Shown here: piece after piece, positions 1-64,000 of the stretch
Numbering within the stretch: position 1 is the first letter of the stretch
Layout of the letters: every line of letters starts with the position of its first letter
Source of the DNA: Candidatus Nomurabacteria bacterium
GTDB lineage: Bacteria; Patescibacteriota; Saccharimonadia; Saccharimonadales; VXPC01
Length of the DNA: 64,000 nucleotides
Assembly: GCA_020631905.1 (NCBI GenBank)
Contig: JACKGQ010000001.1
Location: forward strand, 421,854 to 485,853
Direction: 5' to 3'
Made by a program: the position numbers and the translations under genes
The notes under the pieces: generated by a model
What the model was told of the DNA's origin: nothing
The model's input: only the letters and a program-made list of their open reading frames with translations
The model's database searches: none

Positions 1-380
1 TGGCTTCGGGTGAGTATGTTAATCGATACAACAAGCTCGAAGTTCAGAGAATTCAAGAAGATATCGATCGTGGCAATATGTACTATGGTGGTATCAAGGA
101 CATGGTAACTCTACCTGGTATCGTTTTTGTGTCCGATATGATTACCGATATCACGGCCATTCGTGAGGCCAACAAACTTGGTATACCGGTTGTTGCTATC
201 GCCGACACGAATACAGATCCAACTACTGTCAAATACCCAATCCCAGCCAACGACGATGCTATCAAGTCGATTGAGTTAATAACTGGATATATTGTTAAGG
301 CGATTGAGCTTGGTAAGGCCAGCAGCAAAGCTGCGCCATCAGCAACCAAAGAAACCGAAGCCAAAGAGGGGGACAACTAA
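1..380 (+). CDS. rpsB: 30S ribosomal protein S2, C-terminal part (gene starts upstream of the window)
   Basis: The reading frame is open from nt 3 to the TAA at 378-380. GIKDM...PGIVFVSD...EANKLGIPVVAIADTNTDP...YPIPANDDAIKSI matches the conserved C-terminal half of S2. TAATG overlap with tsf. Confidence 0.93.
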   Translation, partial: ASGEYVNRYNKLEVQRIQEDIDRGNMYYGGIKDMVTLPGIVFVSDMITDITAIREANKLGIPVVAIADTNTDPTTVKYPIPANDDAIKSIELITGYIVKAIELGKASSKAAPSATKETEAKEGDN

Positions 381-979
381 TGGCGAAAATCGACATATCG
401 GAAGTTAAGAGATTGCGCGAGTTAACAGGTGTCGGCATAACTGATGCCAAGAAAGCTCTCGAAGAAACCAATGGCGATTTCGACAAAGCCCTCGAAGCTA
501 TGCGCGTAAAGGGACTTGCAAAGGCCGATAAGCGCAGTGAGCGCGAGGCTCGTAATGGTGTGGTTGGTAGCTATGTTCACAGCGATCGGATTGGTGTAAT
601 TGTCGAAGTTAATTGCGAGACCGACTTTGTGGCTCGTAACGAAGAGTTCACTAGTTTTGTTAAAGATGTAGCCATGCATATCGCCGCGAGCAGCCCGCTG
701 TACGTAACCCGCGAAGAAGTACCGGCCGATGTAGTTGCCAAAGAGCAAGCACTAGTCGAAGCCGAGCTCAAAGAGAGCGGCAAACCCGCCGAAATGATTG
801 CCAAAATAGCCGAAGGCAAGATGGACAAATGGTACGATCAGGTATGTTTACTAAACCAAGCTTATATTAAGAATCCCGATCAGACGGTTGGAGACTATCT
901 TAAAGAGCGCATTGCTAAACTAGGCGAGAACATCGTTGTCCGCCGCTTTAGCCGTATTCAACTTGGCGAAGTCGAATAG
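380..979 (+). CDS. tsf: Translation elongation factor Ts (short ~200-aa form)
   Basis: N-terminal UBA-like EF-Ts signature (VKRLRELTGVGITDAKKALEETNGDFDKALEAMR) and TDFVARNEEF core. Canonical rpsB-tsf order. Confidence 0.93.
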   Translation: MAKIDISEVKRLRELTGVGITDAKKALEETNGDFDKALEAMRVKGLAKADKRSEREARNGVVGSYVHSDRIGVIVEVNCETDFVARNEEFTSFVKDVAMHIAASSPLYVTREEVPADVVAKEQALVEAELKESGKPAEMIAKIAEGKMDKWYDQVCLLNQAYIKNPDQTVGDYLKERIAKLGENIVVRRFSRIQLGEVE

Positions 980-998
980 ACTAAGCCTCAGCACCGCC

Positions 999-1027
999 AA
1001 AAAGACCCATATATTTGGGTCTTTTTG
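999..1027 (+). terminator. Rho-independent terminator after tsf
   Basis: AAAAAGACCCA (999-1009), loop TATATT, TGGGTCTTTTT (1016-1026). The 11-bp stem has A and T tracts on both sides. Confidence 0.8.
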
Positions 1028-1060
1028 CTATGAAATTAAAAAAGTTCATATGATGCTCGA

Positions 1061-1093
1061 AATTTAATTTAAATTTAATTTAAATTAAATTTA
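1061..1093. repeat. A/T-only quasi-palindromic element, copy A
   Basis: AATTTAATTTAAATTTAATTTAAATTAAATTTA. 1061-1092 matches 24299-24330 at 31 of 32 positions. Confidence 0.9.
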
Positions 1094-1292
1094 TAACCAG
1101 CGCACAAAACACTAATTAAACGTGCGGTTATTGGTAGTGGTTAAGTAACAGTAGGGGAGGTGGTGCGGTCTTTGGAGAGAAGTTACAGTTAACTTTTTAA
1201 AACGCAAAGCTTTCCACCCATTTCTTTTATTTATGTACAGACAAACAATCCCTACCTTTTTCTAGAAAAAGGTAACAAAAAGCTTCTCAGCC

Positions 1293-1326
1293 AGAACTAG
1301 ATCTTAGATCTCGGATCTTAGAGCTA
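1293..1326. repeat. Heptanucleotide tandem array (AGATCTT family), solo intergenic copy
   Basis: AGAACT AGATCTT AGATCTC GGATCTT AGAGCTA. Same unit and orientation as the array at 4178-4210. Confidence 0.85.
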
Positions 1327-1638
1327 ACTCACATACTTAAGCTCAGTAAGCTTGCTAATCTCGGGTTTGGGTTCATAAAGATCCGTTTAGGTTTATCTGA
1401 AAGTTTAAGTCAATCTTATACTTCTGAGGACTACCAGGTTAGCGATAGCTAAACTTTCCGCAAGAACAGATTTAAACTTATAGATAAAACTAGTAGTGAT
1501 CTTCATTCTACCCAAGAGCTTTTGTAATACTTTTGGCGGGCAAAAGTATTAAAGATACATTTTCGCTTTACATCCGCTAGCTAGCGGAAAGCTCATCAGT
1601 TACAGTTTAACTGTAATAATGTATTCACAAGGAGAACA

Positions 1639-1683
1639 CTGCCACCGGCTCATTCGCTATTGCTAGCGAAGAGCCGGTGGCAG
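1639..1683 (-). terminator. Long GC-rich hairpin downstream of the GC-rich minus-strand gene
   Basis: CTGCCACCGGCTC (1639-1651) pairs perfectly with GAGCCGGTGGCAG (1671-1683). An inner TTCGCTA/TAGCGAA pairing extends the stem. It lies 6 nt after the stop at 1690. The downstream U-tract on the minus strand is only moderate. Confidence 0.6.
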
Positions 1684-1689
1684 GTGCAG

Positions 1690-2202
1690 TCACGAGGCGG
1701 TGATGTCGCCTCGACTGTTGTGGCTGCGGTCGAACAGGTTGGCCACGTTCGAGCCGTATTGGGCCCGCAGCTGGTCCCGCAGGTCGGTGTCGTTTGTCGG
1801 ACGGATCTTGCGTAGCGCAGCACTGTTTACCTGGCCGTTCATCAGCTGCCGGCGACGCTCGCTGAGCACCTGCCAGAGCTGCCGCCCGGCGGCGCTGACG
1901 CGCGTCGGCTGGATCACGGTCATACGACCGAAGATCAGCCAGAGCACGCCGGCAATCGCCAGACGCTGCAGTGTCAGCTCGCCGATGTCGGTGGCGCCAG
2001 TCAGAAGCGGACTCCACTCGGGCATGGGCTGGTAGGTCCAGTCTGTGGCGTAGTCGAGCAGCGCCCAGGCGGCCACGAACTTCCACGCTTCGTGGAAGAG
2101 CATCGCCAGCGTGCTGAGCACGCCGAAGATATAGATCATCGCAGTGACGGCAGCCGCCACTGCGATGATCAGGAACTCGGGGCCTGTCAGCAGGTCGAGC
2201 AT
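1690..2202 (-). CDS. Hypothetical membrane protein encoded on a GC-rich island (170 aa)
   Basis: ATG is preceded by AAGGAG (2210-2215) with a 7-nt spacer. Two or three predicted TM helices at the N-terminus and a charged C-terminal half. G+C is visibly far above the flanks. Two other long ORFs overlap it, as expected in GC-rich DNA. Confidence 0.7.
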   Translation of the reverse strand: MLDLLTGPEFLIIAVAAAVTAMIYIFGVLSTLAMLFHEAWKFVAAWALLDYATDWTYQPMPEWSPLLTGATDIGELTLQRLAIAGVLWLIFGRMTVIQPTRVSAAGRQLWQVLSERRRQLMNGQVNSAALRKIRPTNDTDLRDQLRAQYGSNVANLFDRSHNSRGDITAS

Positions 2203-2364
2203 GGTGTTTCTCCTTGTGGTGTGCGTCGACGGGTAGGCAAGACGCCCAACCTCACTAATCGAACAAACATATTATAGCACAAAGTAATAAAAAAGTAAAT
2301 CAGTGCACTAATTTCGATAGGTAAAATGCCATAGCTCTAGACTATGCAAAGCCTTAAACAAACA

Positions 2365-2393
2365 TTGACAAACCGTAAAGCTTATGCTAATAT
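2365..2393 (+). promoter_or_regulatory. Sigma-70-type promoter for the 357-aa orphan gene
   Basis: TTGACA (2365-2370), 17-nt spacer, TAATAT (2388-2393), with TGC immediately upstream (extended -10). Confidence 0.65.
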
Positions 2394-2468
2394 GTATGCA
2401 TACTTATTACATACAAAAAGTATTAAACAGTTAAGCAAAAAATAAAAAGAAATTTTAGGTAAGCAAAA

Positions 2469-3542
2469 ATGAGCGAAACAGCACCACAATCTAACTACGA
2501 ACAAGAACTCGACAAAGCCATTGGAGACATGGCAGGATTCGATCAGCATCGAAGGGCTGGTTTTGCGCCGGGTAGGTTCGATAATAGGGGTTTTGGCAAT
2601 GTCTATGCAGATGCGAGTCAGGACGCCAGCACACTAACATATGGCGACATTACGGGTGGTGAGGGGCAGCCTAAAATTGTAGGAGATTTGTATTTAGCAC
2701 ACACTGACAATGCTGGCTACGGCTATGATCACGACATACTAGTAGACAGAAGTGGTGGGAGTGGCGCAACAGTCGATGAATATGTTGCAAAACACGACGG
2801 CGACGTAACTATCGAGCGGATTGATCGTAACACCGGGCAGACAGTTTATGAATCAAAATTATCCGGCGAGAAGGCGGCCAAAGCTAAAGAAATTTTAACC
2901 CGATTAGCACTACGCTATGCGAACGAAAAAATCGAAGCTTCCAACGACCCTGAGTTAGTTCAAAAATATGTCGACGAAGCATTCGAACATGTTGAAGCCC
3001 AAGTTGAAGATGAACGTAAAGACTTGCGTAGTGGTGACGAAAAACAAATCCGGGCGGACGCACTTTTGTATCCCGAGACTCATCATTTAGCAAAGCTTGA
3101 GGAAAACGACGCCCAGTCATGGGGCCGTGAGATAGCTTATGTGTTAAAAGAGGATCCACTATATATAGAGCGAGCTTTGCCTCAACTCGAGGCGGCTAGC
3201 CCAGAGACCGTCGAACAGCTCAAGGATATGATAAAAAATAAACTACGACTTCAGCGAGCTGCCAAATATACGCTGAGTAGACACAAAGAGTACTCTACAG
3301 CTAGTCAGCTGTATAGCGTGCTCGAGCAGCTTGGGGTTAAAGTTGGTCGTTACGATAGGCTAAGTAACCCTGCACTCGAGTCTCAGATAAACGATCTTGC
3401 TACAAGGTTAAAGACAAACATGAAGGTTAGGCGCGTTCTCGAGGGTACATTTCGTTCAGCTTCGTCTAGAGTAAATTATCGTCGCCGAAATGCCCCAAGC
3501 AATCATCTGGCAAACGATAGCCCCACGCAGCTAGCCGCCTAG
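2469..3542 (+). CDS. Hypothetical protein (357 aa), acidic and helical, no signal peptide
   Basis: Long ORF with its own consensus promoter. I recognise no motif. Confidence 0.75.
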   Translation: MSETAPQSNYEQELDKAIGDMAGFDQHRRAGFAPGRFDNRGFGNVYADASQDASTLTYGDITGGEGQPKIVGDLYLAHTDNAGYGYDHDILVDRSGGSGATVDEYVAKHDGDVTIERIDRNTGQTVYESKLSGEKAAKAKEILTRLALRYANEKIEASNDPELVQKYVDEAFEHVEAQVEDERKDLRSGDEKQIRADALLYPETHHLAKLEENDAQSWGREIAYVLKEDPLYIERALPQLEAASPETVEQLKDMIKNKLRLQRAAKYTLSRHKEYSTASQLYSVLEQLGVKVGRYDRLSNPALESQINDLATRLKTNMKVRRVLEGTFRSASSRVNYRRRNAPSNHLANDSPTQLAA

Positions 3543-3619
3543 CGATCAACCAGATCTTAGCGAATTGCAAAGATTGTTCGTGCTATAATATTAGTCTATT
3601 AAGGAGTTATTTTGGTTTT

Positions 3620-4171
3620 ATGGATGGTCAACAATACGTAGTTTCTGCTAGTAAAAAGTTTAACGAGTCGGTCGAGCATTTCGAAGCCGAGGCCTCGAAA
3701 GTTCGAACTGGTAGAGCTCACCCGAGTATGCTCGACGGCATTATGGTCGAAGCTTACGGTACCGAAATGCCACTGATTCAGTGTGGTAGTATTAGCGTCC
3801 CCGAAAATACATTGCTCCAGATTACTCCATTCGATCCAAATAACATCCAGGCTATTAGTGCGGCAATTCGCAACGATCAACAGCTGGGCCTCAACCCAAG
3901 CGACGATGGTCGAGTTGTACGCGTGCCGGTACCGCCGCTAACTAGTGAGCGTCGTCAACAACTTGTTAAAGTGCTCAACGAAAAGAAGGAAGATGCCTTT
4001 ATTAGTATGCGTACATCACGCCATGACGCCCTAAAAGAAATCAAAGATAATGTGCCAAGCCAAGACGAAGCCAAGCGTCTCGAAACTCAAGTCGACGAAG
4101 CTATGAACAAAGCTAAAAACCAAATCGAAACTGTAGCCAAAACCAAAGAGCAGGAAATCCTTACAGTCTAA
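3620..4171 (+). CDS. frr: Ribosome recycling factor
   Basis: Full-length RRF pattern (KVRTGRAHPSMLDGIMVEAYG...PLTSERRQQLVK...). Confidence 0.93.
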   Translation: MDGQQYVVSASKKFNESVEHFEAEASKVRTGRAHPSMLDGIMVEAYGTEMPLIQCGSISVPENTLLQITPFDPNNIQAISAAIRNDQQLGLNPSDDGRVVRVPVPPLTSERRQQLVKVLNEKKEDAFISMRTSRHDALKEIKDNVPSQDEAKRLETQVDEAMNKAKNQIETVAKTKEQEILTV

Positions 4172-4176
4172 TTTCC

Positions 4177-4210
4177 TAGATCTTGGATCTTAGAGCTCAG
4201 AGCTTAGAGT
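4177..4210. repeat. Left arm: heptamer array and inverted repeat flanking the four-helix-bundle gene
   Basis: AGATCTT GGATCTT AGAGCTC AGAGCTT AGAGT. 4177-4195 is the reverse complement of 4570-4588 with one mismatch. Confidence 0.9.
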
Positions 4211-4567
4211 ATGTCGACCTACGATTATAAAAAACTAGAAGTCTGGCAGCGTTCCATGAAATTTGTAGTAGCAGTATATTCGGTGTGCGAAAAACTACCC
4301 GACTACGAGAAATATTCATTAGCAGATCAGCTTCGAAGAGCTAGCGTATCGATCCCGTCGAATATTGCAGAGGGACAAAAGCGTGCCAATAAAAAGGAAA
4401 CTGTTCAGTTTACTTATGTTGCCATTAGCTCGCTAGCAGAAGTTGAGACGCAGCTGATACTTGCAAGTAGACTTCACGGCGTAAAAACAGATGATTTATT
4501 AACAGAATGTGAGATAATTGGCCGCATGCTCACAGCACTAACAAACTCTTTGAAGAGGATAAAATGA
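4211..4567 (+). CDS. Four-helix-bundle protein (23S rRNA intervening-sequence protein family)
   Basis: Family-typical KKLEVWQ...A..VY......P..EKYSLADQLRRASVSIPSNIAEGQ....KE...F..A..SL.E..TQL pattern. 118 aa. Confidence 0.88.
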   Translation: MSTYDYKKLEVWQRSMKFVVAVYSVCEKLPDYEKYSLADQLRRASVSIPSNIAEGQKRANKKETVQFTYVAISSLAEVETQLILASRLHGVKTDDLLTECEIIGRMLTALTNSLKRIK

Positions 4568-5283
4568 GCCTCCAAGATCCAAGATCTAAGATCAAAGATC
4601 TAATTCCAAAGCATATTGGGATTATCTTAGATGGTAATCGGCGGTGGGCCGAAGAAAACGGTTTACCGACAATGGAAGGCCACCGAAAAGGTGCCGACAA
4701 TATCGAGTTCGTTGCCGAAGCCTTGTTTGATAAAGGTGTCGAGTATGTGTCTTTATTTGTATTTTCTACCGAAAACTGGAAACGGACTACCGAGGAAGTT
4801 GGCTATCTGATGAAGTTATTTGTAAAGCTGTTCAAAAAAGACAGCCAGCGTTTGATTGATCGAGGTTATCGAATTCTGTTTGCCGGACGACGTGATGGCA
4901 AGATTAACAAAGATATAAGTGAGGCAATCGAAGATCTCGAAGACAGTTCTAAAAATGGTAAGAATGGCACACTTGTTTTTTGCTTCAACTACGGCGGCAC
5001 AACCGAGATAGTCGATGCGGTTAAAGGTATTGTTGAGTCTGGCATAAATCCCGAAGATATCGATGAGCAAACATTGTCCGAAAACATGTATCAACCAGAA
5101 GTCCCACCAATCGATCTGCTGGTGCGGACAAGCGGCGAACAAAGAATCAGTGGTTTTCAGCTATGGCGAGCAGCTTATGCAGAACTGTTGTTTATTGATA
5201 AACACTGGCCAGATTTTAGTCCGGCCGATGCTACAATGATTATCGATGAATTTTCGGCGCGTAACCGGCGGTTTGGAGGCTAA
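4564..5283 (+). CDS. uppS: Isoprenyl transferase / undecaprenyl-diphosphate synthase
   Basis: HIGIILDGNRRWA, FSTENWKR and RTSGEQRISGFQLW motifs. The ATG overlaps the upstream stop (ATGA). Confidence 0.92.
   Translation: MSLQDPRSKIKDLIPKHIGIILDGNRRWAEENGLPTMEGHRKGADNIEFVAEALFDKGVEYVSLFVFSTENWKRTTEEVGYLMKLFVKLFKKDSQRLIDRGYRILFAGRRDGKINKDISEAIEDLEDSSKNGKNGTLVFCFNYGGTTEIVDAVKGIVESGINPEDIDEQTLSENMYQPEVPPIDLLVRTSGEQRISGFQLWRAAYAELLFIDKHWPDFSPADATMIIDEFSARNRRFGG
4570..4603. repeat. Right arm: heptamer array in inverse orientation, inside the first codons of uppS
   Basis: CCAAGAT CCAAGAT CTAAGAT CAAAGAT CTAA. It pairs with 4177-4195. Confidence 0.9.
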
Positions 5284-6468
5284 GTGAATATATTTCTGAT
5301 TATCCTTGGGCTTGTATTATTTCAGTTACTAGTAATACTGCATGAATATGGTCATTTTTTGATTGCCAAGCGCAATGGTGTAGATGTTGAAGAGTTTGGT
5401 TTAGGCTTTCCACCAAAGATTGCCGGCAAAACAATGGGCAAGGGCATCTTCCGGGGTTACTACACAATCAATTGGTTGCCATTGGGTGGATTCGTGCGCC
5501 TTAAAGGCGAAAACGATAATGCAAAGGGTAAGCGTACCTATGGTGGATCGAGCTTAAAAGTCAAAGCAAAAATTATTCTTGCTGGTGTAGCCGTTAACTA
5601 CATAATTGCCGTAATTTTATTTACGATTCTTGCCGCCGTCGGTATCCCTAAACTCCTGCCTCTAGAGCCAATCACAACCGACCAACAGTTCACCGTGGCG
5701 CGCGATACAAAGATTATCGACCAGCGGACTTACATTAACTATGTCGACAATAATTCGCCGGCGGCAATTGCCGGAGTCGAACAGGGCGATAAGCTGTTAA
5801 AAATTGGCGAGACCCAGATCAATAGCTACGAAGACTTAAAAGCCACAACTCCGCTTTATGCTGGGCAGACGGTGAATGTTGTCCTCGAGCGAGGTGGCAC
5901 CGAACTCGTAAAACCGGTAAGCTTTATAAGTGAAGACGAGCATAGTCAAAGTGTTCAAGAATTTGACTCATGTATGACGAGCGGCGCGACAGATTGCGCT
6001 ACCCCGAAAGGCTATTTTGGAGTGCTATCACAAGATTTTGTACTCCAGCGAAGCACCTGGTCGTCACCGATCACAGGCGTTGTCTTGAGCGCTCAGTATA
6101 CAAAAGTCACTTTTCAAGGAATATGGCACGCAATTAGTGCACTTTTTAGCGGCAACACTCAAGAAGCCGAGAACTCGGTGGCTGGTCCGCTAGGTATATT
6201 TTTTGTAATCAAGCAGAGCGCTAATTATGGGCTAAGATTCTTACTGATGTTTATTGCCACGATATCTCTAACCCTGGCGATTATGAACAGTCTGCCGATT
6301 CCGGCTCTAGACGGTGGCCGTCTAATGCTCACAGTCTTGTTTAGAAAAGTGCTTAAAAAACCTCTTACAAAAAGCCTCGAAGAGCGAATTGTCGGCTCGA
6401 GTATGGCTGCATTGTTGGCATTAATGCTATTAATCACGATTGTCGATGTCCGTAGATTCATTCTATAA
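5284..6468 (+). CDS. rseP: RIP (site-2) zinc metalloprotease RseP/RasP family
   Basis: HEYGHFLIAK (HExxH) in TM1, a central PDZ-like segment, and a C-terminal NLLPIPALDGG-like motif (NSLPIPALDGG). GTG start. Canonical position after uppS. Confidence 0.9.
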   Translation: MNIFLIILGLVLFQLLVILHEYGHFLIAKRNGVDVEEFGLGFPPKIAGKTMGKGIFRGYYTINWLPLGGFVRLKGENDNAKGKRTYGGSSLKVKAKIILAGVAVNYIIAVILFTILAAVGIPKLLPLEPITTDQQFTVARDTKIIDQRTYINYVDNNSPAAIAGVEQGDKLLKIGETQINSYEDLKATTPLYAGQTVNVVLERGGTELVKPVSFISEDEHSQSVQEFDSCMTSGATDCATPKGYFGVLSQDFVLQRSTWSSPITGVVLSAQYTKVTFQGIWHAISALFSGNTQEAENSVAGPLGIFFVIKQSANYGLRFLLMFIATISLTLAIMNSLPIPALDGGRLMLTVLFRKVLKKPLTKSLEERIVGSSMAALLALMLLITIVDVRRFIL

Positions 6469-7162
6469 ATCCAAGAAGTTCTTTGCACTAGTAACCGTGT
6501 TAACTGCGACTGCAATCTATTTTGTTGGTCAGTTTGTAGCCGCATTTGTATATTTAGCACTGACCAAAAACCAGCAAGTCGACCAGCTCGAGCCTTGGCA
6601 AACAACAGTTATCAGCCTAGCTTTTGGAGCGACTATTCTCGCCTGTATTTATTTAATTCTTAGAAGGCACGCCAAAACTCTTGCGGCGATGGCTCATAAA
6701 CTGGGTATACGTAAGCCGACCAAAGAAACTTTTACTTATGCCTTACTAGGTTTTAGTGCCTACTTTGTGATCTTCTTAACCATAAGTATAGTCTTATCGC
6801 ATTTTCAGCTAGTCGACTTAGAGCAAGCTCAAAAAACTGGTTTTGAGAATGTTTCGCAGCACAGCTTAGATATAGTTTATGCATTCTTAACTTTAGTGAT
6901 AATCCCACCGTTTGTAGAAGAAGTGTTGTTTAGGGGGTTTTTGTTTCGTCGCCTCAAGGGCTTAGTAGGGGTAGTTGCGGCTGCACTAATTACTAGTGTT
7001 TTATTTGGAGTTGCACATTGGCAGTGGAATGTCGCCATCGACACGTTTGTGTTGTCGATGGTAATGATTTACGTTTTGCAGATACACGACAATCTGGTGG
7101 TAACAATGTTGATGCATATGCTCAAGAATATCTTGGCATTTCTAGTTATATTTCATGTTTAG
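6440..7162 (+). CDS. CPBP (CAAX/Abi) family intramembrane protease
   Basis: EEVLFRGFLF, FGVAHW and HMLKN motifs in a polytopic membrane protein. The start is uncertain: the ORF overlaps rseP by 29 nt and an alternative ATG lies at 6446. Confidence 0.8.
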   Translation: MSMSVDSFYKSKKFFALVTVLTATAIYFVGQFVAAFVYLALTKNQQVDQLEPWQTTVISLAFGATILACIYLILRRHAKTLAAMAHKLGIRKPTKETFTYALLGFSAYFVIFLTISIVLSHFQLVDLEQAQKTGFENVSQHSLDIVYAFLTLVIIPPFVEEVLFRGFLFRRLKGLVGVVAAALITSVLFGVAHWQWNVAIDTFVLSMVMIYVLQIHDNLVVTMLMHMLKNILAFLVIFHV

Positions 7163-7219
7163 CAACCTTTGTTTTTAAATGATATCTGATTTATACTTTC
7201 GATAAGTGGTTATACAAAT

Positions 7220-8929
7220 ATGAGATACAGTAAAGCATTTGGTAAAACATCTAAAAACGAGGGTACCGACCTAAGTGTAAAGTCGCACCGTTTATTAGTG
7301 CAGGCAGGATATATTCGGGAGTCGACAGCAGGCCGCTATTACTTACTCCCGCTAGGCATAAAAGTGCAACATAAAATCATCGCGATTATTAAAAAACATA
7401 TGGATCAGGCTGGAGCACAACAACTCGTTACACCAACACTGCACCCGCTAGAGCTCTGGCAAGAAACTAATCGAGATAATGCAGCTGGTTACGAACTGAC
7501 CTATGTTACTGATCGTCGAGGCGCAAAGTTTGCGCTTGGGGGCACAGCCGAAGAAATGATTGTCGATCTAGTGCGTAAGTTTAATATAAGCTACAAAGAT
7601 CTACCTTTTAATGTCTATCAGTTTAGCTTGAAGTTTCGCGATGAAATGCGCGCTCGAGGTGGTTTATTGCGAGTTCGCGAATTTACCATGAAAGATGCTT
7701 ATTCGTTTGGTAACGAAGAGCAATTCGAAGAAACTTATCAGACGATGCGCCAGACATATACAGATATTTTTAAAGAGCTGGGGCTCGAGACAGCAGTCGC
7801 AGAAGCCGATAGCGGTTATATCGGGGGCGAGTATTGTCATGAGTTTATCGCCGATGCCGAAGTGGGAGAGAGTACCTATTACACCGATGGTGAATATGTA
7901 GCTCACGAAGATGTTGCAGTCTTTGAACTCGAACCGCTTAATCTAGAAGAACCAGAAGCTGAGCTGAAAGAAGTTGACGCCGAGCGCGGTACAACTATGC
8001 AGGACGGTGCTGCAATGCACAATCTGCCGATGTGGCAGCAGATCAAAGATGTGATGTATGTAGACGAGGCCAATAATCGCTATATTTTAGCGGTTATACG
8101 GGGAGATTTTGAAGTTAACGAAACCAAGTTGATGCGAGGCTTGGGCCTGCACAATCTACGACTGGCCAACGAAGAAGAAATACGCGATGATATAGGTAGC
8201 GAACCCGGCTTCATTTCGCCGGTAAAGATATCTAAAACAACAAAATCTGGTCGACAGCTAATTGTTGTCGGCGACCCAAGCTTAAAAACTGTTAAGAATG
8301 CGTATGGCGGGGCCAATAGCAAAAATCGCGATTTGCTTAACATTAATTTTGGGCGCGACTATCAGTTAGATCAAGAGTTTGATATCGCCATGGCCCAAGC
8401 AGGCTTTAAGGCAAAATCTGGCAAACCTCTAGAAATGCGAAAAGGTGTAGAGGTGGGCAATATTTTTCAGCTTGGCTACCATTACTCAAACTTAATGAAA
8501 AATGCCGAGTTTACAAATCAACAAGGCTTTCGCCAGAAGTACTACATGGGTTGTTATGGGATTGGGGTTGAACGCACACTAGCTACAATCGCCGAAGTAT
8601 ACGCCGATGAGCATGGGCTTGTCTGGCCGGCGAACGTAGCTCCATACGAGGTTTATCTTGTAAGTATTGGCGATATACAAGACCGAGCCGATGATGTTTA
8701 TGAGCAACTCACTAAAGCCGGAATAGATGTACTCTACGACGATCGCGATGTGCGGCCAGGCGAAAAAATGGCCGACGCGGATTTATTAGGTATACCGATA
8801 CGGCTCGTAATTAGTCCACGGAGCCTAGAAAGTGATCAAGTAGAAGTAAAGCTGCGCACCAGTGCTGAATCCGAACTTGTCGAGCTTAAATCATTAATCA
8901 AACATATACATCAACTGCTTTCAAAGTAG
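7220..8929 (+). CDS. proS: Prolyl-tRNA synthetase (bacterial type with insertion/editing domain)
   Basis: Class II motifs (FRDEMRARGGLLRVREFTMKDAYSF; GCYGIGVERT) and a C-terminal anticodon-binding domain. 569 aa. Confidence 0.92.
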   Translation: MRYSKAFGKTSKNEGTDLSVKSHRLLVQAGYIRESTAGRYYLLPLGIKVQHKIIAIIKKHMDQAGAQQLVTPTLHPLELWQETNRDNAAGYELTYVTDRRGAKFALGGTAEEMIVDLVRKFNISYKDLPFNVYQFSLKFRDEMRARGGLLRVREFTMKDAYSFGNEEQFEETYQTMRQTYTDIFKELGLETAVAEADSGYIGGEYCHEFIADAEVGESTYYTDGEYVAHEDVAVFELEPLNLEEPEAELKEVDAERGTTMQDGAAMHNLPMWQQIKDVMYVDEANNRYILAVIRGDFEVNETKLMRGLGLHNLRLANEEEIRDDIGSEPGFISPVKISKTTKSGRQLIVVGDPSLKTVKNAYGGANSKNRDLLNINFGRDYQLDQEFDIAMAQAGFKAKSGKPLEMRKGVEVGNIFQLGYHYSNLMKNAEFTNQQGFRQKYYMGCYGIGVERTLATIAEVYADEHGLVWPANVAPYEVYLVSIGDIQDRADDVYEQLTKAGIDVLYDDRDVRPGEKMADADLLGIPIRLVISPRSLESDQVEVKLRTSAESELVELKSLIKHIHQLLSK

Positions 8930-9052
8930 TTTTTTGGTTGTATAAAATAAAGCTGTACAACCGGCATTTGCTAGTGTAGACTGAAGCGCTAATAAACTAC
9001 TTTGAGCCAGATACGTGGGGACATCGCTGAGTTGTTAAATAGGAGTATTATT

Positions 9053-9508
9053 ATGAATAAACAGTTTCACTTAACCAAAGACGGAATCGAAGAGCTAAAT
9101 GCAGAAATCAAGCAGCTGATGAGTCGGCGAGTGGAAATCGCCGAAGCTATTAATATTGCGCGCCAACAGGGCGACTTGTCCGAGAATGCCGAATACACTG
9201 CTGCAAAATCCGACCAAGAACGTACTGAAAAGCGAATTGCCGAAATCGATCACATCCTAAAGAACGTGGCAGTTATTAAGCAGCGTAAATCCGACAAAGT
9301 TGTGCTAGGTTCGGTGGTTGAATTAAAAAATGCAGAAGGTAAAGCCACTTTTACAGTTGTCGGGACAGTTGAGGCTGATCCGCTTTCTGGCAAAGTAAGC
9401 GATGTCTCGCCAATCGGTAGTGCACTTTTGGGTAAATCAGTTGGTGATGACGTCGAGATCGTCTTGCCGAGCAAAACCAAGAAATATAAGGTCGCAAGCA
9501 TCAGCTAG
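9053..9508 (+). CDS. greA: Transcription elongation factor GreA
   Basis: LTKDGIEEL...GDLSENAEYTAAK coiled-coil followed by a C-terminal FKBP-like domain. AGGAG (9041-9045) lies 7 nt upstream of the ATG at 9053. The ORF track extends to a TTG at 9002. Confidence 0.9.
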   Translation: MNKQFHLTKDGIEELNAEIKQLMSRRVEIAEAINIARQQGDLSENAEYTAAKSDQERTEKRIAEIDHILKNVAVIKQRKSDKVVLGSVVELKNAEGKATFTVVGTVEADPLSGKVSDVSPIGSALLGKSVGDDVEIVLPSKTKKYKVASIS

Positions 9509-9530
9509 CGGTTATAGTTTTTGTATTACT

Positions 9531-9556
9531 TAGACCAGCTAGCAGTAGCTGGTCTA
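9531..9556 (+). terminator. Hairpin after greA (possible terminator)
   Basis: TAGACCAGCTA, loop GCAG, TAGCTGGTCTA: a perfect 11-bp stem. The T-tract is weak. Confidence 0.45.
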
Positions 9557-9588
9557 TAAAGTTTAAGTAAGGTAGAATAAGGCGAACT

Positions 9589-11550
9589 ATGGCAACACTC
9601 AAAGAATATCGAGACGAGCAGTTAGCAAAAGTATCAAGACTACGCGAAATGGGTATAGATCCGTATCCAGCCAAGAGCTTTCGCGATACTCAGGTTTCTG
9701 AAATCATTAACAACCCAGAATCAAAGATGGGCCAAGGTGTCTGTATAGCCGGTAGGTTAGTTGCACATCGTCAGCACGGCAAGGTTCAATTCATCGACCT
9801 AGAAGATTCCGGGGCCACAATCCAGGTGATAGTGCACGATGGCTCACTCCAACCAGAGTATCCAAAAGGCTTACTTGGTTTTGCAGATCTAGGCTTATTA
9901 ACGCGAGGTGATTTTGTAGAGGTAGCTGGGGTAGTAGCCAACAGCCAAACCGGTCAACTCTCGATCGAGGCCAAAGGCGTGCGCATATTAACCAAAGTAC
10001 TCCGACCACTGCCAGACAAGCTCGACGACAAAGAATCACGCCTACGCCGACGTTACCTCGACATGGCGGTTAACCCAGAAGTTCGTGAGCGATTTGTTCG
10101 TCGGAGCAAGTTTTGGCAAGCAACTCGTAATTTTTTAAACGGTGAAGGTTTTACTGAAATCAATATTCCTGTACTCGAGCATACGACTGGTGGGGCAGAT
10201 GCCAACCCATTCGTAACTCATATGGACGCGCTTGGCGAAGACTTTTATCTGCGGATTAGCCATGAGTTGCCACTCAAGCGGTTACTGGGAGCTGGTTTTA
10301 CTAAGGTTTACGACATAGGCCCACGCTTCCGCAACGAAAACTATAGTGATGAACATTTACCCGAACATGTAGCTATGGAATGGTACTGGGCTTATGCCAA
10401 CTGGGAAGATGGCATGCAACTAACTCAGAGAATGGTGCGCTACATTGCCGACAACACTTGGGGAACCCGCCAATTTACGCTAGCCAACGGTATGCAAATC
10501 GATCTAGGCGCCGACGATCAAGATTGGCCAAAAATAAGTTTTGTTGGCTTACTCCAAGAAAAATATGGTCTAGATGTGCACACATGCAGCCTCGAAGAAG
10601 CAGTAGCCAAACTCAAAGAAGTTGGTGGCGAGGTCGAGAAAGTCGAAAACCGCAGCCGGGTAATCGATAAACTTTGGAAACTCGAACGCATTAAAATTGC
10701 CGGGCCGGCATTTCTGATTGAAGTACCTGATTTCTTGCAGCCGCTCGCCAAACTCAACAATTCCGACAACCGTTCAAGTGAACAGTTCAACCTAATGCTG
10801 GGTGGCAGCGAAGCTTGCAAAGCATATAGTGAGCTTAACGATCCGCTAGATCAATATGGTCGGTTTGTGCAGCAACAGCAGATGCGTCAGGCGGGTGACG
10901 ACGAGGCGATGATGATGGATGTCGACTTTGTCGAGATGCTCGAGTATGGCATGCCGCCGGCATGTGGCTATGGCAATAGCGAGCGATTATTTTGGATGCT
11001 CGAAGGTGTAACCGCCCGCGAAGGTGTCGTGTTCCCACAACTTCGCAGGGAAGTTGACGAGACAACTAAGGGCATTTACCCCGAAGTATATGCTGCCGAT
11101 GGTTTGCTCGCCAATGCCAGTGGCCGCGAGCAGGACTTTACCAAAAGGATAGTCGCGGTGGTCAACAAGCAACTAGAGTCATGGCAAGTAGCCAACACGG
11201 CCGCCCATATGAGCGCCTACCATGCTCACAAAATGGCCAAAGACGAATTTGATAGTGGTGAGTTTTTTGTAACAAAAGATAACCACATGTTGCCCCGCAA
11301 CAGCCAGCACCCAATCCTTATCAAGAAAGCCGAGCTCAAAGAGCTACACAAGCTGTACAACAAAGCCAAAGAAGCAGGTATCCGGCTGCATGTATTTATA
11401 AAAGAGATGATCGATACAAATAGTGATGCCGAGATAGTTGAGTCGCTCAAATATCAAACAATCGACGAAGTAGTAATCTATGGTATCGCGCTGTATGGCG
11501 AAAACGAAACGGTCAATAATCTAACTAAGCATTTCCAGCTCTGGAACTAA
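9589..11550 (+). CDS. lysS: Lysyl-tRNA synthetase (class II) fused to a C-terminal DUF2000 / PTH2-like domain
   Basis: OB-fold N-terminus and class II core (FRNENYSDEHLPEH.MEWY; GYGNSERL). The LysRS body ends near VVFPQLRRE (about aa 490). An extra ~140 aa from about nt 11125 (KRIVAVVNKQLESWQVANTAAH...IYGIALYGENETVNNLTKHFQLW) resembles DUF2000. Confidence 0.88.
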   Translation: MATLKEYRDEQLAKVSRLREMGIDPYPAKSFRDTQVSEIINNPESKMGQGVCIAGRLVAHRQHGKVQFIDLEDSGATIQVIVHDGSLQPEYPKGLLGFADLGLLTRGDFVEVAGVVANSQTGQLSIEAKGVRILTKVLRPLPDKLDDKESRLRRRYLDMAVNPEVRERFVRRSKFWQATRNFLNGEGFTEINIPVLEHTTGGADANPFVTHMDALGEDFYLRISHELPLKRLLGAGFTKVYDIGPRFRNENYSDEHLPEHVAMEWYWAYANWEDGMQLTQRMVRYIADNTWGTRQFTLANGMQIDLGADDQDWPKISFVGLLQEKYGLDVHTCSLEEAVAKLKEVGGEVEKVENRSRVIDKLWKLERIKIAGPAFLIEVPDFLQPLAKLNNSDNRSSEQFNLMLGGSEACKAYSELNDPLDQYGRFVQQQQMRQAGDDEAMMMDVDFVEMLEYGMPPACGYGNSERLFWMLEGVTAREGVVFPQLRREVDETTKGIYPEVYAADGLLANASGREQDFTKRIVAVVNKQLESWQVANTAAHMSAYHAHKMAKDEFDSGEFFVTKDNHMLPRNSQHPILIKKAELKELHKLYNKAKEAGIRLHVFIKEMIDTNSDAEIVESLKYQTIDEVVIYGIALYGENETVNNLTKHFQLWN

Positions 11551-11596
11551 AAGCCTAAGCTTTCAATATATACTGTTTTGGTATAAAATATAAGTT

Positions 11597-12343
11597 ATGT
11601 CAAGAGAGCATGATGAACATATGCCCGAGCAGTCAGGTCACGATCACGATGTCGATGATAGATTGCCTTGCGCCGATCAACACCAGCATCAACACGACCA
11701 TGCCGAGGCCGGCCATAGCCATAGTTTGTCCGATATCACGCTCGATGAAGCCGAAGGCCACTTACGAGATGATGCAAGGGTTCTGAGCGCAGTTGGCGGT
11801 GCGGCTGTTGTTAGCGAAGCAGTCGGTTTGTCGTATCTAAAAACAGTTTTTTCGCTGGGGGGTGAAGATGCCTGGTGGGTAATTCGTAATGCTCGCAAAG
11901 CCTGGCGCAATGAAACAGGTAACCGCTGGCGAAAACTAAATGCTGCTTTCCAGGCAAGCAAAATATCTTTAGCTACAGTTGTGGCAGTTTCGGCATTTGC
12001 CGCACCGGTTGTCGAGTACATGGTCGACCACTCGCCGAAGCTTGCGACCACTGGTGTTTTTTGTGCTGCCGCAACTGCAACTTCCACAGTCGCACTAATC
12101 GAAGATGCCCGAAATGATCGCCTAAATCATGTGCATACAGACATAGCAGAAATGCACGCGCGCCAGTTTCGCACAGAGGGCATAATTGGTACGTATGTTC
12201 TTGGTTTTGCAGGCTACGAACTTATTGGTAATGGCAACCCAATCTATATGGCAATTGTCGGCGGCACAGACTGTTTATGGACAGGCTTTCGTAGTTGGCG
12301 ATATGTTTCTAGAGTTTCTGAGCTGCACAATCAGACACGATAA
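11597..12343 (+). CDS. Hypothetical membrane protein with a His/Asp-rich N-terminus
   Basis: 13 His in the first ~55 aa (HDEHMPEQSGHDHDVDD...QHQHQHDHAEAGHSH), followed by several hydrophobic helices. Confidence 0.7.
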   Translation: MSREHDEHMPEQSGHDHDVDDRLPCADQHQHQHDHAEAGHSHSLSDITLDEAEGHLRDDARVLSAVGGAAVVSEAVGLSYLKTVFSLGGEDAWWVIRNARKAWRNETGNRWRKLNAAFQASKISLATVVAVSAFAAPVVEYMVDHSPKLATTGVFCAAATATSTVALIEDARNDRLNHVHTDIAEMHARQFRTEGIIGTYVLGFAGYELIGNGNPIYMAIVGGTDCLWTGFRSWRYVSRVSELHNQTR

Positions 12344-12411
12344 TTAGCCAGCTAGTAATACAGATGAGTTTAATGTAAACTATTATTCGAATTAAGGGGA
12401 TATTATTAATT

Positions 12412-13368
12412 ATGGCTTCGTCCAAACGTACGACTACTAAAAAACCTAGCACAGCACGACCAAAAGCTGCCAAAAAACCAGCTGCGAGCAAGACAGCCGC
12501 TGTCAAAACAACTTCTAAAAAACCAGTTGCAAAAACGGTAGCAAAAAAAGTAACCAGCAAAACAACTGCTACTAAGGTAGCAAAACCTGCAGCTAAAAAG
12601 AAAAACGCTACAGATAAGTTTATGCAACTAAAACAGTGGAACCTAGCCCTAGGTGTACTTCATGCTGCTCAAGCAGTAGCGGTGTTTTTACTGGCCAAGG
12701 ATTTCCGAGTGCCTTTTAGAACAGAATATCTAACGTTTAACGAAGCTACACAGAGTTTAGAGTCGGCTTCGCGTTTGCTATTCGAACTACCGCTAGCTTG
12801 GCTAATTGTGGCCTTTTTCGCGATGAGCTCGATAGCCCATTTTGTAATTGCCGGACCTTGGTTTAAAAAATATAAAGCTGATTTAGAAAAAGGTATGAAC
12901 CGTGCTCGCTGGGTAGAGTACGCTGTAAGCGCCAGTACGATGATGGTCGCGATCGCAGCATTAGTTGGTGTAGTTAGTTTACCACTAGCCTTTAGCATGT
13001 TTGCATTAACTGCAGTCATGAACTTACTTGGTTTAGTTATGGAAACGCACAATCAGGGTCAAGCCAAACCAAATTGGCTGAGTTATTGGGTTGGCACAAT
13101 TGCCGGCTTAGTACCTTGGCTTGTTGTTGCCAGCTACTTTGTTAGTAACTGGTTTTATGGCAGTGGCAATCCGCCAACCTTTGTTTACATTATTTTTGTA
13201 AGCATTTTTGTAGCCTTTAGTAGTTTTGCAGTTAATATGTGGTTGCAGTACAAAAAGAAAGGCAAGTGGGCCGACTATCTTTACGGCGAAAAAGCCTATA
13301 TGGTTCTTAGCCTTGTTGCCAAAAGCGCCTTAGCTTGGCAAATATTTGGCGGTACTTTGCGCCCATAA
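12412..13368 (+). CDS. Heliorhodopsin, with a possible Lys/Ala/Thr-rich N-terminal extension
   Basis: aa 74-318 match heliorhodopsin along the whole length (GVLHAAQ; IAHFVI; RWVEYAVSAS; GLVPW; GEKAYMVLSLVAKSALAWQIFGGTL). Schiff-base Lys304 is at nt 13321-13323. The alternative start at M71 (nt 12622) would give a canonical-length protein. Confidence 0.88.
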   Translation: MASSKRTTTKKPSTARPKAAKKPAASKTAAVKTTSKKPVAKTVAKKVTSKTTATKVAKPAAKKKNATDKFMQLKQWNLALGVLHAAQAVAVFLLAKDFRVPFRTEYLTFNEATQSLESASRLLFELPLAWLIVAFFAMSSIAHFVIAGPWFKKYKADLEKGMNRARWVEYAVSASTMMVAIAALVGVVSLPLAFSMFALTAVMNLLGLVMETHNQGQAKPNWLSYWVGTIAGLVPWLVVASYFVSNWFYGSGNPPTFVYIIFVSIFVAFSSFAVNMWLQYKKKGKWADYLYGEKAYMVLSLVAKSALAWQIFGGTLRP

Positions 13369-13435
13369 ATATAGAGGATTATCTGCGGGTTAATGTAAGT
13401 TATTCAGGACATTATCTTTCTAAAGAGCGGTTTTA

Positions 13436-14071
13436 ATGCAGAGATTTGCAGCTTTCGATATCGATCAGACGTTGTATGCGGGTACGCTAGCACATGATTT
13501 TGTTATCGAACTTATCAATCATGGCGTAATTCCGAGCGATCTAGAAGAGGTCCAAAAATATTTTACTAACACCTCGGATGAGGCACTAGTAAACGCACTC
13601 CAGCAAGCACAAAGTTTAGGCCAGATGTCGTTCAAAGATTATGTTCAGGTGGGCATAGATACGGCTGTGAGCGTCGCCATTAATACTAATCGTGCCGTCT
13701 ATGACCTAATGCACAAAGCATGGGCAGTCGACGGCATGACAACCATTGCCATCTCGACTTCTCCGTATGCGGTCGTCAAACCATTTTGCGATAATGTTGG
13801 TCCATTTGAGTTTGTGATCGCGCCGATGGCTCAGAATATCGATGGATTTGTTGGACCAAGATCGATAATTCGTGCATCGGAGAGAACAAAAGGCGAGTGG
13901 CTACAGGGTTTGATTGACCTTTTTGGTTTTGTTTTAAAAGATAGTATTGCGATTGGTGATTCGGCTACAGACATAAGTATGCTTGAGCTTGTCGAGCGAC
14001 CAATAGCCTATCGCCCAACGCCAGAACTTCGCCAGGTTGCCGAGGCTCGAGCTTGGGAGATCTGGAACTAA
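13436..14071 (+). CDS. HAD-superfamily hydrolase (subfamily IB-like)
   Basis: Motif I FDIDQTL (DxDxT), motif II ISTSP, and motif IV GDSATDISML. Confidence 0.8.
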   Translation: MQRFAAFDIDQTLYAGTLAHDFVIELINHGVIPSDLEEVQKYFTNTSDEALVNALQQAQSLGQMSFKDYVQVGIDTAVSVAINTNRAVYDLMHKAWAVDGMTTIAISTSPYAVVKPFCDNVGPFEFVIAPMAQNIDGFVGPRSIIRASERTKGEWLQGLIDLFGFVLKDSIAIGDSATDISMLELVERPIAYRPTPELRQVAEARAWEIWN

Positions 14072-14079
14072 TTTCATAT

Positions 14080-14133
14080 AAAAAGAGAAAACCCCGGCCA
14101 ACGAGTGGCCAAGGGCTCTCTAGTTGGTCGGGG
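14080..14133 (-). terminator. Rho-independent terminator of the small minus-strand membrane gene (also closes the convergent HAD gene)
   Basis: On the minus strand, CCCCGACCAAC...GTTGGCCGGGG is followed by TTTTCTCTTTTT. An inner GGCCA-ACGAG-TGGCC hairpin is present. The sequence is related to 39458-39520. Confidence 0.7.
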
Positions 14134-14449
14134 CGTTGCGGTGTTCGCGAGCGTACTTCGATAGCAGGTAGAACATAATTCCAAGTCCATACCATGCACA
14201 GAAGAACATAGCTGCGCCGAACAAGTTTGATTCCGCAAGGCCTCCAAGGTAAACCGCAACCCCGAGCGGGATAAACGGTATGAAAGTGAACAAGAACAAG
14301 ATCCACGAAATACCGTAGGTAAGCCTCCAGGGCAAACTACAGCCTTCCGCGTCTTTCGAATGCTGCCAGATGATGAAACAGAACAACCCCACCACCAGAA
14401 ACAGGGCGACGATGTCCATTACCATATCCCAGATTTCTGAGGTGGTCAC
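14120..14449 (-). CDS. Small hydrophobic protein (~109 aa, 3-4 TM)
   Basis: GTG at 14449 with AAGGAG 7 nt upstream. The ORF track extends to 14476. It has its own terminator. Confidence 0.65.
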   Translation of the reverse strand: MTTSEIWDMVMDIVALFLVVGLFCFIIWQHSKDAEGCSLPWRLTYGISWILFLFTFIPFIPLGVAVYLGGLAESNLFGAAMFFCAWYGLGIMFYLLSKYAREHRNAPTN

Positions 14450-14541
14450 GCGAAATCTCCTTTTGTAAAAGAACACCTAAGCAGTAATTCTACACAATAT
14501 TGGAGCAGGGTAAAGCACGAGCTTTATTTAAACTAGTTGAT

Positions 14542-15129
14542 TTATTGACCGAAGAGCTCTTGAGCATATTCGACGTTAGCATCACGCACTGCCGTCTGAC
14601 AATCAAAATAGATATTAGGTCCTGCAGACATGCCGCAGGCTACATTTCCCATATATTCCTCGGAAAATCCCAACTTTCCATGTGGCTTATCAGATTTTGT
14701 AAATTTAGCATTTTCATCAATATATTTCGTAAATGTATTGTATTGTTGGGCATCTGATTCCGGGTAGGTGATTGTTAGATAGCATATTTGATTGCCTCCA
14801 TACTTTTCCTGTGTAATTCCGCAAGAGTTAGTAAACTCAGCATCAGCTGATATGGATGAGTTTGTAAAATCAACTAATTCATTAAAGTCTCTGAATAGGT
14901 TAGTCATAAAACGGCGATTCTGCCAATCGTCGTATTTACCATTTAGCCATATACTCAAAGGTATAAACAAAAGTAATATAAAAAAGCTAACCAGTTTATG
15001 TTTAAAGGCTAAGCTAACAACTTTATGCAGCATAGAGACGTTACTGGACTGCTTTGAGACTACTTTTGGGGTAGCTTGCTTGCTGGCTGGAGTTTTCTTT
15101 TTCGGAGTAGTTTTACTTGCTCTGGGCAT
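14542..15129 (-). CDS. Hypothetical membrane-anchored protein: Lys-rich N-terminus, one TM helix, Cys-containing extracytoplasmic domain
   Basis: MPRASKTTPKKKTPASKQATPK tail, a single TM helix (LVSFFILLLFIPLSIWL), and 4 Cys in the exported domain. It starts 12 nt after the upstream SGNH gene. Confidence 0.7.
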   Translation of the reverse strand: MPRASKTTPKKKTPASKQATPKVVSKQSSNVSMLHKVVSLAFKHKLVSFFILLLFIPLSIWLNGKYDDWQNRRFMTNLFRDFNELVDFTNSSISADAEFTNSCGITQEKYGGNQICYLTITYPESDAQQYNTFTKYIDENAKFTKSDKPHGKLGFSEEYMGNVACGMSAGPNIYFDCQTAVRDANVEYAQELFGQ

Positions 15130-15141
15130 AGATTAAGTATA

Positions 15142-18090
15142 TTACTTATGCTTATTTACAGCAAAAGTAACTCCTACCATAGCACCAAATAAACCTAAGA
15201 CAATTAGAAACAGCATCCAATTATGCCCAGCTAATTTGTTGTCGGTGCTTGTGTCGCTATTTTCAGGATTGGCTATTGTTTGGTTGTCGGACTGAGCACC
15301 TAATACCTTGGTGCTTTTATTTCCTGCTGTAGATTTCGCGGAATTAGCAGCTGAAACTCCTGCAGCAAACAGTTGGGTGACTTTATTTGTAAGGGATAGA
15401 GCCGGAGTTATGACCGACACATCGCGCTGTGGTTTTAGATTGCTAGGGTCGGCTGGGTCGTCGTTATTACCACTATTACCATGCAGTTTTTCGGCACCAA
15501 CATTAAGGTCGCAGATATCATCGATGCCGTCTCTATCGGTGTCTTGACCGGAGTTGGGTACAAGTATGCAACTATCTATTGTGTCGACTATCCCATCGCC
15601 GTCAAAGTCTTGCTGGTCGAAACCAAGCAGAAAACTATCGATGTATTGGTGCTTTTTGCCATAGATATCGACTGCATCAATAACTATCTCATGGCTACCA
15701 GGCTCTAGGTTGTCTGGCAGTGAAAAGCCGACTGTTAGCTTTCCGAGCGTATCTACTTGCCCGGAAAATACAAGCTGCGGGGTAGAGTGTACGTATACAT
15801 CGACCACCGAGCCTGGCATTAACCCAGTGATTTCTTTGGAGATCTGGCTAGGAGTACCTGGATCTGGATAAGTTAGCTTTAATGGATCAATACTGTATTC
15901 ATCTGCCAAGGCTTCGACGACGGCGTCGCGAGCATCATTTCCAAAGACAACTGAGTCGGGCAATGGTGTAGGCGATGCAGTTGGTTCGGGCATCGGCTGG
16001 GTTAGATTGCTGGTAGCTAGGAGGATTTGTGACTCATATAATTGGTGGCCTAACTGGTTTGGGTGGTACGAGCTGTTACCAATACACTCGGTCGGACAGA
16101 GTCCAAATAAATCTGTATCGGTCTCGATATCTAGCCCATTCACTGCGATTAGACCAGGGTCCTTATTCGAACACAGCCAGTAGCCGTTAAAAGTATCTTC
16201 GACATTAACATAAAATACCCCAGCTTCGTCGGCGGCGGCTTTAATAATCTGGTTGAGGTACTTGGTGGTATTAAAAATAAATTCTCTCTCTGTCGCGTTA
16301 AATAGCACTCCGATGTGGCAATCGTTGGCAGTCGGGCTGGTGATTGTTGGGTAGCCAAGAATATATATACGACTCTCCGGAGCACTTTGTTTGAGCTTTA
16401 GATAGGCCTTAACTAGTTTTGGTTTAACTTTGGCAATTCGGACAATTGTCTGTGCATGTTCAGCTGTGCCGGGCTCGGCTTGCGGACAAGTACCCGGACT
16501 GCTCGGAAAGATACAAGCTTGAATGAAATCCGAGAAGAATGCATCGTTCCCACCGATACCTAGGGTAATTTGTTCGGGGTTACTATAGCCTTTACGGTTC
16601 AAATTGTCTGGTAATAAACCGGGGTGTAAAAAACTTTCTTGGGTAGATATTCCTGATTGCCATTCCTCCATGAGGCTGGATGCACTAAAGCGGTACTGAT
16701 TATTCGTAGAAGTGAACTCTTCTTGTGTACCATCACTCTGCTTTTCGCCAAGCGGGCTTCCAATAATATTGTGAGTTTTGGCACCACTGCAGGCAACCGA
16801 ATGAAACAAACCATCTGCTGGCGGTTGGCTTGAATTGTCTAGCAGGTATCCAAGTTCCATCGCCAGAAGGTAAGAGTAGCTTTTGCGGGAAATATGGCAC
16901 ATATTACGTTCCGCATAGGTACTAATATCACCCTTCTCATCTGTGCCTGGCTCGTAGTCATAGGCGCCTTCGCCGCTAGAGTAGCTATCTCCCATAGCCA
17001 GATAACCTTCTGCACCGTTCGGTTCGCCCAAAGAATTGGCCCGACTAGCAGGGTAGAACTCTAGCCGAATATTCTGGCCTGTAGCTGGGTTGGTGCGATC
17101 ATGAATAAAACGTAGCCCATCTGGGGTTATCCACGAGCCTAAAGATTTAGTGTAGTTACTAGTATAAGGTACTAAATCTGCAGCGCTATTGTAACTCGGC
17201 ACACAAGTTGCCGGCAGGTTGGCGAAACCGTTACTCGGCCAGTTGCCATCGGAGTACGAAGTACACAATGTTAGGTCGTAAACTACTGGTAGCCCGCTAT
17301 CTACTACAACATATCGACCATATGAGTCGACGTTAATATCGAGAAACGGCATAGTTGTTGACTTGCTAATTGCAAATGGGGTGTAGCTACGCGTTTGTAG
17401 ATCTATCATTGCAAAACCTTGTCCATAAACCATTACCGCTGCGTAGCGTCCGTTAGCCGAAAACCAGATGCCCTGAAAACTCAATACCACGTATTGATTA
17501 TCGGAATACCTATAAGCATCTGTAAAACTAGCTGGGTCGACTGTAAAACCTTTTTGTTCAAGCGCTGACACACCACTGCCGATTGTGCGAGTAGTAAATT
17601 TGCCATTTGTGCCGGCCTTGAAACCAGAATTAAAACTTAGATAACGGGCGTAGGTTATACGTGGATAGGGCTGAAGATAAAGATAACTATCACTATTCGG
17701 GGCAAACCATAAATCACCTTGAGTATTGCGCAGCTCATACATTTTTTCGGGAGTATCGAGGTCTGGCGCCCAGAAACCCGGCCAGTGATAACCAGCGTTG
17801 CTTCGAGTTAAGCAATAGTCGCCAAGTGGTTGGAGAATCTCCTCGGTAGTATTGGTGTATTTGTAGGAGATGAGCGGGCTATTTTGGGTTTCGATTTCTT
17901 TAAGCAAAACCTTATTGGTGTCGAAGTAGGCACATGTCCCCATCTCGCGAGTATCTGGATTAGATGGGAAATCAATCTGTCGATTGATAACTGTGTCATT
18001 CCATTCACTGGCTGCTTGTAAAGTAGAAGGCAGGGAAATATAGGTTATAACAAAGAATAAGACTAAACCAAAAAACCTCGCACCTCGCAT
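15142..18090 (-). CDS. Large surface-anchored SGNH/GDSL hydrolase with thrombospondin-type-3-like Ca-binding repeats (982 aa)
   Basis: Signal peptide (...PSTLQA/AS). GDS block (YLAMGDSYSSGEG), GxND block (GIGGNDAFF), and a C-terminal catalytic region (SSYHPNQLGH). Asp-rich repeats DFDGDGIVDTIDSC...DTDRDGIDDICD. S/N/T-rich stalk, then a C-terminal TM helix ending in NKHK. Confidence 0.82.
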   Translation of the reverse strand: MRGARFFGLVLFFVITYISLPSTLQAASEWNDTVINRQIDFPSNPDTREMGTCAYFDTNKVLLKEIETQNSPLISYKYTNTTEEILQPLGDYCLTRSNAGYHWPGFWAPDLDTPEKMYELRNTQGDLWFAPNSDSYLYLQPYPRITYARYLSFNSGFKAGTNGKFTTRTIGSGVSALEQKGFTVDPASFTDAYRYSDNQYVVLSFQGIWFSANGRYAAVMVYGQGFAMIDLQTRSYTPFAISKSTTMPFLDINVDSYGRYVVVDSGLPVVYDLTLCTSYSDGNWPSNGFANLPATCVPSYNSAADLVPYTSNYTKSLGSWITPDGLRFIHDRTNPATGQNIRLEFYPASRANSLGEPNGAEGYLAMGDSYSSGEGAYDYEPGTDEKGDISTYAERNMCHISRKSYSYLLAMELGYLLDNSSQPPADGLFHSVACSGAKTHNIIGSPLGEKQSDGTQEEFTSTNNQYRFSASSLMEEWQSGISTQESFLHPGLLPDNLNRKGYSNPEQITLGIGGNDAFFSDFIQACIFPSSPGTCPQAEPGTAEHAQTIVRIAKVKPKLVKAYLKLKQSAPESRIYILGYPTITSPTANDCHIGVLFNATEREFIFNTTKYLNQIIKAAADEAGVFYVNVEDTFNGYWLCSNKDPGLIAVNGLDIETDTDLFGLCPTECIGNSSYHPNQLGHQLYESQILLATSNLTQPMPEPTASPTPLPDSVVFGNDARDAVVEALADEYSIDPLKLTYPDPGTPSQISKEITGLMPGSVVDVYVHSTPQLVFSGQVDTLGKLTVGFSLPDNLEPGSHEIVIDAVDIYGKKHQYIDSFLLGFDQQDFDGDGIVDTIDSCILVPNSGQDTDRDGIDDICDLNVGAEKLHGNSGNNDDPADPSNLKPQRDVSVITPALSLTNKVTQLFAAGVSAANSAKSTAGNKSTKVLGAQSDNQTIANPENSDTSTDNKLAGHNWMLFLIVLGLFGAMVGVTFAVNKHK

Positions 18091-18129
18091 TGCACATATA
18101 TTGTAGCAAAGCTTAAGCGCCTATGGCAG

Positions 18130-19875
18130 TTATTCTATGAAACCACCAGATTGATGTTGCCAGAGCTCGTAGTAAAGACCTTTTTCCTCGAGCAATTCGG
18201 CGTGGGTACCGTCCTCGACAATCCTGCCATCGTCCATAACCACAATTCGATCCATATGCTTTAATGTGCTTAGTCGATGTGCGATAACTATACTGGTTCG
18301 ACCCTTCATAACGGTGTTTAAGGCTTTCTGAATGTGGGCTTCACTCTGGCTATCGAGGGCACTGGTAGCCTCATCGAAAAGTAAAACCGGCGCATTTTTG
18401 GCTAAGGCTCGTGCGATAGCTACTCGTTGACGTTGACCTCCAGATAGCTTTATACCTTGGTCGCCGACAACCGTGTCCAGACCTTTGGGTAGGTCTTTTG
18501 CGAACTCGTCTACGTATGCTTGTTTAGTAACCCGCACAAGTTCTTTTTGATCGAGTTTGCTCGAGCCGTAGATGATATTATCTTTAATACTTCGCCTAAA
18601 TAGAGAGGGCTCTTGAGGTACATAAGCGATTACTTTGCGTGTGTTCGCCGAACCTAATTTGTCGATATTTACACCTGACATATAAATGTGCCCGTTGGTA
18701 GGTTCGTAGAGCCTAAGCAAAAGTTTGGTTAGGGTGGTTTTTCCCGATCCGGACTTGCCGACAATACCAACTTTTTGTGAAGCAGGGATTTCTAGATTAA
18801 TCGATTTTAACGATTCGGTGTTTGAGTCTGGATACTGGAAGTCTAGGTTATTGATACTAATAGACACTGGGCCTGCAGGTAACTTTTTACTTGTTTTTGG
18901 TTCTGAGACTTTCTGATATTTCTCTTCAACTTCGTCGAGGCCGGTGGCAAGGCTAGTTTCTTCGCTAAAGTTTCTGATAAAGTGAGAAATATTATTAACA
19001 TTGCGAGTTGTCATAGCTACATAAGACTGGAATAACACATATGTACCAATGGTTATGTCGCCGCGTACAAAAAACCATAAACCAATGATGACGAAAAGTG
19101 CTTCTAGGGCAAAGCCACTAAACTGGACAATCATTTGCTGGCGTACAGCATAAAAGGCCCGAATAAAGCCAACTTGCCATTGTTTTCGACCAACCTCTAG
19201 TAGTCTTTCTAATTCTCGGGTCTGTGATTGTTGCTGTTGTACAAGCTCGGCATTTTGAATTGTGTCGGTCAGCTCTGTACCCCAGTCGTCGAAAGCTTGG
19301 TTAGAAGTTTTATTGATCTCGACTCGCTTGCGCGCAAACCAAATTAAGAGAATGCTTGCTGGTATAAACACACCCAAATAGATAAAAGCGAAAGTTATAC
19401 TCTTTGAGGCAATCACACCAATCGTGATAATTGTGGTAATGATGATGTTAATTAACGACTCGGATTCGATTCGAAAAACATTTATATACGAGGCTTTGCG
19501 GTTGCCTTTTAGCTGTAGGTCGCCTTTACCGTTGTCTACCAAGGCAGCGTAGGGCAAGTTATGAATTTGAAAGACACCTTTAGCACGCCGTTCCAAACCA
19601 AATTTTTTGTTAAGTATCACATCGGAGCGTCTAGAAATTGAGTAGAGAGCAAAAACTAAAGCCGACAAGCCGACCGAAAGACCAGCTAAGAACTTCCACT
19701 TGCCGGACAAACTGCCATTTGCCGCCGAATCGATTATATATGCCGACATAAGTGGGATAGCCTGAGACGAGATAACATTAGCTGGAACAGATAGGTAGAA
19801 ACCTATCGTATGCAGCTTTTCGGCCCACATATCTTTTAACACATCTTTGATAAGGTTTTTTAAGTGATGGTTCAA
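18130..19875 (-). CDS. ABC exporter, fused permease and ATPase (MsbA/type I exporter-like)
   Basis: Six-TM N-terminal domain. Walker A GKSGSGKTT, signature LSGGQRQR, Walker B LLFDEATSALD. Confidence 0.9.
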   Translation of the reverse strand: MNHHLKNLIKDVLKDMWAEKLHTIGFYLSVPANVISSQAIPLMSAYIIDSAANGSLSGKWKFLAGLSVGLSALVFALYSISRRSDVILNKKFGLERRAKGVFQIHNLPYAALVDNGKGDLQLKGNRKASYINVFRIESESLINIIITTIITIGVIASKSITFAFIYLGVFIPASILLIWFARKRVEINKTSNQAFDDWGTELTDTIQNAELVQQQQSQTRELERLLEVGRKQWQVGFIRAFYAVRQQMIVQFSGFALEALFVIIGLWFFVRGDITIGTYVLFQSYVAMTTRNVNNISHFIRNFSEETSLATGLDEVEEKYQKVSEPKTSKKLPAGPVSISINNLDFQYPDSNTESLKSINLEIPASQKVGIVGKSGSGKTTLTKLLLRLYEPTNGHIYMSGVNIDKLGSANTRKVIAYVPQEPSLFRRSIKDNIIYGSSKLDQKELVRVTKQAYVDEFAKDLPKGLDTVVGDQGIKLSGGQRQRVAIARALAKNAPVLLFDEATSALDSQSEAHIQKALNTVMKGRTSIVIAHRLSTLKHMDRIVVMDDGRIVEDGTHAELLEEKGLYYELWQHQSGGFIE

Positions 19876-20003
19876 ACCACGTACTCCTATGTTAAGACTA
19901 TCAAATAGTACAGTTTTATATTAAAAAAACAATTCTTGATTTTTGCAAGCATATCTGCTACACTGTAGTCACAATCATCAAAACAAAAGCTCAAACATTA
20001 AAA

Positions 20004-20687
20004 ATGCATAGGTTTTATATTCCATCAGAAGATCGTGAACTCCGCCAAGAGTTGTGGATCGACGATAAAGAACTGGTCCACCAGTGGCAAAAAGTGCTGC
20101 GCTTTAAGGAAGGTGACGAAGTTGCCTTGTTCGACGAAGAGTGCGAAAAGCTTTACAAAATCGATAGGGCAGAGCCCAACGCCTACCGCTTGCAGCATGT
20201 GACCGATTTAATGCGTAAAATTCCTGCTAAGCACGTTTATTTATTTTGGAGTTTACTTAAAAAAGATAAAAACGACTGGGTAATCCAAAAATGTACCGAA
20301 CTGGGCGTGAGTAATTTTGTGCCAATTATTAGCGAACGGACAGAAAACAACCAATTCGATATCGAACGATCGCGTAAAATCGCGATCGAAGCCACCGAGC
20401 AATGTGGTCGAAGCGATATTCCGACGATTCATGAACCGATGAGTCTTGAGCAAGCAATCGGTACATATATAGATAAGCTGGCACTGTACTACACTCATAT
20501 GGAAGCTGACGATGTAGCTGACTCAACCGAAGATAAGCTTGGAGTATTAGTCGGTCCTGAGGGTGGCTGGTCTGATGCAGAGCTAGAGAATTTTAGACAA
20601 GCTGGCCTAAAAAGTATTCAACTTGGAAACTTTGTCTATCGAGCAGAAACAGCATCTATCGTGGCTACAAGTAAGCTCATCAACTGA
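20004..20687 (+). CDS. rsmE: 16S rRNA (uracil1498-N3)-methyltransferase
   Basis: MHRFYI start, PUA-like N-terminus, and SPOUT C-terminus with GPEGGWS. Confidence 0.85.
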   Translation: MHRFYIPSEDRELRQELWIDDKELVHQWQKVLRFKEGDEVALFDEECEKLYKIDRAEPNAYRLQHVTDLMRKIPAKHVYLFWSLLKKDKNDWVIQKCTELGVSNFVPIISERTENNQFDIERSRKIAIEATEQCGRSDIPTIHEPMSLEQAIGTYIDKLALYYTHMEADDVADSTEDKLGVLVGPEGGWSDAELENFRQAGLKSIQLGNFVYRAETASIVATSKLIN

Positions 20688-20755
20688 TTATTATTTACTA
20701 CCAGACCTAAAAATAAGTCGGCACTTTAGGCTGATGCAAGACAATTTGCTAGACT

Positions 20756-21535
20756 ATGTTTATGAGTTATCAACGATGGGAGAGAGCTGCCTACCAGCCT
20801 GGTCAGACGAGTGCTTACAAGCTGAGCCGAAGTCGGATTGAGCTGTTTACCCAGTGTCGGCGTTGTTTCTGGCTAGATGAAAGGCTCAAGATTAAGCGGC
20901 CATCGAGCCCACCGTTTTTGTTGAACTCGGCGGTCGACGAACTGCTAAAGAACGAATTCGACAGCTACCGGAGTAAAGGCGAGCAGCACCCATGGCAGAT
21001 AGAGTTTAAGGTACCGGCCAAGCCATTTGCTCACAAAGACCTCGATAAATGGCGCCACACTTTTACAGGCGTACAAACTGTTCATAAACCAACCAATTTA
21101 CTGATATTCGGAGCAGTTGATGACGTCTGGATTACAGAAAAAGGCGAGCTGATTGTGGTTGATTACAAAGCCACCGCCAAAGACAAAGAGATCACCGATC
21201 TTGATCCGTTGGGTGGTTGGCACGATAGCTACCGTCGACAAATGGAAGTATACCAATGGCTGCTACGTCAGAATGGCTTTGAGGTCAGTAATACTGGCTA
21301 CTTTGTATACGCAAATGGGATTGCCAAAAACCCTAGTTTCGAAAACAAGCTAGAGTTTCGAACAAACATCTTTCCATATGTCGGTGACGCTACTTGGGTC
21401 GAGCCAACGCTCAAAGAAATTAAAGCTTGTCTCGAAGCCGATATGCCAGTTAACGCCGAAGCCTGTGAGCACTGCAACTATGTAGCATCGCGCCTAAAGC
21501 TGACTTTCGAAGCCTTAAAAACCAAGAAAACTTAG
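20756..21535 (+). CDS. PD-(D/E)XK nuclease family protein with Cas4-like cysteines
   Basis: GAVDDV...VVDYK (D...D/ExK) and RQMEVYQW (QxxxY). N-terminal CRRC and C-terminal C-x12-CEHC cysteines. Confidence 0.72.
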   Translation: MFMSYQRWERAAYQPGQTSAYKLSRSRIELFTQCRRCFWLDERLKIKRPSSPPFLLNSAVDELLKNEFDSYRSKGEQHPWQIEFKVPAKPFAHKDLDKWRHTFTGVQTVHKPTNLLIFGAVDDVWITEKGELIVVDYKATAKDKEITDLDPLGGWHDSYRRQMEVYQWLLRQNGFEVSNTGYFVYANGIAKNPSFENKLEFRTNIFPYVGDATWVEPTLKEIKACLEADMPVNAEACEHCNYVASRLKLTFEALKTKKT

Positions 21536-21587
21536 ATTTAATTTTTGGGTTATTAGCGATATTATTTAGCTCAACAAGGAGGGTTTA

Positions 21588-21926
21588 GTGATACCCGAAA
21601 AACGCCCAGGTGCGCAGCAGCTGAACATACATCAGATTATCGACTGGGTTTTGAGTGATTGTTGCCTAAACACGGCCTCGGCGGGCTTACTGATCGACCT
21701 GGTCAGCGATCGATACGATCCAGACGCCAAAGCCAATCAGTATCCAGAAGGATTCCGGCGTGTAGCTGACTGGTTCCTGGCAGGAGCAATCGCTGCATTA
21801 GGAGAGTCTCCGGAAACGGTCGAATTTGCTCGAGCTGAAAGAGTTAGACAGGTTCTCCGAAAAGTCTCGGTAGAGCTTGGCCCCGACAGCGATCTGGCGC
21901 GGACACTTTATGCAGCAAACGTCTAA
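21588..21926 (+). CDS. Hypothetical protein (112 aa)
   Basis: GTG start with a strong AAGGAGG RBS. No motif recognised. Confidence 0.6.
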   Translation: MIPEKRPGAQQLNIHQIIDWVLSDCCLNTASAGLLIDLVSDRYDPDAKANQYPEGFRRVADWFLAGAIAALGESPETVEFARAERVRQVLRKVSVELGPDSDLARTLYAANV

Positions 21927-22008
21927 ACAACTGGTGTAGGTTCAATTTGTTAGATGGTTGATATCTTATGAGAATGATATAATTTTTGCAGAATAACTAG
22001 GAGTAATT

Positions 22009-22509
22009 ATGAAATCAACCGAGCAAAATCCTCAACCTCAAACAGCCCCGCAGCCAGCCCCAGAGAATCCAACTGCGCCACAACCTGTTCAATATGTTGT
22101 AACCCAAGAATCGCTAGACGGCATAGGTGGTTGGCTACTATTCTTTATGGTTGTTTTTGCTCTAACTGGTTTAGGCTACATCACAACCTTCTTTGCGGTG
22201 TTAGAAGAAGGCGTCGACAACACCAACAACTTGTTAGCCATGGTATTCTCGCCGATTATTGCGATTCCTGCGATTGCCGCTGTGGTACTGATGGCTCTAC
22301 GCAAGAAAATAGGTGTCTACGCGTCTTTCTTAACCCTAGCTGCGAGTGCTATATATGCGGTCTTAAATGTAATCGTTGCCAGTAACGATGCCGATAATCC
22401 GAGCCTGGCTGTAACTGTAAGTTCGGTCATAACCATTCTTGTAGTCTTTGGCTTGTTGGGGCTCTATTTCTTTGCCTCCAAACGAGTTAAGCAGACTCTA
22501 ACCAAGTAA
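22009..22509 (+). CDS. Membrane protein (DUF2569-like), Pro/Gln-rich N-terminus
   Basis: GIGGWLLFF motif at the start of the first of four TM helices. Confidence 0.6.
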   Translation: MKSTEQNPQPQTAPQPAPENPTAPQPVQYVVTQESLDGIGGWLLFFMVVFALTGLGYITTFFAVLEEGVDNTNNLLAMVFSPIIAIPAIAAVVLMALRKKIGVYASFLTLAASAIYAVLNVIVASNDADNPSLAVTVSSVITILVVFGLLGLYFFASKRVKQTLTK

Positions 22510-22572
22510 TACTAACAAAATCTGTAAATGATGAGTTCACTAGGCTTGTCTAATGGGAGTATAATGTAAGTA

Positions 22573-23859
22573 ATGCTAGATATTGATTTTATCCGTAATA
22601 ATACCGAAATTGTAAAAACGGCTGTAGCAAATAAAGGTGCGAGCGTAGATATAGGCGAGTTACTTGAGCTTGATCAGACAAGGCGCGGTTTAATTACCCG
22701 AATCGACGAGCTGCGCGCCGAGCGCAACAAGGTGGCCGACCAGATGAAAGGTGGCAAGCCGGATCAGCAACTTATCGACCAAGGCAAAGAGCTAAAAGAT
22801 CAAACTGCCAAACTCGAAGCCGAACTTGAGCCGTTGTTGCAAAAGTTCGACGAAATGCTGTACGCCGTACCGAATATGCCAAGCGATGACACTCCAGTCG
22901 GCGACAGCGAGGCTCAAAATGTAATTACTAAAACTTGGGGCGACAAACCAAGCTTTGATTTTACGCCAAAAGCCCACTGGGAAATGCCTCAGTTTATCGA
23001 CGAAGAAAGGGCTGTGCGCATAAGTGGTGCACGGTTTGCGTTCTTGAAAAATGGGCTAGTAAAACTCCAGTTCGCTTTATTGCAATTTGGGTTGGATACG
23101 CTGACATCGGAAGATACTATTAGCAAAATTGCTGCCGAGGCTAACCTGAAAGTGTCGGCCAAGCCATTTATCCCAATGCTCGCTCCGATGATGCTGCGGA
23201 CCGACGCCTACAAAGCGACTGGCCGACTCAAGCCAGAAGAGGTTACTTTTAAACTCGCCAATGACGACCTATGGCTAACCGGTAGCAGTGAACACGCACT
23301 GTGTGCCTATCATTTGGGTGAGACTCTCGATGAGGCAGACTTGCCACTCCGCTATGTTGGCTACAACACAGCCTTTAGGCGTGAAGTAGGTAGCGCTGGC
23401 AAAGATACTCGTGGGATTATTCGTCAGCATCATTTCGACAAGCTCGAGATGGAATCGTTTACGACTCCCGAAACATCCCGTGCCGAACACGAACTACTAA
23501 TTGCGATTCAGGAATATATTATGCAAAGCCTAGGTATGCCATACCAGCTGGTGCTTAAGTGTACTTTCGACCAAGGAGGTCCAAACATTCGTGGGTTAGA
23601 TGTTGAAACTTGGATGGCCGGGCAGGGGACATACCGCGAAACCCACACTGCCGATTATATCGGCGACTATCAATCTCGAGGACTCAACACAAAATACAAG
23701 ACTTCTAATGGCGAAAAACTCTTAGTCCATACAAACGATGCGACTGCCACTGCTCAGCGAACTCTAGCTGCAATACTTGAGAATAACCAGACTGCAGACG
23801 GCCGAGTTAAAGTACCCGAAGTCTTGCGTAGCTACATGGGAGGCGTTGAGTATATCTAA
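22573..23859 (+). CDS. serS: Seryl-tRNA synthetase
   Basis: N-terminal coiled-coil arm and class II motifs (FRREVGSAGKDTRGIIRQHHFDKLE; TNDATATAQRTLAAILEN). Confidence 0.92.
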   Translation: MLDIDFIRNNTEIVKTAVANKGASVDIGELLELDQTRRGLITRIDELRAERNKVADQMKGGKPDQQLIDQGKELKDQTAKLEAELEPLLQKFDEMLYAVPNMPSDDTPVGDSEAQNVITKTWGDKPSFDFTPKAHWEMPQFIDEERAVRISGARFAFLKNGLVKLQFALLQFGLDTLTSEDTISKIAAEANLKVSAKPFIPMLAPMMLRTDAYKATGRLKPEEVTFKLANDDLWLTGSSEHALCAYHLGETLDEADLPLRYVGYNTAFRREVGSAGKDTRGIIRQHHFDKLEMESFTTPETSRAEHELLIAIQEYIMQSLGMPYQLVLKCTFDQGGPNIRGLDVETWMAGQGTYRETHTADYIGDYQSRGLNTKYKTSNGEKLLVHTNDATATAQRTLAAILENNQTADGRVKVPEVLRSYMGGVEYI

Positions 23860-23900
23860 ATGGTTATAACGGATGATGTAAATAAAAGGAGGATCATAAA

Positions 23901-24263
23901 ATGATCGAAAAGATGGAAATAACTAGCATCAAGACAGAAGTTAAGCCAGACCTTGAAAAGTACATCAACAAGAAGATAGGTCGGTTAGATAGATTCCTGC
24001 CTAGGCATGCTCGGCGGAGTGCTCATGCCCAGGTAACCTTAAGGGAGTCGGGCCGAGGTAAGGTGCGCAATCTAATGTGCGAGGTTACTCTAAATATTCC
24101 GGACAAGGTTCTGACTGCCAAAGAAACCAGTACGAACATGTTTAGCAGTGTTGATATTGTCGAATCAAAATTAACTACCCAGCTTCGCAAATACAAAGAC
24201 ATGCACACCAGTGGTCGGAGTAAGCGCTTAGCGCGTAAAGTAGTTGGCAGATTTCGTCGCTAA
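23901..24263 (+). CDS. hpf: Ribosome hibernation-promoting factor / RaiA (short form)
   Basis: S30AE-family pattern (L..YI.KK..RL.RF........V.L...........EV.L......L.A.E...NM..SVD....KL..QLRKYK). Confidence 0.8.
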   Translation: MIEKMEITSIKTEVKPDLEKYINKKIGRLDRFLPRHARRSAHAQVTLRESGRGKVRNLMCEVTLNIPDKVLTAKETSTNMFSSVDIVESKLTTQLRKYKDMHTSGRSKRLARKVVGRFRR

Positions 24264-24297
24264 TTATAGATAAGATTTCCTGGAGTTGGTACGTGCT

Positions 24298-24331
24298 AAA
24301 TTTAATTTAAATTAAATTTAAATTAAATTTC
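24298..24331. repeat. A/T-only quasi-palindromic element, copy B
   Basis: AAATTTAATTTAAATTAAATTTAAATTAAATTTC. 24299-24330 matches 1061-1092 at 31 of 32 positions. Confidence 0.9.
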
Positions 24332-24472
24332 AAGTCGGTTGCTAGTTCTTACATTTTTTTACTTATATAATCTCTGCTTATTTTGGAATAACTTATACGT
24401 ATGAATTAATTCAGATTCAATATGCTATTTGCTATAGTTTATCCATGACGGGTTGGGAGAAGGTAGGTAAGA

Positions 24473-25441
24473 GTGAGTAATTTTCACGAAACAAGAAGAG
24501 CAGCAGACAAACAGCGAGTAGCTGATATAGCTGACGGTAAAGTCGGTGCCAGTACGGGCGACCCACTCTTAGATGCTCTGGCTGTGGCGGTTGGGCCGAG
24601 GTTATTCGAGTCGGAACCGCGAGCCGAACGATTACTAGAGCGCTATAATCGGCTTTGTCAATTAGCTGTCCCTGGAAAAGTCTTAACAATTGTCTTTAAC
24701 GATTTCCCGGCTAGATTAATTAATTGCACAGGTTTCGGAGCAGAGCCGAGATATAACCATCGACACTTAATAACATGTGCCTCGATTCTATGTGGGGGAG
24801 AACTAGAAGTTGATGCGACACGCAGACTTCCGATCGCAGTTAAAGCAGATTGCTTGGCAATGCTAAACTTCGAAAAACAGACAGATGAGTCATCGAGATA
24901 TATCGACGGTCGTCCTAATTACGTAGGCTTAACTGGTAGCCAGTCTGGTTTGCGTCCTGTGGTCGAGGAATTTGCCGAGACGGGTATTTTGCCAGTAATC
25001 AATTACATAGAACGAGACGAACACACCGATATATTCTCACCAACTGTATATGCAGAAGGCTCGAGTCGGGGGTCATTTTTGCCCGTACATTTCGAGACTG
25101 ACGAAACACTACCGTTGTGGCTCAAGTCCGTTTCTAATTCCACGATTTTAGAAATACTAAGACTCAGGCGCGGAGCAGCTTTACCAAACCTCGAAAGCGA
25201 TTTCGTAGAAAAAACACTCAGTCGAGGTGTTCTTGAGGCGGAAACACAACGCCGAGAACGACTAGATAGAGTACATACGGCTCGTGATCGGGTAGAGCAA
25301 GCCGAAGACCGCTTGACACTACTTCAAGGCGAATTAAAACTGGCGATGCAAGAACTTAGTTCGCAGGAAGTCGTAACACTCGAACTGGAATCCCTTCGAG
25401 CCGACTATGGTTTAGACAGGCAGACTTTGAATGAAGATTAA
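24473..25441 (+). CDS. Hypothetical protein (322 aa) with a C-terminal coiled-coil
   Basis: Long ORF with a GTG start. The C-terminal ~80 aa are heptad-like (RERLDRVHTARDRVEQAEDRLTLLQGELKLAMQEL). No family recognised. Confidence 0.65.
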   Translation: MSNFHETRRAADKQRVADIADGKVGASTGDPLLDALAVAVGPRLFESEPRAERLLERYNRLCQLAVPGKVLTIVFNDFPARLINCTGFGAEPRYNHRHLITCASILCGGELEVDATRRLPIAVKADCLAMLNFEKQTDESSRYIDGRPNYVGLTGSQSGLRPVVEEFAETGILPVINYIERDEHTDIFSPTVYAEGSSRGSFLPVHFETDETLPLWLKSVSNSTILEILRLRRGAALPNLESDFVEKTLSRGVLEAETQRRERLDRVHTARDRVEQAEDRLTLLQGELKLAMQELSSQEVVTLELESLRADYGLDRQTLNED

Positions 25442-25524
25442 TTTGCTGTAAAATATAATGGATTGTCGGACACCGGTGGGGGGATTCAGACTTGTTCAGT
25501 ACGTACTAACTAAGAGGGAATAAA

Positions 25525-28122
25525 TTGAAAAAAGTATTAAAGCGGGTACTCGGCGACCCAGAAGCAAAAACACTCAAGCGCTATAACAAGAAAGTCAAAG
25601 AGATTAACCAGCTCGAGGCCGGAGTCAAAAAACTTTCAGATACTAAACTCAAGGCAAAAACCGAAGAGTTTAAAAAAAGACTAGCCAAAGAATCGCTAGA
25701 TGCCTTGCTACCGGAAGCTTTTGCTGTTGTTCGTGAAGCCGCTTACCGGGTGATTGGCCAACGCCACTTCGATGTTCAGCTGGTTGGTGGAATGACTTTG
25801 CACGAAGGTAAAGTTGCCGAAATGCGCACAGGTGAAGGTAAAACGCTAGTTGCAACCCTACCACTTTATTTAAACGCCCTAACCGGCAAAGGTGCCCACT
25901 TAGTTACGGTTAACGATTATCTTGCCAGAATCGGCGCTGGTTGGATGGGTCCTGTTTATGGTTTCTTAGGGATGAGTTTGGGTGTAATTATGCCCGACGC
26001 CTCTTTTGTGTATGACGCAGATTACGACAACAAAGAGGCCGACGACCCAAGGTTTGCTCATTTGCGACCGAGTACTCGCCAAGAGGCATATGCCGCCGAT
26101 ATAACCTACGGCACAAATAATGAGTTTGGTTTTGACTACCTGCGCGACAACATGGTTCGCGATGCCGATCAACTGCGTCAGCGCGGTTTACATTATGCTA
26201 TTGTCGACGAAGTCGACTCAATTTTAATCGACGAGGCTCGCACGCCGTTGATTATTAGCGCCCCGAGCGTGACTAGTGGCAATATGTACCAGCAGTTCTC
26301 GAGGGTTGTAAAACAGCTTAAGCCAGAGCATTACGAAAAAGACGAAAAACGCCGAGCGGTTGTATTAACCGACGAAGGTGTCGAGAAGGTCGAGAAAATC
26401 CTTGGCATCAAAGGACTCTACAACACCGAAAACATCCGCACTATTTATCATCTCGAGCAAGCGTTGCGTGCTGAGACCTTATTTATTCGAGACAAAAACT
26501 ATGTCGTAACCAAAGACGGCGAGGTTGTAATTGTCGACGAATTTACTGGCCGGTTGCTAAAGGGCAGGCGCTATAACGAAGGCTTGCACCAGGCTATCGA
26601 AGCCAAAGAGGGAGTCGAAGTTCAGGAAGAGTCGATGACTCTAGCCAAGGTTTCTTTCCAGAACCTGTTCCGACTTTATGAAAAGCTTGCAGGTATGACT
26701 GGTACAGCCAAAACCGAAGAAGAAGAATTCCAGCAAATCTACGATCTCGACGTGGTGGTTATCCCAACCAACAAGCCAATCGTGCGTAAAGATCATCCAG
26801 ATGTAATCTATAAAACCGAAGCTGCTAAATTCAGAGCAATCGTTAAGAAAGTATCAGAGCTGAATAAAAAAGGTCAGCCAGTCTTGCTAGGTACATCGAG
26901 TATCGAAAAAAACGAACACCTGAGTGGGTTACTTAATAAGGCAGGTATTCAACATCAAGTCCTCAATGCAAAAAATAATCTTTCCGAAGCCAAGATTGTT
27001 GCCAAAGCTGGCACAAAAGGTGCGGTTACTTTAGCTACCAACATTGCTGGTCGTGGTACCGACATTGTTCTCGACGCAGATGTTCGCGAAAAGTTAGGTG
27101 GATTGTACGTAATCGGTACCGAACGCCACGAATCTCGCCGTATCGACAACCAGTTACGTGGTCGATCTGGTCGTCAGGGTGATCCAGGAGAGAGCCAGTT
27201 CTATGTAAGCACCGAAGACGACATTATGCGGATATTCAACGGCGAGCGAATTGGTTCGCTGATGGGTCGCATGAAACTCGACGAAGACACACCAATCGAA
27301 ATGCGTGTATTGGGTCGAGCGCTCGAGGCCGCTCAGAAAAAAGTCGAAGGCTTTAACTTTGATAGTCGAAAAAATGTTGTTCAGTACGACGACGTCATGA
27401 ACAGACACCGTCTGAGTGTCTATAACACTCGCCGTAAGCTACTCGAAGACCAAGACGTGAGTGCCAAGATAAAAGAATTTATCGAAAGCGAAGCAGTCGC
27501 TTTAGCTAGTTTGCCTGGCCAAGACGACGACTATGAGCGCCAGATTGTGCATGTCTTTCCTTTTGACGAGCCAACACTCGACAGGTTATTCGATGCCGAA
27601 GCCGACAAATTTGCTCAGGTTCTTACTGTCGAAGCACTAGAGCTTTATGCCGCCAAAGAAAAAGTATTTTCCGACAATATATTGCACGAAATCGAGCGGG
27701 ATATCTACTTCCAGATTTTAGACAACTTATGGATGCAACACCTAGAAAACATGGAGCATATGCAACAAGGTGTGCAGTGGCGAAGTGTTGGTCAGCGCGA
27801 TCCGCTAGTCGAGTATCGTCGCGAGGCTCAGATCTTATTTGATATCATGCAGCAAAACTTACGTCACGAAGTTGTTCGGTCGTTAATGCACGCCCAACCA
27901 ATTGAGCAAGCACCAAGTCAACTTCACGAAACCGAACTCACCCGAGCTGCCAGGGGATCGGTCGAGAACGCTGGTCAGATTATTGACGGCGAAACACTTA
28001 GTGAAGCCGACTTTAAAGCTACTGCCAAGAAAGAAGAAGTCGAAGCCCATAAGAAAGCTAATAAACGCAAAGTTGCTCGCAAAAAAGAGCGCCAAAACAA
28101 GAAAAAAGCCCGCCGCAAGTAG
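25525..28122 (+). CDS. secA: Preprotein translocase ATPase SecA
   Basis: MRTGEGKTLVATLP, VDEVDSILIDEARTPLIIS, TNIAGRGTDI and LRGRSGRQGDPGES motifs. Lys-rich C-terminal tail. TTG start. Confidence 0.95.
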   Translation: MKKVLKRVLGDPEAKTLKRYNKKVKEINQLEAGVKKLSDTKLKAKTEEFKKRLAKESLDALLPEAFAVVREAAYRVIGQRHFDVQLVGGMTLHEGKVAEMRTGEGKTLVATLPLYLNALTGKGAHLVTVNDYLARIGAGWMGPVYGFLGMSLGVIMPDASFVYDADYDNKEADDPRFAHLRPSTRQEAYAADITYGTNNEFGFDYLRDNMVRDADQLRQRGLHYAIVDEVDSILIDEARTPLIISAPSVTSGNMYQQFSRVVKQLKPEHYEKDEKRRAVVLTDEGVEKVEKILGIKGLYNTENIRTIYHLEQALRAETLFIRDKNYVVTKDGEVVIVDEFTGRLLKGRRYNEGLHQAIEAKEGVEVQEESMTLAKVSFQNLFRLYEKLAGMTGTAKTEEEEFQQIYDLDVVVIPTNKPIVRKDHPDVIYKTEAAKFRAIVKKVSELNKKGQPVLLGTSSIEKNEHLSGLLNKAGIQHQVLNAKNNLSEAKIVAKAGTKGAVTLATNIAGRGTDIVLDADVREKLGGLYVIGTERHESRRIDNQLRGRSGRQGDPGESQFYVSTEDDIMRIFNGERIGSLMGRMKLDEDTPIEMRVLGRALEAAQKKVEGFNFDSRKNVVQYDDVMNRHRLSVYNTRRKLLEDQDVSAKIKEFIESEAVALASLPGQDDDYERQIVHVFPFDEPTLDRLFDAEADKFAQVLTVEALELYAAKEKVFSDNILHEIERDIYFQILDNLWMQHLENMEHMQQGVQWRSVGQRDPLVEYRREAQILFDIMQQNLRHEVVRSLMHAQPIEQAPSQLHETELTRAARGSVENAGQIIDGETLSEADFKATAKKEEVEAHKKANKRKVARKKERQNKKKARRK

Positions 28123-28239
28123 CCTGTGGTTCAGAGTCCAGAGTTCATTGTAGGCGGAAGAGACCTGACATGTAAATCGCATCTGAAAATCATTATCAAG
28201 CCTATGCTTTGAGCAAATATCTACTAAGAGTAATATAGA

Positions 28240-28953
28240 GTGATGATTGATTATATTCCTTATAGAAGTAGGTCTAGCCACACGCAGCGTAGGCTGGTGC
28301 GTGGCGACACCGCACATAGTCGTAGTCAACTAAGGGTGGAGTTTCCGACACATGTTGTTGCTCGGCGAAGCTTTTCTGGTGCAAACACACAGCCAACCGA
28401 TGCCTCGATTGCACCGGTAGAAGTTGTTGGGGCTAGCAAGAACACTGCTGATTACAACGCCATTGGTTCGGCTGTTGTTGGCATGGAAGATATGCATATG
28501 CCAGTTATAGATTTGGACTACAGTCTTATACTGCATCGATCGGGGCGTCGTCAAGCGTTAGAGCTACGCGGTGCCGGTATTGGCTATAGTGCCAGAGCTG
28601 GTATTTTTATCCGCGAGGTAGTTGCCGACCTCGGTTTAGGAGATGTAGAAATTTTGACAGATACTGTGGGTAGGCTTAGGGGGGGAAGTTATCATACTAG
28701 TCACAGTAAGATTATTACTGGTCTTCGCTGGGTTGTCGGTGAAGATGTAGACATGTCAGTTGTTAGTTCGACCAACCACTCACATCTATATATACATCAA
28801 CCAGTAAGAGGTTCTGATAATAGTGACTTACTCACCGAACTAGCTAATGTTGGTGTTGTCAGTCAGAGGTATCTAGATATTGCCACTTTTTGTACGATGG
28901 GTGTAGTCCGAACTCCATGGGAGAAAAAAGCAACCAAGCACCTGGGCTCGTAA
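28240..28953 (+). CDS. Hypothetical protein (237 aa; start uncertain, alternative ATG at 28483)
   Basis: Long ORF. The N-terminal ~80 aa are low-complexity and may not be translated. No confident family assignment. Confidence 0.55.
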   Translation: MMIDYIPYRSRSSHTQRRLVRGDTAHSRSQLRVEFPTHVVARRSFSGANTQPTDASIAPVEVVGASKNTADYNAIGSAVVGMEDMHMPVIDLDYSLILHRSGRRQALELRGAGIGYSARAGIFIREVVADLGLGDVEILTDTVGRLRGGSYHTSHSKIITGLRWVVGEDVDMSVVSSTNHSHLYIHQPVRGSDNSDLLTELANVGVVSQRYLDIATFCTMGVVRTPWEKKATKHLGS

Positions 28954-28985
28954 TCAGAGCTAAATAGTTGTGAAAAAGTTTACAT

Positions 28986-29014
28986 TTTACAAAAACACAA
29001 CCTGTGCGTAATGT
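28986..29014 (+). promoter_or_regulatory. Sigma-70-type promoter for the 395-aa orphan gene
   Basis: TTTACA (28986-28991), 17-nt spacer, TAATGT (29009-29014). AAGGAG RBS at 29026-29031. Confidence 0.55.
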
Positions 29015-29040
29015 TATTAAAAATTAAGGAGTTAATCTAA

Positions 29041-30228
29041 GTGAGTTACCATGCCGAAGTTGGCAGGATTAGCCACGAACTGGCTGCAGATATCCCGCTT
29101 GTAAATGTTTTTGGAGCAATTGAAAAAGCTATTTACAGATGTAGAAACGAGCAGTGGTTGAATCATGGCCCAGATCATATCCTGAACATAGCCATCCATT
29201 ATTTATTAGAGAATGGTGATGAGTTGGCACAACAAAAAGCCCTAGAGTTGCTGCGGATTGAGGCACTGCTGAAGCCGAGTCTTGATACGGCAGCTAGCCA
29301 CTCAGTTACGGCCAAAGATACTCTATTCGAAAGCCTAGAAATGCCAGAAGTTGCCTACAAACTATTCGAGATTGCCGGCCAGCATATTGTAGGAGTCGCA
29401 ACCGCAGAAGAGTATACAACTGATCCATTGTTGATCTATGCATTTGGGGAAGTGCTTATGAGAGCCGAAGACTGTAGCCAAGACGCCATAGATCAGCTTG
29501 GCTTTGTGCCTAGGATTATTGGGCGCGAGCTAATAGATTCTGCAAGGATTGCAATCAAACAAAACCCAGATAGTAGTTTTTACGAAGTTAATCCTGGTTT
29601 GGCAATGATCGTTTCTACCCAAAGACAAGTAGATTTTGCGTTAGCTCAGGAAGCCAACGATCTGATTACAGACATATATTGGAAAACCTACGATTTAGTA
29701 CCACCAGTACCAGTAGATTATTCTGGGTTGTTGGCCGATAAAGACAAATTCCAGAGCGGACCAATCCAAGCAATTTTAGAAATGCAAGATTCGGACAATT
29801 ACACTGACAAGATAAAAGGGATAGAAGAGTGGGGGCGGATACTAGCAGAAACAAGAAACGATCTCGAGAATCTCGGCCTTGGTCAACTTGCTACATTCAG
29901 AGATCTAGCCTCTAGAGCTATAGAACGAATATTAGCGATCCGGGCCGATTATTTTAAACTAGGTGAACGAAGTCGAGGTTACGATAGCCGACCACGAGAC
30001 GAGGCCTGGTTAGTCGCTTTCGCCGGACACAACTTGGCACTATCGCATATGGTATCGTATGGACAGACAGCTTATAACTCGAGTTTATATTTTACTACAA
30101 TTGCCAAAGAGCTTGGCCGATTAGGTGATAGAAAAGCATTGCTCCGGATGTTCAAACATGCCGATGGTTTTAGCGAAGAATTTAAAGCGACGCTACTTGA
30201 GCATTTCAATCGGGCTAATCAGGGATAA
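29041..30228 (+). CDS. Hypothetical all-helical protein (395 aa)
   Basis: Long ORF with a GTG start, an AAGGAG RBS and its own promoter. No motif recognised. Confidence 0.7.
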   Translation: MSYHAEVGRISHELAADIPLVNVFGAIEKAIYRCRNEQWLNHGPDHILNIAIHYLLENGDELAQQKALELLRIEALLKPSLDTAASHSVTAKDTLFESLEMPEVAYKLFEIAGQHIVGVATAEEYTTDPLLIYAFGEVLMRAEDCSQDAIDQLGFVPRIIGRELIDSARIAIKQNPDSSFYEVNPGLAMIVSTQRQVDFALAQEANDLITDIYWKTYDLVPPVPVDYSGLLADKDKFQSGPIQAILEMQDSDNYTDKIKGIEEWGRILAETRNDLENLGLGQLATFRDLASRAIERILAIRADYFKLGERSRGYDSRPRDEAWLVAFAGHNLALSHMVSYGQTAYNSSLYFTTIAKELGRLGDRKALLRMFKHADGFSEEFKATLLEHFNRANQG

Positions 30229-30281
30229 TCCACATGCCAATATTTGGCTTAATCTTATAAAAGTGATATAATATATTTATA

Positions 30282-31340
30282 ATGATAAATCGTGAGCGTC
30301 GTCGAGAGCGACTAAAAAACATTGCTGTTGCTACTTGGGCGCTAGCGGCTTTTGGGATGCGCTACTGTACCGAACATGAAGATAACAAATCGCTAACCTA
30401 CGGATACGATGTAGAAGTTGATCAAACGTCTTTAGGCGAGCCGTTATCAGCGGAGTGTCAAGTCATGGTAAGCGAGGCTATCAACGATCTCGAACAGATC
30501 GCTGCCGAACGACCCGAAGAGCTATGGATTGACGTCGATCGACTTGGAAATACTTATCCGCTAGACATTTCCATAGACATAGGTCGGGCAAAGTCACGCG
30601 AACAAATAATCGAGTTGCTAGAGAAAGCTTTTCCCGGAGTGGTCTTTCGGGTAGAGCCAAATCCTTACTCTCCAGATAGTATTAGACAACTAGAACCACC
30701 AAGTATACAAGACACAAGAAATTTTGCAGAAGGCTATTTGGCGGCAATGTCTTCGGTTCCAGCCGAGCTATATCGCCAGACAATTCATACCGACGTGTAC
30801 TATTGGCCAACATATGATCCAGATGTACAAGATAACGAAACCAATCTTCGTCTTGGTGGTTTCGTTCAGCACAGACCTAAATCGGACCAAGCGACGATGA
30901 CGATTGGTGTATATAATAACGTCCAAGACTACGCCGATACCGTTGCTCATGAATTCGCACACGTAGTATTGATGAGCTACGAAGACCTTGCCCCAGATAA
31001 CCGAGAACGAATTGCCGAGTTATTTACTTGTGCCCAGCCTTCGGACTATCCGTACGGATACAGTCAGCTACAAGCACTTTTTGATAATGGCGCTATCACA
31101 AACTGTGATTTTAGTGATGGTTCGAGATGTGTACATACAAGTTGGTACGGCAACTCTAGCTATATCGAAGACTTCGCCGAAATATACATACCACATCGTG
31201 GTCAGACAAATAATTTTTGGTGTCACCCGGAGGGAGCAGAGACTAAGCCGCCGATTAACTCTAGACTAGATGTCAAACTGATTGCCACTATCTTGGCATT
31301 TGCCGGAGTCGACAGTTCGGGCATTCTAGCTCTAGGTTAA
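30282..31340 (+). CDS. Putative zinc metalloprotease (HExxH, gluzincin-like), 352 aa
   Basis: TVAHEFAHVV (HEFAH at nt 30948-30962), plus a downstream YIEDFAEIY that could supply the third-ligand Glu. N-terminal hydrophobic segment after a basic start. Confidence 0.65.
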   Translation: MINRERRRERLKNIAVATWALAAFGMRYCTEHEDNKSLTYGYDVEVDQTSLGEPLSAECQVMVSEAINDLEQIAAERPEELWIDVDRLGNTYPLDISIDIGRAKSREQIIELLEKAFPGVVFRVEPNPYSPDSIRQLEPPSIQDTRNFAEGYLAAMSSVPAELYRQTIHTDVYYWPTYDPDVQDNETNLRLGGFVQHRPKSDQATMTIGVYNNVQDYADTVAHEFAHVVLMSYEDLAPDNRERIAELFTCAQPSDYPYGYSQLQALFDNGAITNCDFSDGSRCVHTSWYGNSSYIEDFAEIYIPHRGQTNNFWCHPEGAETKPPINSRLDVKLIATILAFAGVDSSGILALG

Positions 31341-31423
31341 TACAGGCATAGCCGGCTCAAGCTACTACACACAGCCAGCCATCGGGTCTAGTTATCCGAG
31401 CATAACTCTTATATACTTAACTT

Positions 31424-31825
31424 ATGGATTGTGTATTTTGCAAAATAGTCGACGGGGAAATACCTAGCTACAAAGTCTACGAAGACGATAGCGTCTATGC
31501 ATTTCTAGACATCAACCCGACGACAGTCGGACACACCCTAATTGTCCCTAAATTTCATACCGAGGATTTCACAACTGTTGCCGATGCAGTCTGGGCAAAA
31601 ATGCTCCCGGTAGCTAAAAAACTCGCCGATCGCTACCAAAAAGTACTCGGTGCAGATGGCTTTAACTTATGGAACAATGCCGGTGAGGCAGGTGAACAAG
31701 TGATATTCCATTTTCATCTTCATTTACTTCCGCGCTACAAAGACGACGGTATTCGGCTAGCACAGCCAGCCGACAAAACCATCGACGTAGCGGCTACTCA
31801 TGCCAAAATTGGCCAAGTAGCTTAA
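31424..31825 (+). CDS. HIT (histidine triad) family protein
   Basis: CVFCKI zinc-ribbon-like start and the HFHLHLLPR histidine triad. Confidence 0.9.
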   Translation: MDCVFCKIVDGEIPSYKVYEDDSVYAFLDINPTTVGHTLIVPKFHTEDFTTVADAVWAKMLPVAKKLADRYQKVLGADGFNLWNNAGEAGEQVIFHFHLHLLPRYKDDGIRLAQPADKTIDVAATHAKIGQVA

Positions 31826-31895
31826 CATCTGGTCGCAACTCTGTTAGACTAGCCTGCAATTGTTTTATTAACTAACTTGCGAGAGGGCAATTAGC

Positions 31896-33182
31896 TTGAA
31901 ACACACTGTTCGACAGGTACAGCTTAAAAATGGTGCACGTGGTCTACTCGTACATGTGCCGGGGGCTCAGGTGATGAGCTTCGATTTGAACTTCCGGGCA
32001 GGCGACTATTTGTGTAGCGAAGATAAGTGGGAACTAGCTCATGTAATGGAACATCTAGTGCTAGGTGCTAACCAAAAACACCGCAGCAGCAACAAGTTCA
32101 ATCGTGTGCTCGAAGAAAACGGCGCCTACTCGAATGCAGCCACTGGAGCTTATGACATAGACTACTATGCCGAGTGTGCCGATTTTGAGTGGGATCGAAT
32201 CTTTGATCTGATGATCCTGGCAATTTCTAGGCCTCTGTTTCTAGAAACAGAGTTTACTGCCGAAATGGGTAACGTTAACGAAGAGCTTACTCAACGCTCG
32301 AATAATTATGCAGCTGTGTTAGCGCAGTCTGTGCGCAAAGCCCTAGGATTCATGGGCTATACCTACAAAGCAGGCTTAGAATCGATGTCAAAAATCCAGC
32401 TAGATGATGTTAGGACTTTTCATAAGCTAACTCACTTTACGCGTAATATGCGATTTATTATCAGTGGTAACATCCGGGGTCGGAGTGACCAGATTATTAG
32501 CAAGCTCGAAGCAATTAGTTTACCAGAAGGCGATTCCAACCGTCTGGAATTACCAGAAGAAGTTGGTAGCGGCAAGTGTGATCAGCTGTATTTAAACTAT
32601 AAAAATGTACCCAATCTGTATTTCACACTCGAAAGTTTGCATCAGAAAGTCTTTACAGAGCCAGAAATCGATGCTGCAAATGTGGTTAACCATATTCTAA
32701 ATGTTGGCTATACTTCGAAGATATTTGGTAAGGCTCGCGAGCAGGGAATAGTCTACGATTTGAGTTCTAGCTCGTATTCGACCAAAACAACCAGTGGCTG
32801 GGGAATCGATGGTCAAGTTTCGCGCGATAACGCACCGAAGCTATTTGCGCTAATTGCCAAAGAAATTAAAAAGATCTTAACCGATGGAGTGGATTTGCGA
32901 GATCTGCAGCATGTTAAAAAAAGTGCAATTGGCGGGTATCACATGAGTGCACAGACAGTATTCGGTACTGCCAACGGCTACGCCAACCGCTTTTTCTGGG
33001 ATGACACGGTGATCCCATACGATTCCTATCCAGAGAGAATAAATTCGGTTACGCGTGAACGCGCCCAGGATGCTTTGCAGAAACTATTTGCCGACGAGAG
33101 CTGGATGGTTGGTTTCTTGGGTACAGCCAGCAAAGAAGAGCGCGAGAACCTTTGTAGTACAATAGCTACCATATGGCATTAG
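31896..33182 (+). CDS. M16 (pitrilysin/insulinase) family peptidase
   Basis: HVMEHLV (HxxEH) and the downstream NAATGAYDIDYY motif. TTG start. Confidence 0.8.
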   Translation: MKHTVRQVQLKNGARGLLVHVPGAQVMSFDLNFRAGDYLCSEDKWELAHVMEHLVLGANQKHRSSNKFNRVLEENGAYSNAATGAYDIDYYAECADFEWDRIFDLMILAISRPLFLETEFTAEMGNVNEELTQRSNNYAAVLAQSVRKALGFMGYTYKAGLESMSKIQLDDVRTFHKLTHFTRNMRFIISGNIRGRSDQIISKLEAISLPEGDSNRLELPEEVGSGKCDQLYLNYKNVPNLYFTLESLHQKVFTEPEIDAANVVNHILNVGYTSKIFGKAREQGIVYDLSSSSYSTKTTSGWGIDGQVSRDNAPKLFALIAKEIKKILTDGVDLRDLQHVKKSAIGGYHMSAQTVFGTANGYANRFFWDDTVIPYDSYPERINSVTRERAQDALQKLFADESWMVGFLGTASKEERENLCSTIATIWH

Positions 33183-34264
33183 CTGATTTACATAAAGAGA
33201 TACTTGAGCTGCAAGCTCAGGTTAAAGCTGCCACTAATAAACTAGAGATTGAGCCAAAGCTTGCCGAGCTAAAATCTATCGAACTCGATATGCAGTCGCC
33301 AAACTTCTGGTCGGATAACGAACGAGCCCAGAAGCAAGCCAAGCAGAAAAGCCTACTAGAAGAAAGTACTATTGCATGGGTTGGGTTACTATCGTCGCTT
33401 TCAACTCTCGAAACACTTGCCAAAGAAGGCGACAACGATGAAACTGAACTGCGTCAACTGTTTGAGCAGGACCAAGCTCAGTTCGAAAGTTTAAAACTCG
33501 AGCTACGATTTGCAGGACCATACGACAATTTTGAAGTTGTTTTAAGTATTTTTGCTGGAGCCGGCGGCACCGATGCTCAGGACTGGGCCGAAATGCTGTT
33601 ACGGATGTATGTGCGTTGGGCCGAAAAAGAAGGCTTAAAATCTGAGTTGCTCGAAGAATCTAGAGGTGATGAGGCTGGCATAAAAAGCGTGAGTCTAAAA
33701 ATATCTAACGGTAAGCATATTTTTGGAAGACTAAAGGCTGAGCATGGAGTCCATCGGCTGGTGCGCCTGAGCCCGTTCAATGCCGACAATCTACGCCAAA
33801 CTAGTTTTGCCAAAGTTGATGTTATTCCGCTGATCGACGAGCCAGACAAAGTCCAGATTAACCCCGACGACCTCAAAATAGATGTTTATCGGAGCGGTGG
33901 CAAAGGTGGCCAAAGTGTAAATACGACCGATTCGGCGGTCCGGATTACGCATTTACCAACAGGCATAGTCGTGGCGATTCAGAACGAGCGTTCACAGATT
34001 CAAAACAAAGATACAGCCATGCAGATCTTGCTCTCTAGACTGGCACAGCTTCAGGCCGAACAGCACGCCGAAAAACTTAGCGACTTAAAGGGGCCAAATG
34101 TCTCGGCCGAGTGGGGTAACCAAATTCGTAATTACGTATTACACCCTTATAAATTAGTTAAAGACACGCGAACCGGCCACGAAAGTAGCGATCCAGACAA
34201 AGTCCTCGATGGCGGGCTGAATGAATTTATCGATGCCTATCTGGCCGAAAATCTAGGTGAATAA
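33173..34264 (+). CDS. prfB: Peptide chain release factor 2 (single uninterrupted frame)
   Basis: SPF tripeptide (RLSPFN) and GGQ (GGKGGQSVN). No in-frame UGA near codon 26. Confidence 0.92.
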   Translation: MALADLHKEILELQAQVKAATNKLEIEPKLAELKSIELDMQSPNFWSDNERAQKQAKQKSLLEESTIAWVGLLSSLSTLETLAKEGDNDETELRQLFEQDQAQFESLKLELRFAGPYDNFEVVLSIFAGAGGTDAQDWAEMLLRMYVRWAEKEGLKSELLEESRGDEAGIKSVSLKISNGKHIFGRLKAEHGVHRLVRLSPFNADNLRQTSFAKVDVIPLIDEPDKVQINPDDLKIDVYRSGGKGGQSVNTTDSAVRITHLPTGIVVAIQNERSQIQNKDTAMQILLSRLAQLQAEQHAEKLSDLKGPNVSAEWGNQIRNYVLHPYKLVKDTRTGHESSDPDKVLDGGLNEFIDAYLAENLGE

Positions 34265-34322
34265 TCGGCTAACTATAGTCTAGAAAGCAGAGCTCGACTC
34301 CTGTATAATAACGCTTACATTT

Positions 34323-35015
34323 ATGATTTTGTTAGACAGGGTAAGCAAGTCTTTTGGAAAGAAAAAAGGAGAGGCCTTAAAGAAGGTTACTCTACATGTT
34401 GAGCCAAAAGAGTTTGTAATTATTGTTGGGCCGAGTGGCGCCGGCAAAAGCACCTTACTCAAGCTGTTAACCCGCGAAGAGCGGCCAACTACCGGTAAAA
34501 TTGTGGTTGGCGGTATCGATTACGATAAACTTCGTGACCGAGACATCGCCAAGCTCCGGCGTAAAATCGGGGTTGTGTTTCAAGATTTTAAACTCCTCCC
34601 CAATAAAAGTGTCTTCGAAAATGTGGCTTTTGCACTGGAGATAACAGGCGCCAGCAACAAAGAAATACAATATACCGTGCCGAAAGTTTTAGACATTGTT
34701 GGGTTGAGAGGTAAAGAGCAGAGTATGCCATACGAGTTGTCTGGTGGAGAGCGCCAGCGAGTGGCAATCGCGCGGGCAATTGTGCGCCAGCCTAGAATTC
34801 TAATTGCTGACGAGCCTACGGGCAACCTAGATCCGAAGCATGCATGGGATGTAGTTAAAGTTCTGGAAAAAATCAATAAATACGGAACCACAGTAGTATT
34901 AACTACCCATAATCAACAGATTGTCGACAAACTTAAACGGCGAGTTGTAACTGTCGAAGACGGCCAGATTATTTCCGACCGAGCACATGCGAGTTACCGG
35001 GCAGGTGAAGCATGA
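34323..35015 (+). CDS. ftsE: Cell-division ABC ATPase FtsE
   Basis: GPSGAGKST, LSGGERQRVAIARA and ILIADEPTGNLD motifs. Followed by ftsX with a 4-nt overlap. Confidence 0.9.
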   Translation: MILLDRVSKSFGKKKGEALKKVTLHVEPKEFVIIVGPSGAGKSTLLKLLTREERPTTGKIVVGGIDYDKLRDRDIAKLRRKIGVVFQDFKLLPNKSVFENVAFALEITGASNKEIQYTVPKVLDIVGLRGKEQSMPYELSGGERQRVAIARAIVRQPRILIADEPTGNLDPKHAWDVVKVLEKINKYGTTVVLTTHNQQIVDKLKRRVVTVEDGQIISDRAHASYRAGEA

Positions 35016-35941
35016 TGCGAACGCTGGCCAGAATATTCACAAATGGTGTCCGCGGATTTATTCGAAATTCTTGGTTGTCGATTGCGGCAACGGCTGTGAT
35101 GGTGGTGGCAATTAGCATTATTTTGATGGCTTTGGTTCTGAACACGACTGCCAAAAATGCAATTACCGAGCTTAATAAAAATCTAAAAACTTCTATATAT
35201 CTGTTCGATAACTCACCGGTCTCGGTACGTAATCAACTGCGAGCTGAACTTACTCGCCAAGATTTTGTGTCTACGGTGGACTATATCGACAAACAGATGG
35301 CACAGCAACGTTTCAACGATATATTTAGCGAAGAAGCCGGCATTACCGAAGGTCTCGAGATTACCGGAGGTGGAATTTTTCCGGAGAGCTTCGAGGTTAG
35401 CGTCAACGACCTAAGCCGCATAAAAGAGATCGAGACTATTGCTCAAAAAGAAGAGTACAAGAGTGTCGTCGATAAGATTTCTCTCGCAAAGACCGAAGCC
35501 GAAAAAACAATCGAACGGGCGCACGCTGCTCAGAAATTTGTAGTTCGGGCAGGTGTGATATCTTCTTTGGTATTTGCAGGTGTTTCAATTCTGATCATTT
35601 TCAATACTATTAGGATGGCGATTTTTACCCGTAGCGAAGAGATTCATATTATGAAACTAATCGGGGCAACCCCGAGCTATATTCGAGGACCATTCTTGGT
35701 TGAGGCCAGTATGTACGGCGTGATCGCAGGAATAATTGCATTCTTTGGCGTATATTCACTGATAGCTTCGATTGGTAGCAAGATGGCAACCCAGCCAGAG
35801 TTCGCAGCAACTTATACATATTTTCAAGAACCCTCGACAATCATCTTCTTGTTACTCTGCGCGATAACTGGTGGCATTTTGGTTGGCGTTATTTCGTCGA
35901 TGTTAGCAATGGAAAAACACCTAAGACTGAAGAATTGGTAG
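35012..35941 (+). CDS. ftsX: Cell-division permease-like protein FtsX
   Basis: TM1, a large extracytoplasmic loop, then three C-terminal TM helices. Position is directly after ftsE. Confidence 0.88.
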   Translation: MMRTLARIFTNGVRGFIRNSWLSIAATAVMVVAISIILMALVLNTTAKNAITELNKNLKTSIYLFDNSPVSVRNQLRAELTRQDFVSTVDYIDKQMAQQRFNDIFSEEAGITEGLEITGGGIFPESFEVSVNDLSRIKEIETIAQKEEYKSVVDKISLAKTEAEKTIERAHAAQKFVVRAGVISSLVFAGVSILIIFNTIRMAIFTRSEEIHIMKLIGATPSYIRGPFLVEASMYGVIAGIIAFFGVYSLIASIGSKMATQPEFAATYTYFQEPSTIIFLLLCAITGGILVGVISSMLAMEKHLRLKNW

Positions 35942-35946
35942 AATAA

Positions 35947-37164
35947 GTGTACCCAAATAATCCCTATAATAAGTCCAACAAAGCCGGTAGAAGTATTGCG
36001 ATTGGCTCGATATTGTTAGTTTTAATAACTACTTTCTTTGTCGGTGTTCTGGTTGGTCAGAACGATTTACTAACAAGCCATAACACTAGCGAAATATCTG
36101 AAAACTCTCAGCTACCCCAAGACCTCGACTATCAGAGCGTAGAAGAAATCTACGATATCGTGCGCAAAAACTACGACGGCGAACTCAGCCAGGCTAGCTT
36201 TATGGACGAACTCAAGCAGGCGATAGCTCGAGCAACAGGCGATCCTTATACAGAGTACTTCAATGCCACTGATGCCGAAGTATTTAACCAAGAACTAGAA
36301 GGAAAATTTACTGGCATTGGTGCCGAGCTTGGTAAACGCGACGGAAACCTGATCATCGTGGCACCGCTAGCTGGTTATCCGGCCGAGGCTGCAGGCCTAA
36401 AACCACTCGATGTAATCGCCAAGATCGACGACGAAGATGCCACCGGTCTAACCGTTTACGAGGCGGTTACGAAAATTCGTGGTGAAGTCGATACAGACGT
36501 CAAACTTACAATTGTACGTAATGGTAAAGAAGTGATTGATTTTACAATTACTCGTATGCAGATCGACGCTCCAAGCGTAAGTTATGAAATCCAAGATAAT
36601 ATTGGTGTAATTAAACTAAGCCAGTTCCAGGCCGATTCGGATGAGCTCTTAGACAAAGCTGCCGAAGAATTACTGAAAGCCGGAGTTGAAGGCATCATAT
36701 TGGATCTGCGCGGTAATCCTGGCGGCTATCTAGACCAAGCTCAAAAAATACTTGGCGATTGGCTAGATTCGTCGCAAGTTGCTGTCGAAGTTCGACGTGG
36801 TGGTAAGGTCGAAGAAAAGCTATATGCGACTGGCGATAGTGTCTTTGCGAATATCCCAACTGTTGTCTTGATTAACGAAGGGAGTGCGAGTGCTAGCGAA
36901 ATCGTGGCCGGCGCACTTCAAGATTATGGTGTTGCTAAATTAGTCGGCAAACAAACTTTTGGCAAGGGCAGTGTCCAAAATATAGATCAGCTAGATAATG
37001 GCCAGTTGCTGAAGATTACGACAGGACATTGGTTTACGCCAAACGGCAGAGGTATAGATAAAGAGGGGATAGCCCCAGATGTTGAAGTCGAGCTGACAGA
37101 CAAAGATTATGATGCAGGTCGTGACCCGCAGCTAGACAAAGCTCTAGAACTTATAAAGCAGTAA
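35947..37164 (+). CDS. S41 family C-terminal processing peptidase
   Basis: N-terminal anchor, PDZ domain, DLRGNPGG, LINEGSASASEI (Ser) and GKQTFGKGSVQ (Lys) motifs. GTG start. Confidence 0.88.
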   Translation: MYPNNPYNKSNKAGRSIAIGSILLVLITTFFVGVLVGQNDLLTSHNTSEISENSQLPQDLDYQSVEEIYDIVRKNYDGELSQASFMDELKQAIARATGDPYTEYFNATDAEVFNQELEGKFTGIGAELGKRDGNLIIVAPLAGYPAEAAGLKPLDVIAKIDDEDATGLTVYEAVTKIRGEVDTDVKLTIVRNGKEVIDFTITRMQIDAPSVSYEIQDNIGVIKLSQFQADSDELLDKAAEELLKAGVEGIILDLRGNPGGYLDQAQKILGDWLDSSQVAVEVRRGGKVEEKLYATGDSVFANIPTVVLINEGSASASEIVAGALQDYGVAKLVGKQTFGKGSVQNIDQLDNGQLLKITTGHWFTPNGRGIDKEGIAPDVEVELTDKDYDAGRDPQLDKALELIKQ

Positions 37165-37565
37165 TAGTAATAATTTTTTGAAAGCTAAAGCTTCTGATTG
37201 CATGTAGCAATAAATACCATAGCCATTTTTGTGGGTAGTTTGGTATGATGTTGCGAGTTGGTATAACGCGCACGTGCTCGTGGCCAAAGTAGTGTAAAAA
37301 ATGATTTATGAACAAGCCTGAATGGCTAGAAGACAATTTTCTCTTGCTCAATGTATCGCTTCAGATACACTTCGCTCGACAGAGTTTGCTTCCATCTCAT
37401 TCATCCTAGCCCATAAAACATTCAATACACTACAATGCCCACATGTTTACCAGCGCTAAATATGGCAGAAGATGAAATAATCTTCGGTGGGTCTAACGCC
37501 CTCAAAGCCAAAAGCGCTATAACAAACACGTAAAGGCGCGTCTTTTTATTTTTTGGAGGTTATAA

Positions 37566-37829
37566 ATGAAACTGATTAACATTCGATTCTTCACTAAGAA
37601 CTCAGAACCAAGAACTCAGAACTCTCTGGCAGCAGGAGTTTGCGGTGCGTTTCCGGTAGATCTGAAAACCACGTATGAGGAGCTAGATTGGTTTTTCTTG
37701 GCGAGGAAGCTCCAAGGAGATGTAGATTGGCTACTTCGACTGAGCCCCACAGCCAAAAAAATCAAGCTAGCCCTCAAGCAAACTCAGAGTGCCGGGCTTT
37801 GCCTGGCAGCAGGAGTTTGCGGTGCGTAG
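37566..37829 (+). CDS. Possible 87-aa upstream ORF translationally coupled to pyrG (doubtful)
   Basis: GGAGG (37555-37559) lies 6 nt before the ATG. The stop TAG (37827-37829) overlaps the pyrG GTG (37822). The ORF contains both copies of the 25-bp repeat, read as LAAGVCGA each time. No family recognised. Confidence 0.3.
   Translation: MKLINIRFFTKNSEPRTQNSLAAGVCGAFPVDLKTTYEELDWFFLARKLQGDVDWLLRLSPTAKKIKLALKQTQSAGLCLAAGVCGA
37594..37625. repeat. Heptanucleotide tandem array (variant CNNAGAA unit)
   Basis: CTAAGAA CTCAGAA CCAAGAA CTCAGAA CTCT. It directly abuts direct-repeat copy 1. Confidence 0.8.
37626..37650 (+). repeat. 25-bp direct repeat, copy 1 (decoy RBS and GTG)
   Basis: CTGGCAGCAGGAGTTTGCGGTGCGT is identical to 37803-37827. 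Here the GTG (37645) opens only a 4-codon ORF (M-R-F-R-stop). Confidence 0.9.
37803..37827 (+). repeat. 25-bp direct repeat, copy 2 (carries the pyrG RBS and start)
   Basis: Identical 25-mer. AGGAG at 37811-37815, then a 6-nt spacer, then GTG at 37822. Confidence 0.9.
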
Positions 37830-39429
37830 TTCTCAGAAATACATAATTGTCACTGGCGGGGTAATATCTGGTAACGGCAAAGGCATAACCAGCGCCAGTA
37901 TTGGTGCCTGTCTAAAGGCGCGAGGAGTGAAGGTGAATATGCTGAAATTCGATATGTACCTAAACGTCGATGCGGGTACACTCAAACCAGGCAAACATGG
38001 AGAAGTCTTCGTAACCAAAGATGGTGCCGAAACTGACCTCGACCTTGGTCATTACGAACGTTTCTTAGATACCGAGATGACTCACAAAAGCTCAATTATG
38101 CAGGGGCGAATTTTAAAAGAGATAATCGACAAAGAGCGGTCTGGCGGCTTTAAAGGGGATGATGTACAAGTCTTGCCGCATGTAACTAACGCCATACAAG
38201 ATAAAATTCTCGAAGCTGCCGAAGGCTTTGATGTGCAAATGGTTGAGCTTGGTGGTACGGTTGGAGACTACGAAGGCATGGCGTTTGTCGAAGCGGTACG
38301 TCAGTTTGCCCACAGGGTCGGCCGCGAGAATATCATCTATGTCCACGTCGTTTATTTGCCTTACTTAGAAGTAAGTAACGAAATCAAAACCAAGCCTGCT
38401 CAAAATGCCGCCCGTGACTTGCGGAGTATTGGTATAAACCCAGACTTTTTGGTTGCGCGCTGTGAACACGCCCCGCAATCAAACACCATTTTTAAACTCA
38501 GTTTATTTACAGATATACCCGAAGAACGCATCGTGGTCTTGCAAAACGCCTCGACGGTTTACGAAGTGCCTCTAACGCTCGAAAAGCGAGGTATGGCCAG
38601 TGAGATAGCCCGGAAACTTGGAGTCAAACATCAACCAGATTTGTCTGCCTGGAAAACAGTGGTTAGCTCTGCCAAGAAGCAATATTCCAAGACAGTAAAA
38701 ATCGGCATGGTCGCCAAATATCTAGACAATCTCGATACCTACATGTCAGTTACCGAAGCCCTAAAAGCAGCTGCCTGGAGCGAAAAAGTTAACCTCGAAG
38801 TAATTTGGGTAAATGCCGAAGAGATCGAAAAGCTTAATCAGCGCGAGTTGGCTCTAGAGCTCATGAAATATCATGGTATTTTGGTTCCAGGAGGCTTTGG
38901 TGAGCGGGGTATCGAAGGCATGATTGCCACAGCCAACCAAGCTATCCATGCTAAAATTCCGTATTTTGGTATTTGTCTTGGCTTGCAAGTTGCCACAATC
39001 GCGTTTGCCCGCAATCAAGGTTTAGTACGAGCAAACTCTAAAGAATTCAACCCAAAAGGTGATCAGCTGGTGATTTCGACTATGCCTGGTCAAGAAGGTA
39101 AGGAAATGACTGGCGGCACGATGCGCCTAGGTAACTACCCCTGTGATTTAACCAAAGGCTCGTTAGCCGAGCAGCTATATGGCAAGCCTAAGATCGTCGA
39201 ACGGCATCGGCATCGGTTTGAATTCAACCCAGAATATAAAGACATGCTTGTAGCAGCTGGACTGAAAATAACTGGTATATGCCCAGAAAACGGACTTGCA
39301 GAAATTATTGAGCTTGGCGACCATCCATATTTTATTGGCTGTCAGTACCACCCTGAGTTTTTGTCGCGCCCAACCCGACCACATCCGCTCTTTAGTGGAC
39401 TAATCCGAGCGGCTAAGAAACGCACCTAA
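37822..39429 (+). CDS. pyrG: CTP synthase
   Basis: KYIIVTGGVISGNGKGITSAS N-terminus, GATase domain with GICLGLQ and HRHRFEFN. I prefer the GTG at 37822 because of its RBS. The ORF track starts at the GTG at 37789. Confidence 0.93.
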   Translation: MRSSQKYIIVTGGVISGNGKGITSASIGACLKARGVKVNMLKFDMYLNVDAGTLKPGKHGEVFVTKDGAETDLDLGHYERFLDTEMTHKSSIMQGRILKEIIDKERSGGFKGDDVQVLPHVTNAIQDKILEAAEGFDVQMVELGGTVGDYEGMAFVEAVRQFAHRVGRENIIYVHVVYLPYLEVSNEIKTKPAQNAARDLRSIGINPDFLVARCEHAPQSNTIFKLSLFTDIPEERIVVLQNASTVYEVPLTLEKRGMASEIARKLGVKHQPDLSAWKTVVSSAKKQYSKTVKIGMVAKYLDNLDTYMSVTEALKAAAWSEKVNLEVIWVNAEEIEKLNQRELALELMKYHGILVPGGFGERGIEGMIATANQAIHAKIPYFGICLGLQVATIAFARNQGLVRANSKEFNPKGDQLVISTMPGQEGKEMTGGTMRLGNYPCDLTKGSLAEQLYGKPKIVERHRHRFEFNPEYKDMLVAAGLKITGICPENGLAEIIELGDHPYFIGCQYHPEFLSRPTRPHPLFSGLIRAAKKRT

Positions 39430-39457
39430 ATTAAGGAATAGACCTATACTTGTCCAT

Positions 39458-39520
39458 AAACGAGAAAACCCCGAGCCCCACGAGAGGGCTCTAGGGGGCT
39501 CTCAATCGTGGTTTCGGGGT
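39458..39520 (-). terminator. Rho-independent terminator of the 60-aa minus-strand gene; sequence-related to 14080-14133
   Basis: On the minus strand, ACCCCGA...TCGGGGT is followed by TTTTCTCGTTT. An inner GAGCCC-CACGAGA-GGGCTC hairpin is present. It shares GAGAAAACCCCG...ACGAG...GGGCTCTC...TCGGGG with the other copy. Confidence 0.65.
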
Positions 39521-39528
39521 GTGGTAGA

Positions 39529-39711
39529 TCAGAAAAAGACGAGTAACACGCCGGCTAAAACGGTCACGATGATCATGATCGCAACCACCGACGTAACGAA
39601 CCAATAATCCTTACTCTTACGCGTCTGCTTGTTTTCGGAAACAAGCAAGATTGTCAGCATCAAGCCCATCAGAAGGCAAAGAATGCCAATAGTAATGTCG
39701 AAAACTTTCAA
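39529..39711 (-). CDS. Small hydrophobic protein (60 aa, 2 TM)
   Basis: TTG start with a weak AGGA RBS. Two clear TM helices and a dedicated terminator. Confidence 0.45.
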   Translation of the reverse strand: MKVFDITIGILCLLMGLMLTILLVSENKQTRKSKDYWFVTSVVAIMIIVTVLAGVLLVFF

Positions 39712-39867
39712 CTGTCCTACCTTATAAAAAGTGGTTGCTCCACTACATACGCACCATGCGCAGTAACATGATTATATAATAAAGTAATGTATGCAGCAAA
39801 GTGTATTTTGATTAATGTGCCTACGTCTAGTTATTTCTGTTTTTAATCCGATTAACGTGGTATATTA

Positions 39868-40251
39868 GTGCTTATGGATAAGCAGAAAAAAGTACTTTTT
39901 GTAGAAGATGACAATGGCCTAGCAGCCGTATATGTAACCAGGCTCGAAGCCGAAGGCTTTAATGTTCGTCGTGTCGAAAACGGCGAAGAGGCCTTAGCAG
40001 CCGCGCTCGAATACAAGCCTGACATTGTATTGCTCGATGCAATGATGCCTAAGGTAAGTGGATTCGATGTTCTCGATATTTTGCGCAACACCCCAGAAAC
40101 TGCCAATTTGCGGGTAATAATGCTTACTGCACTTAGCCAAGATAGTGATAAGCAGCGAGCCCAAGAACTGGGTGTCGACGATTACTTGGTCAAATCTCAA
40201 GTGGTTATTGCCGATGTCGTCGAACGAATCAAACACCATCTTGGCATCTAG
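39868..40251 (+). CDS. Stand-alone response-regulator receiver domain (CheY-like)
   Basis: All canonical residues are present: VEDD, LLDAMMP (phospho-Asp), MLTAL (Thr), YLVKS (Lys). The start is either GTG at 39868 or ATG at 39874. Confidence 0.88.
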   Translation: MLMDKQKKVLFVEDDNGLAAVYVTRLEAEGFNVRRVENGEEALAAALEYKPDIVLLDAMMPKVSGFDVLDILRNTPETANLRVIMLTALSQDSDKQRAQELGVDDYLVKSQVVIADVVERIKHHLGI

Positions 40252-40274
40252 ACTCAAGAATTGACTCAGGTAAC

Positions 40275-40303
40275 TTGTAATATCAGTATAAAAATGCTAT
40301 AAT
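40275..40303 (+). promoter_or_regulatory. Sigma-70-type promoter for the 118-aa membrane protein gene
   Basis: TTGTAA (40275-40280), 17-nt spacer, TATAAT (40298-40303), with a TGC extended -10. Confidence 0.6.
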
Positions 40304-40354
40304 ATCTTGGTACTGGAAAGTATCCAGTGTTCTTCGAAAAACAAGGGAACTGAG

Positions 40355-40711
40355 ATGGACGAAGCTACGATTATCACTTTGGTGTTGTTCTTGCTGGCAC
40401 TGGCTTTCATTTCCGGCTACGGCGCTGGACTGGTACTGAGCGAGACGCCGAACAAGCGTCCGAACAAGTATGTCCATGCGTTGTATGCCATGACGGTCGG
40501 ATTTGCGACCGCTGCGTTCGCGATTCGTTTCGACTACAAAAACCTTGAGATCGGCAGCTACTTGTTGCTGGTGCTTGGGTTTGGACTGATTTCAGTATGG
40601 TCTATCAAGGTCGTGGCGTTCGGTACCAACGCTTTCAAGGGTTGGGGATTGATCTGGCAGTTTGGCTATTTCGTCGTCGGCTTGCCGGCGCTGATGGTGG
40701 CGCTTGCTTAG
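40355..40711 (+). CDS. Small hydrophobic protein (118 aa, ~4 TM), G+C above the flanks
   Basis: I prefer the ATG at 40355 because the ORF-track start at 40307 lies at or upstream of the predicted transcription start. Followed by two hairpins, including a canonical terminator. Confidence 0.65.
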   Translation: MDEATIITLVLFLLALAFISGYGAGLVLSETPNKRPNKYVHALYAMTVGFATAAFAIRFDYKNLEIGSYLLLVLGFGLISVWSIKVVAFGTNAFKGWGLIWQFGYFVVGLPALMVALA

Positions 40712-40804
40712 GTGACTACTTGTTTTTGATATAGAGGGGAGCACATGGCTCCACCCAGGTTGAGGTTAGCTGGCAAGACTAGCACTTGAACCTCCCTGGG
40801 CTTT

Positions 40805-40838
40805 AGGGCTTGAGATTTCTCAAGCCCTATTATTTTTT
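40805..40838 (+). terminator. Rho-independent terminator
   Basis: AGGGCTTGAG, loop ATTT, CTCAAGCCCT, followed by TATTATTTTTT. Confidence 0.85.
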
Positions 40839-40853
40839 GCTATAACCATAACC

Positions 40854-40882
40854 TTTACAAAAACGCATAAACATGCTAATAT
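40854..40882 (+). promoter_or_regulatory. Promoter of the 499-aa orphan gene (member of a duplicated promoter module)
   Basis: TTTACA, 17-nt spacer, TAATAT, with a TGC extended -10. About 50 bp are ~85% identical to 42411-42460. Confidence 0.65.
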
Positions 40883-40911
40883 TTAAGATGTAAATATCTA
40901 AAAACAAAAAA

Positions 40912-42411
40912 ATGCATAACATCGACTCAGATCCCACCTTAACCGTTCCAAGTAGTTTGGTGGAGTTGCGTGAGCAAAGGCACAAACGAACTGCCGAAGC
41001 AGCTCTGGCTCAATTTAAATCTAAGCTTCAAGACGTGGCCGACCCATATATTGGTATTGGCTTGTTAGAAGGTACGGTTGAACGTGGTTCGACTACCGAC
41101 GAGTACACGGTATTTTCGAAAACAAAGGTCATTCTGGGCGAGCTCGGTATGGATGTCGACAGCTTTTTAGAAGGAGACGATGACAGCGCAAAGATCGAGT
41201 TACTAGGCAGCAATTTTGTGGCGAGTAAGCTCGGACCGCATGGGTTTAGCCTTAGGGTAGTCGAAAGGCCTGATTCCGGAGAGTTCAAAGCAAAGTTAGC
41301 TGCAAAAGTCGAAGGACTGCCAGTATTGACAGCCTGTAATGAGCTACTTGCCAAAGGTGACATCCGTGAAGAGCAGGTGGTCGAAGCCAAGATAACCGAT
41401 AGACTCGAGCAACTTTGGATACTCGAAGCTATGTTGGATGTGACTTTGGACAAAGAAGATAAAGACCTGCAATTAGAAGCTGCACTAGACCGGGCAATGG
41501 CCGATGGCGCCAAACTTACCATGGAAAACAAAGATGGCAGTCGTATCTATCGGCGCTGGAATAGCTTCATCGAGCTCGGAGTCTGGATTCGACCTGGTAA
41601 AACTGGCGAAGAAATAGTTGGTTTGTCGGCGCGGATGCATGACCAGGCAAATCAAGAATATCTAAATCAAAATGTATATGTAACCGTAGAGCCACTAATC
41701 GAAACTTCTGAGGCAGAGTCGTTTTTTGCCGAGTTGGAATACCGTGGACTAGAGTTAGCCGATGAAATAAAATGGGTTCTCACTAACCCGGGGCAGTCGA
41801 ATCGCTACGGAGGCCCATACACTCTGATGAGCCGCGAAGTCGCGAAATGGGTCATGGAAGGCGGGGTAGATGAATATAGATTGGCTAAAATTTTTAAATT
41901 CGATAGTGATGCCTACCTAGGCACAATAGATGCCCTAAAATCAATAAATGTAGATGTACTCGGTGAAGGCTTTGCAACACTTGTTGGGTTGATGCAAGAC
42001 TGTCTCGAGCCAACAGGACAGGGTTTACCAGCGATTCATGCCACTAATATTAGAGGCGAAATAAAAGAAGGTGCATGTGCAGATATGGCTACTTATTACC
42101 TTAGAGCAAAACTCAGAGAAACTAATATTGGACAAGACAGTAATCATGTGCCTGCTTGGCACAAATTAAATGAAGGTGTAGAAACAGTTATTACCAAAGA
42201 GCCGGCGAGTATCAATGGTATCAAGGTACCTCCAGGTGCTTTACTGAAACAACAGGCGGATGGTGGGTACTTACTCCAGCGATTAACACCTTGGGCGCTC
42301 GGGCAGTCAGAATCTCGATGGCAAGTTTTTGGTGCGGAACTCCAAAAAGCAGCCTCACTGGGTAACACATTCCATAACTTGAGCGCTATAGCAACTAGAT
42401 ACTTGGTATAA
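40912..42411 (+). CDS. Hypothetical protein (499 aa), no signal peptide
   Basis: Long ORF with its own promoter. No motif recognised. Confidence 0.75.
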   Translation: MHNIDSDPTLTVPSSLVELREQRHKRTAEAALAQFKSKLQDVADPYIGIGLLEGTVERGSTTDEYTVFSKTKVILGELGMDVDSFLEGDDDSAKIELLGSNFVASKLGPHGFSLRVVERPDSGEFKAKLAAKVEGLPVLTACNELLAKGDIREEQVVEAKITDRLEQLWILEAMLDVTLDKEDKDLQLEAALDRAMADGAKLTMENKDGSRIYRRWNSFIELGVWIRPGKTGEEIVGLSARMHDQANQEYLNQNVYVTVEPLIETSEAESFFAELEYRGLELADEIKWVLTNPGQSNRYGGPYTLMSREVAKWVMEGGVDEYRLAKIFKFDSDAYLGTIDALKSINVDVLGEGFATLVGLMQDCLEPTGQGLPAIHATNIRGEIKEGACADMATYYLRAKLRETNIGQDSNHVPAWHKLNEGVETVITKEPASINGIKVPPGALLKQQADGGYLLQRLTPWALGQSESRWQVFGAELQKAASLGNTFHNLSAIATRYLV

Positions 42412-42419
42412 ACATAAGC

Positions 42420-42448
42420 TTTACAAAATAACATAAATATGCTAGTAT
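42420..42448 (+). promoter_or_regulatory. Promoter of the 510-aa transglutaminase-like gene (second copy of the module)
   Basis: TTTACA (42420-42425), 17-nt spacer, TAGTAT (42443-42448), with a TGC extended -10. Confidence 0.6.
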
Positions 42449-42473
42449 TTATGATGTAATAAGAAAAATAAAT

Positions 42474-44006
42474 ATGTCTACAACTATAGAAAAACCAGTC
42501 GGCGCACCTTACGACCAAGATGAAACTAGTAGTTTTGATATGAACTACACCCAAGCCGCCCCAAGGCGTGCCAATGAAATCGGTGCAGCTCGCTTATTTA
42601 GCTATAGAGTAGTTGATGGCCAGAGGGTTGAATACTTTGCAGATCGACCGACGGTTAATCGTAATACTTTTCCTATCGAAGGCCATGTCGATGTTAGAAA
42701 CTGGAATACACGCAATACCGAACACGAATTAGTCGGCATTGCAACAGTTATCGATAGCCAAGGCGAATATGCCGATGCCTATGCCAGGCTGTACGACTCG
42801 TTCCAAGACGAACTAGGCGCAGGAATCAAAGATGTAGATATTGCCAAAGCCGCCTATCAGACAGTCCTAAAAAATATCAAGTATGACTTAACAGCGACCG
42901 AGCAAACATATAAATTTGTCCGAGACAATCCCGATACTGGTGTGAGCAACAGGGTAGATCTGGGAGAATATATCGATCAGGGTTATGGTGTGTGTAACGA
43001 AATGATGCTGATGGCTGGCTGGATTCTTGGGGAAGCAGCTCAGAGAGGTCAAATGAGTAGTGGCGTCAAAGTCTCTTGCCATATTAATCAAGAAACTAAA
43101 GCGTATATGGGCGCTCACGCTTGGGTGCGAGTTACATTGCCAACTGGCGAAGTTTATATTGCCGATCCTGCCCAGCACTTTTTCGGGACGCTAGAGCAAG
43201 CACTAGAAGATAAGCAACGAGGTGAGCAGCGCTGGGAATACTTTACCGATAAAGGTGAGCGCGATCGCTACAGGGCTAAGCTGGCTGGCAAAGCAACGAC
43301 TACTCAGGTCGAAGTAACGCCAGATGCAGATCCTGATAAGCTCAAGATAATTCAGACCAATGGCCGGTTTTATGGACTCAAACGAGACGGTAAGCTAATA
43401 AGACACATGGAGCCAGTAAATTATATAGTTAAAGATGGAAAAGTAATTGTCCATCTTATGGTTAAGGAAGAAGGCAGGAACGTCGACGACGCTGCAATCT
43501 TCTGCGCTTTGCCGTTAAAAGAATTTATTGATCTTCAGCCACCAGGTGTAATGCGCGAACAAGCCGAAGCCGATTACAATAATTTTATGTCAAATACGCG
43601 CGGTAAGAGCGATACTAAAGAGGTTCCTCGGCCAGAGATTACCTCTGAGACAAAATTACAGGCCGAAATTAGAGATCAAATTGCGGATGTTGAAGCTGAG
43701 CTCGCCAAGGTAGAGGGGGAGTATCAGCAACTACAGACTATGGCCGGCAATCACTTGAATGCTTTAGAGATGGTCGGCTTATACATGGCTCGGAAACGTG
43801 ACGCACAGGCTCGTGATGACGGCCAAATGTCTAACGATATGGAGAGAGAAGCCGGAAAATACTACCGACAATTACCTAGGGAATTGCAAAATCAGTGGCA
43901 GAGATTCTGGAATCTTTCGACCGAGATCGAAGCGTATCAACAGCGAATAGTTGAGCTACGAGCTCAATATAAAAGTAGCGGCCTAATTGCGAGTGTACCC
44001 AGATAG
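42474..44006 (+). CDS. Transglutaminase-like cysteine-protease-fold protein with a C-terminal coiled-coil (510 aa)
   Basis: The Cys-His-Asp triad has family-typical context and spacing: GYGVCNEMMLMAGW (C174, nt 42993-42995), GAHAWVRV (H215), YIADPA (D231). The C-terminal ~130 aa are coiled-coil-like. Confidence 0.72.
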   Translation: MSTTIEKPVGAPYDQDETSSFDMNYTQAAPRRANEIGAARLFSYRVVDGQRVEYFADRPTVNRNTFPIEGHVDVRNWNTRNTEHELVGIATVIDSQGEYADAYARLYDSFQDELGAGIKDVDIAKAAYQTVLKNIKYDLTATEQTYKFVRDNPDTGVSNRVDLGEYIDQGYGVCNEMMLMAGWILGEAAQRGQMSSGVKVSCHINQETKAYMGAHAWVRVTLPTGEVYIADPAQHFFGTLEQALEDKQRGEQRWEYFTDKGERDRYRAKLAGKATTTQVEVTPDADPDKLKIIQTNGRFYGLKRDGKLIRHMEPVNYIVKDGKVIVHLMVKEEGRNVDDAAIFCALPLKEFIDLQPPGVMREQAEADYNNFMSNTRGKSDTKEVPRPEITSETKLQAEIRDQIADVEAELAKVEGEYQQLQTMAGNHLNALEMVGLYMARKRDAQARDDGQMSNDMEREAGKYYRQLPRELQNQWQRFWNLSTEIEAYQQRIVELRAQYKSSGLIASVPR

Positions 44007-44013
44007 CCGGTGA

Positions 44014-44286
44014 CTATTCGACGATAACTTCTGTGCGTGGAGCGGTTTTGCCGGTGAAACGACGAACGTTGCGAGTGTTGAACTTAACTACACCGTCTTT
44101 AGCGGCATGAATCGAGAAATTACGGGCCATGTAAGTGCCTTCGCCTGAACGTTTGGTAGCGCCTACCTGACGAACGATGATATCGCCAGTTTTGACAGCC
44201 TGGCCAGCAAAACGCTTAACACCAAGCCGTTTACCAGCGGTTTTTTTGGTGTTTTTGGTACTTCCTTGGCCTTTAACCTTTGACAT
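44014..44286 (-). CDS. rpmA: 50S ribosomal protein L27
   Basis: KGQGSTKN..K.AGKRLGVKRFAGQAV..GDIIVRQ.G pattern. 90 aa. Confidence 0.92.
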   Translation of the reverse strand: MSKVKGQGSTKNTKKTAGKRLGVKRFAGQAVKTGDIIVRQVGATKRSGEGTYMARNFSIHAAKDGVVKFNTRNVRRFTGKTAPRTEVIVE

Positions 44287-44298
44287 CGACTTACTTCC

Positions 44299-45567
44299 TT
44301 ATTTTCTTACTAAAACTAATAATTCTCGCGCAACAACTTGGCCTGGCCTGTGGTAGATCAGATCTTGCCGACGAGCATGTTTAAAATCTAGCCGATTATA
44401 GCCGAATTCCTCGAGAGAGTCAAGTAGTGGCAAGTGCTTGAAACTGGAGCTTAGATCTTGGAGCTTAGATCTTGGAGCACTTACTGCCCAGGCAGGGACA
44501 GCTATGCACATCCGAGTGCCAGATCTGGTTTGGGAGGCTAAGTTGCGCAAGAATTGGCTAAGCAGGTGATTTACATTGGTTATGTTTTGTTCGAGCTGTT
44601 CCAGCTCGGGCAGCTTAAAGTAGGCTTCGCCAAGAAATGTCTCGCAGGCAACAGCGCCGATCTCTGGTTTGGCTGAAACCGGTTGGTTAACATCTTTTAA
44701 GAAATCTAGCCAGTTAGCCGAACAGGCATCAGCAGGTTCGTAAGTTGTGTGGCCACCTTCAGGTACAATCGATGATGTTAACTTTTTGTTGGCCCAGATG
44801 CCATTGTCGGCGGCCATCTTAACCATTCGCGGCTCAAGGTCGGTGTTCGCCCTATAGGCTAGACCCATTAAGTACGCTTCGATGTTTATGACGCCAGTAC
44901 CACAAAAAGGATCAAGGAGGTATTCGTCGGATAAATCTTCGAGTTTAGGGCAGGCAAGATTGATGATGATTTGGGCTAGTTTGGGTGGCAACATGCCGAC
45001 TTTTGCGTCGCGGGCTGGACGGGAACGATCGCGGTAAGTATAGGCGTCGAGGTCTTGGATAGCGACAGTTTGGGCAATGATTGTCTGATTATCCCGCCGA
45101 ACAAGACAAAGCTCCCAGCCTTTCGAGTGGAGTTTGTTGTGCAGAACCTGAGCGTCGTTTAATGTTTGGCTATAGGTTGGGACAAGCCGGACGTTTCGTC
45201 CGGTACGTTTAACTGCTTTTTTGATGTTTAGGCCAAGTTTTTCGATCTGTTTCTGGCCAAAATCTAGACCGTAAACAGATACACCAATCGATAATTTTCC
45301 TTCGGGCCACTGCTGCACATGTTCGACGCAGGCAACAGCCAAGAACTTTTCTATATCGGCTAATTTAGTGGAGTCGAGAACAGTTAAGACTTTGGCAAGT
45401 TTAGTACTACCACCGAGTCGATAAAATGGAACTTGTCCGGACTCGATGTCGAGCAGGGCAATTTGACCGAATGTATCAGCGATCGCCGCGTCTCCAAAAA
45501 GGCTCTCGAGCTCGGCGAGGCTAAGTTTTGGTTGTCGACCCAAAAATATAATTGTTTGGTAGTTCAC
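44299..45567 (-). CDS. Class I SAM-dependent methyltransferase, Trm11/UPF0020-like (putative RNA guanine-N2 MTase)
   Basis: MLPPKLAQIIINLA followed by LDPFCGTGV (SAM motif I). I prefer the GTG at 45567, which gives MNYQTIIFLGRQPKLSLAELE. The ORF track extends to a TTG at 45642. Confidence 0.7.
   Translation of the reverse strand: MNYQTIIFLGRQPKLSLAELESLFGDAAIADTFGQIALLDIESGQVPFYRLGGSTKLAKVLTVLDSTKLADIEKFLAVACVEHVQQWPEGKLSIGVSVYGLDFGQKQIEKLGLNIKKAVKRTGRNVRLVPTYSQTLNDAQVLHNKLHSKGWELCLVRRDNQTIIAQTVAIQDLDAYTYRDRSRPARDAKVGMLPPKLAQIIINLACPKLEDLSDEYLLDPFCGTGVINIEAYLMGLAYRANTDLEPRMVKMAADNGIWANKKLTSSIVPEGGHTTYEPADACSANWLDFLKDVNQPVSAKPEIGAVACETFLGEAYFKLPELEQLEQNITNVNHLLSQFLRNLASQTRSGTRMCIAVPAWAVSAPRSKLQDLSSSFKHLPLLDSLEEFGYNRLDFKHARRQDLIYHRPGQVVARELLVLVRK
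44446..44480. repeat. Heptamer array inside the methyltransferase CDS (perfect 14-bp unit repeated twice)
   Basis: GGAGCTT AGATCTT GGAGCTT AGATCTT GGAGCAC. Confidence 0.9.
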
Positions 45568-45610
45568 TTCAAATAAGTATAATTGACTGCAGTCGAATAA
45601 GGAATCAAAC

Positions 45611-46666
45611 TTGAAAAGCTCCAGAATTAAACTATTTATCAACCTGTTGACCTTTGTTGCACTTGGAGCATTGATATTTTTCTCGAGAGCTCAAATTAGC
45701 GATGCCCTACATCAACTAAAAGAACTGAGTGTTGGCTTTTTGGTGCTACTCGTGCCGACTCAGCTGGTTAGCTACTACGCAATCGCCCAACTATACTATT
45801 CTTACTTTAAGGCCACCAATACGCTGGAAAAACTAACTCTTAAAGAAATGTATTGGATTAGTTTAGAGCTAAACTTTGTGAACTGTGCATTTCCGAGCGG
45901 TGGCTTGAGCGGCTTCTCGTTTATGGGTTTACGTCTGCAACCCTATGGCATACCGGTGGCGGCGACCACACTCTCGCAGATAATTCGTTATTTTATGACT
46001 TTTATAAGTTTCTTGGTGCTATTAGCCGCAGGCACGCTTTTTTTGGCTTTTGGTAACCATGTAAACGGTATTGTCTTGTTGGTAAGTAGCGGAGTCTTTT
46101 TTGTGACGGTAACCGGCACCTTGATTGTCGTCTATATTATTAGTAGCGAACATCGGATTAAGTCGTTCATGCTGTCTTTACCAAAGACAATCAACTGGAT
46201 TCTACGGAAAGTTGGTCGGAGGTCTGGGTCGTACTCGATTAATCTTAATAGGATTGAGCGAGTTTTTTCGGAGTTACATAGAGATTACTTACTACTAAAA
46301 AAGGACCCAAGCATACTCAAGCGACCATTCTTGTTTGGGCTAATGACAAACGCATGCGAGGTCCTGACAGTTTACTGGGTATTCTTAGCGTTCGGTTCGC
46401 CTGTAAATCCTGGAGCAGTAATTTTGGCTTATGCAGTGGCCAACATGGCATCGGTGATTTCAATTTTGCCGGGAGCTGTTGGCATGTATGAGTCGCTAAT
46501 GGTTTATGTGGCAGCAGCGGCTGGTTTGTCGCGGGGGTTATCGATCTCGGCAACTTTAGTATACCGAGTGTTTATGCTGTTAATTTTCGTACCTTTTGGA
46601 GCAGTTCTTTATCAAATGTCAGCAAATCGACGCAAAACGCAAAATACCCATACTCTAGATGGATAA
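45611..46666 (+). CDS. Polytopic membrane protein, LPG-synthase-TM / UPF0104 (flippase-like) family
   Basis: Eight or so TM helices. The N-terminal pattern (K.........L.....L..F......I...L) is typical of the family. TTG start with an AAGGA RBS. Confidence 0.6.
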   Translation: MKSSRIKLFINLLTFVALGALIFFSRAQISDALHQLKELSVGFLVLLVPTQLVSYYAIAQLYYSYFKATNTLEKLTLKEMYWISLELNFVNCAFPSGGLSGFSFMGLRLQPYGIPVAATTLSQIIRYFMTFISFLVLLAAGTLFLAFGNHVNGIVLLVSSGVFFVTVTGTLIVVYIISSEHRIKSFMLSLPKTINWILRKVGRRSGSYSINLNRIERVFSELHRDYLLLKKDPSILKRPFLFGLMTNACEVLTVYWVFLAFGSPVNPGAVILAYAVANMASVISILPGAVGMYESLMVYVAAAAGLSRGLSISATLVYRVFMLLIFVPFGAVLYQMSANRRKTQNTHTLDG

Positions 46667-47765
46667 CATAGTTTTGAGCCCGGCAGATTTTGTGGCGCTG
46701 ACCAATCAGACGCTTGAGTTTGCCATGCCTTTTGTAACCATCGAAGGCGAACTAGCCGAATTTAAGATTCGAAAAAACCAGTGGGTATATTTTAAAGTAA
46801 AAGATGACTACGCCAGCGTGGACTGTTTCGGAACAGTTTTTATGCTGCCAGGGCCGCTAGAAGACGGGATGATGATAAGAGTCAGTGGCCGCCCCAGACT
46901 ACATGAACGATTTGGCTTTAGTTTTTCGGTGCAGTCGATTATGCCGGCAGGCGAGGGAAGTCTAAAAAAAGCTTTTGATTTACTCAAAGCCAAGCTAACC
47001 ACCGAAGGCTTGTTCGATACACTTCGTAAGCGTAGTTTGCCGTATCCTCCAGACACAATTGGAGTCGTTACATCGGCCGAAGGAGCGGCGATTGGTGATT
47101 TTTGTAAGGTTTTGCAAGCACGTTGGCCGTATGCTCAAGTTATTTTAAGAGATGCTTTAGTCCAAGGCGAAAAGGCTCCAGATTCGGTAGTCGCTGCCAT
47201 TGATGCTTTTAATCGAGATAGTCAACTTGCGGATGTACTGGTGATAATTCGTGGCGGCGGCAGTTCCGAAGACCTAAGCGCGTTTAACGATGAAAGAGTT
47301 GTTCGAGCCGTAGCTGGCAGTCGGATTCCTACGATGGTCGCCATTGGCCATGAACAAGACGAGTCGCTTGCCGAACTTGCGGCTGATGCTCGTGCTAGCA
47401 CACCAAGTAATGCAGCCGAAATGCTAACACCGAGCATAGTTTCAGAAAAGCAAATTTTCGCTGAATATGTAAAATTCCACCGAACGGTATTGAGCCAACT
47501 CAAAGACAGACTAAAGCTGGAGTTGTCGACATTTAGACAAAGATTGACCAACAGTAATCGTCGGATACTTGATGCCGAGACCTACACGCTGCAGGCATAT
47601 CGCAAATCTTTGCAACTACTTGACCCCAAACATGTTTTAAAACGTGGCTATGTTATAGTCCGGAGTCGAGGCAAGTTAATTAAAATGAGTCACCAGCTAA
47701 ATAACGGACAAGCTATTAGCTTGCAGTTTTATGATGGCCAGAAAGATGCAATAATAAAGCCATGA
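46659..47765 (+). CDS. xseA: Exodeoxyribonuclease VII large subunit
   Basis: N-terminal OB fold, then VITSAEGAAIGDF and IRGGGSSEDLSAFNDE motifs. Confidence 0.9.
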   Translation: MDNIVLSPADFVALTNQTLEFAMPFVTIEGELAEFKIRKNQWVYFKVKDDYASVDCFGTVFMLPGPLEDGMMIRVSGRPRLHERFGFSFSVQSIMPAGEGSLKKAFDLLKAKLTTEGLFDTLRKRSLPYPPDTIGVVTSAEGAAIGDFCKVLQARWPYAQVILRDALVQGEKAPDSVVAAIDAFNRDSQLADVLVIIRGGGSSEDLSAFNDERVVRAVAGSRIPTMVAIGHEQDESLAELAADARASTPSNAAEMLTPSIVSEKQIFAEYVKFHRTVLSQLKDRLKLELSTFRQRLTNSNRRILDAETYTLQAYRKSLQLLDPKHVLKRGYVIVRSRGKLIKMSHQLNNGQAISLQFYDGQKDAIIKP

Positions 47766-47941
47766 CAAAACGGAGTTATGCAGAAATTAAAAAAGAGCTC
47801 GAAGCCGTCTTAGACTGGTTTGAATCTGCGGATATTGATTTGGATGAAGCAATTGCAAAGCACGACCAAGCTCAACGCTTAATCGACGAATTAGATGCAT
47901 ACCTAAAGCAGACCAGTAAAAAATTGATCCAGAAATCATGA
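47762..47941 (+). CDS. xseB: Exodeoxyribonuclease VII small subunit (59 aa; below the ORF-track cut-off)
   Basis: My own translation is MTKRSYAEIKKELEAVLDWFESADIDLDEAIAKHDQAQRLIDELDAYLKQTSKKLIQKS. ATGA overlaps with both neighbouring genes. Canonical position after xseA. Confidence 0.8.
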   Translation: MTKRSYAEIKKELEAVLDWFESADIDLDEAIAKHDQAQRLIDELDAYLKQTSKKLIQKS

Positions 47942-48420
47942 TCTATATTTTGTTAACGTTAGCAGGCCTAACTATTTGTTTCGCTTTCGTATTATTAATT
48001 GGGGCACCATATTTACCGACCGGAAAAAAACAGATTGAGCAGGCTTTAACGTTGTTAGATTTGCGGCCTGGTCAGACTTTATACGAGCTGGGTGCAGGGA
48101 GCGGGGGCTTGACTTTAGCTGCCGCTAAGCAAGGTATTCATGTAACTGCTTACGAAGTTAATCCAATCTTGGTGTTGGTACTCAAGTGGCGATGTCGCAA
48201 GTTGAAGCATGTAAATATAGTTAATAAAAATTTCTGGAAAGCAAACCTGCAGCCTGCAGATGGCATTTATGTATTTTTACTCGACAGATTTATGAGTGCT
48301 TTGGATGTCAAGATAAGTAAGCAGGCAAAAGCCGGAACAAAACTAGTTAGCTATACATTTAAGATTCGAGATAAAAAGCCTGCCAAAACGCTTGGACCAA
48401 TGTACTTATATGAATATTAG
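47938..48420 (+). CDS. Small class I SAM-dependent methyltransferase with an N-terminal TM helix
   Basis: LYELGAGSGGLTLAAAKQG (motif I) and acidic E in TAYEVN (motif II). Confidence 0.7.
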   Translation: MIYILLTLAGLTICFAFVLLIGAPYLPTGKKQIEQALTLLDLRPGQTLYELGAGSGGLTLAAAKQGIHVTAYEVNPILVLVLKWRCRKLKHVNIVNKNFWKANLQPADGIYVFLLDRFMSALDVKISKQAKAGTKLVSYTFKIRDKKPAKTLGPMYLYEY

Positions 48421-48464
48421 ACTACTGGTCTGCCAAAAGAGCTTATGGTAAGATATGCTCTAAG

Positions 48465-49133
48465 ATGAAGCGACTCAACGATTCCAGCCAGGGTAGCGTA
48501 CAGGTTATTCTACTTATTCTGTCAACGAGTCTACTGGTCTTTTCGTTAATTTTTGGCTTTTGGGCATTTGCAAGTCGCCAAGATTATAAAAATAATGTCG
48601 ACAAAAAAATCGATGCAGCAGTCGAATCCGCAAAAGCCGACCAGAAGCTAGAAGACCAAGCTAAATACGACGAAGAAGCGAAGTCGCCATATACTAGCTA
48701 TACTTCTAGTGAGAGCCTTGGGTCTGTAGAGTTAACTTACCCAAAAACTTGGGACGCCTACATAGTTGAAGACGCCGACAGTAGTAATAAACCGGTTGAT
48801 GCATATTTTAACCCAGGCTTTGTACCTGGAGTTAGTACTGGCTCATCGTATGCATTAAGGTTTGAGATTATCGACTCAACTATCGACAAAGAACTTAGTC
48901 CATTCAACAGCAAAGCTACAACTGGGTCGGTGACCGTCAAGGCTTATCGGCCAGCCGCTGTCAAAAATGCTCGAGCTGGCTACCGTATTGATGGAGAAAT
49001 CTTTACGAATCGCCAAGGTAGCTTGGTTCTAATTCCTGTACGCGACAAAACACTCGAAATCTGGACCGAGCAAGAGAAATACGTCAAAGATTTTGAAAGT
49101 ATTATTTTAGCCAATTTGAGCTACGTGCCGTAA
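48465..49133 (+). CDS. Hypothetical membrane-anchored exported protein (222 aa)
   Basis: A single N-terminal TM helix followed by a beta-rich domain. No family recognised. Confidence 0.65.
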   Translation: MKRLNDSSQGSVQVILLILSTSLLVFSLIFGFWAFASRQDYKNNVDKKIDAAVESAKADQKLEDQAKYDEEAKSPYTSYTSSESLGSVELTYPKTWDAYIVEDADSSNKPVDAYFNPGFVPGVSTGSSYALRFEIIDSTIDKELSPFNSKATTGSVTVKAYRPAAVKNARAGYRIDGEIFTNRQGSLVLIPVRDKTLEIWTEQEKYVKDFESIILANLSYVP

Positions 49134-49143
49134 AGTCTTATGT

Positions 49144-49869
49144 TTGCAGACAGAATCTAAAGGCTTTAGAATAAATCTCAGCATGGAGGGTAACTTGTAT
49201 ACGCTAGGTGGCGTTCACAAATCTGAGGGTATTTATTTTTCGTTGATTTCTGAACTGCGAAATCCTATCTTAGAACTGAAACTTTTAGCAGAGGCTAGAG
49301 GCGATTTACAGGCAGTAACCTTAGCCAAGCAAACACTCGAGCTATTTGACGGCTTTTTATTTTTGAACGATGTTACATTTTCTGGCGATCAGCTTCAATT
49401 GGTACCGTGTAATTTGGCATCGGAAACCGATGATATTTTGCATGGTTTGGAGCCACTTGCGCGAATCTATGACATTGGCTTGAAGCGTTCTAGTACAAAA
49501 GCTCGCGTTAATGCGGCTCTAGATAAACAAGCATATGCACACGCCACTCACGGTTTGGTATATGGGGCGATTACTAGTCTGCAAAACAAACCAGGTAGTA
49601 TAATTCAAATTCATACCAGCGGCGGCAATACCCCCAGTCTAAGAGTATTTTCGCCAGATTTAGAGCATGCAATCGAACCTCAAGCATCTGGTAGACTCAA
49701 ACATATGCCATTACCTCAGAGTGATGGGATCGGCAGCGGCTTTACTTTAGCGAAACTACTATTTCAGCAGCTGGGTAGTAAACTGAAATACACGAATAAT
49801 CAGTTTGGTCATGGGGTGAGTGCTGGATTTATGCCAACCAAACAACTTTCGCTGGTAGATATAATTTAA
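49144..49869 (+). CDS. Histidine-kinase-like protein lacking the phospho-acceptor His (degenerate DHp + HATPase-like)
   Basis: The H-box-like FSLISELRNPIL has Ser where SHELRTPL has His. The C-terminal GIGSGFTLAKLLFQQLGSKL resembles the G2 box. TTG start. Confidence 0.55.
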   Translation: MQTESKGFRINLSMEGNLYTLGGVHKSEGIYFSLISELRNPILELKLLAEARGDLQAVTLAKQTLELFDGFLFLNDVTFSGDQLQLVPCNLASETDDILHGLEPLARIYDIGLKRSSTKARVNAALDKQAYAHATHGLVYGAITSLQNKPGSIIQIHTSGGNTPSLRVFSPDLEHAIEPQASGRLKHMPLPQSDGIGSGFTLAKLLFQQLGSKLKYTNNQFGHGVSAGFMPTKQLSLVDII

Positions 49870-49871
49870 GT

Positions 49872-50246
49872 ATGAAATTACTGGTAGTCGATCAGAGTAC
49901 GGTGGTGCGCAGTTTCTGCTCTAAAACTATCGAGGAACTTGGGCATCGGGCATATACCGCCAGTAATAGTCATCTGGCAATAAAGCTCTTGGATGAAAAT
50001 ATAATTGATGGCTGTATTATCAATGCCCATCTACCCGGCAACAGTGGACTTGAACTGATCTATGAGATGCGTAGCTATAAGGATTTGGCAGACCTACCAA
50101 TCACGCTTATGGCAGAAGATAAGATCGCTCGAGATTTCGCTATCCAACTCGATAAACTAAAAGTAGTAACAATAATTCAGAGATCGGAATTATCGGAGTC
50201 GACCTTAGCTAGGGTTGTAGCAGTAATGCAGAATCGGGCAGCATGA
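49872..50246 (+). CDS. Pseudo-receiver domain protein (phospho-acceptor Asp replaced by Asn)
   Basis: Receiver-fold pattern with VVDQ in place of DD, IINAHLPG in place of LLDxxMPG, LMAE in place of MLTA, and IQRS in place of TKP. Confidence 0.6.
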   Translation: MKLLVVDQSTVVRSFCSKTIEELGHRAYTASNSHLAIKLLDENIIDGCIINAHLPGNSGLELIYEMRSYKDLADLPITLMAEDKIARDFAIQLDKLKVVTIIQRSELSESTLARVVAVMQNRAA

Positions 50247-50917
50247 ATTACGTCGTAGACAAGGCGATAGTGCTTGGTAGAATTAACTACGGCGAGGCCG
50301 ACAGGATAGCCACATTAATTTGTGAGCAGACAGGTAAGGTGACAGTCTTAGCAAAAGGTGTTCGGCGGCCAAAAAGCAAACTCGCCGGCGGTTTAGAAAT
50401 TTTTAATATCAACGAAATTACCTATATTCCGGGCAAAAAAGATATTTCAACCTTGGTCTCTTCGCGTTTACAGAAACCCCACCACAAGCTTGTGCAAGAT
50501 TTTACTGCTAGTCAGAAAGTATTCGAGGCCTTTAAGTGGTTGAATGGTCATCTAGAGGCTGGCACAGGGGCGGAATACTATAGCTTGCTGGCAGGTATGT
50601 TGGAGTTGGCCGAATCGAACCCTAATTTAGCGATGATCTGGTTCTACATGCGAGCGCTAGAGCAGTCTGGCCACAGCATAAATCCGTTTCATGATCCTAG
50701 TGGCAACAAACTAACCTCTGCCCAAACCTATGCCTTCGATTACGACTCATCAGTATTTGTACCAAAAACCGATGGGGAATATAGTCAAGAAGATATAAAG
50801 CTGTTACGACTAGCCTTGGGTTTGAGTATCGAAGATTTTGCGCGAATAGGTTTAAGCGATAAACAAGCTGAGCGAATTCTGCTCTTAATTAATCGATCAC
50901 TTCAACTCAACTTTTGA
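50243..50917 (+). CDS. recO: DNA repair protein RecO
   Basis: N-terminal OB-fold pattern (A.VL.R..YGEADRI.TL....GK...LAKG.RR.KSK). Confidence 0.85.
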   Translation: MNYVVDKAIVLGRINYGEADRIATLICEQTGKVTVLAKGVRRPKSKLAGGLEIFNINEITYIPGKKDISTLVSSRLQKPHHKLVQDFTASQKVFEAFKWLNGHLEAGTGAEYYSLLAGMLELAESNPNLAMIWFYMRALEQSGHSINPFHDPSGNKLTSAQTYAFDYDSSVFVPKTDGEYSQEDIKLLRLALGLSIEDFARIGLSDKQAERILLLINRSLQLNF

Positions 50918-50970
50918 GTAGCCCATTTAGCGCTAGAGTTATCGATTGCAAACCGGTATACTTTGGTGTA

Positions 50971-52257
50971 ATGAGTGAAGTTAGCCTAGAAGACATTGTT
51001 AGTTTATGTAAACGCCGTGGATTTATTTTTCAGGGCAGTGAAATTTATGGCGGTCTGGCCGGTACTTGGGATTACGGACCACTTGGTGTTCAGCTTAAAA
51101 AGAACCTAACCGATCTATGGTGGAAGACCTTTGTGGAAAGCCGCGAAGATATGGTCGGTGTAGATGCAGCAATTCTAATGAACCCCAAAACCTGGCAGGC
51201 GAGTGGCCATGTCGATACTTTTACCGACCCGCTTGTAGAGTGTACTGAATGTCGCGGCCGATTCCGTGCGGATCACCTAGAAGGTTCAAAATGCCCGAAC
51301 TGCGGTAAAGAAAACACAATGAGCGAACCACGAGCCTTCAATATGATGTTTAAAACAGCAGTTGGTCCAGTCGATGACGGTGAGTCAGTGTCTTATCTTA
51401 GACCAGAGACAGCTCAGGGTATCTTTACCAATTTTAAGAATGTAGTCGATACGCTTTATCCGGATGTGCCATTTGGAATCGCCCAGATTGGTAAGGCTTT
51501 CCGCAATGAAATTAGCCCGCGTGATTTTGTTTTCCGAAGCCGTGAATTCAACCAAATGGAAATTGAATATTTCGTACACGAAAATGATTGGCAAAATAAG
51601 TTTGAACACTGGCGTACAGATATTAAAGCTTTCTTAGCGCAAGCTGGTGTCGACACTGACAAAGTTACCGAACTAGAAGTGCCAGAAGATGATCTGGCTC
51701 ATTACAGCAAGCGGACTATCGACTACGAATTCGAATACCCACACGGTAAAGACGAACTACTTGGTCTGGCTTATCGAACCGACTTCGACCTGCAAAATGT
51801 GGCTCGTGAGTCTGGCAAGAATGTGGAATACCGGCCAAAAGACGGTGGGTCTGCATATGTGCCGCATGTTATCGAGCCAAGTTTTGGAGTCGAGCGGCTA
51901 GTTATGGCTGTGCTAGTAAGTAACTACAAGGTCGACGAGCAAAATGGTGAACAGCGGGTTTATCTAAGCTTGCCAGAGCATATTGCCCCAGTCCGTTATG
52001 CTGTCAGCCCACTGCTCAAAAACAAGCCCGAGCTGGTCGACAAGGCCAGGGAAGTCTACAAGATGCTCAAAACCAAATACGGCAATGTGATGTGGGACGA
52101 CAATGGTAATATTGGTAAGCGCTACCGCCGCCAAGACGAGATTGGCACACCATACTGCGTAGTTGTCGACTTCGACACCATTGAGAAAGACGGCCTTGTA
52201 ACCGTCCGAAACCGCGATACTCTCGAACAAACCCGAGTTAAACCTGAGGATATTTAA
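50971..52257 (+). CDS. glyQS: Glycyl-tRNA synthetase (dimeric class II type)
   Basis: RRGFIFQGSEIYGGLAGTWDYGPLGV, YLRPETAQGIF and QIGKAFRNEISPR motifs. I prefer the ATG at 50971. The ORF track extends to a TTG at 50914. Confidence 0.92.
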   Translation: MSEVSLEDIVSLCKRRGFIFQGSEIYGGLAGTWDYGPLGVQLKKNLTDLWWKTFVESREDMVGVDAAILMNPKTWQASGHVDTFTDPLVECTECRGRFRADHLEGSKCPNCGKENTMSEPRAFNMMFKTAVGPVDDGESVSYLRPETAQGIFTNFKNVVDTLYPDVPFGIAQIGKAFRNEISPRDFVFRSREFNQMEIEYFVHENDWQNKFEHWRTDIKAFLAQAGVDTDKVTELEVPEDDLAHYSKRTIDYEFEYPHGKDELLGLAYRTDFDLQNVARESGKNVEYRPKDGGSAYVPHVIEPSFGVERLVMAVLVSNYKVDEQNGEQRVYLSLPEHIAPVRYAVSPLLKNKPELVDKAREVYKMLKTKYGNVMWDDNGNIGKRYRRQDEIGTPYCVVVDFDTIEKDGLVTVRNRDTLEQTRVKPEDI

Positions 52258-52259
52258 TC

Positions 52260-52889
52260 TTGAAAATCACTAAGCTTGGTCACTCGTGTGTATTGGTTAA
52301 GGCAAACGGCTTGGTAGCCTTGTTCGACCCAGGTGGTTGGGCAGAACGCGAACTAATCGATGCTGTCAAACATGTTGATCGGATTGTTTACACTCACGAG
52401 CATGGTGATCATTTCGATGCGGACATACTTAAGAGTTTGTTAGTAAAGTTTCCGCAGGCGCACATTGTCTGTAACCGCGAGATTGCTGGGCTCATCCAAG
52501 CGGCTGACATAACAGCTATGGTGCGCGAGGAGACCGATTGCACGCGCAAGTTTGAGTCACCCCACGAATGTTTGCCAGTACCAGGCAGCACACCACCAGC
52601 CGAGAATGGTTATCACTTCCAAGGCGAGTTTACTCACCCCGGCGATAGCCAAAGCTTTAAAGAGACCAAAAAGGTGTTAGCCATGCCGTTTATTGGCCCG
52701 TGGGGCAAAACTGGCGACTCGATCGACAAAGTCTTAGAGCTCAAGCCAGAGTACGTTTTGCCAATACACGACTGGCACTACACTGAAGAGGCTAGGCAGT
52801 GGCTCCAAAGTCTACTAAAAAGCGTTTTTGAGCCCGCTGGGATTAAACTGCTTACGAATGTTAACGGTCTTGAGCAGAGTATTGAATAA
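52260..52889 (+). CDS. MBL-fold metallo-hydrolase
   Basis: THEHGDHFD (HxHxDH) motif. TTG start. Confidence 0.8.
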   Translation: MKITKLGHSCVLVKANGLVALFDPGGWAERELIDAVKHVDRIVYTHEHGDHFDADILKSLLVKFPQAHIVCNREIAGLIQAADITAMVREETDCTRKFESPHECLPVPGSTPPAENGYHFQGEFTHPGDSQSFKETKKVLAMPFIGPWGKTGDSIDKVLELKPEYVLPIHDWHYTEEARQWLQSLLKSVFEPAGIKLLTNVNGLEQSIE

Positions 52890-52962
52890 TTATAATTTTA
52901 CTTGACATGTATACCAATGGTAGTATACTAACGGTATACAATAAATTATTAAGGAGTATTGA

Positions 52963-53835
52963 ATGAGTGGCGTGTCGTCCGAATCGTTATTAAAGTCGTC
53001 TTGGTCTATCTTAAAAGCTGATACAAGGATTTTAAAAACCCAACTCGTAGGGTTTTTAGTTATGACGCTACTAGGGGTAGCGATGGTAGCTGGGGTATTT
53101 CTGTTAGGTGATCTGACCATTAGCAGAGATGAGTTTGCTTTTGCTATGACACCAGCCTCGATAGTGTTTTATTTTGCGATGTATATAGCCATAACATTCG
53201 CAAGTTCGGTTGTTCAAGCGACCGTACTCGCATATTCATTAGCTAAATTTCGTAAACAAAAGCTAACAGCTAGCGAAGTTTGGAGCCAGGTAAAGCAGTC
53301 AATGGCCGGTTTGGCATTATTTTCGTTGCTAACTGCTACGATTGGTCTAGCTCTCCGATTACTCGAAGAGAGATTGCCTTTAGCTGGCAAAATCGCGACA
53401 TGGATCTTCGGCGCTATTTGGGCAATAGCTTCGATGTTCTCAGTAGCAGTAATTGTCGATAAAAAAGAGACCGACCCAATCGAAGCGACCAAAGAGTCTG
53501 CAAAAGTCATCAAAAATACTTTTGGGTCAAACGTTCGGGTTAATCTTGGCCTAACTAGTTTAGCCTTGCTAGGAGTGCTAACGGTGGTGGTTACCGGAGG
53601 CTTAGCTAGCGTCGGACTATTCTTAGTCGCCGAAGCAGCAGGTGTTGCTGGCATAGTTCTATCCTTTATAGCCTTGCTCGGATTACTCGTGGTAGTCTCG
53701 ACATTATCTGGCATTATCAAGGCTGGTTTGTATGAATATTCGGTAAGCGGTAAATCTCCCGCAGAGTTTAACGAGAACTTGCTTAAGTCTGCTGTTACTC
53801 AGAAGAAAGCTAGAAAAGCATTTCGCTGGAGCTAA
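52963..53835 (+). CDS. Hypothetical polytopic membrane protein (290 aa)
   Basis: Six or so TM helices. It directly precedes a PadR regulator (5-nt gap). Confidence 0.65.
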   Translation: MSGVSSESLLKSSWSILKADTRILKTQLVGFLVMTLLGVAMVAGVFLLGDLTISRDEFAFAMTPASIVFYFAMYIAITFASSVVQATVLAYSLAKFRKQKLTASEVWSQVKQSMAGLALFSLLTATIGLALRLLEERLPLAGKIATWIFGAIWAIASMFSVAVIVDKKETDPIEATKESAKVIKNTFGSNVRVNLGLTSLALLGVLTVVVTGGLASVGLFLVAEAAGVAGIVLSFIALLGLLVVVSTLSGIIKAGLYEYSVSGKSPAEFNENLLKSAVTQKKARKAFRWS

Positions 53836-53840
53836 GTCAG

Positions 53841-54206
53841 ATGCATTTAGACGAATACGAAGAAACACTTTTGACTGGCTGGGAAGAGACCTACAAAAAA
53901 AGTCAGTTAACCTTGTGGACACTTCTAGCTTTGAAAGATGGCCCTAAATACATGAATGATATTAAGGAGTTTATTGAAGAGGCCACAGATAAGAAGCTGA
54001 CAGTCGATGATAAAAGCATGTATCGGGCTTTACGAAGATTCAACGAGATTGGGCTAACAATCTACACAGAACAAGAGTCAGCTGGAGGACCCAAGCGGAA
54101 ACTGCTCGAACTCTCAGCTTCTGGTAGGAAAGTCTTAGATAATTTTATCTATCGCAACATCACTAGCATTATTAATCACCCAAAGAATAAACATCTGTTT
54201 ACATAG
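53841..54206 (+). CDS. PadR family transcriptional regulator
   Basis: Winged-helix PadR pattern (LLALKDGPKYMNDIKEFIEE......DKSMYRALRRFNEIGL......ESAGGPKRK.LELSASGRKVL). Confidence 0.82.
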   Translation: MHLDEYEETLLTGWEETYKKSQLTLWTLLALKDGPKYMNDIKEFIEEATDKKLTVDDKSMYRALRRFNEIGLTIYTEQESAGGPKRKLLELSASGRKVLDNFIYRNITSIINHPKNKHLFT

Positions 54207-54221
54207 TGCTACAATACAGTC

Positions 54222-54842
54222 ATGAATAAGCTTATGCATTTGATTAAGCGTTGTTGGCGGGCTAGCAGGCAAGGGCACCGGATTAATTATGTAGTGATTG
54301 GAATTTTGCTGGGTTTAATCTCTGGGTTCTATCTTTTCCATCGAGAGTCGAGTGTCGATAAGCGGTTGCGAGAAATTGCCGAAGCTTCGTATCCGGATGA
54401 CAGCAATAAACAGCGCCAAGCTCTGCGGGAATTTAGAGACAGTCTCGATGAACTTTATAGTTTTTCACAGAATGGTGGCGTTGAACAGGCGAGGCTCGAT
54501 GCCCTCGACGCCGAAGGCAAGAACGATATTAATACCATCTATTCTGTATTAGAGTCTGGTTTCGCTAGTAATGGATATTATCCCGGTGAAGTTAATCAAA
54601 CCAATCTGGACGGCATTGCATATGAAGCACTTGTCGACAAAACCGGCAACTTAATTGCAAGCGAGTATACGCTCGAAGATAGCGAGCCATTCAATACTTT
54701 TGGTAGCCAGGCTCCGGAACCTCGTTATCGTTATGCCGGTTACGACTGCTTGCCACTTCAAGAAGTAGTTGCTTGCCAACATTATGTTTTGTTTGCTTGG
54801 TTGGAAAGTGGTAATATCTATACCAAGAAATCAATCAACTAA
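54222..54842 (+). CDS. Hypothetical membrane-anchored protein (206 aa)
   Basis: Basic N-terminus, one TM helix and an exported domain. No family recognised. Confidence 0.6.
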   Translation: MNKLMHLIKRCWRASRQGHRINYVVIGILLGLISGFYLFHRESSVDKRLREIAEASYPDDSNKQRQALREFRDSLDELYSFSQNGGVEQARLDALDAEGKNDINTIYSVLESGFASNGYYPGEVNQTNLDGIAYEALVDKTGNLIASEYTLEDSEPFNTFGSQAPEPRYRYAGYDCLPLQEVVACQHYVLFAWLESGNIYTKKSIN

Positions 54843-54854
54843 TTTTTCAAAACA

Positions 54855-55460
54855 ATGCTAAATAAAGTAATCCGACGTAAGCAGCCTAAGGGTAACTTTG
54901 CTTTTATTGATAGTCAAAACCTTAATCTGGGGGTTCAACGTATCGGCTGGAAGATGAGTTGGCGTAAATTGCTCGAGTATTTACAAGCCGAGCACGGTGT
55001 AACCAAAGCTTTTTTGTTCATTGGCTACATGCAGGAAAACGAGGATCTTTACAAGCAAATGCATGAAATTGGCTACCACGTGATTCTCAAGCCAACCTTG
55101 GATATGTTCGAAGAAGTTGCTAAAAAGGAAGACAAAGACATTAAAGGTAATTGTGACGCCGACTTAGTGCTCGAGGCTATGAAGCAGTGGCCGAACTATC
55201 AGAAGGCGATTATTATTTCTGGGGATGGTGATTTTTACGGCCTAATTGAGCATCTGGCTGAAAAGAATAAGCTACTAAATGTGATGGTGCCAAACTGGCA
55301 ATACTCGAGTTTGCTAAAAGACTTTGAGAAGTATATCGTACGAGTCGATAAGCTCCAGAACCGACTCCAGCACTACGACAAAAGAAAACCCAAAACCAAA
55401 TTTAGGCATACACAGAAAAAGCAACGGCCTAACAATAGTCAAAACCGCAACAAAAACTAG
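54855..55460 (+). CDS. NYN (LabA/PIN-like) domain protein with a basic C-terminal tail
   Basis: FAFIDSQNL, GNCDADLVLEAM and IISGDGDFYGLIEHL conserved acidic motifs. Confidence 0.78.
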   Translation: MLNKVIRRKQPKGNFAFIDSQNLNLGVQRIGWKMSWRKLLEYLQAEHGVTKAFLFIGYMQENEDLYKQMHEIGYHVILKPTLDMFEEVAKKEDKDIKGNCDADLVLEAMKQWPNYQKAIIISGDGDFYGLIEHLAEKNKLLNVMVPNWQYSSLLKDFEKYIVRVDKLQNRLQHYDKRKPKTKFRHTQKKQRPNNSQNRNKN

Positions 55461-55505
55461 GCTAGTTTTGTGCTAAGATGACACCCAGATTGTGATGGGT
55501 AAATT

Positions 55506-57020
55506 ATGAAACAAACAGAGGCTTTAGCTATCTTGGAGAGTGGTCCAAGTGTTTTGTTAACTGGTGCAGCTGGCACCGGCAAAACATATGTGTTGCGTGA
55601 ATTTATCGAGCGTGCTCGGCGTCGTGGCAAAGTAGTCGCGGTTACAGCCACAACCGGGCTTGCTGCTACACATCTGAACGGTAGTACTATCCACGCCTGG
55701 AGTGGTATAGGGATTGCCGATGAGTTTCTACCGCAAACTATCTCAAAATATAGTAAAAGTCGTATCGAACAGATAGAGTCCGCGGATATTTTAATAATCG
55801 ACGAGATAAGTATGTTACATGACTTTCGGCTCGATATGATCGATCATGTGACACGTAAAATCCGTGACAGTGATGAACCATTTGGGGGTCTACAGGTAGT
55901 TCTCTGTGGTGACTTCTACCAACTACCACCAGTCAATCGGAGTGACAGCCGCCAGGGTGGTTTTGTAACCAGTTCAAGGGTTTGGCAAGACCAGGTGTTT
56001 GAGGTTTGTTATCTTGAGGAGCAGTATCGCCAAGCTGGTGACGAGCTGTATGCCGCCATTCTAAATGGTATTCGGGCCGGCAAATTAAAACGATCTGAGC
56101 TAGAAGCTTTGATGCAGCGTACAAAATCGATCGCCGATCCTTGGCAGGCTTCGACAAAATTATTAACCATTAATGTCGACGTTGATAGCATTAATATGGC
56201 AGAGTTACAAAAACTCGAGGCAGACTCGCGTGAGTTTGATATGCAGACGACTGGTGGCAAACAATATGTTGAGACACTCAAAAAATCTTGTTTAGCCAAC
56301 GAAACACTGGTTCTTAAAGTCGGTGCAAAGGTGATGTTTATACGTAACGATCAAGCAAAGAGATACTCAAATGGGACTCTGGGGGAAGTGACAGAATTCG
56401 AGCCCTACACCAACTATCCAGTAGTGAAACTCAAGTCGGGCAAGACCATCACAGTCACCCCCGACACCTGGGAATTAGTCGATGGCGAAAAAAAGCGAGC
56501 CAGCCTTACCCAGATTCCGCTTCGATTGGCTTGGGCAATAACTGTCCATAAAAGTCAGGGCATGACTCTAGATTCCGCTCAAATTGATCTGAGTAAAGCC
56601 TTTGTTGAAGGTATGGGATATGTCGCTTTATCTCGAGTACGCTCGTTAGAGGAGCTGTATTTACTGGGAATCAACGGTCGTGCGTTACAAGTAAGTCCTG
56701 AAGCAATTCAGATCGACAATACTTTACGTCAAGCAAGTCAATCTGCTTCACGACGCTTTAAACAAGCTATCGATAACTGGCAAGCAGACATACCAGAAGC
56801 ATCGGAAACAGCTGTGAAGGGAAGTTGGGCAGAAAAGCTTACGAAGATGCGCCAGAAATACCCGAACGCATACAAGCCTTGGAAAGAGGCCGAAGACGGT
56901 CAGCTCCTAGAATTGTTTGGTGAAGCAAAAAGCATTAAGCATATTAGTCAGCAGTTAGGCCGCCATCCCGGGTCGATTAAAGCCCGACTCAAGAAACACC
57001 TTGGAGAAGACATTTTGTAG
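55506..57020 (+). CDS. PIF1/RecD-family SF1B DNA helicase with a C-terminal HTH-like tail
   Basis: Walker A GAAGTGKT, IIDEISML, GDFYQLPPV and ITVHKSQGMTLD motifs. Confidence 0.88.
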   Translation: MKQTEALAILESGPSVLLTGAAGTGKTYVLREFIERARRRGKVVAVTATTGLAATHLNGSTIHAWSGIGIADEFLPQTISKYSKSRIEQIESADILIIDEISMLHDFRLDMIDHVTRKIRDSDEPFGGLQVVLCGDFYQLPPVNRSDSRQGGFVTSSRVWQDQVFEVCYLEEQYRQAGDELYAAILNGIRAGKLKRSELEALMQRTKSIADPWQASTKLLTINVDVDSINMAELQKLEADSREFDMQTTGGKQYVETLKKSCLANETLVLKVGAKVMFIRNDQAKRYSNGTLGEVTEFEPYTNYPVVKLKSGKTITVTPDTWELVDGEKKRASLTQIPLRLAWAITVHKSQGMTLDSAQIDLSKAFVEGMGYVALSRVRSLEELYLLGINGRALQVSPEAIQIDNTLRQASQSASRRFKQAIDNWQADIPEASETAVKGSWAEKLTKMRQKYPNAYKPWKEAEDGQLLELFGEAKSIKHISQQLGRHPGSIKARLKKHLGEDIL

Positions 57021-57024
57021 ATTA

Positions 57025-57073
57025 TATACACTACTGGTAGTGTAGTGCGCGACCTATACACTACTGCTAGTGT
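57025..57073. repeat. Two copies of a 19-bp internally palindromic box, 30 bp apart
   Basis: TATACACTACTGGTAGTGT (57025-57043) and TATACACTACTGCTAGTGT (57055-57073). Each contains ACACTAC-TG-GTAGTGT arms. Confidence 0.85.
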
Positions 57074-57120
57074 CTGTGGATAAGTTGACAAAGTTTTTCA
57101 GCTATTTATCAGATTTTAGG

Positions 57121-57173
57121 TTGCAGTGGGTAGTCGTGGGTAGTATAGTGGTGCTAGTGGGTAAATGTGGGTA
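57121..57173 (+). promoter_or_regulatory. dcw-cluster promoter overlapped by an array of MraZ-type GTGGG boxes
   Basis: GTGGGTA at 57126, 57136, 57157 and 57167, plus a degenerate GTGGTGC at 57148, with ~10-bp phasing. TTGCAG (57121-57126), 17-nt spacer, TATAGT (57144-57149). Confidence 0.75.
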
Positions 57174-57229
57174 ACTACATTGAAAATAAAAACCACTAAA
57201 AACAAAATCAGGAGCAAGGAGTTCTAAAA

Positions 57230-57592
57230 TTGCCACAAAGCGTAGACTACTTCGAGAGAAAGCTCGACGACAAACGTCGTTTGACTATTCCTGCGAATGT
57301 CCGCGCCGAGTTTGCTGATGGTTATGTGATAACCAGAGGCTTTGGTGAATACTTGCACTTGTACCCTAAAAAAATCTGGGACCAAGAGGTCGAAGCAGCC
57401 TTGCAGGGAAGTATCCTTGACGAGCGTGTTGCAGACCTAAACGTCCAATTCAGGATGGGCAAAAGCGAAGGTATGCTCGATCAGAAACAAGGTCGAATTA
57501 CATTTGAACAACACCAACTTGAATTTGCCAAGATTGAAGGCGATATGCACGCAGTGCGAGCCGGCAAATACTGGCGGGTAAGTAAGAGCTGA
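57230..57592 (+). CDS. mraZ: Transcriptional regulator MraZ (short, 120 aa)
   Basis: Two SpoVT/AbrB-like half-domains (LDDKRRLTIP and LDQKQGRITF). TTG start with AAGGAG 8 nt upstream. Confidence 0.85.
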   Translation: MPQSVDYFERKLDDKRRLTIPANVRAEFADGYVITRGFGEYLHLYPKKIWDQEVEAALQGSILDERVADLNVQFRMGKSEGMLDQKQGRITFEQHQLEFAKIEGDMHAVRAGKYWRVSKS

Positions 57593-57956
57593 TTTGTTAT
57601 AAAGCACATTAACAAGATGGCGTTGTCGATTAAAAAAATCGATAGCTAAACACGACTCGAGATCAGCGAATTGGCAGTCAGCCGGAGTATCGGGGTACTT
57701 CGTTATCAAAACCCTTGCACCTTCCAATAAACACCTCCCAAAACTCCACCTCACACATAAATCTCTCTTTCGTGGACCCACTCGCATACTTTTTGCTTTG
57801 CGTATTTTCAAAAAACGCATATAAATATCTGTATGATGAGCCACGAAATTACAAAAACAAAAACAGTTCAAAATAAAAAGTTGACTGCTGATTCGGTGAC
57901 CTTGCAAAAACAAAAATTAAATCAAGACAACACCGAGATAAGTCATCGAGGTCAAA

Positions 57957-58829
57957 ATGTCTGATTCAAAAATAAACAATCATATTCCGGTTCTATTGAA
58001 CGAAGTTGTTGAATATCTGAAGCCAAAAGCGGGCGAGAGGTATTTAGACTTAACTGCTGGTTATGGTGGGCACGCGTCGGCGATAATCGCTAGAACTGCT
58101 GCACCCGACCAAGCAACCTTGGTTGACCGAGATATGAACGCTGTGCAAGCATTAAACCAAAAGCTGCCAAAATCGAAAATTGTTCAAGCTAATGCGGCTG
58201 AGTATCTAACTGATAGTCTAGACGTAGCTTATGACATAATTTTGGCGGATATTGGTGTATCGTCACCGCACATAGATGTAGCGAGTCGTGGTTTTAGCTT
58301 TATGACTGAGGGTCCGCTAGATATGCGCATGGATCAGAGTCAGCAATTAACAGCTGAAACGGTAGTCAATGCGTTTTCGGAAGTGGAGCTGGCAGATATT
58401 CTGTATACCTATGGCGACGAAAAATTTAGCCGACGTATTGCTCATGAGATCATAAAGAATCGACCATTGTATAAAACGACCGAACTAGCTGGAATCATTC
58501 GAGGCTGTTTAGGTACACGTAAAAGCGCACACCCAGAAGCTCGCAGTTTTCAAGCATTACGGGTATTCGTAAATGACGAAATTAGACAGCTCGAAGTAAT
58601 CTTGGCGCAAGCACCTTTCCGACTCAATCCGGGAGGCAGGTTAGGGATAATCAGCTTCCATAGTCTTGAAGATAGATTAATTAAGCAAAAGTTTAGTGAA
58701 CTTGGTCAAAATACATATGATAGTCAGTACCGTTTACTGACAAAAAAACCGATATCGCCATCTAACATTGAAATAGTTTCCAATCCGCGGGCTCGCAGTG
58801 CAAAGCTGAGAGTTCTGCAGCGAAAATAA
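57957..58829 (+). CDS. rsmH: 16S rRNA (cytosine1402-N4)-methyltransferase
   Basis: HIPVLLNEV, DLTAGYGGHA, DIGVSSPHID..SRGFSF and ISFHSLEDR motifs. Confidence 0.92.
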   Translation: MSDSKINNHIPVLLNEVVEYLKPKAGERYLDLTAGYGGHASAIIARTAAPDQATLVDRDMNAVQALNQKLPKSKIVQANAAEYLTDSLDVAYDIILADIGVSSPHIDVASRGFSFMTEGPLDMRMDQSQQLTAETVVNAFSEVELADILYTYGDEKFSRRIAHEIIKNRPLYKTTELAGIIRGCLGTRKSAHPEARSFQALRVFVNDEIRQLEVILAQAPFRLNPGGRLGIISFHSLEDRLIKQKFSELGQNTYDSQYRLLTKKPISPSNIEIVSNPRARSAKLRVLQRK

Positions 58830-58926
58830 AAACAAAAGGGGCATGTATGTCGATTCACGTAAAAGACATGTCGCACCGTGAACAGCGTATCGACGTCCGA
58901 CGCGGTCGCTAGTCACGAAGCCCGAC

Positions 58927-58951
58927 GGGAACACCTAAAATAGGTGTTCCC
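58927..58951. other. Perfect 11-bp-stem hairpin in the rsmH-ftsL spacer
   Basis: GGGAACACCTA, loop AAA, TAGGTGTTCCC. No adjacent U-tract on either strand. Confidence 0.7.
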
Positions 58952-58979
58952 ACCAAAACAAACACAAAAAGGATAATTA

Positions 58980-59318
58980 ATGACCTACGCCAGTCTTGCT
59001 GCACAAAGAAGCAACTACATACGCCATCAGAATACTGTTAGTTTTTCCGGCAACAAAACAAAACTCGGTCCGATCAGCAACTTTGTTGTCTTGCTAGTTT
59101 TGGCATGTCTGTTGGCAGTAATCTACTTATCTCAGGTAATTAGGACTAACAACTACAGCTATAGCTTAAATGCACTCACAGAGCAGAAATCTAACCTCGA
59201 AAAAGACACCGCCGCGCTAGAAGTTCAGTCGGCGCGATTACAGTCAATTGAACGCATTAGTGATAGCCAAGTAGCTGCAAATTTGGTTGAGCCGAGCGAC
59301 GTAAAACTGATAAACTAG
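58980..59318 (+). CDS. ftsL: FtsL/DivIC-like cell-division protein
   Basis: 112 aa with a single TM helix followed by a coiled-coil. Canonical position between rsmH and ftsI. Confidence 0.6.
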   Translation: MTYASLAAQRSNYIRHQNTVSFSGNKTKLGPISNFVVLLVLACLLAVIYLSQVIRTNNYSYSLNALTEQKSNLEKDTAALEVQSARLQSIERISDSQVAANLVEPSDVKLIN

Positions 59319-59330
59319 TCTGCGCGCGCT

Positions 59331-61049
59331 ATGAACAGTCGAACCCAGACAGCTAATGCCAATGGCCGCTTAAAACTATTCGGTCTTTTTTTGGTTGTGT
59401 TAGGGGCAGTATTTGTTGTTAGGCTATTTTATTTACAAATTATCAAAGGCTCTGAGTACCGTAGTGCTGCAGATGCTAGCCAGGTAAAATCACTAGAGAT
59501 ACCTGCCAAAAGAGGTGATATCTATGCTTATAGTGGCAGCGAAAGAGTTCCGCTAGTTTTAAATGAACGAAGATGGCTAGTGTTTGCTGACTCGCAATTT
59601 ATCGATGATATTAATGGATTAGTCAACCGGCTCAGTGAGTATGGTATAGACCTTTCGGATTCACAGAAAGCCCAGCTAGAGGATGGAAGTCGGTACGTAG
59701 TCTTGGTTAAAGATTTCAACGATCAACAGAAGAGTCAGCTACAAGCTGCAGAGTTCACTGGTATATATTTTCAGGAAAGATCTGTCAGAGCATATGCAGA
59801 AGATTCACTTGCGGCACAGGTGCTGGGTTTTGTTAATGCTGATGGCCAAGGTCAATATGGTATAGAAGAGTTACTTGCTAATGAGCTCACTGGTACACCA
59901 GGCAAACTCAAGGCGATTACCGATTCTCGAGGTATACCGCTGGCTTTCGAGGAAAGTAATATCGATATTGCCCCAGTTGATGGCCAGGATGTAACTCTGA
60001 CCATAGATGTTGGTGTTCAGAAACTTGTTGAACACGCAGTTGCCGATGAGGTTGACAGAACAAATGCCAGAGGTGGCACCGGAATAGTTATGGATGCTGA
60101 CACAGGTGCAATATTGGCAATGTCTAACTATCCTAGTTTTTCACCAGCTGCCTATAATCAGGTCGAAGACATTAGTTTATTCACCAATAACACAATTAGT
60201 TCGGCAATCGAACCGGGTTCGGTGATGAAAGTACTAGTGGCGGCAACAGTACTAGACAAGGGGCTTGTCGGCACAGAGTACGAATACTACGATCCCGATC
60301 AGGTTGTGCTCGATGGTTCGGTGATTAGAAATGCGATTGATTATGGCGCCCAAACACGCAAAATCGAAGACATACTGATCAGTTCACTTAATACTGGTTC
60401 GGTTCATTTACTTCAGGTTATGGGTGGTGGGGAAGTTAATCAACAAGCCAGGACCACCTACTATGACTATTTAGTTAACCACTTTGGCTTGAGTAAACTT
60501 ACAGGGGTCGAGTTGCAAAATGAAGCCAGTGGTCAGATTTTTGGCCCAAACGAAGGCTATGGGCTAAATATTCGTTATGGCAATATGACATTTGGCCAGG
60601 GGCTAACAGTTACACCGATTCAGCTCGCCACGGCCTATTCGAGCATATTTAATGGCGGTACACGCATGAAGCCGTACATAGTTTCTGCGATTGGCCAAAC
60701 CCAGACTACACCTGTCGTTGCTCAGTCTAGCGTACTGAGCCCGTCGGCAATTGAGCAGTTGCGTGAATTAATGCGACGCATGGGTGTCCATAAATATGGT
60801 GATGTCCAATACGCTGGCCTAGAGATATCAGGCAAAACAGGCACTGGTCAGATAGCTAACCCAGATGGTGGATACTACGATGATCAGTACACTGGTACAT
60901 TTGCAGGCTACATAAAATCATCTGATAAAACTTACGTAATAGTTGTGACAATCGATCGACCTGATGTGCGATTTGCGGGAACCGATGCAGCCGCACCGGT
61001 CTGGAAAGACGTTGTTAAAGGTATGATTAACACCGGCAAAGTCGACTAA
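59331..61049 (+). CDS. ftsI: Class B penicillin-binding protein (septal transpeptidase)
   Basis: N-terminal anchor and dimerisation domain. SxxK (GSVMK), SxN (SLN) and KTG (GKTGT) motifs. Confidence 0.9.
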   Translation: MNSRTQTANANGRLKLFGLFLVVLGAVFVVRLFYLQIIKGSEYRSAADASQVKSLEIPAKRGDIYAYSGSERVPLVLNERRWLVFADSQFIDDINGLVNRLSEYGIDLSDSQKAQLEDGSRYVVLVKDFNDQQKSQLQAAEFTGIYFQERSVRAYAEDSLAAQVLGFVNADGQGQYGIEELLANELTGTPGKLKAITDSRGIPLAFEESNIDIAPVDGQDVTLTIDVGVQKLVEHAVADEVDRTNARGGTGIVMDADTGAILAMSNYPSFSPAAYNQVEDISLFTNNTISSAIEPGSVMKVLVAATVLDKGLVGTEYEYYDPDQVVLDGSVIRNAIDYGAQTRKIEDILISSLNTGSVHLLQVMGGGEVNQQARTTYYDYLVNHFGLSKLTGVELQNEASGQIFGPNEGYGLNIRYGNMTFGQGLTVTPIQLATAYSSIFNGGTRMKPYIVSAIGQTQTTPVVAQSSVLSPSAIEQLRELMRRMGVHKYGDVQYAGLEISGKTGTGQIANPDGGYYDDQYTGTFAGYIKSSDKTYVIVVTIDRPDVRFAGTDAAAPVWKDVVKGMINTGKVD

Positions 61050-61068
61050 AGGTGATACAATAGCAGCC

Positions 61069-62196
61069 ATGAGTTCATTAGATCAGCAAATCAGTTTCTT
61101 TAATCAAATTACACGCTTTGACATCGTCAAATTACTAATTCCAACAATCGTAGCTTTTGCCGCAGGTATCTTGGTAACCCCACTTGTTACAAAGTACATG
61201 TTCAAGTACGAGCTCTGGAAAAAGAAAAGTGTGTCTCGTTCTGTTGATGGTAGGGCAGCTCCATTAACTCAGAAACTACATAACGACGAAGCCCGCAAAG
61301 TACCCCGGATGGGTGGTATGATTGTTGTTCTGGCGGTATTATTTACGACCATCGTATTTTGGATCTTATCGAAGGCAATCGATAGTCAGTGGACATTCGA
61401 GCTAGATTTCTTAAGTCGAGCCCAGACGCTCCTTCCGCTTACAGCACTTGTTGGCGGTTTCATTATTGGCGTAATAGACGACCTAGCCGTTGTTGGCAAA
61501 ATAAAAGCCACCCAAGGTTTATTGGGTAAGTACGTTGGTGGTGGTATTCCATTGAGAGTCAGGATAGGTTTTGTAGCGCTTGTTGGTCTATTCTGTGGTT
61601 GGTGGTTCTTTAGTAAATTAGGCTATGAATCGATTTATATTCCGTTTTCGGGGGATTTGCAGCTTGGCTGGCTGATTATCCCATTATTCGTAATAATCAT
61701 GGCTGCGACGTACTCGGGTGGGGTAATTGATGGTGTTGATGGACTATCTGGCGGGGTTATGGCGATCATCTTTACAACTTACGGCTTAATTTCATTTATG
61801 CAGTTTCGATTTGACCTAGCTACATTCTGTATGGTTATCGTGGGCGGCTTACTCGCGTTTTTATGGTTCAACATACCGCCGGCACGATTCTTTATGAGCG
61901 AAACTGGCATAATGGCTTTAACCTTGGCATTGAGCGTTGTGGCGTTCTTTACAGATACGGTTGTACTATTGCCAATCATAGGGTTGCCTTTGGTGGTATC
62001 AAGTGGTTCGGTGATTATTCAAGTAATATCTAAAAAACTAAGACACGGCAAAAAGATATTCCTGATTTCACCACTGCACAATCATTTTCAGGCAGCAGGT
62101 TGGCCAGCAGCAAAAGTTACCATGCGCTATTGGGTGATATCTCAGATTTCTGCGACCACCGGCTTTATAATTTTCTTACTTGGATACAAACTTTAA
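61069..62196 (+). CDS. mraY: Phospho-N-acetylmuramoyl-pentapeptide transferase
   Basis: Ten or so TM helices. GVIDDLA, IDGVDGLSGG and PLHNHF motifs. Confidence 0.9.
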   Translation: MSSLDQQISFFNQITRFDIVKLLIPTIVAFAAGILVTPLVTKYMFKYELWKKKSVSRSVDGRAAPLTQKLHNDEARKVPRMGGMIVVLAVLFTTIVFWILSKAIDSQWTFELDFLSRAQTLLPLTALVGGFIIGVIDDLAVVGKIKATQGLLGKYVGGGIPLRVRIGFVALVGLFCGWWFFSKLGYESIYIPFSGDLQLGWLIIPLFVIIMAATYSGGVIDGVDGLSGGVMAIIFTTYGLISFMQFRFDLATFCMVIVGGLLAFLWFNIPPARFFMSETGIMALTLALSVVAFFTDTVVLLPIIGLPLVVSSGSVIIQVISKKLRHGKKIFLISPLHNHFQAAGWPAAKVTMRYWVISQISATTGFIIFLLGYKL

Positions 62197-62218
62197 TGAA
62201 GCTGGTTCAGGCAAAATA

Positions 62219-63430
62219 ATGAATCGTGACTGGTGGGTATGGCCTGGTCCGAGTTCGCGTCGACACCAAGCAGATCGATCAATTTTCGTCACTACGCTAA
62301 TATTGTTGGTAATTGGCTTAGTGATTCAGTATGCTATCGGACCAGCGGTTACCGCCGGAACAGACGGAATATCACGAAACTTCTATTTCTATCGACACTT
62401 TGCTTCGATATTAATTGGTTTTGCTAGTTTATATATCGCCTGGAAAGTACCAATTAAGTCGTGGATTCGACTTAGTCCTTGGCTTCTGGCGGCCGGAGCG
62501 GCTTTAAGCCTGATAACTATCGCGATCGATGGTATCGCGAGTCGATGGATACAGATTGGTTTCTTTTCGTTCCAACCGGTAGAGGTGATTAAGCTAGCGA
62601 TGATATTGGGTGGGGCAGCTTTTATCCTACAAGCTCGACAAAATAACAATTTTACCTCTAGCTGGCGGCCGGTCAGCCAGTTGCTCTACGCACTAGTTGG
62701 TGCAACTTTTTTGGTGGTTATCTTACAGCGCGACTTCGGTTCTTGGTTTGTGATTGCAGCAGTTGTGATGCTGATGCTCTTCGTAGGTGGTTTTAGTTTA
62801 AAACTGTTTGGCATGGGAGTCCTGATAGCCTCATTACTAGCTAGTGTGTTTATATTATCGACGCCGTATCGTCGCGATCGTTTAAATACATTCCTAAATC
62901 CTCAGGCCGACTGCTCCGATGCCGGCTATCATGCTTGTCAGGCAGTAATTGGAGTTGGCTCGGGAGGTCTGTTTGGGCGTGGTATAGGTAAATCGGTTCA
63001 GGTCTATGGTTATTTACCAGAGGCTAGTAACGACTCAATATTTGCAGTCTATGCGGAAATCATTGGGTTTATAGGTAGTCTGTTGCTTTTGGCCTTATAT
63101 TATCGTCTGTTTAAATCAATTTATATCATCGCGCAACGTTCGGAGCTGCTACTCAGGCTAATTGCGGTAGGCATACTTACATGGTTTAGTCTGCAGTCGG
63201 CAATGAATATTGGGGCGATGATTGGCCTTTTGCCACTAAAGGGGATTACTTTGCCTTTTGTCAGCTATGGTGGATCAAGTCTGATGCTGGTAATGTTTGC
63301 AACGGGTATAATCTTGCAGATTTCCGCGTATACTGTATATAGCTATGAAAAAACAGAAGACAATACTCCTGGCAGGAGGCGGGTCAGGCGGACACGTTAC
63401 GCCACTCGCTACAATCGCCCAGGAAATTAA
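62219..63430 (+). CDS. ftsW: SEDS-family peptidoglycan polymerase FtsW
   Basis: FQPVEVIKLAMIL, LPEASNDSIFAV and LPLKGITLPFVSYGGSS motifs. I prefer the ATG at 62219. The 3' end overlaps murG by 86 nt. Confidence 0.88.
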   Translation: MNRDWWVWPGPSSRRHQADRSIFVTTLILLVIGLVIQYAIGPAVTAGTDGISRNFYFYRHFASILIGFASLYIAWKVPIKSWIRLSPWLLAAGAALSLITIAIDGIASRWIQIGFFSFQPVEVIKLAMILGGAAFILQARQNNNFTSSWRPVSQLLYALVGATFLVVILQRDFGSWFVIAAVVMLMLFVGGFSLKLFGMGVLIASLLASVFILSTPYRRDRLNTFLNPQADCSDAGYHACQAVIGVGSGGLFGRGIGKSVQVYGYLPEASNDSIFAVYAEIIGFIGSLLLLALYYRLFKSIYIIAQRSELLLRLIAVGILTWFSLQSAMNIGAMIGLLPLKGITLPFVSYGGSSLMLVMFATGIILQISAYTVYSYEKTEDNTPGRRRVRRTRYATRYNRPGN

Positions 63431-64000
63431 GCTCCAACGACCCGATCTGCAGTTAAGTTATATTGGTGCTTTTGGCGATAAAATTGCTTCTAAAATGCTT
63501 GTCGAATCTGACCTGGTTAACAACTATCATCGGATACTTAGCGGCAAATTAAGGCGCTATGAAGGCTTTTCTGGCTGGCAGAAACGTAAACTATGGAAGT
63601 CTTATCTGTATAATCTTCGGGATATTTTTGGTCTGAGCATTGGTTGTATCCAAGCAATTAGCCTACTTTTATTTAAGCGTCCGGCGTTAGTATTTAGCAA
63701 AGGTGGCTACCCAGCCTTACCTGTGTGTCTGGCGGCTCGGATTCTGAGAATACCAGTGATTACTCATGATTCAGATGCTACCAGTGGGTTGGCTCATCGA
63801 CCTGTCCGCGCTACGGCTAAACTACGTCTGTTTGGCGTAAAGCCAACTAGTTTGCAACCAAATTGGCGGTATGTCGGTGTGCCAATCAGTGTAGTTTACC
63901 AGTCTAAAATAAGCGCCCAGGAAGTTGAGGCGATTAAACAGCAGTACGGGATTACTTCTAAAGATTTTATTTTGGTAACTGGAGGTGGTGGGGGAGCGCG
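63345..64000 (+). CDS. murG: MurG-like glycosyltransferase (GT28), N-terminal part; runs off the 3' edge
   Basis: My own translation from the ATG at 63345 is MKKQKTILLAGGGSGGHVTPLATIAQEI...ITHDSDATSGLAHR... The frame stays open to the end of the window. G-loop GGSGGH. Canonical position after ftsW. Confidence 0.8.
   Translation, partial: MKKQKTILLAGGGSGGHVTPLATIAQEIKLQRPDLQLSYIGAFGDKIASKMLVESDLVNNYHRILSGKLRRYEGFSGWQKRKLWKSYLYNLRDIFGLSIGCIQAISLLLFKRPALVFSKGGYPALPVCLAARILRIPVITHDSDATSGLAHRPVRATAKLRLFGVKPTSLQPNWRYVGVPISVVYQSKISAQEVEAIKQQYGITSKDFILVTGGGGGA

Follow-up and report, generated by a model that had tools for sequence, protein, structure and literature searches.

Class II lysyl-tRNA synthetase (LysRS) is a dimer that is thought to depend on pretransfer editing by cyclization, and we know of no LysRS editing domain described in the standard literature. 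The established editing domains of aminoacyl-tRNA synthetases (aaRSs), namely AlaX and the second additional domain of ThrRS and AlaRS, the PheRS editing domain B3/4, and the INS/YbaK domain of ProRS, are extra folded domains that also exist in free-standing form. A different kind of appendage is known from LysX, an MprF-LysRS fusion, and from fungal ErdS, an AspRS-DUF2156 fusion, in which the attached domain acts on the aminoacyl-tRNA of its own synthetase; in such cases, the fusion revealed the function of the DUF (PMC7334510). Pth2, another enzyme acting on tRNA esters, is a homodimer (PMC11994314), and in Pth-deficient Escherichia coli, Lys-tRNA-Lys is specifically limiting, according to the work of Heurgue-Hamard et al. 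(1996, EMBO J 15:2826) as cited in PMC11994314. A crystal structure from the DUF2000 family was determined in 2006 [Atu0240, Protein Data Bank (PDB) 2GAX], and the function of the family is unassigned. Our literature search on this family found no paper mentioning it and no activity data for any DUF2000 protein, and searches on LysRS editing domains in Patescibacteria, on Saccharibacteria LysRS, and on PTH2-aaRS fusions returned nothing relevant.

The gene considered here is the housekeeping class II LysRS gene of a Saccharibacteria (CPR/Patescibacteria) genome and carries a DUF2000 domain at its 3′ end. It was found in a 64-kb stretch of DNA, which is referred to in full as the window. One unbroken open reading frame (ORF) encodes all 653 amino acids (Table 1). 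Nucleotides 11125 to 11550 translate to REQDFTKRIVAVVNKQLESWQ...TKHFQLWN followed by the stop codon, which is identical to the tail quoted in the preliminary description of this DNA.

Table 1. Features of the LysRS-DUF2000 gene and of its upstream neighbors (window coordinates).
Feature	Coordinates	Strand	Basis
Whole LysRS-DUF2000 fusion gene	9589..11550	+	ORF list; 653 aa + stop codon
OB-fold anticodon-binding domain (aa 51-134)	9739..9990	+	Pfam PF01336 tRNA_anti-codon, E 7e-11
Class II (D/K/N) catalytic core (aa 148-484)	10030..11040	+	Pfam PF00152 tRNA-synt_2, E 2e-57
Linker (aa 489-512), including conserved IYPEV segment	11053..11124	+	AF2 model, conservation
DUF2000 domain (aa 513-653), PTH2-superfamily fold	11125..11547	+	Pfam PF09391, AF2, Foldseek, hhalign
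N536-T-A-A-H540, helix alpha1	11194..11208	+	Translation = NTAAH
F603-x-K-E-M607-x-x-T610-x-x-D613 segment, after strand beta3; second conserved patch	11401..11427	+	
ProRS with INS/tRNA_edit domain	7220-8929	+	Pfam + ORFs; upstream of LysRS, syntenic
GreA	9002-9508	+	Pfam + ORFs; upstream of LysRS, syntenic

The preliminary description had placed the end of a complete LysRS core at the motif VVFPQLRRE. This motif corresponds to residues 480 to 488, and both the OB anticodon-binding domain and the catalytic core upstream of it are complete as judged by Pfam and by structure alignment, the core aligning end to end with the solved LysRS structures 9jkl and 3a74. All 120 homologs compared retain the class II motif 2/3 residues R248, E250, H256, E264, Y266, E408, E415, and R466. 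The best NCBIfam matches of the core are lysine--tRNA ligase models (NF001756 / TIGR00499), with scores of 435 and 384 bits against cutoffs of 468 and 427.6, and all 10 divergent fusion relatives tested exceed the NCBIfam LysRS cutoff. The database protein that matches ours exactly (P0001), encoded on a 770-kb contig, bears the name [quoted passage not shown] probably because the scores of the LysRS models fall below these cutoffs, a shortfall that we attribute to the fusion; genomes with such a LysRS can wrongly look devoid of annotated LysRS. The scores of the EpmA and LysX models (NCBIfam) are far below the respective cutoffs. Judging from these low scores and from synteny with plain lysS, the synthetase is the housekeeping ortholog and not an EpmA/LysX-type paralog. 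The LysRS core is intact under every architecture compared, and active-site substitutions (L257, H260, S/T407, and K/N411) showed no correlation with the presence of the appendage, being common to plain and fused forms.

The covalent attachment of the tail to a complete LysRS, which the preliminary description had proposed, is borne out by the single ORF and by its recurrence. The same in-frame architecture is present in 92 of the 120 best homologs and at 40 of the 63 species-representative genome loci, all from independent assemblies, while standalone DUF2000 proteins of ~140 amino acids are encoded at 22 of the 63. The fusion signal is far beyond chance. That a separate downstream gene was joined artifactually, through a missed stop codon or a frameshift introduced during sequencing or assembly, has a negligible probability, and we reject this origin of the fusion: The ORF is continuous, the junction DNA contains no homopolymer run and no stop codon, the linker holds invariant residues, and the architecture recurs in independent assemblies. 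The one observation in favor of such an artifact is a relative (L009) in which LysRS and DUF2000 lie in different frames, as in a fusion split by a frameshift. An error of this kind is the opposite of artifactual joining.

The linker is the least conserved region of the protein (column conservation, 0.585; pN, 0.20 to 0.25), with Y497 and P498 invariant in 32 fusions. In the full-length AF2 model, pLDDT values are 42 to 58 across residues 483 to 512, and DUF2000 is predicted to be joined to the LysRS C terminus by a flexible tether of about 25 to 30 residues. The domain itself was modeled with a pLDDT of 95.9. Its assignment to DUF2000, made earlier from the family pattern, proved correct: Pfam PF09391 matches residues 519 to 652 (profile positions 1 to 132 of 133), scoring 86 bits when the entire protein is searched and 90 bits (E = 1.3e-25) when only the tail is, the cutoff being 25, and comparison of the profile with 2GAX gave an E value of 2.8e-34. 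Foldseek aligned the model to 2gax_A (Atu0240) with an E value of 3.7e-12, TM scores of 0.84/0.88, and an rmsd of 2.2. The domain is under purifying selection, with a pN of 0.13 to 0.18 at saturated pS; pN and pS are given since dN/dS proper is not computable when synonymous sites are saturated.

An Asn at position 536 is found in 106 of 107 nonredundant DUF2000 domains and is the single residue invariant family-wide. His at position 540 (101 of 107), M607 (97 of 107), and D613 (77 of 107) are also conserved, and E606 and T610 are majority residues. Atu0240 has the invariant Asn and a C-terminal LTKxFxLW-type motif in common with the window domain. In contrast, its subgroup has Phe at the position of His540, which is present in the window domain and in about 94% of the family, and Atu0240 is a standalone 135–amino acid protein, whereas the window domain is covalently attached to LysRS. 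The net charge of DUF2000 domains is near-neutral, with a median of −1 to −2.

DUF2000 belongs, as a divergent branch, to the superfamily of the archaeal/eukaryotic peptidyl-tRNA hydrolase PTH2, in agreement with the fold resemblance suggested earlier. The only significant Foldseek matches besides 2GAX are the archaeal Pth2 structures 1wn2, 1xty, and 3erj (E = 2-3e-4, probability 1.00, TM 0.55 to 0.68), the next match having an E value of 0.12, and hhalign aligned DUF2000 with PTH2 at 94% (E = 1.5e-7, 111 columns). The match to the PTH2 profile PF01981 is subthreshold, with 20.2 bits for the tail alone and 16.4 for the full-length protein at a cutoff of 23, as is that to TIGR00283 (14.3 bits; cutoff, 82). 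PTH2 proteins (1xty, 1wn2, 3erj, 2zv3, and human Bit1 1q7s) have the same alpha/beta fold and secondary-structure order as DUF2000. Both also have a conserved His in helix alpha1 and, in the C-terminal strand, the motif (I/L)T(G/K)x(L/F)xL(L/W). However, the invariant Asn is a DUF2000 feature that is not found in PTH2, and of five PTH2 chains, four are basic, with net charges of +2 to +6, and one has a charge of −1, while DUF2000 is neutral to acidic.

The catalytic roles of Lys18 and Asp86 in PTH2 (Sulfolobus solfataricus numbering) are said to have been described by Fromant et al. in 2005. When Lys18, which belongs to the GKGK loop, and Asp86, which belongs to the DAGxT motif, were looked for in DUF2000, neither was recovered; the residues common to both families are limited to His25 and the T(G/K) motif at the C terminus. 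In the hhalign alignment, PTH2 A21/H25 fall on N536/H540, and K18 falls on Q533, which is variable in the DUF2000 family; the GKGK loop with its catalytic Lys is missing, and a two-residue deletion removes the GK dipeptide. PTH2 D86 falls at K605/E606 in an ambiguous register. Since two extra DUF2000 helices (residues 606 to 620) stand in place of the PTH2 DAGxT...PGT loop, the register of the F603-D613 patch relative to the D-A-G-x-T motif is likewise ambiguous. The N536/H540 helix together with E606-M607...T610...D613 constitutes a candidate functional site, located on the structural elements that form the PTH2 active site. No Pth1 or DTD motifs were found within the 64-kb window.

To the question of how widely LysRS-DUF2000 fusions occur, the counts given above for homologs and loci provide one answer; another comes from phmmer, which, run exhaustively against 1.84 billion representatives, yielded 157 DUF2000 matches. 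A LysRS core is present in 29 of the 31 matches of 230 amino acids or more, and no other aaRS partner of DUF2000 was seen among the matches. Fusions are spread over many CPR lineages and some metagenome-assembled genomes labeled as Gammaproteobacteria. Clustered at 30% identity, the fused domains separate into four or more groups, with standalone proteins interspersed among them. Proteins P0048 and P0084 are 67 to 68% identical to the window protein in the core but only 31 to 32% in the domain; for group A, the values are 56 to 82% and 44 to 78%, respectively. A neighbor-joining tree of LysRS cores requires at least 11 changes of architecture. Plain LysRS accounts for 25 of the 120 homologs, and close relatives manage without DUF2000. 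LysRS thereby appears to be the near-exclusive partner of DUF2000 among fused proteins, and the fusion appears to have evolved, or its domain to have been replaced, repeatedly.

The order ProRS-GreA followed by LysRS is kept whether LysRS is plain (L064), fused to an AlaX-like domain (L066), fused to DUF2000 of subtype C (L067), or encoded by the window gene, and the longer order RRF-UppS-RseP-Rce1-ProRS-GreA-LysRS recurs in relatives with other LysRS architectures. The ProRS adjoining LysRS in the window carries INS. In proteins P0095 and P0117, an AlaX-like domain alone occupies the C terminus of LysRS, the position held elsewhere by DUF2000, and Pfam coordinates place the AlaX-like domain of P0111 at the C terminus as well. 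These architectures show that the C-terminal appendage of LysRS is interchangeable with a known editing-domain family. Some LysRS-DUF2000 proteins contain further domains: B3/4 in P0135, an AlaX-like domain in P0156, and an HD domain after DUF2000 in L061, P0138, and P0153. Like editing domains, DUF2000 is a separately folded appendage that also exists free-standing (22 standalone versus 40 fused loci) and can be exchanged with AlaX-like; its fold is unrelated to that of any established editing domain.

Standalone DUF2000 genes have varied neighbors. In one locus (L031), the gene for the lysine exporter LysO is directly upstream; in another (L054), a NUDIX gene overlaps the start of DUF2000; in a third (L038), an HD protein is encoded directly upstream. 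At 12 of the 63 loci, fused and standalone, there is a flanking gene for an ACT-like protein of 213 amino acids that weakly resembles the regulatory domains with which aspartokinase binds lysine. These neighbors point to lysine or nucleotides as much as to tRNA. The tRNA genes close to standalone DUF2000 genes are those for Thr, Ser, Phe, Gly, and Asp, with none for Lys, and neither a lysine riboswitch nor a T-box was found in the vicinity of lysS or of the standalone genes.

The almost exclusive association with LysRS, the fusion of at least four subtypes, the AlaX-like domain in the same slot, and the co-occurrence with B3/4 or AlaX-like domains strengthen the idea, put forward in the preliminary description, of a cis-acting deacylase or editing module or a tRNA-binding appendage. 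We infer, with a confidence slightly below an even chance, that the DUF2000 tail acts in cis to hydrolyze tRNA-Lys that is wrongly acylated, or else N-blocked/peptidyl-tRNA-Lys. The fold relationship, the purifying selection on the domain, the flexible tether, the intact LysRS core, and the limitation of Pth-deficient E. coli by Lys-tRNA-Lys also speak for this reading. The tethered domain would capture the acylated 3′ end of tRNA-Lys and hydrolyze the ester bond of tRNA-Lys species that should not persist. Its substrate could be tRNA-Lys bearing a wrong amino acid or a lysine analog, in which case it would perform post-transfer editing, or N-blocked/peptidyl-tRNA-Lys, in which case it would serve recycling; the freed tRNA-Lys would be recharged by the adjacent synthetic site of LysRS. 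Because the PTH2 catalytic Lys is absent, the chemistry must differ from that of PTH2. The loss of this Lys, the ambiguous Asp86 equivalent, the nonbasic character of the domain, and its score below the Pfam PTH2 threshold argue against a hydrolase, as do the close relatives that lack DUF2000, the neighbors of standalone genes, and the absence of an associated tRNA-Lys gene or lysine riboswitch. In addition, P0135 and P0156 combine DUF2000 with a genuine editing-type domain, so that the editing activity may lie outside DUF2000.

Alternatively, DUF2000 might bind or hydrolyze lysine, a lysine analog, lysyl-adenylate, or an Ap4A-type product, regulating or cleaning LysRS chemistry without touching tRNA. 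Much Ap4A is made by LysRS, and the known hydrolases of Ap4A have HD or NUDIX folds. The LysO, NUDIX, and HD neighbors, the fused HD domains, the ACT-like protein, the low basicity, and the missing catalytic Lys are all compatible with such a role. We nevertheless consider it unlikely, as the only fold relatives of DUF2000 are tRNA-ester hydrolases, AlaX-like and B3/4 belong to aminoacyl-tRNA deacylase families, every neighbor association except that of the ACT-like protein comes from a single locus, and the searched regions lack a lysine riboswitch. An appendage that binds the acceptor/CCA end or Lys-tRNA-Lys without PTH2 catalysis, providing affinity, product retention, or hand-over in the manner of other RNA-binding domains appended to aaRSs, would also account for the missing Lys, for a single family-wide invariant residue, for the flexible tether, and for dispensability in close relatives. 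Yet the conserved polar N536 and H540 and the E/T/D patch resemble a catalytic or ligand site more than an RNA-backbone surface, an acidic-to-neutral domain is unusual for RNA binding, and standalone forms are more readily understood as trans-acting enzymes than as affinity tags, which makes this role improbable. Less credible still is the use of Lys-tRNA-Lys from LysRS by DUF2000 to lysylate another molecule, as LysX and ErdS would suggest. Here, the precedent of aaRS-DUF fusions that revealed aminoacyl-tRNA transferases and the presence of LysX among the NCBIfam matches of the core stand against several features: Known aminoacyl-tRNA transferases, including the domains appended in LysX and ErdS, have a different, GNAT-like fold, whereas DUF2000 resembles a hydrolase of the PTH2 type; the domain is small (135 amino acids) and soluble, without a membrane segment; and orthologs fill the same slot with hydrolytic editing domains. 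We regard a transferase as very improbable.

For the DUF2000 family, the fusions represent the first testable clue to function, and their near-exclusive, repeated occurrence with LysRS, together with exchange with AlaX-like in the same slot, directs attention to a single tRNA and a single amino acid. The broader proposal, including its slot and defense components, is that DUF2000 is an unrecognized PTH2-derived, tRNA-Lys–specific ester hydrolase engaged either in post-transfer editing on LysRS, to which textbooks ascribe no domain of this kind, or in dedicated peptidyl/N-acyl-tRNA-Lys recycling; we advance it tentatively and hold it to be possible but somewhat doubtful. If it is correct, the aaRS quality-control modules would gain a further fold, and class II LysRS would be capable of post-transfer proofreading or recycling. 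The LysRS of host-dependent, reduced-genome bacteria (CPR, Chlamydiae, and Dependentiae) would then have a modular “quality-control slot” occupied by DUF2000, AlaX-like, B3/4, or HD domains. Standalone DUF2000 proteins, through their linkage to LysO and an ACT-like sensor, may serve in defense against lysine analogs of the thialysine/ornithine type. Such a module would bear on how faithfully proteins are made in CPR bacteria and in other symbionts relying on imported amino acids.

The 653-residue fusion protein joins a lysyl-tRNA synthetase (LysRS) to a DUF2000 domain. The preliminary description had placed the end of the LysRS core near VVFPQLRRE and a DUF2000 tail at 11125–11550. Both were recovered: the motif lies at aa 480–488, and the tail, translated as REQDFTKRIVAVVNKQLESWQ...TKHFQLWN*, was identified by profile search as DUF2000 (PF09391) over nearly the whole profile, scoring 86 to 90 bits (cutoff 25; E 1.3e-25 when the tail was searched by itself). 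The match to the peptidyl-tRNA hydrolase PTH2 (PF01981) was sub-threshold (20 versus 23 bits). The top NCBIfam models for the core were lysine--tRNA ligase, with scores slightly below both cutoffs (435 versus 468 and 384 versus 428). Since the exact protein, from a 770-kb contig, is in addition named [quoted passage not shown] at NCBI, automated annotation can make genomes appear to lack LysRS. The architecture is not unseen, as public databases already store and automatically name such proteins. Catalytic-motif residues of the core were invariant in 120 of 120 homologs regardless of architecture, and clade-specific core substitutions were common to fused LysRS forms and plain ones without an appended domain. 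In the full-length AlphaFold model (pTM 0.61), the DUF2000 part was well folded (pLDDT 85 to 93); the low confidence of aa 483–512 between core and domain (pLDDT 42 to 58) is consistent with a flexible tether.

A separate downstream gene joined to lysS by a frameshift or assembly error can be excluded. The DNA at the junction between core and DUF2000 contains no stop codon and no homopolymer run, and the identical three-domain architecture was found in 92 of the 120 best homologs, down to ~53% identity. When one genome per GTDB species was scanned with a pattern built from the window's DUF2000 subtype, 63 loci were found: 40 encode the domain in one ORF with LysRS and 22 as a standalone gene of ~140 aa. 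In the remaining one (L009, 2580–4417, on the 799-kb chromosome OY970318.1), a frameshift divides the LysRS-DUF2000 gene into two ORFs that overlap in different frames; either an indel error of the assembly or recent pseudogenization is the probable cause. Comparison of the window gene with its two closest relatives showed saturation at synonymous sites (pS 0.74 to 0.95), and nonsynonymous divergence of DUF2000 (0.13 to 0.18) was lower than that of the N-terminal OB region (0.19 to 0.31) and linker (0.20 to 0.25) and higher than that of the catalytic core (0.09 to 0.11). Its low value relative to the saturated pS indicates that the domain is maintained by selection.

The domain matched Atu0240 (2GAX), the only solved DUF2000 protein, with an E value of 5e-5 alone and 2.8e-34 with a 45-sequence profile. 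AlphaFold modeled aa 513–653 very confidently (pLDDT 95.9, pTM 0.88), and 2GAX was the top Foldseek match in PDB (E 3.7e-12, TM 0.84/0.88). It was followed only by three archaeal Pth2 structures, 1wn2, 1xty, and 3erj (E 2–3e-4, probability 1.00, TM 0.55 to 0.68); the following match had an E value of 0.12. Profile-profile alignment of DUF2000 with five true PTH2 sequences taken from PDB gave 94% probability and an E value of 1.5e-7 over 111 columns. The PTH2-like fold initially suggested for the family is thus borne out, and DUF2000 forms a divergent lineage within the PTH2 superfamily. Membership in the PTH2 family itself was rejected: Pfam and TIGRFAM thresholds are not reached, the GKGK loop is shorter, and two additional helices (aa 606–620) stand in place of the DAGxT...PGT loop, which makes the equivalent of Asp86 ambiguous (K605 or E606).

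The DUF2000 signature comprises N536 (106/107 nonredundant domains), H540 (101/107), M607, D613, G632, G637, and T646-K647; W532, N571, and Q573 are enriched among LysRS-fused domains. The conserved residues map to the structural elements that carry the active site in PTH2. The position of Lys18, reportedly catalytic in PTH2, aligns with the nonconserved Q533. Both groups have in common the helix-alpha1 His (H540) and a C-terminal strand, LTKxFxLW in DUF2000 and ITGxLKLL in PTH2. DUF2000 domains are near-neutral, with a median net charge of −1 to −2; of the five PTH2 chains, four carry +2 to +6 and one −1.

With the domain alone as query, phmmer was run exhaustively against 1.84 billion representative proteins and yielded 157 matches. 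A LysRS-like core was present in 29 of the 31 matches of at least 230 aa; the other two were P0213 (DUF2000 with a short tail) and P0243 (568 aa), in which a fatty-acid desaturase (PF00487) precedes DUF2000; of these two, only P0243 is a fusion to a different domain. Ten divergent fusions, with cores 31 to 41% identical to that of the window protein, all scored above the NCBIfam LysRS cutoff, so the partner is LysRS; AspRS and AsnRS are ruled out by the same scores. Fused loci occur in Saccharibacteria, Levyibacteriota, Dojkabacteria, Amesbacteria, Doudnabacteria, Peregrinibacteria, Paceibacterota, and several MAGs labeled Gammaproteobacteria; further CPR lineages, Chlamydiae, and Babeliales have the domain as a standalone gene. 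Most lineages carrying DUF2000 are host-dependent with reduced genomes.

Gene order around lysS is conserved between the window and its relatives. At the position following ProRS-GreA, L064 has a plain LysRS of 508 aa, L066 (5001–7316) a 771-aa LysRS ending in an AlaX-like domain, L067 a LysRS with another DUF2000 subtype, and the closest relative, L068, the window's architecture. The genes in this slot are therefore orthologous housekeeping lysS with interchangeable C-terminal appendages. The ProRS INS domain is shared with L067; the syntenic ProRS of L064, L066, and L068 (416 to 423 aa) lack it, so editing-domain content varies for the neighboring synthetase too, inside one conserved block of genes. 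Downstream of lysS, a heliorhodopsin gene is likewise found at L064, L066, and L068, and L068 has an unannotated 229-aa ORF at the position of the window's 248-aa ORF, which has no Pfam match. The + strand of the 64-kb window carries nearly all long ORFs, with GC skew positive throughout; neither tRNA genes (ARAGORN) nor Rfam families at gathering threshold were found across it.

Features of the window and of related loci (L handles) with a ~213-aa protein beside DUF2000
Feature	Position	Strand	Remarks
RRF	3620		
UppS	4564		
RseP	5284		
Rce1-like	6440		
ProRS	7220-8929	+	569 aa; inserted INS/tRNA_edit domain, aa 257-373
GreA	9002		
LysRS-DUF2000 gene	9589..11550	+	single uninterrupted ORF, 653 aa
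OB anticodon-binding domain	aa 51-134		Pfam
Class II D/K/N core	aa 148-484		Pfam, E 2e-57
DUF2000 (PF09391)	aa 519-652		Pfam, profile positions 1-132 of 133
248-aa ORF	11597-12343	+	46 bp downstream of lysS; His/Asp-rich N terminus, hydrophobic C-terminal half
Heliorhodopsin	12412-13368	+	PF18761, E 1e-90; ~70-aa N-terminal extension rich in Lys, Ala, Thr
HAD	13436		after heliorhodopsin
~213-aa protein	L028 3221-3862	-	
~213-aa protein	L031 2382-3023	-	
~213-aa protein	L008 4431-5084	-	
~213-aa protein	L026 920-1585	-	
~213-aa protein	L029 1471-2121	-	
~213-aa protein	L044 18-695	-	
~213-aa protein	L030, L039, L041, L043, L046, L053		

AlaX-like domains (C-terminal part of PF01411 plus tRNA_SAD, aa ~530–771) replace DUF2000 in the Patescibacteria orthologs P0095, P0111, and P0117 as well as at L066, with cores 67 to 68% identical to the window's; an AlaX-type domain on LysRS is unusual. 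Other proteins combine LysRS with B3/4, the PheRS-beta editing domain, and DUF2000 (P0135, 906 aa), with DUF2000 and an AlaX-like domain (P0156), or with DUF2000 and HD (P0138, P0153, and the full-length L061 of Doudnabacteria, 2504–5023); an 866-aa form (L035, 1817–4414) has ~250 residues without an assigned domain between core and DUF2000. Clustering at ~30% identity placed the LysRS-fused domains in at least four clusters interleaved with standalone proteins. P0048 and P0084 have cores 67 to 68% identical to the window's (main-group range 56 to 82%) and DUF2000 domains only 31 to 32% identical (main group 44 to 78%), a mismatch that indicates domain replacement or independent fusion. A neighbor-joining tree of 120 cores, without bootstrap and indicative only, required at least 11 architecture changes.

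The only relatives by fold cut the ester between peptide and A76 of tRNA, the fusion partner is almost exclusively the enzyme producing Lys-tRNA-Lys, and the alternative or additional modules, AlaX-like and B3/4, are aminoacyl-tRNA deacylase families. On these grounds the simplest inference, made with slightly less than even confidence, is that DUF2000 may be a hydrolase of tRNA-Lys acylated at its 3′ end, with fused domains working in cis and free ones in trans. Either a wrong amino acid or lysine analog (editing) or an N-blocked or peptidyl group (recycling) would be removed, and the freed tRNA-Lys would go back to the site of synthesis. For the recycling variant there is specific support in the background: Pth-deficient E. 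coli is reportedly limited specifically by Lys-tRNA-Lys (Heurgue-Hamard et al. 1996, EMBO J 15:2826). Class II LysRS is a dimer. Pth2 is a homodimer as well (PMC11994314), so the fusion would pair two DUF2000 domains. The desaturase fusion P0243 does not fit a tRNA-Lys role. Loss of the PTH2 catalytic Lys would suit a noncatalytic binder of the tRNA end, which the conserved polar patch, non-basic charge, and free-standing forms fit poorly; we regard it as improbable. A Lys-tRNA–dependent transferase, as in LysX or ErdS (PMC7334510), is made very improbable by the fold.

Neighborhoods of standalone DUF2000 genes lend some plausibility to a lysine or small-molecule module, a reading that we consider unlikely, although of appreciable probability. 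At single loci, standalone DUF2000 directly follows a LysO lysine exporter (L031, 3409–3993, +), an HD protein (L038, 3395–3976, +), or an AlaRS-like gene (L055, 2105–3949, +); a NUDIX hydrolase gene overlaps the DUF2000 start (L054, 3537–4001, +), and nondiscriminating AspRS, GNAT, and DUF2000 are consecutive (L024, 2153–4002, +). In 12 of 63 loci, four of them fused, DUF2000 adjoins a usually divergently transcribed ~213-aa protein of a large CPR family (1143 homologs, sometimes named "aspartokinase" by JGI). It has no Pfam match, and its C terminus weakly resembles aspartokinase ACT regulatory domains (PDB profile matches nearly all aspartokinases, best E 0.008). It may be an amino acid–sensing partner or regulator; no copy was found within the 64-kb window. 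These LysRS/DUF2000 loci showed no association with a lysine riboswitch, a T-box, or a tRNA-Lys gene. To functions other than those considered we jointly assign roughly a slim share of the probability.

In the literature covered, which is thin on subscription journals, neither DUF2000 nor a LysRS carrying such a domain came up as the subject of a publication. The protein fits best among synthetases that carry an additional domain for putative quality control, although LysRS is not known to bear such an addition, nor this fold to serve that purpose. The "appendage slot" of CPR LysRS proves to be unusually plastic, and the main value of the fusion is that the function of DUF2000, an orphan yet structurally solved family, becomes directly testable.

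Follow-up and report, generated by a model that had tools for sequence, protein, structure and literature searches.

The locus at position 12412 of the window (the whole 64,000-nucleotide stretch of Saccharibacteria DNA that was analysed) raises the question of whether a heliorhodopsin (HeR) carries a long polycationic tail on its cytoplasmic N-terminus, and what such a tail would be for. The physiological role of heliorhodopsins is still debated; what has been shown is limited to regulating individual partner proteins and, in one viral heliorhodopsin, to proton transport. An earlier note, made from the same DNA, had described a heliorhodopsin preceded in the same frame by a lysine-rich stretch resembling histone H1 or HU tails. 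We examined the identity of the gene, its translation start, the composition and distribution of the tail, and the genes that surround it.

Family assignment and functional residues

Profile searches against the heliorhodopsin family, which the earlier note had proposed, returned full-length matches in which K304 and E169 aligned. The Pfam family PF18761 (Heliorhodopsin) matched residues 73-316 (E=1.2e-90; 303.5 bits against a cut-off of 26.7) over profile positions 1-242 of 242, and the NCBIfam equivalog model NF038020 ('HeR') matched over model positions 1-244 of 244 with 305.7 bits against a cut-off of 100. The best matches in the PDB were TaHeR 6is6 (7e-65), followed by 48C12 6su3 (7.7e-56). 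A Logan assembly (P0271) independently yielded the same 318-aa product. With these matches and with all residue assignments holding, the family call stands, and it is virtually certain that this Saccharibacteria (TM7) gene encodes a genuine heliorhodopsin. The coordinates of its features are collected in Table 1.

Table 1. Features of the heliorhodopsin gene and its upstream region, in window positions
Feature	Position	Strand	Basis
Full-length heliorhodopsin CDS, 318 aa + stop, long start	12412..13368	+	ORF list; Pfam and NCBIfam HeR matches; Logan product
Polycationic N-terminal tail, predicted disordered, residues 1-65, K/T/A/S/P-rich	12412..12606	+	AlphaFold; homologous tails; amino-acid usage
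Heliorhodopsin domain, residues 66-318: helix A from residue 66, then ECL1 beta-hairpin, seven TM helices	12607..13365	+	AlphaFold; PDB alignments
Lys304, retinal Schiff-base lysine, S300-x3-K304 motif in TM7	13321..13323 (aaa)	+	Aligns with K241 of 48C12; S300 = S237
Glu169, Schiff-base counter-ion in TM3	12916..12918 (gag)	+	Opposite E107 of 48C12 in the alignment; TaHeR 7clj is mutated at this position
His84, equivalent to His23 of 48C12	12661..12663	+	6su3 alignment
His143, equivalent to His80 of 48C12	12838..12840	+	6su3 alignment
Met71 ATG, NCBI start (248-aa product, MCA9348944.1, P0001), probably not the main start	12622..12624	+	NCBI annotation; not conserved as Met
TATTAT, -10-like hexamer ending 5 nt before the ATG at 12412, candidate leaderless-mRNA promoter	12401..12406	+	Comparison of HeR genes
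AAGGGG, alternative Shine-Dalgarno-like element 12 nt before the ATG	12394..12399	+	Sequence

Residue equivalences were counted one by one in the alignment with 6su3 (48C12). The Schiff-base lysine, the counter-ion glutamate, and the two histidines that had been named from the letters alone all aligned with their 48C12 counterparts, and the codon coordinates given for K304, E169, and M71 were correct. In TaHeR, the counter-ion mutant (entry 7clj) departs from 6is6 at precisely the residue that aligns with E169. H84, H143, E169, S300, and K304 were invariant in both homologue alignments, one of 24 and one of 89 sequences.

The AlphaFold model of the product (mean pLDDT 84, pTM 0.76; domain pLDDT of at least 90) placed helices at residues 66-94, 128-147, 164-185, 190-213, 223-249, 256-280, and 289-315, and within residues 99-127 the two strands of the ECL1 beta-hairpin (99-110 and 115-127). 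The window protein therefore resembles the canonical heliorhodopsins (48C12 6su3, TaHeR 6is6) in its seven TM helices, ECL1 beta-hairpin, SxxxK motif, Glu counter-ion, and both His residues, but it adds about 65 disordered N-terminal residues with a net charge of about +18, where the crystallised 48C12 and TaHeR proteins have only about 10 residues ahead of helix A. Intracellular loops ICL1-3 were found to carry net charges of about +4, +1, and +2.6, compared with about +18 for the tail. This pattern agrees with a cytoplasmic N-terminus, and the window HeR would have the inverted topology known for its family.

Choice of translation start

The tail is missing from the public record of the window gene because the NCBI annotation chose M71. 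One could take this choice at face value and regard positions 12412-12621 as a 5' untranslated leader that is open by chance, with translation from M71 and no tail made, and the start context at 12412 is indeed weaker than in relatives, with no TG extension and a possible Shine-Dalgarno element at a distance of 12 nt. However, M71 is unique to the window sequence: the equivalent column held Met in 1 of 90 tailed homologues, and in 72 of the 90 the 25 residues upstream of the domain contained no Met at all. M71 lies inside helix A in the AlphaFold model, and neither a Shine-Dalgarno nor a -10 motif was seen in the bases ahead of 12622. The tail frame was open in every tailed orthologue examined, with 0 stop codons in 898 tail codons of 13 loci (chance P ~2e-22); a single open frame over 70 codons has a chance P of ~0.02 at the tail's own base composition. 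Tail composition, length, and charge were also kept across roughly 90 homologues. We consider it highly improbable that the tail is not made. The 248-aa NCBI call is probably a truncation of the 318-aa product, and a fit to a family model whose match opens only at residue 73 is the probable reason for its start. The alignment of orthologues, on which the earlier note had staked its tail claim, gave no M71-equivalent start and, upstream of that position, tails of the same type in composition, length, and charge.

Upstream signals were compared among heliorhodopsin genes. A TAnnnT pattern 5-8 nt upstream of the tail ATG was present in all 15 of the tailed HeR genes with DNA, compared with 13% of ATGs overall. 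In its extended form, TGnTAnnnT, the pattern ended 6-7 nt upstream in 8 of these 15 genes and lay within 4-10 nt in 9, while among untailed genes it lay within 4-10 nt in 28 of 61 (27 of the 28 at 6-7 nt), both against a background of 1.8%. It was noted that the window copy of the -10-like box is without the TG extension. This -10-only pattern was derived from the comparative alignment and not from a sigma-70 scan; a simple scan of that kind upstream of 12412 gave no promoter with both hexamers. The 15 boxes fit leaderless mRNA, and the mRNA start would probably lie at or just before the tail ATG. The 12-nt spacing of the alternative AAGGGG element is long because the Shine-Dalgarno-led genes of the window mostly space 4-10 nt. 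With the long start, intergenic gaps in the closest relatives were 17-39 nt.

Composition and conservation of the tail

The tail frame proved to be open from 12412 and rich in lysine, as the letters had first suggested, with 20 Lys codons among the 70 codons ahead of M71. Residues 1-65 were modelled by AlphaFold as coil without secondary structure (pLDDT ~40-60), and the tail is predicted to be intrinsically disordered, rich in Lys, Thr, Ala, and Ser, and almost without acidic or aromatic residues. N-terminal tails of 54-93 aa were found in 90 of the 120 closest homologues, with a Lys content of 23-35% and a combined Asp and Glu content of at most 8%. The 91 tails, the window's included, measured 71.6±8.1 aa and carried a net charge of +20.2±2.6; Lys made up 29%, Thr 21%, and Thr+Ser 33%. 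Hydrophobic and aromatic content was low (ILMFWY 5.5%, FWYCH 1.5%). The extreme N-terminus was conserved as M-A-T-T-(T/K)-K, and no conserved short linear motif was found in the tails beyond this MATTKK. The tail sequence diverges fast, with ~35% identity between the window tail and its closest relative.

Amino-acid usage in the tail was compared with the expectation from base composition. Lys was enriched 2.3x and Glu, Asn, Gln, Ile, His, and Tyr were depleted 5-30x; over the tail codons, Lys, Thr, and Ala were 2-4x enriched and Asn, Gln, Glu, and Ile 5-17x depleted. Because the depleted residues have equally A-rich codons, this usage indicates selection on the protein and not on the RNA. When the tail DNA was searched for signs of having arisen from tandem repeats, it showed only a weak one (12-nt unit, 2.8 copies, 12519-12552). 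It is very likely that the tail is translated and under selection, and from these comparisons it emerged as a conserved, selected trait of large Saccharibacteria heliorhodopsin clades.

Distribution of lysine-rich tails

We assessed how common such tails are in 908 kb of Saccharibacteria DNA. Strongly K-rich 40-aa windows were found in 22 ORFs, 11 of which were HeRs, and the non-HeR remainder consisted mostly of C-terminal tails of proteins of ~830-880 aa. We took the latter to be SecA, with the SecA of the window and that of locus L081 assigned by synteny. A genome-wide habit of K-rich tails was rejected on these counts. A laxer threshold added only SecA-like N-termini, sortase-like neighbours, aquaporins, and a few others, and long K-rich N-terminal tails sit almost only on heliorhodopsins in these 908 kb. 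Shorter K/T-rich N-terminal tails were observed on the aquaporins of two loci (L057, L060) and on a single-pass protein at 14542..15129 of the window.

Among 134 evaluable representatives of 50%-identity clusters, 22 had a K-rich tail of at least 30 aa. Many Saccharibacteria HeRs were found to have a basic N-terminus of only 5-20 aa, some of them at the same syntenic locus, where the HeRs of other species carry tails of 15-20 aa with a net charge of +4 to +8. Since many HeRs manage with such a short basic N-terminus, the long tail is dispensable for basic HeR function. In a neighbour-joining tree the tailed HeRs appear to fall into two or more clades with untailed ones in between; the tree is too crude to tell repeated gain from repeated loss.

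Comparison with known basic tails and N-terminal fusions

DNA-binding tails rich in Lys, Ala, Pro, and Thr are known from the H1 C-terminal domain, mycobacterial HupB, and chlamydial Hc2. The HeR tail is, like the H1 C-terminal domain, Hc1/Hc2, the HupB C-terminal domain, and Pseudomonas AlgP, a disordered, acid-free K/A/T/S/P polycation in the range of 60-100 residues, and it shares KKP/TKK-type motifs with H1-like tails. It differs from them in having no detectable homology, in sitting on a 7-TM photoreceptor instead of a DNA-binding fold, and in its larger share of Thr and Ser and smaller share of Ala and Pro. The only Pfam signal from four tails searched at E<=10 was PF07382 (HC2), where the window tail reached 15.2 bits and its relatives no more than 22.4, below the cut-off of 40. 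A search with the tail alone in a collection of 5.8 billion proteins gave 285 word-sharing candidates, none at E<=1e-3. The earlier description of the tail as histone-H1/HU-like thus holds for composition and fails for homology, and the likeness to H1 is, as far as sequence comparison can judge, a compositional one.

A second comparison is offered by the C-terminal, ribosome-binding basic tails of YidC/Oxa1 proteins, for example Streptococcus YidC2 and Rhodopirellula YidC. These are likewise long, disordered, polycationic cytoplasmic tails on a polytopic membrane protein, and they bind an RNA-rich particle electrostatically. They lie at the opposite terminus of an unrelated protein, and a contact between HeR and the ribosome would be an analogy alone.

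N-terminal additions to heliorhodopsins were described by Bulzu et al. 2021, whose main text reports MORN-HeR and Znf-HeR fusions and ten extension variants, 'ntv1-ntv10' (PMC8612252). As in the window protein, these fusions place an extra cytoplasmic module at the HeR N-terminus in monoderm-type lineages; the MORN repeats and Zn ribbon described there fold into domains that Pfam or HHpred recognises, whereas the HeR tail is a low-complexity polycation. Residues 1-72 of the window protein gave no Pfam domain, the tail contains no Cys or His, and it is predicted to be disordered, so that neither MORN repeats nor a CxxC...CxxC zinc ribbon was found in it. The K-rich tail is probably among the ten variants, and the main text of that article describes no lysine-rich HeR variant. 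In the literature collection searched, no paper joined 'heliorhodopsin' with 'lysine-rich', and, judged by titles and abstracts, the listed ones joining it with 'disordered' apparently do not concern such a tail.

Gene neighbourhood

The surroundings of the gene were examined for functional partners. Pfam scans of ~45 window ORFs, which left aside ~20 ORFs of at least 90 aa (SecA and the small or orphan ORFs among them), turned up neither a carotenoid or retinal gene nor a photolyase, glutamine synthetase, or histidine kinase. The remark that no retinal-biosynthesis gene is visible was confirmed in the same set; such genes are absent beside the window HeR as in other HeR hosts, and their absence is expected for Saccharibacteria (PMC9296517). 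The upstream neighbour (11597..12343) had been called a His-rich membrane protein; its N-terminus is indeed rich in His and Asp, but its hydrophobic segments are weak and it had no family match. As this neighbour is common only to the closest relative, it is not a conserved partner. No tRNA, tmRNA, or Rfam match was found in the window.

Near tailed HeRs, genes for a TrmA-like tRNA methyltransferase, LysS, RsmE, a PD-(D/E)XK nuclease, and SerS were enriched. A partner gene specific to tailed HeRs was rejected, since the same syntenic housekeeping block also adjoins HeRs with a short N-terminus. The gene sits in this block without a conserved signalling partner, and among the neighbours, which are syntenic housekeeping genes, no DNA- or RNA-related partner was linked specifically to tailed HeRs.

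Possible functions of the tail

The reading that we prefer, with a probability of roughly 0.45, is that the tailed HeR acts as an electrostatic tether for nucleic acid. The 318-aa form from 12412 would be the real product, with the tail running directly into helix A and placed in the cytoplasm because the heliorhodopsin N-terminus is inside. The tail would then serve as a sequence-independent electrostatic tether for cytoplasmic polyanions, of which nucleic acid, as nucleoid DNA or as ribosomal or messenger RNA, would be the most likely target. A HeR dimer would present a flexible-tail charge of ~+40 and could hold nucleic acid at the membrane beside the photoreceptor. Light-driven changes of the cytoplasmic face could modulate tail contact because the tail is continuous with helix A. 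Judged on composition, the tail probably binds polyanions; that the polyanion is nucleic acid rather than lipid is a tentative proposition. Composition and topology make a modulation of this binding by light, as in the light-dependent tethering of DNA, RNA, or a partner protein that the earlier note had suggested, conceivable but doubtful. The same doubt applies to a light-modulated membrane-nucleic acid tether in these ultra-small episymbiotic Saccharibacteria, in which a dimer with two ~+20 arms would keep nucleoid DNA, or ribosomes and mRNA, at the membrane and alter its grip when illuminated.

An unlikely alternative is that the tail acts at the membrane surface or in biogenesis, lying on the anionic inner leaflet (phosphatidylglycerol or cardiolipin) and without a nucleic-acid role; it may in addition enforce the N-in orientation through an exaggerated 'positive-inside' effect, or control the lateral distribution and clustering of the receptor. 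The tail resembles an expansion of the already basic N-terminus of the same-locus HeRs, all cytoplasmic loops are net positive as well, and the shorter K/T-rich tails of the aquaporins and the single-pass protein, which are also N-in, fit a general membrane-protein role at least as well. Yet untailed HeRs (48C12 and TaHeR among them) insert correctly with 2-4 N-terminal charges, a charge of +20 far exceeds the needs of topology, and the narrow range of length and charge across clades suggests a more specific requirement. Lipid-binding polybasic motifs contain aromatic residues, and the hydrophobic and aromatic side chains that lipid-anchoring polybasic segments typically carry are missing from the tail.

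Less probable still is that the tail serves as a flexible arm for docking or regulating a protein partner, perhaps under the control of Ser/Thr phosphorylation or Lys acylation. Modifiable residues are dense in the tail, an ABC exporter lies 5 kb from the HeR in the window, and the published HeR functions all concern the regulation of partners (glutamine synthetase, photolyase, ABC transporter; summarised in PMC11109279). Against such an arm stand the lack of a conserved motif besides MATTKK, the low tail identity to the closest relative, the lack of a partner gene co-occurring specifically with tailed HeRs, and the position of the exporter within an insertion missing from that relative. An acidic docking patch on the cytoplasmic loops was considered and rejected: tailed HeRs do not depart from untailed ones in loop charge, and nothing there points to a place where the tail would dock. 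It is also scarcely credible that the selected feature is the RNA, with an A-rich, unstructured 5' coding region boosting leaderless initiation and the peptide as a by-product. The leaderless-type promoters, the 46% A of the tail DNA, and the conservation of the first codons (ATG GCT ACA AC) at the DNA level would suit it, but the amino-acid usage departs from what A-richness predicts, ~200 nt far exceeds any initiation region, and it is the net charge that is conserved.

A light-modulated tether would let light act directly on translation or on the protection or repair of DNA, with no transducer protein devoted to the task; a microbial rhodopsin would thereby have a new mode of output, and part of the heliorhodopsin family a concrete function. 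If the tail is merely lipid-binding or topogenic, the finding becomes a modest note on the evolution of CPR membrane proteins. In either case, a set of Saccharibacteria HeR lineages keeps a ~70-residue, ~+20 tail under clear selection on the cytoplasmic face, the presumed side of signalling, and this offers a handle on the binding target and on the effect of light. Annotation that follows family models cuts such tails away, as happened in the NCBI record here, and surveys built on records of this kind will therefore miss them.

Identity of the window heliorhodopsin

The gene at the centre of this analysis was found to encode a genuine heliorhodopsin (HeR), a family call that is already known, with the identical protein labelled 'heliorhodopsin HeR [Candidatus Saccharibacteria bacterium]' at NCBI. 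In profile searches, residues 73-316 spanned Pfam PF18761 end to end (1.2e-90) and NCBIfam NF038020 was covered end to end at 305.7 bits (cut-off 100). The structure matches were TaHeR (PDB 6is6; 7e-65) and 48C12 (PDB 6su3; 8e-56). Counted through the alignment with 48C12, H84 corresponds to H23, H143 to H80, E169 to E107, S300 to S237 and K304 to K241, and all five residues are invariant across 89 homologues. Everything that the earlier note had said of this domain, key residues included, was correct. An AlphaFold model built on the 89-homologue alignment (mean pLDDT 84, pTM 0.76) predicted seven transmembrane helices and a beta-hairpin in ECL1, with helix A from residue 66 and residues 1-65 as coil (pLDDT 40-60). 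The related HeR loci come nearly throughout from Saccharibacteria MAGs, and the window itself consists of housekeeping genes from a Saccharibacteria (TM7) genome.

A conserved polycationic N-terminal tail

The heliorhodopsin carries a disordered, polycationic tail that runs on directly into helix A and is conserved, with selection acting on the protein. This tail is real but has been cut off in the genome's public annotation: the NCBI product has 248 aa and starts at M71 (nt 12622), while an independent assembly has the 318-aa call. Among the 120 homologues nearest in sequence (50-76% identity), 90 have N-terminal extensions of 54-93 aa (K 23-35%, D+E at most 8%, net charge +11 to +30). Across 91 tails, length was 71.6±8.1 aa and net charge +20.2±2.6, the pooled composition was K 29%, T 21%, A 14%, S 13%, V 6.5% and P 3.7% (FWYCH 1.5%), and the N-terminus was conserved as M-A-T-T-(T/K)-K.

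That the region is instead a non-coding leader is unlikely. The M71-equivalent column holds Met in only one of the 90 homologues, and 72 lack any Met within 25 residues upstream of the HeR domain, so that they could not initiate at an internal ATG close to the domain; these counts come from protein sequences and leave GTG or TTG starts possible. Stops are absent from all 898 codons of the tails at 13 loci (P about 2e-22 on base composition), and these observations favour the start at 12412 proposed in the earlier note. Selection on the RNA rather than the peptide is also improbable: the tails hold 5-30x less Glu, Asn, Gln, Ile, His and Tyr than expected, although the codons of these residues are equally A-rich. 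Lys, Thr and Ala are 2-4x over-represented, a usage that indicates selection on the peptide.

Gene spacing suits the long form: with it, intergenic gaps in the three closest relatives are only 17-39 nt. So does promoter placement: all 15 tailed genes with DNA have a TAnnnT box 5-8 nt 5' of the tail ATG, compared to 13% of all ATGs, and TGnTAnnnT ends 6-7 nt upstream in 8/15 (9/15 for 4-10 nt; background 1.8%). The same arrangement was noted at the starts of 28/61 untailed HeR genes. Leaderless mRNAs are translated from a 5'-terminal AUG and a box just before the ATG is their signature, which the promoter placement at the tailed genes would represent. The case is weakest in the start context of the window gene itself: its -10-like box has no TG extension, and the alternative element, AAGGGG, lies 12 nt upstream of the tail ATG, a long spacing for this genome.

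It was noted that many window genes (e.g. those starting at 11597, 30282, 54222 and 61069) have a TGnTAnnnT-type box 6-9 nt before the start without a Shine-Dalgarno sequence, and leaderless and SD-led genes appear to coexist in this genome. Two minus-strand ORFs opposite the tail are shadow ORFs, because the coding strand there is T-poor and their products are Phe/Cys/Leu-rich.

Distribution and evolution of the tail

The tail is a clade-wide trait and not peculiar to the window gene. The HeR family comprises 2973 representatives of 50%-identity clusters at E<=1e-3; among the best 150 of these, a K-rich tail of at least 30 aa was present in 22 of 134 evaluable proteins. About 10 of 80 loci among the species-representative genomes listed were tailed, and most Saccharibacteria HeRs start with 'MSKKIT...'. 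On a rough NJ tree, tailed HeRs fell into at least two clades with untailed ones in between: the window protein's own clade, P0001-P0007 (short ECL1), and a large one marked by an ECL1 insertion. Both lie in one shared syntenic block (LysS ... HeR, TrmA-like tRNA methyltransferase, RsmE, PD-(D/E)XK nuclease, SerS, HPF, SecA). The HeRs found in this block in other species have basic N-termini that measure only 15-20 aa. The tail therefore seems to have grown, at an orthologous locus, out of an N-terminus that was basic already, with its length and charge held within narrow limits.

A genome-wide habit of K-rich tails was rejected. Across 908 kb of DNA, made up of the window and 80 loci (almost all from Saccharibacteria), a strongly K-rich 40-aa stretch occurred in only 22 ORFs; 11 were HeRs, and most others were C-terminal tails of ~830-880-aa proteins, identified by synteny as SecA in the window and in L081, its closest relative. 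Shorter K/T/P-rich N-terminal tails (~30-35 aa) were observed on other membrane proteins with a cytoplasmic N-terminus (see table).

Proposed role of the tail

The tail is probably cytoplasmic, because the N-in topology of the family is established and HeR loops are positive. It would bind polyanions, since few other uses suggest themselves for a tail that carries a charge of +18 to +20 and hardly any hydrophobic residues. Nucleic acid may be the preferred target, because the tail resembles in composition the basic tails that bind DNA or ribosomes and not lipid-anchoring polybasic motifs, in which aromatic residues are normally present. Lipid binding or a topogenic role, though held less likely, accords with the same evidence and is supported by the graded tail lengths at the same locus and the similar short tails on other membrane proteins. 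A partner-docking or modification arm is also possible. Any light dependence, whatever the tail's activity, is pure speculation.

The likeness to histone H1/HU drawn in the earlier note holds for composition but not for homology: Pfam HC2 scored the tails at 15-22 bits (cut-off 40), and the tail by itself, used as a query, gave no hit at E<=1e-3. Bulzu et al. (PMC8612252) list ten N-terminal HeR extension variants and describe MORN-repeat and zinc-ribbon fusions. A lysine-rich HeR tail was not mentioned in the searchable literature, nor in the CPR rhodopsin surveys.

Gene neighbourhood

The Pfam scan covered about 45 window ORFs, with about 20 ORFs of at least 90 aa outside it (SecA and small or orphan ORFs included). 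No carotenoid/retinal gene, photolyase, glutamine synthetase or histidine kinase was found among those scanned, in agreement with the retinal-biosynthesis gap noted earlier, and no second rhodopsin was found in the window. Retinal genes are missing as a rule in Saccharibacteria, and retinal is thought to be taken from hosts (PMC9296517).

The upstream neighbour had been described as a His-rich membrane protein. Its His/Asp-rich N-terminus (HDHDVDD...HQHQHDHAEAGHSH) is evident, and its 2-3 hydrophobic segments are weak. It has no Pfam or NCBIfam match and a homologue only in L081; it may bind metal and is not a conserved HeR neighbour.

Coordinates of features in the window and at related HeR loci (L numbers)
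Feature	Location	Strand	Basis or remark
HeR CDS	12412..13368	+	ORF, 318 aa
TATTAT, -10-like, no TG extension	12401-12406	+	sequence
Shadow ORF, 83 aa	12309-12560	-	
Shadow ORF, 73 aa	12406-12627	-	
Lysyl-tRNA synthetase	9589-11550	+	653 aa
Relatives' lysyl-tRNA synthetases	L081 1999-3960; L083 1954-3915; L084 1514-3463		precomputed Pfam
Upstream neighbour	11597-12343	+	248 aa
Its homologue	L081 4007-4699		
118-aa ORF	within 14120-19875	-	interrupting gene
195-aa orphan single-pass protein, K/T/P-rich N-tail	14542-15129	-	sequence; interrupting gene
982-aa protein, looks secreted or anchored	within 14120-19875	-	sequence reading
ABC exporter	18133-19875	-	interrupting gene
~280-aa protein, K/T/P-rich N-tail	L057 7838-8680	-	MIP (aquaporin) match
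~280-aa relative of L057 aquaporin, K/T/P-rich N-tail	L060 8855-9703	-	relatedness to L057 protein
~222-aa TLYTC-motif protein	about 5200-5950 (ten loci)	-	
Upstream trio	L007 2235-5819	+	
PF03706 protein	45611-46663	+	

The relatives' lysyl-tRNA synthetases have an extra C-terminal DUF2000 domain, conserved across HeR-bearing relatives. The conserved block HeR-HAD-RsmE-PD-(D/E)XK-SerS-HPF-SecA is interrupted in the window at 14120-19875 by minus-strand genes absent from the same position in L081. One of these, the 982-aa protein, reads as having an N-terminal hydrophobic segment, thrombospondin-type-3-like Asp repeats and a C-terminal TM segment.

A single-pass protein with a sortase-like TLYTC motif lies divergently just upstream of short-N-terminus HeRs (L012, L019, L027, L033, L041, L049, L055, L061, L062, L078) and is absent from tailed loci. 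Upstream of the large-clade tailed HeRs, a conserved trio was noted in L007, with homologues in L010, L013, L021 and L022 and in 0/71 untailed loci; one member is pilin-like, with an N-terminal methylation motif and a galactose-binding-like domain, one has no family match and one has a sub-threshold VWA-like match. Elsewhere in the window, one protein has the lysyl-phosphatidylglycerol-synthase TM-region domain (PF03706). It could matter for the charge of the membrane surface, and hence for what a polycationic tail meets at the inner leaflet.

Follow-up and report, generated by a model that had tools for sequence, protein, structure and literature searches.

A lineage-restricted family of surface SGNH hydrolases in Saccharibacteria, with a small membrane partner gene, as a candidate for action on host lipids

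Results

Gene layout of the locus

The window studied here, a stretch of 64,000 nucleotides, comes from a Saccharibacterium, in keeping with the CPR setting that the initial annotation had supposed. Three minus-strand genes lie together in it, encoding a 581-aa ABC exporter half-transporter, a 982-aa hydrolase and a 195-aa membrane protein (Table 1). The gap between the ABC and hydrolase ORFs is 39 nt, and that between the hydrolase and 195-aa ORFs is 12 nt. The initial annotation had reported three co-directional ORFs with these gaps; its coordinates and gap lengths matched ours exactly, and nearly all of the protein features that it listed were found again on re-examination of the sequences. 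An independent gene call on a Logan contig gave the same three products.

The ABC gene starts with TTG, with AGGAG 8 nt upstream. No Shine-Dalgarno sequence was seen ahead of the hydrolase ATG. The 39-nt gap holds, 10 nt before that ATG, a −10-like TGcTACAAT (a consensus match only), and this promoter-like element hints that the hydrolase may have a promoter of its own. Between the ABC, hydrolase and 195-aa genes we saw no terminator-like hairpin, and the gene string can provisionally be regarded as an operon. The last gene of the co-directional unit may be a 109-aa ORF that ends before the first terminator-like hairpin. We found no homologue of the 109-aa protein in related loci, and a relaxed-threshold Pfam search with it returned nothing meaningful. 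An Rfam search of the whole window matched no RNA family.

Table 1. Positions of the genes, domains and putative signals in the window
Feature	Position	Strand	Evidence
ABC exporter half-transporter, 581 aa	18130..19875	-	ABC_membrane and ABC_tran matches
Promoter-like site CTGCCA-18-TACAAT, TG extension	18100..18129	-	consensus match only
982-aa surface hydrolase, whole gene	15142..18090	-	ORF, Pfam, homologues
Signal peptide MRGARFFGLVLFFVITYISLPSTLQA, aa 1-26 (predicted)	18013..18090	-	hydropathy
Beta-propeller-like all-beta N-domain, aa 27-358	17017..18012	-	AF2, Foldseek, weak WD40 profile matches
SGNH/GDSL hydrolase domain, aa 359-700	15991..17016	-	Pfam, PDB profile matches, column conservation
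Ser369 codon	16984-16986	-	block I
His676 codon	16063-16065	-	block V
Ig-like spacer, aa ∼735-820	15631..15888	-	Big_13, sub-threshold; PF19077 in homologues
Two thrombospondin-type-3-like Asp repeats, aa 821-862	15505..15630	-	Pfam TSP_3 sub-cutoff, COMP profile match
S/N/T/A-rich low-complexity stalk, aa 863-950	15241..15504	-	sequence reading
C-terminal TM helix and basic tail (…NWMLFLIVLGLFGAMVGVTFAVNKHK) (predicted)	15145..15240	-	hydropathy
195-aa bitopic partner protein	14542..15129	-	family profile; no Pfam/NCBIfam match
109-aa protein, 3 TM segments, GTG start	14120..14449	-	co-directional ORF, AAGGAG Shine-Dalgarno-like site upstream
First terminator-like hairpin 3' of gene string	14092..14114	-	consensus match only

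Modules and anchoring of the hydrolase

The modules of the hydrolase follow a fixed order: signal peptide, divergent beta-propeller-like domain, SGNH domain, Ig-like spacer, thrombospondin-type-3 (TSP3)-type Asp repeats, stalk and C-terminal anchor. As first annotated, the protein begins with a hydrophobic stretch resembling a signal peptide, and 100 of 120 homologues likewise have a hydrophobic N-terminus. The annotated C-terminal TM anchor was likewise recovered, as a segment at aa ∼953-975 preceded by KLAGHNW and followed by the basic tail NKHK. From these features the hydrolase is predicted to be secreted and anchored at the cell surface. Sortase anchoring was considered and set aside for the window hydrolase, whose C-terminus carries no LPXTG, LxxTG or other xTG motif; LxxTG is carried by 23 of the 120 homologues. 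We also rejected the idea that the partner gene makes up for a missing C-terminal anchor on the hydrolase, having seen no correlation of that kind.

Two modules named in the initial annotation are weak in the single sequence but better seen in the family. For the Ig-like spacer, Big_13 was sub-threshold in the window protein (E 0.054), but PF19077 is recorded for several homologues. For the TSP3-like repeats, Pfam TSP_3 alone scored E 2e-3 and 18.1 bits, below its cutoff of 25, but the family profile matched COMP at E 3.6e-10, and the motif DxDxDGxxDxxD, present twice in the window protein, is carried by 105 of a set of 121 sequences made up of the window protein and 120 homologues. The repeats have invariant D and C columns and a conserved Cys pair (C841, C860), and are putatively calcium-binding. 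Mean pairwise identity in the stalk is 16%.

The SGNH domain

Pfam Lipase_GDSL_2 (PF13472) passed marginally (E 6.4e-8, 33.7 bits versus a cutoff of 32.9), and PF00657 fell just below its cutoff (22.9 versus 23.6 bits). The complete SGNH core (GDS, GxND and His blocks) described at the outset is present, with all blocks near-invariant across the 121 sequences: GDS (367-369), CSG (434-436), GGND (513-516) and HPN (676-678). G367-D368-S369 of block I, with the nucleophile Ser, is invariant (121/121). Gly436 of the block II oxyanion hole is kept in 119 sequences, G514, N515 and D516 of block III in 121, 119 and 117, and H676-P677 of block V, with the catalytic His, in 120. At the His-3 position the window protein has Ser673, where 105 of the 121 sequences have Glu and only 2 have Asp; with the classical Asp missing there, its block V is a dyad variant. 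The 982-aa protein is very probably active as an SGNH acyl-esterase.

Six Cys (398, 434, 526, 535, 591, 640) are invariant in 120-121 of the 121 sequences. In the family profile they align with Cys of the SGNH structures 4HYQ and 5MAL, and they would form three disulfides. Mean pairwise identity across the domain is 45%. There are two family-specific insertions, at aa ∼376-397 and ∼440-505; being next to blocks I and II, they could alter specificity.

The family profile matched 4HYQ at E 1.7e-28, 5MAL at E 1.9e-26 and 1ESC at E 2.5e-6, and a single-sequence search with the window protein already reached 4HYQ at 8e-12. These three were the only SGNH structures among the best 60 of 68 profile matches in the PDB, and the same 60 held no carbohydrate esterase. 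Judged by these comparisons, the nearest characterised relatives of the domain are lipolytic Streptomyces enzymes: a phospholipase A1 (PLA1), a lipase and an esterase.

The N-terminal domain

An AF2 model of aa 27-358 was all-beta, with pLDDT 85.8 and pTM 0.85. Foldseek found 261 PDB matches to it at E<1e-3, the best 50 all of WD40/TolB type; probabilities against WD40 and TolB propellers were ∼1.0 with a best E of 2e-6, though TM-scores were only 0.2-0.36. The family profile gave weak matches to WD40 proteins (E 1.5e-5 to 4e-3), and no Pfam repeat model matched the domain, relaxed thresholds included. The model thus supports the earlier guess of a beta-propeller to the extent of a propeller-like fold. 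With 18-26% mean pairwise identity, this is the most divergent module of the protein.

Distribution of the hydrolase family

Querying with the N-terminal domain, we found it in at least 291 clusters (50% identity) at E<1e-30, nearly always as residues ∼30-350 of a protein of ∼900 aa. The hydrolase family occurs almost only in Saccharibacteria, and all named homologues are from Saccharibacteria. In about 7 loci the hydrolase gene has tandem paralogues next to it, and two hydrolase loci are present in some genomes. In the annotation table of the cultured Southlakia epibionticum, the only SGNH entry is a single-domain protein of ∼190 aa. This strain therefore appears to be without the 982-aa-type architecture. 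Not all lipid-auxotrophic Saccharibacteria have the family, then, and this speaks against lipid scavenging as a universal role for it. The main text of the Southlakia Tn-seq paper has nothing on lipases, and literature searches for the family in Saccharibacteria brought up nothing beyond generic use of the term "SGNH hydrolase" (PMC6031116).

The 195-aa partner

The 195-aa protein has the features first annotated for it, namely a Lys-rich N-terminal tail, one TM segment (aa 37-55) and an ectodomain with four conserved Cys (103, 116, 165, 177). It matched no Pfam or NCBIfam family, and its ectodomain matched none at relaxed Pfam thresholds. A single-sequence search returned only the protein itself. 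It is nevertheless no orphan: phmmer and a local HMM, run on the ORFs flanking hydrolase homologues, recovered its family.

The 195-aa gene and the hydrolase gene are truly conserved together. Profile search found 21 ORFs of its family in 20 of 80 loci; all 21 abut the hydrolase gene, or another partner copy that itself abuts the hydrolase, on either strand. Three look-ups seeded from 195-aa homologues each led to a ∼900-aa Lipase_GDSL neighbour in tail-to-tail arrangement (3/3). Other hydrolase clades have other partner types, either a ∼110-aa family (s113) or a ∼400-aa membrane protein, and a neighbour-joining tree shows the partner types distributed by hydrolase clade. We treat the two small partner families as unrelated, because an hhalign comparison showed nothing shared beyond the TM helix (probability 21%). 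By crude gene calls, 29 of 71 Saccharibacteria loci were without a recognisable small partner. The AF2 model of the 195-aa protein was of low confidence (pLDDT 63), and Foldseek gave no match to that model below E 0.1.

The ABC exporter

The 581-aa protein matched ABC_membrane (E 5.5e-12) and ABC_tran (E 3e-34). It had been called MsbA-like; the exporter domains are there, but the likeness to MsbA is only generic, at 338 bits versus a cutoff of 602 for NCBIfam TIGR02203 and 279 versus 867 for PRK11176. All NCBIfam equivalogs were far below cutoff, and models for glucan, cyanophycin-associated and type I secretion exporters scored the protein similarly to MsbA. Such scores allow neither an MsbA assignment nor the naming of a lipid substrate.

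In none of 80 related loci did an ABC exporter adjoin the hydrolase homologue, the only traces being weak nucleotide-binding-domain matches kilobases away, and there was none in the three loci seeded from 195-aa homologues. The coupling to a "lipid-type exporter" that had been proposed fails for this reason. What remains of the suggested three-gene co-occurrence is the pairing of hydrolase and 195-aa gene; the ABC exporter is a generic neighbour, accidentally linked, and not part of a conserved module.

Discussion

A candidate module for action on host lipids

We put at roughly even odds (a probability of about 0.5) the reading that hydrolase and 195-aa protein make up a two-gene module confined to certain Saccharibacteria lineages, in which a surface SGNH lipase-type enzyme acts on host-derived lipids and the ABC gene is only a neighbour. 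The signal peptide would direct Sec export of the hydrolase and the C-terminal TM helix would hold it at the cell surface, with the stalk, the putatively calcium-binding TSP3-type repeat pair and the Ig-like spacer raising it off that surface. The Ser369-His676 dyad and the Gly436/Asn515 oxyanion hole would constitute acyl-ester hydrolase machinery of the Streptomyces lipase/PLA1/esterase type. For the fast-diverging propeller, recognition of the target surface or presentation of the substrate is the most likely role. The most likely chemistry would be fatty-acyl ester hydrolysis in phospholipids or in other lipids, whether these are on the host bacterium or released from it. The products, free fatty acids and lysolipids, could act by weakening the host membrane, by nourishing the epibiont, or in both ways. 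The 195-aa bitopic protein, inherited together with the hydrolase and predicted to place its four-Cys ectodomain on the same membrane face, most likely serves to regulate, inhibit or dock the hydrolase at the cell's own membrane.

Other readings of the enzyme were weighed. A possible one, to which we give clearly less credence, is a cell-wall or glycan esterase: the SGNH domain would strip O-acetyl or short acyl groups from the cell's own or the host's envelope (peptidoglycan, teichoic-acid-like polymers or exopolysaccharide as candidate substrates), the propeller would bind glycan, and the outcome would be envelope remodelling. Many SGNH hydrolases are carbohydrate esterases, and Pfam Lipase_GDSL_2 does not separate them from lipases. 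Glycan binding is common among beta-propellers. Related loci often have envelope genes nearby (FemAB-like, glycosyltransferase, O-antigen-ligase-like, acetyltransferase), but these are inconsistently placed, amid housekeeping genes such as those for TsaD and ValRS. Also against it, the SGNH structures detected by the profile, among the matches listed, are only those of the Streptomyces lipase/PLA1/esterase group, with the six-Cys pattern in common.

We think it unlikely that the protein is mainly an adhesin, with its stalk-borne propeller, Ig-like and TSP3 modules giving calcium-dependent attachment to the host and the esterase an accessory, for example in ligand trimming. TSP3 repeats do occur in matrix proteins (COMP) and in the cell-cell cohesion protein MtsC (a weak NCBIfam match); the fast divergence of the propeller is as expected of a host-specificity determinant, and the tandem and second copies noted above would also fit. 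But the catalytic domain is the best conserved part of the protein and its active-site residues are invariant; catalysis is therefore under strong selection and unlikely to be accessory.

A more specific form of the lipid reading, which we regard as doubtful, is that hydrolase and 195-aa protein are a self-protection pair. The propeller would aim a PLA1-type enzyme whose disulfide-stabilised, co-inherited bitopic inhibitor keeps it inactive on the producer's membrane, and different hydrolase clades would have exchanged the partner for unrelated small membrane proteins (the s113 family, the ∼400-aa protein). If this were true, the released lysolipids and fatty acids would be the route, long looked for, by which host lipids enter Saccharibacteria.

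Least probable, and in our view quite improbable, is the initially proposed functional operon of cooperating exporter, surface lipase and small protein, the exporter moving lipid or products: co-directional genes that lie 39 and 12 nt apart with no intervening terminator-like hairpin, and MsbA-type families among the best models of the ABC protein, would suit it, but no exporter accompanies the hydrolase in the related or partner-seeded loci, the MsbA equivalog reaches about half its cutoff with other exporter models scoring similarly, a promoter-like element lies within the 39-nt gap, and outward pumping is ill-suited to scavenging.

Action on host lipids, the reading we favour, would matter because Patescibacteria are unable to make their own membrane lipids. 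CPR bacteria have no lipid synthesis and are enriched in lysolipids (PMC11665869, PMC8080830), and CPR phospholipases have already been proposed to act on hosts (PMC8080830, PMC11665869). According to a 2024 perspective, no mechanism of lipid uptake or breakdown has been identified in Patescibacteria (PMC11665869). The hydrolase is a reasonable candidate for attacking or harvesting host lipids. We have defined a large, lineage-restricted family of lipase/PLA1-type enzymes, predicted to be surface-anchored, with a variable and putatively targeting domain and a dedicated partner gene; it is a concrete, testable candidate for damage to or harvest of the host membrane by some Saccharibacteria. The ABC exporter link is not worth pursuing, and at least one cultured model strain probably lacks the family.

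Comparison with known systems

The 581-aa neighbour shares the ABC_membrane plus ABC_tran half-transporter architecture of MsbA and type I ABC exporters; it fails every equivalog cutoff and is not co-conserved with the hydrolase.

In T6SS Tle/Tli pairs, the gene of a membrane-active lipase is invariably linked to that of a small exported or membrane-anchored product on the same side. The window pair resembles this type, with a lipase-type gene linked to one for a small membrane protein predicted on the same side. It differs in that there is no T6SS and no sequence or fold similarity, the catalytic fold is unlike that of most Tle families, and the partner in the hydrolase family is often convergent rather than in operon.

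A functional parallel is Vamp_34_196 of the predatory CPR bacterium Vampirococcus lugosii, a proposed secreted phospholipase. The passages describing it propose the same role, disruption of the host membrane and supply of phospholipid to a lipid-auxotrophic CPR cell (PMC8080830). They mention neither a multidomain surface-anchored architecture nor a partner gene, and the protein comes from another phylum, Absconditabacteria (PMC8080830). The parallel with the window hydrolase is one of proposed function only.

The Streptomyces enzymes are the relatives by sequence. The Streptomyces scabies esterase (1ESC) is a more distant SGNH member of the same clade, also with a variant catalytic arrangement without the classical Asp; it differs in being a single-domain soluble enzyme, and its similarity is much weaker. 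Streptomyces albidoflavus PLA1 (4HYQ) and Streptomyces rimosus lipase SrL (5MAL) are likewise secreted SGNH enzymes, with GDSxSSG, (V)ACSGA, GGND and HPN blocks and six Cys aligned with those of the window protein, forming three disulfides in SrL. Like the window protein they are of the "dyad" type, with no Asp at His-3; SrL has Asn213 there and tolerates N213A, at the site where the window protein has Ser. SGNH substrate range is not readable from sequence, and SrL itself is multifunctional (PMC10779480). Alignable identity between the window protein and PLA1 or SrL is low and limited to the core blocks. Those enzymes are free, single-domain proteins of ∼234 aa, whereas the 982-aa multidomain window hydrolase adds a propeller-like domain, two SGNH insertions, an Ig-like spacer, TSP3-type repeats, a stalk and an anchor, and has a dedicated partner gene.

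Catalytic domain of the large hydrolase

Pfam placed the 982-aa hydrolase in Lipase_GDSL_2, barely over cutoff. Searching the PDB with the single sequence matched the Streptomyces albidoflavus phospholipase A1 (4HYQ, 8e-12) and the S. rimosus lipase SrL (5MAL, 8e-8). With a profile of 46 family sequences these rose to 1.7e-28 and 1.9e-26, followed by the S. scabies esterase (1ESC, 2.5e-6). These three were the only SGNH structures among the best 60 of the 68 profile matches, and no carbohydrate esterase was among those 60. Profile similarity thus places the hydrolase in the lipolytic Streptomyces clade, and this specific affinity of the SGNH domain disfavours the alternative that it is a glycan or peptidoglycan esterase.

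The initial annotation had described a complete SGNH core, and its GDS, GxND and C-terminal His blocks proved near-invariant in an alignment of 121 sequences: Ser369 in 121, Gly436 in 119, Asn515 in 119 and His676 in 120. The six Cys of the domain are kept in 120–121 of the 121. At the level of sequence, the active site is shown to be intact and strongly selected. Three positions before the catalytic His the family mostly has Glu (105/121) and rarely Asp (2/121), and the window protein has Ser. The equivalent SrL residue is Asn213, and since SrL N213A is fully active, the Ser is no argument for inactivity.

Modules around the catalytic domain

The N-terminal domain (aa 27–358) had no Pfam match. 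AF2, given 29 trimmed homologues, modeled it as all-beta (pLDDT 85.8, pTM 0.85). Foldseek returned 261 PDB matches at E<1e-3, the best 50 of which were all WD40 or TolB-type propellers, led by eIF3i (2e-6) and TolB (5e-5) with low TM-scores of 0.2–0.36, and the family profile gave weak WD40 matches over aa ~165–310. Together these support a propeller, as had been guessed, at the level of fold class only. Among 1.84 billion representatives searched with a profile of this domain, 291 proteins matched at E<1e-30, and nearly all had 850–1400 aa and carried the domain at residues ~30–350; this uniformity indicates that it is an N-terminal module confined to these hydrolases.

In the C-terminal half, the Ig-like spacer was sub-threshold in the window protein (Big_13, E 0.054), while PF19077 is on record for several homologues. 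The TSP3-type Asp repeats likewise fell under the Pfam cutoff in the single sequence; across the family their D and C columns are invariant, the motif is in 105 of 121 sequences, and the profile matches COMP (3.6e-10). The S/N/T-rich stalk and C-terminal TM anchor that were expected next are both present, the helix ending in an NKHK tail. In 23 of 120 homologues (P0007–P0039 and others) the C-terminus instead has LxxTG (LSATG, LSNTG, LQTTG, others) followed by a hydrophobic stretch and basic residues, which together are a predicted sortase-type sorting signal; this end is absent from the window protein, with its plain TM anchor.

Mean pairwise identity is 45% for the SGNH domain, 47% for the TSP3 repeats, 28% for the Ig-like spacer, 18–26% for the propeller and 16% for the stalk. 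We read this pattern as a conserved catalytic head with a fast-evolving putative recognition module. Because conservation of the hydrolase is highest in its catalytic domain, an adhesin-first role, with catalysis secondary, is disfavoured.

Family range

The 195-aa product of the adjacent small gene is identical to KC878_02255 of a 'Candidatus Saccharibacteria bacterium' MAG, and all named homologues of the hydrolase are from Saccharibacteria; the assignment of the organism to the CPR is therefore upheld. The family alignment matched 457 relatives in a scan of species-representative genomes, and the best 80 loci were kept. Almost all 80 are from Saccharibacteria or Saccharimonadales. The tail consists of Actinomycetota and a few others, with similarity confined to the SGNH part; outside Saccharibacteria, this core has its nearest relatives in Actinomycetota (Nocardioides, Kribbia, Actinokineospora and Solirubrobacterales; loci L071, L074, L075, L077, L080 and L081). 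Actinomycetota is the phylum of known Saccharibacteria hosts, and it is conceivable from these similarities that the catalytic domain was gained from hosts.

In some genomes the hydrolase occurs at two separate loci (e.g., L057 and L066 in UBA6223), and about seven loci have a tandem hydrolase paralogue (~700–1000 aa) at +1 or -1. Not every member of the phylum has the family: the sole SGNH entry in the Southlakia epibionticum annotation table is SEML1_0376, a ~190-aa single-domain protein, which counts against a universal role.

Gene organization

The three minus-strand ORFs initially annotated were found at exactly the positions reported, and the same products came from an independent gene call on a Logan contig with an identical locus.

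Features of the hydrolase region
Feature	Position	Strand	Description
248-aa membrane protein	11597-12343	plus	His/Asp-rich N-terminus (…HDHDVDD…HQHQHDHAEAGHSHS)
Heliorhodopsin	12412-13368	plus	PF18761, E 1.2e-90; two genes from hydrolase module
Terminator-like hairpin	14114-14092	minus	First on this strand; directly past 109-aa ORF; consensus match only
Fourth co-directional ORF	14120-14449	minus	109 aa, three TM segments; GTG start preceded by AAGGAG, a Shine-Dalgarno sequence of its own
Promoter-like site	14514-14487		Ahead of 109-aa ORF
Small partner	14542-15129	minus	195 aa
Large hydrolase	15142-18090	minus	982 aa
TG-extended -10-like element	18100-18129	minus	TGcTACAAT; consensus match only
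ABC protein	18130-19875	minus	581 aa

The 12-nt gap between the hydrolase and small genes is without a Shine-Dalgarno sequence, which fits their co-transcription. The 39-nt gap between the ABC and hydrolase genes holds the -10-like element, ending 10 nt upstream of the hydrolase ATG, which also lacks a Shine-Dalgarno sequence. This combination hints at a separate, possibly leaderless or near-leaderless hydrolase transcript, and the hydrolase gene may have its own promoter. The fourth ORF starts 92 nt past the end of the small gene; its product had no homologue in any related locus. On the other strand, the heliorhodopsin has an N-terminal extension of ~70 aa that is Lys/Ala/Thr-rich and histone-H1-like, and the 248-aa protein may transport or bind metals.

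The ABC protein has ABC_membrane and ABC_tran domains. It scored far under the cutoff of every NCBIfam equivalog (MsbA, 338 bits against 602), and models for glucan, cyanophycin-associated, type I secretion and heme/Cyd exporters scored about equal to MsbA. It is a generic type I exporter half-transporter, and its earlier labeling as 'lipid-type' is unsupported. The proposal that the ABC protein, hydrolase and small protein function together is disfavoured since the genes are not co-conserved: comparing the window proteins by phmmer with ORFs from all six frames of the 80 loci found an ABC exporter beside a hydrolase homologue in none (only weak nucleotide-binding-domain matches, several kilobases off), and clustering of neighbours within four genes on each side gave no ABC cluster.

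Small membrane partners

A word-indexed search suggested that the 195-aa protein was an orphan; phmmer overturned this, with homologues next to the hydrolase gene at the four closest loci. A local HMM for the family found 21 ORFs in 20 of the 80 loci, each either abutting the hydrolase gene or lying against another copy of the small gene that abuts it. Placement is up- or downstream, on either strand, and frequently tail-to-tail. Look-ups from three small-protein homologues (P0126, P0136 and P0133) all found them tail-to-tail with an 897–929-aa Lipase_GDSL protein, 4–18 nt between. Co-occurrence, proposed as a check on all three genes, thus holds for the hydrolase and small genes, and fails for the exporter. 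All full-length members keep the plan noted for the window protein, a Lys-rich tail, a single TM helix and exactly four Cys, of which three are invariant and the fourth is at least 90% conserved. Gene context shows this predicted bitopic four-Cys protein to be an obligately linked partner of the hydrolase. Tandem duplications of it were seen at L005 (2594-3211 and 3405-3968) and L009 (10909-11487 and 11575-12165).

In another hydrolase clade the same downstream (+1) position is occupied by an unrelated bitopic protein of ~110 aa, s113. It was seen at L045, L046, L049, L052, L054, L058, L059, L062, L064, L066, L068, L069, L073 and L079, with a Lys-rich tail, a TM helix and the motifs 'YAKWxECG..P' and 'FCTPxEAExAGYSA'. 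A further clade (L008, L011, L013, L015, L016 and L021) has at +1 a co-directional multi-TM protein of ~320–420 aa (~400 aa) with a Cys-containing extracellular loop, which may represent a third partner type. When the hydrolases are grouped by neighbour joining, partner type tracks clade. By crude gene calls, 71 Saccharibacteria loci comprised 19 with the 195-aa family, 11 with s113, three with other small one-TM proteins, 29 with no partner and nine cut by a contig end.

Proposed role and relation to known enzymes

The hydrolase combines a predicted Sec-type signal, a C-terminal anchor, disulfide-type Cys conservation and a variable propeller. We propose that it is displayed at the surface of the cell on a stalk stiffened by Ca, where it would cleave fatty-acyl esters in lipids derived from the host; the propeller would target it, and the small partner would regulate or restrain it at the producer's membrane. 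This lipid reading fits CPR biology as portrayed in two reports (PMC11665869, PMC8080830), which describe no lipid synthesis, lysolipid enrichment and no identified route of lipid uptake or breakdown, and which propose phospholipases as a means to breach hosts. TM7x induces lipid droplets in its host beside the attachment site (PMC10939385).

Database names for the family are 'hypothetical protein' or 'SGNH/GDSL hydrolase family protein'. The literature searched held no description of the fixed propeller-SGNH-Ig-TSP3-anchor architecture, of its restriction to Saccharibacteria, or of clade-specific small membrane partners. The family would be a concrete candidate for the means by which some Saccharibacteria damage host membranes or harvest from them.

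Aligned with the Streptomyces enzymes, the 982-aa family shares their GDSxSSG, (V)ACSGA, GGND and HPN blocks, and six of its Cys line up with theirs; the SrL equivalents of these Cys make three disulfides (PMC10779480). Relative to those enzymes the family has two insertions, one directly past block I (aa ~376–397; 70% mean identity where present) and one between blocks II and III (aa ~440–505). By sequence comparison, the catalytic domain adds a new and distant member to this known enzyme clade.
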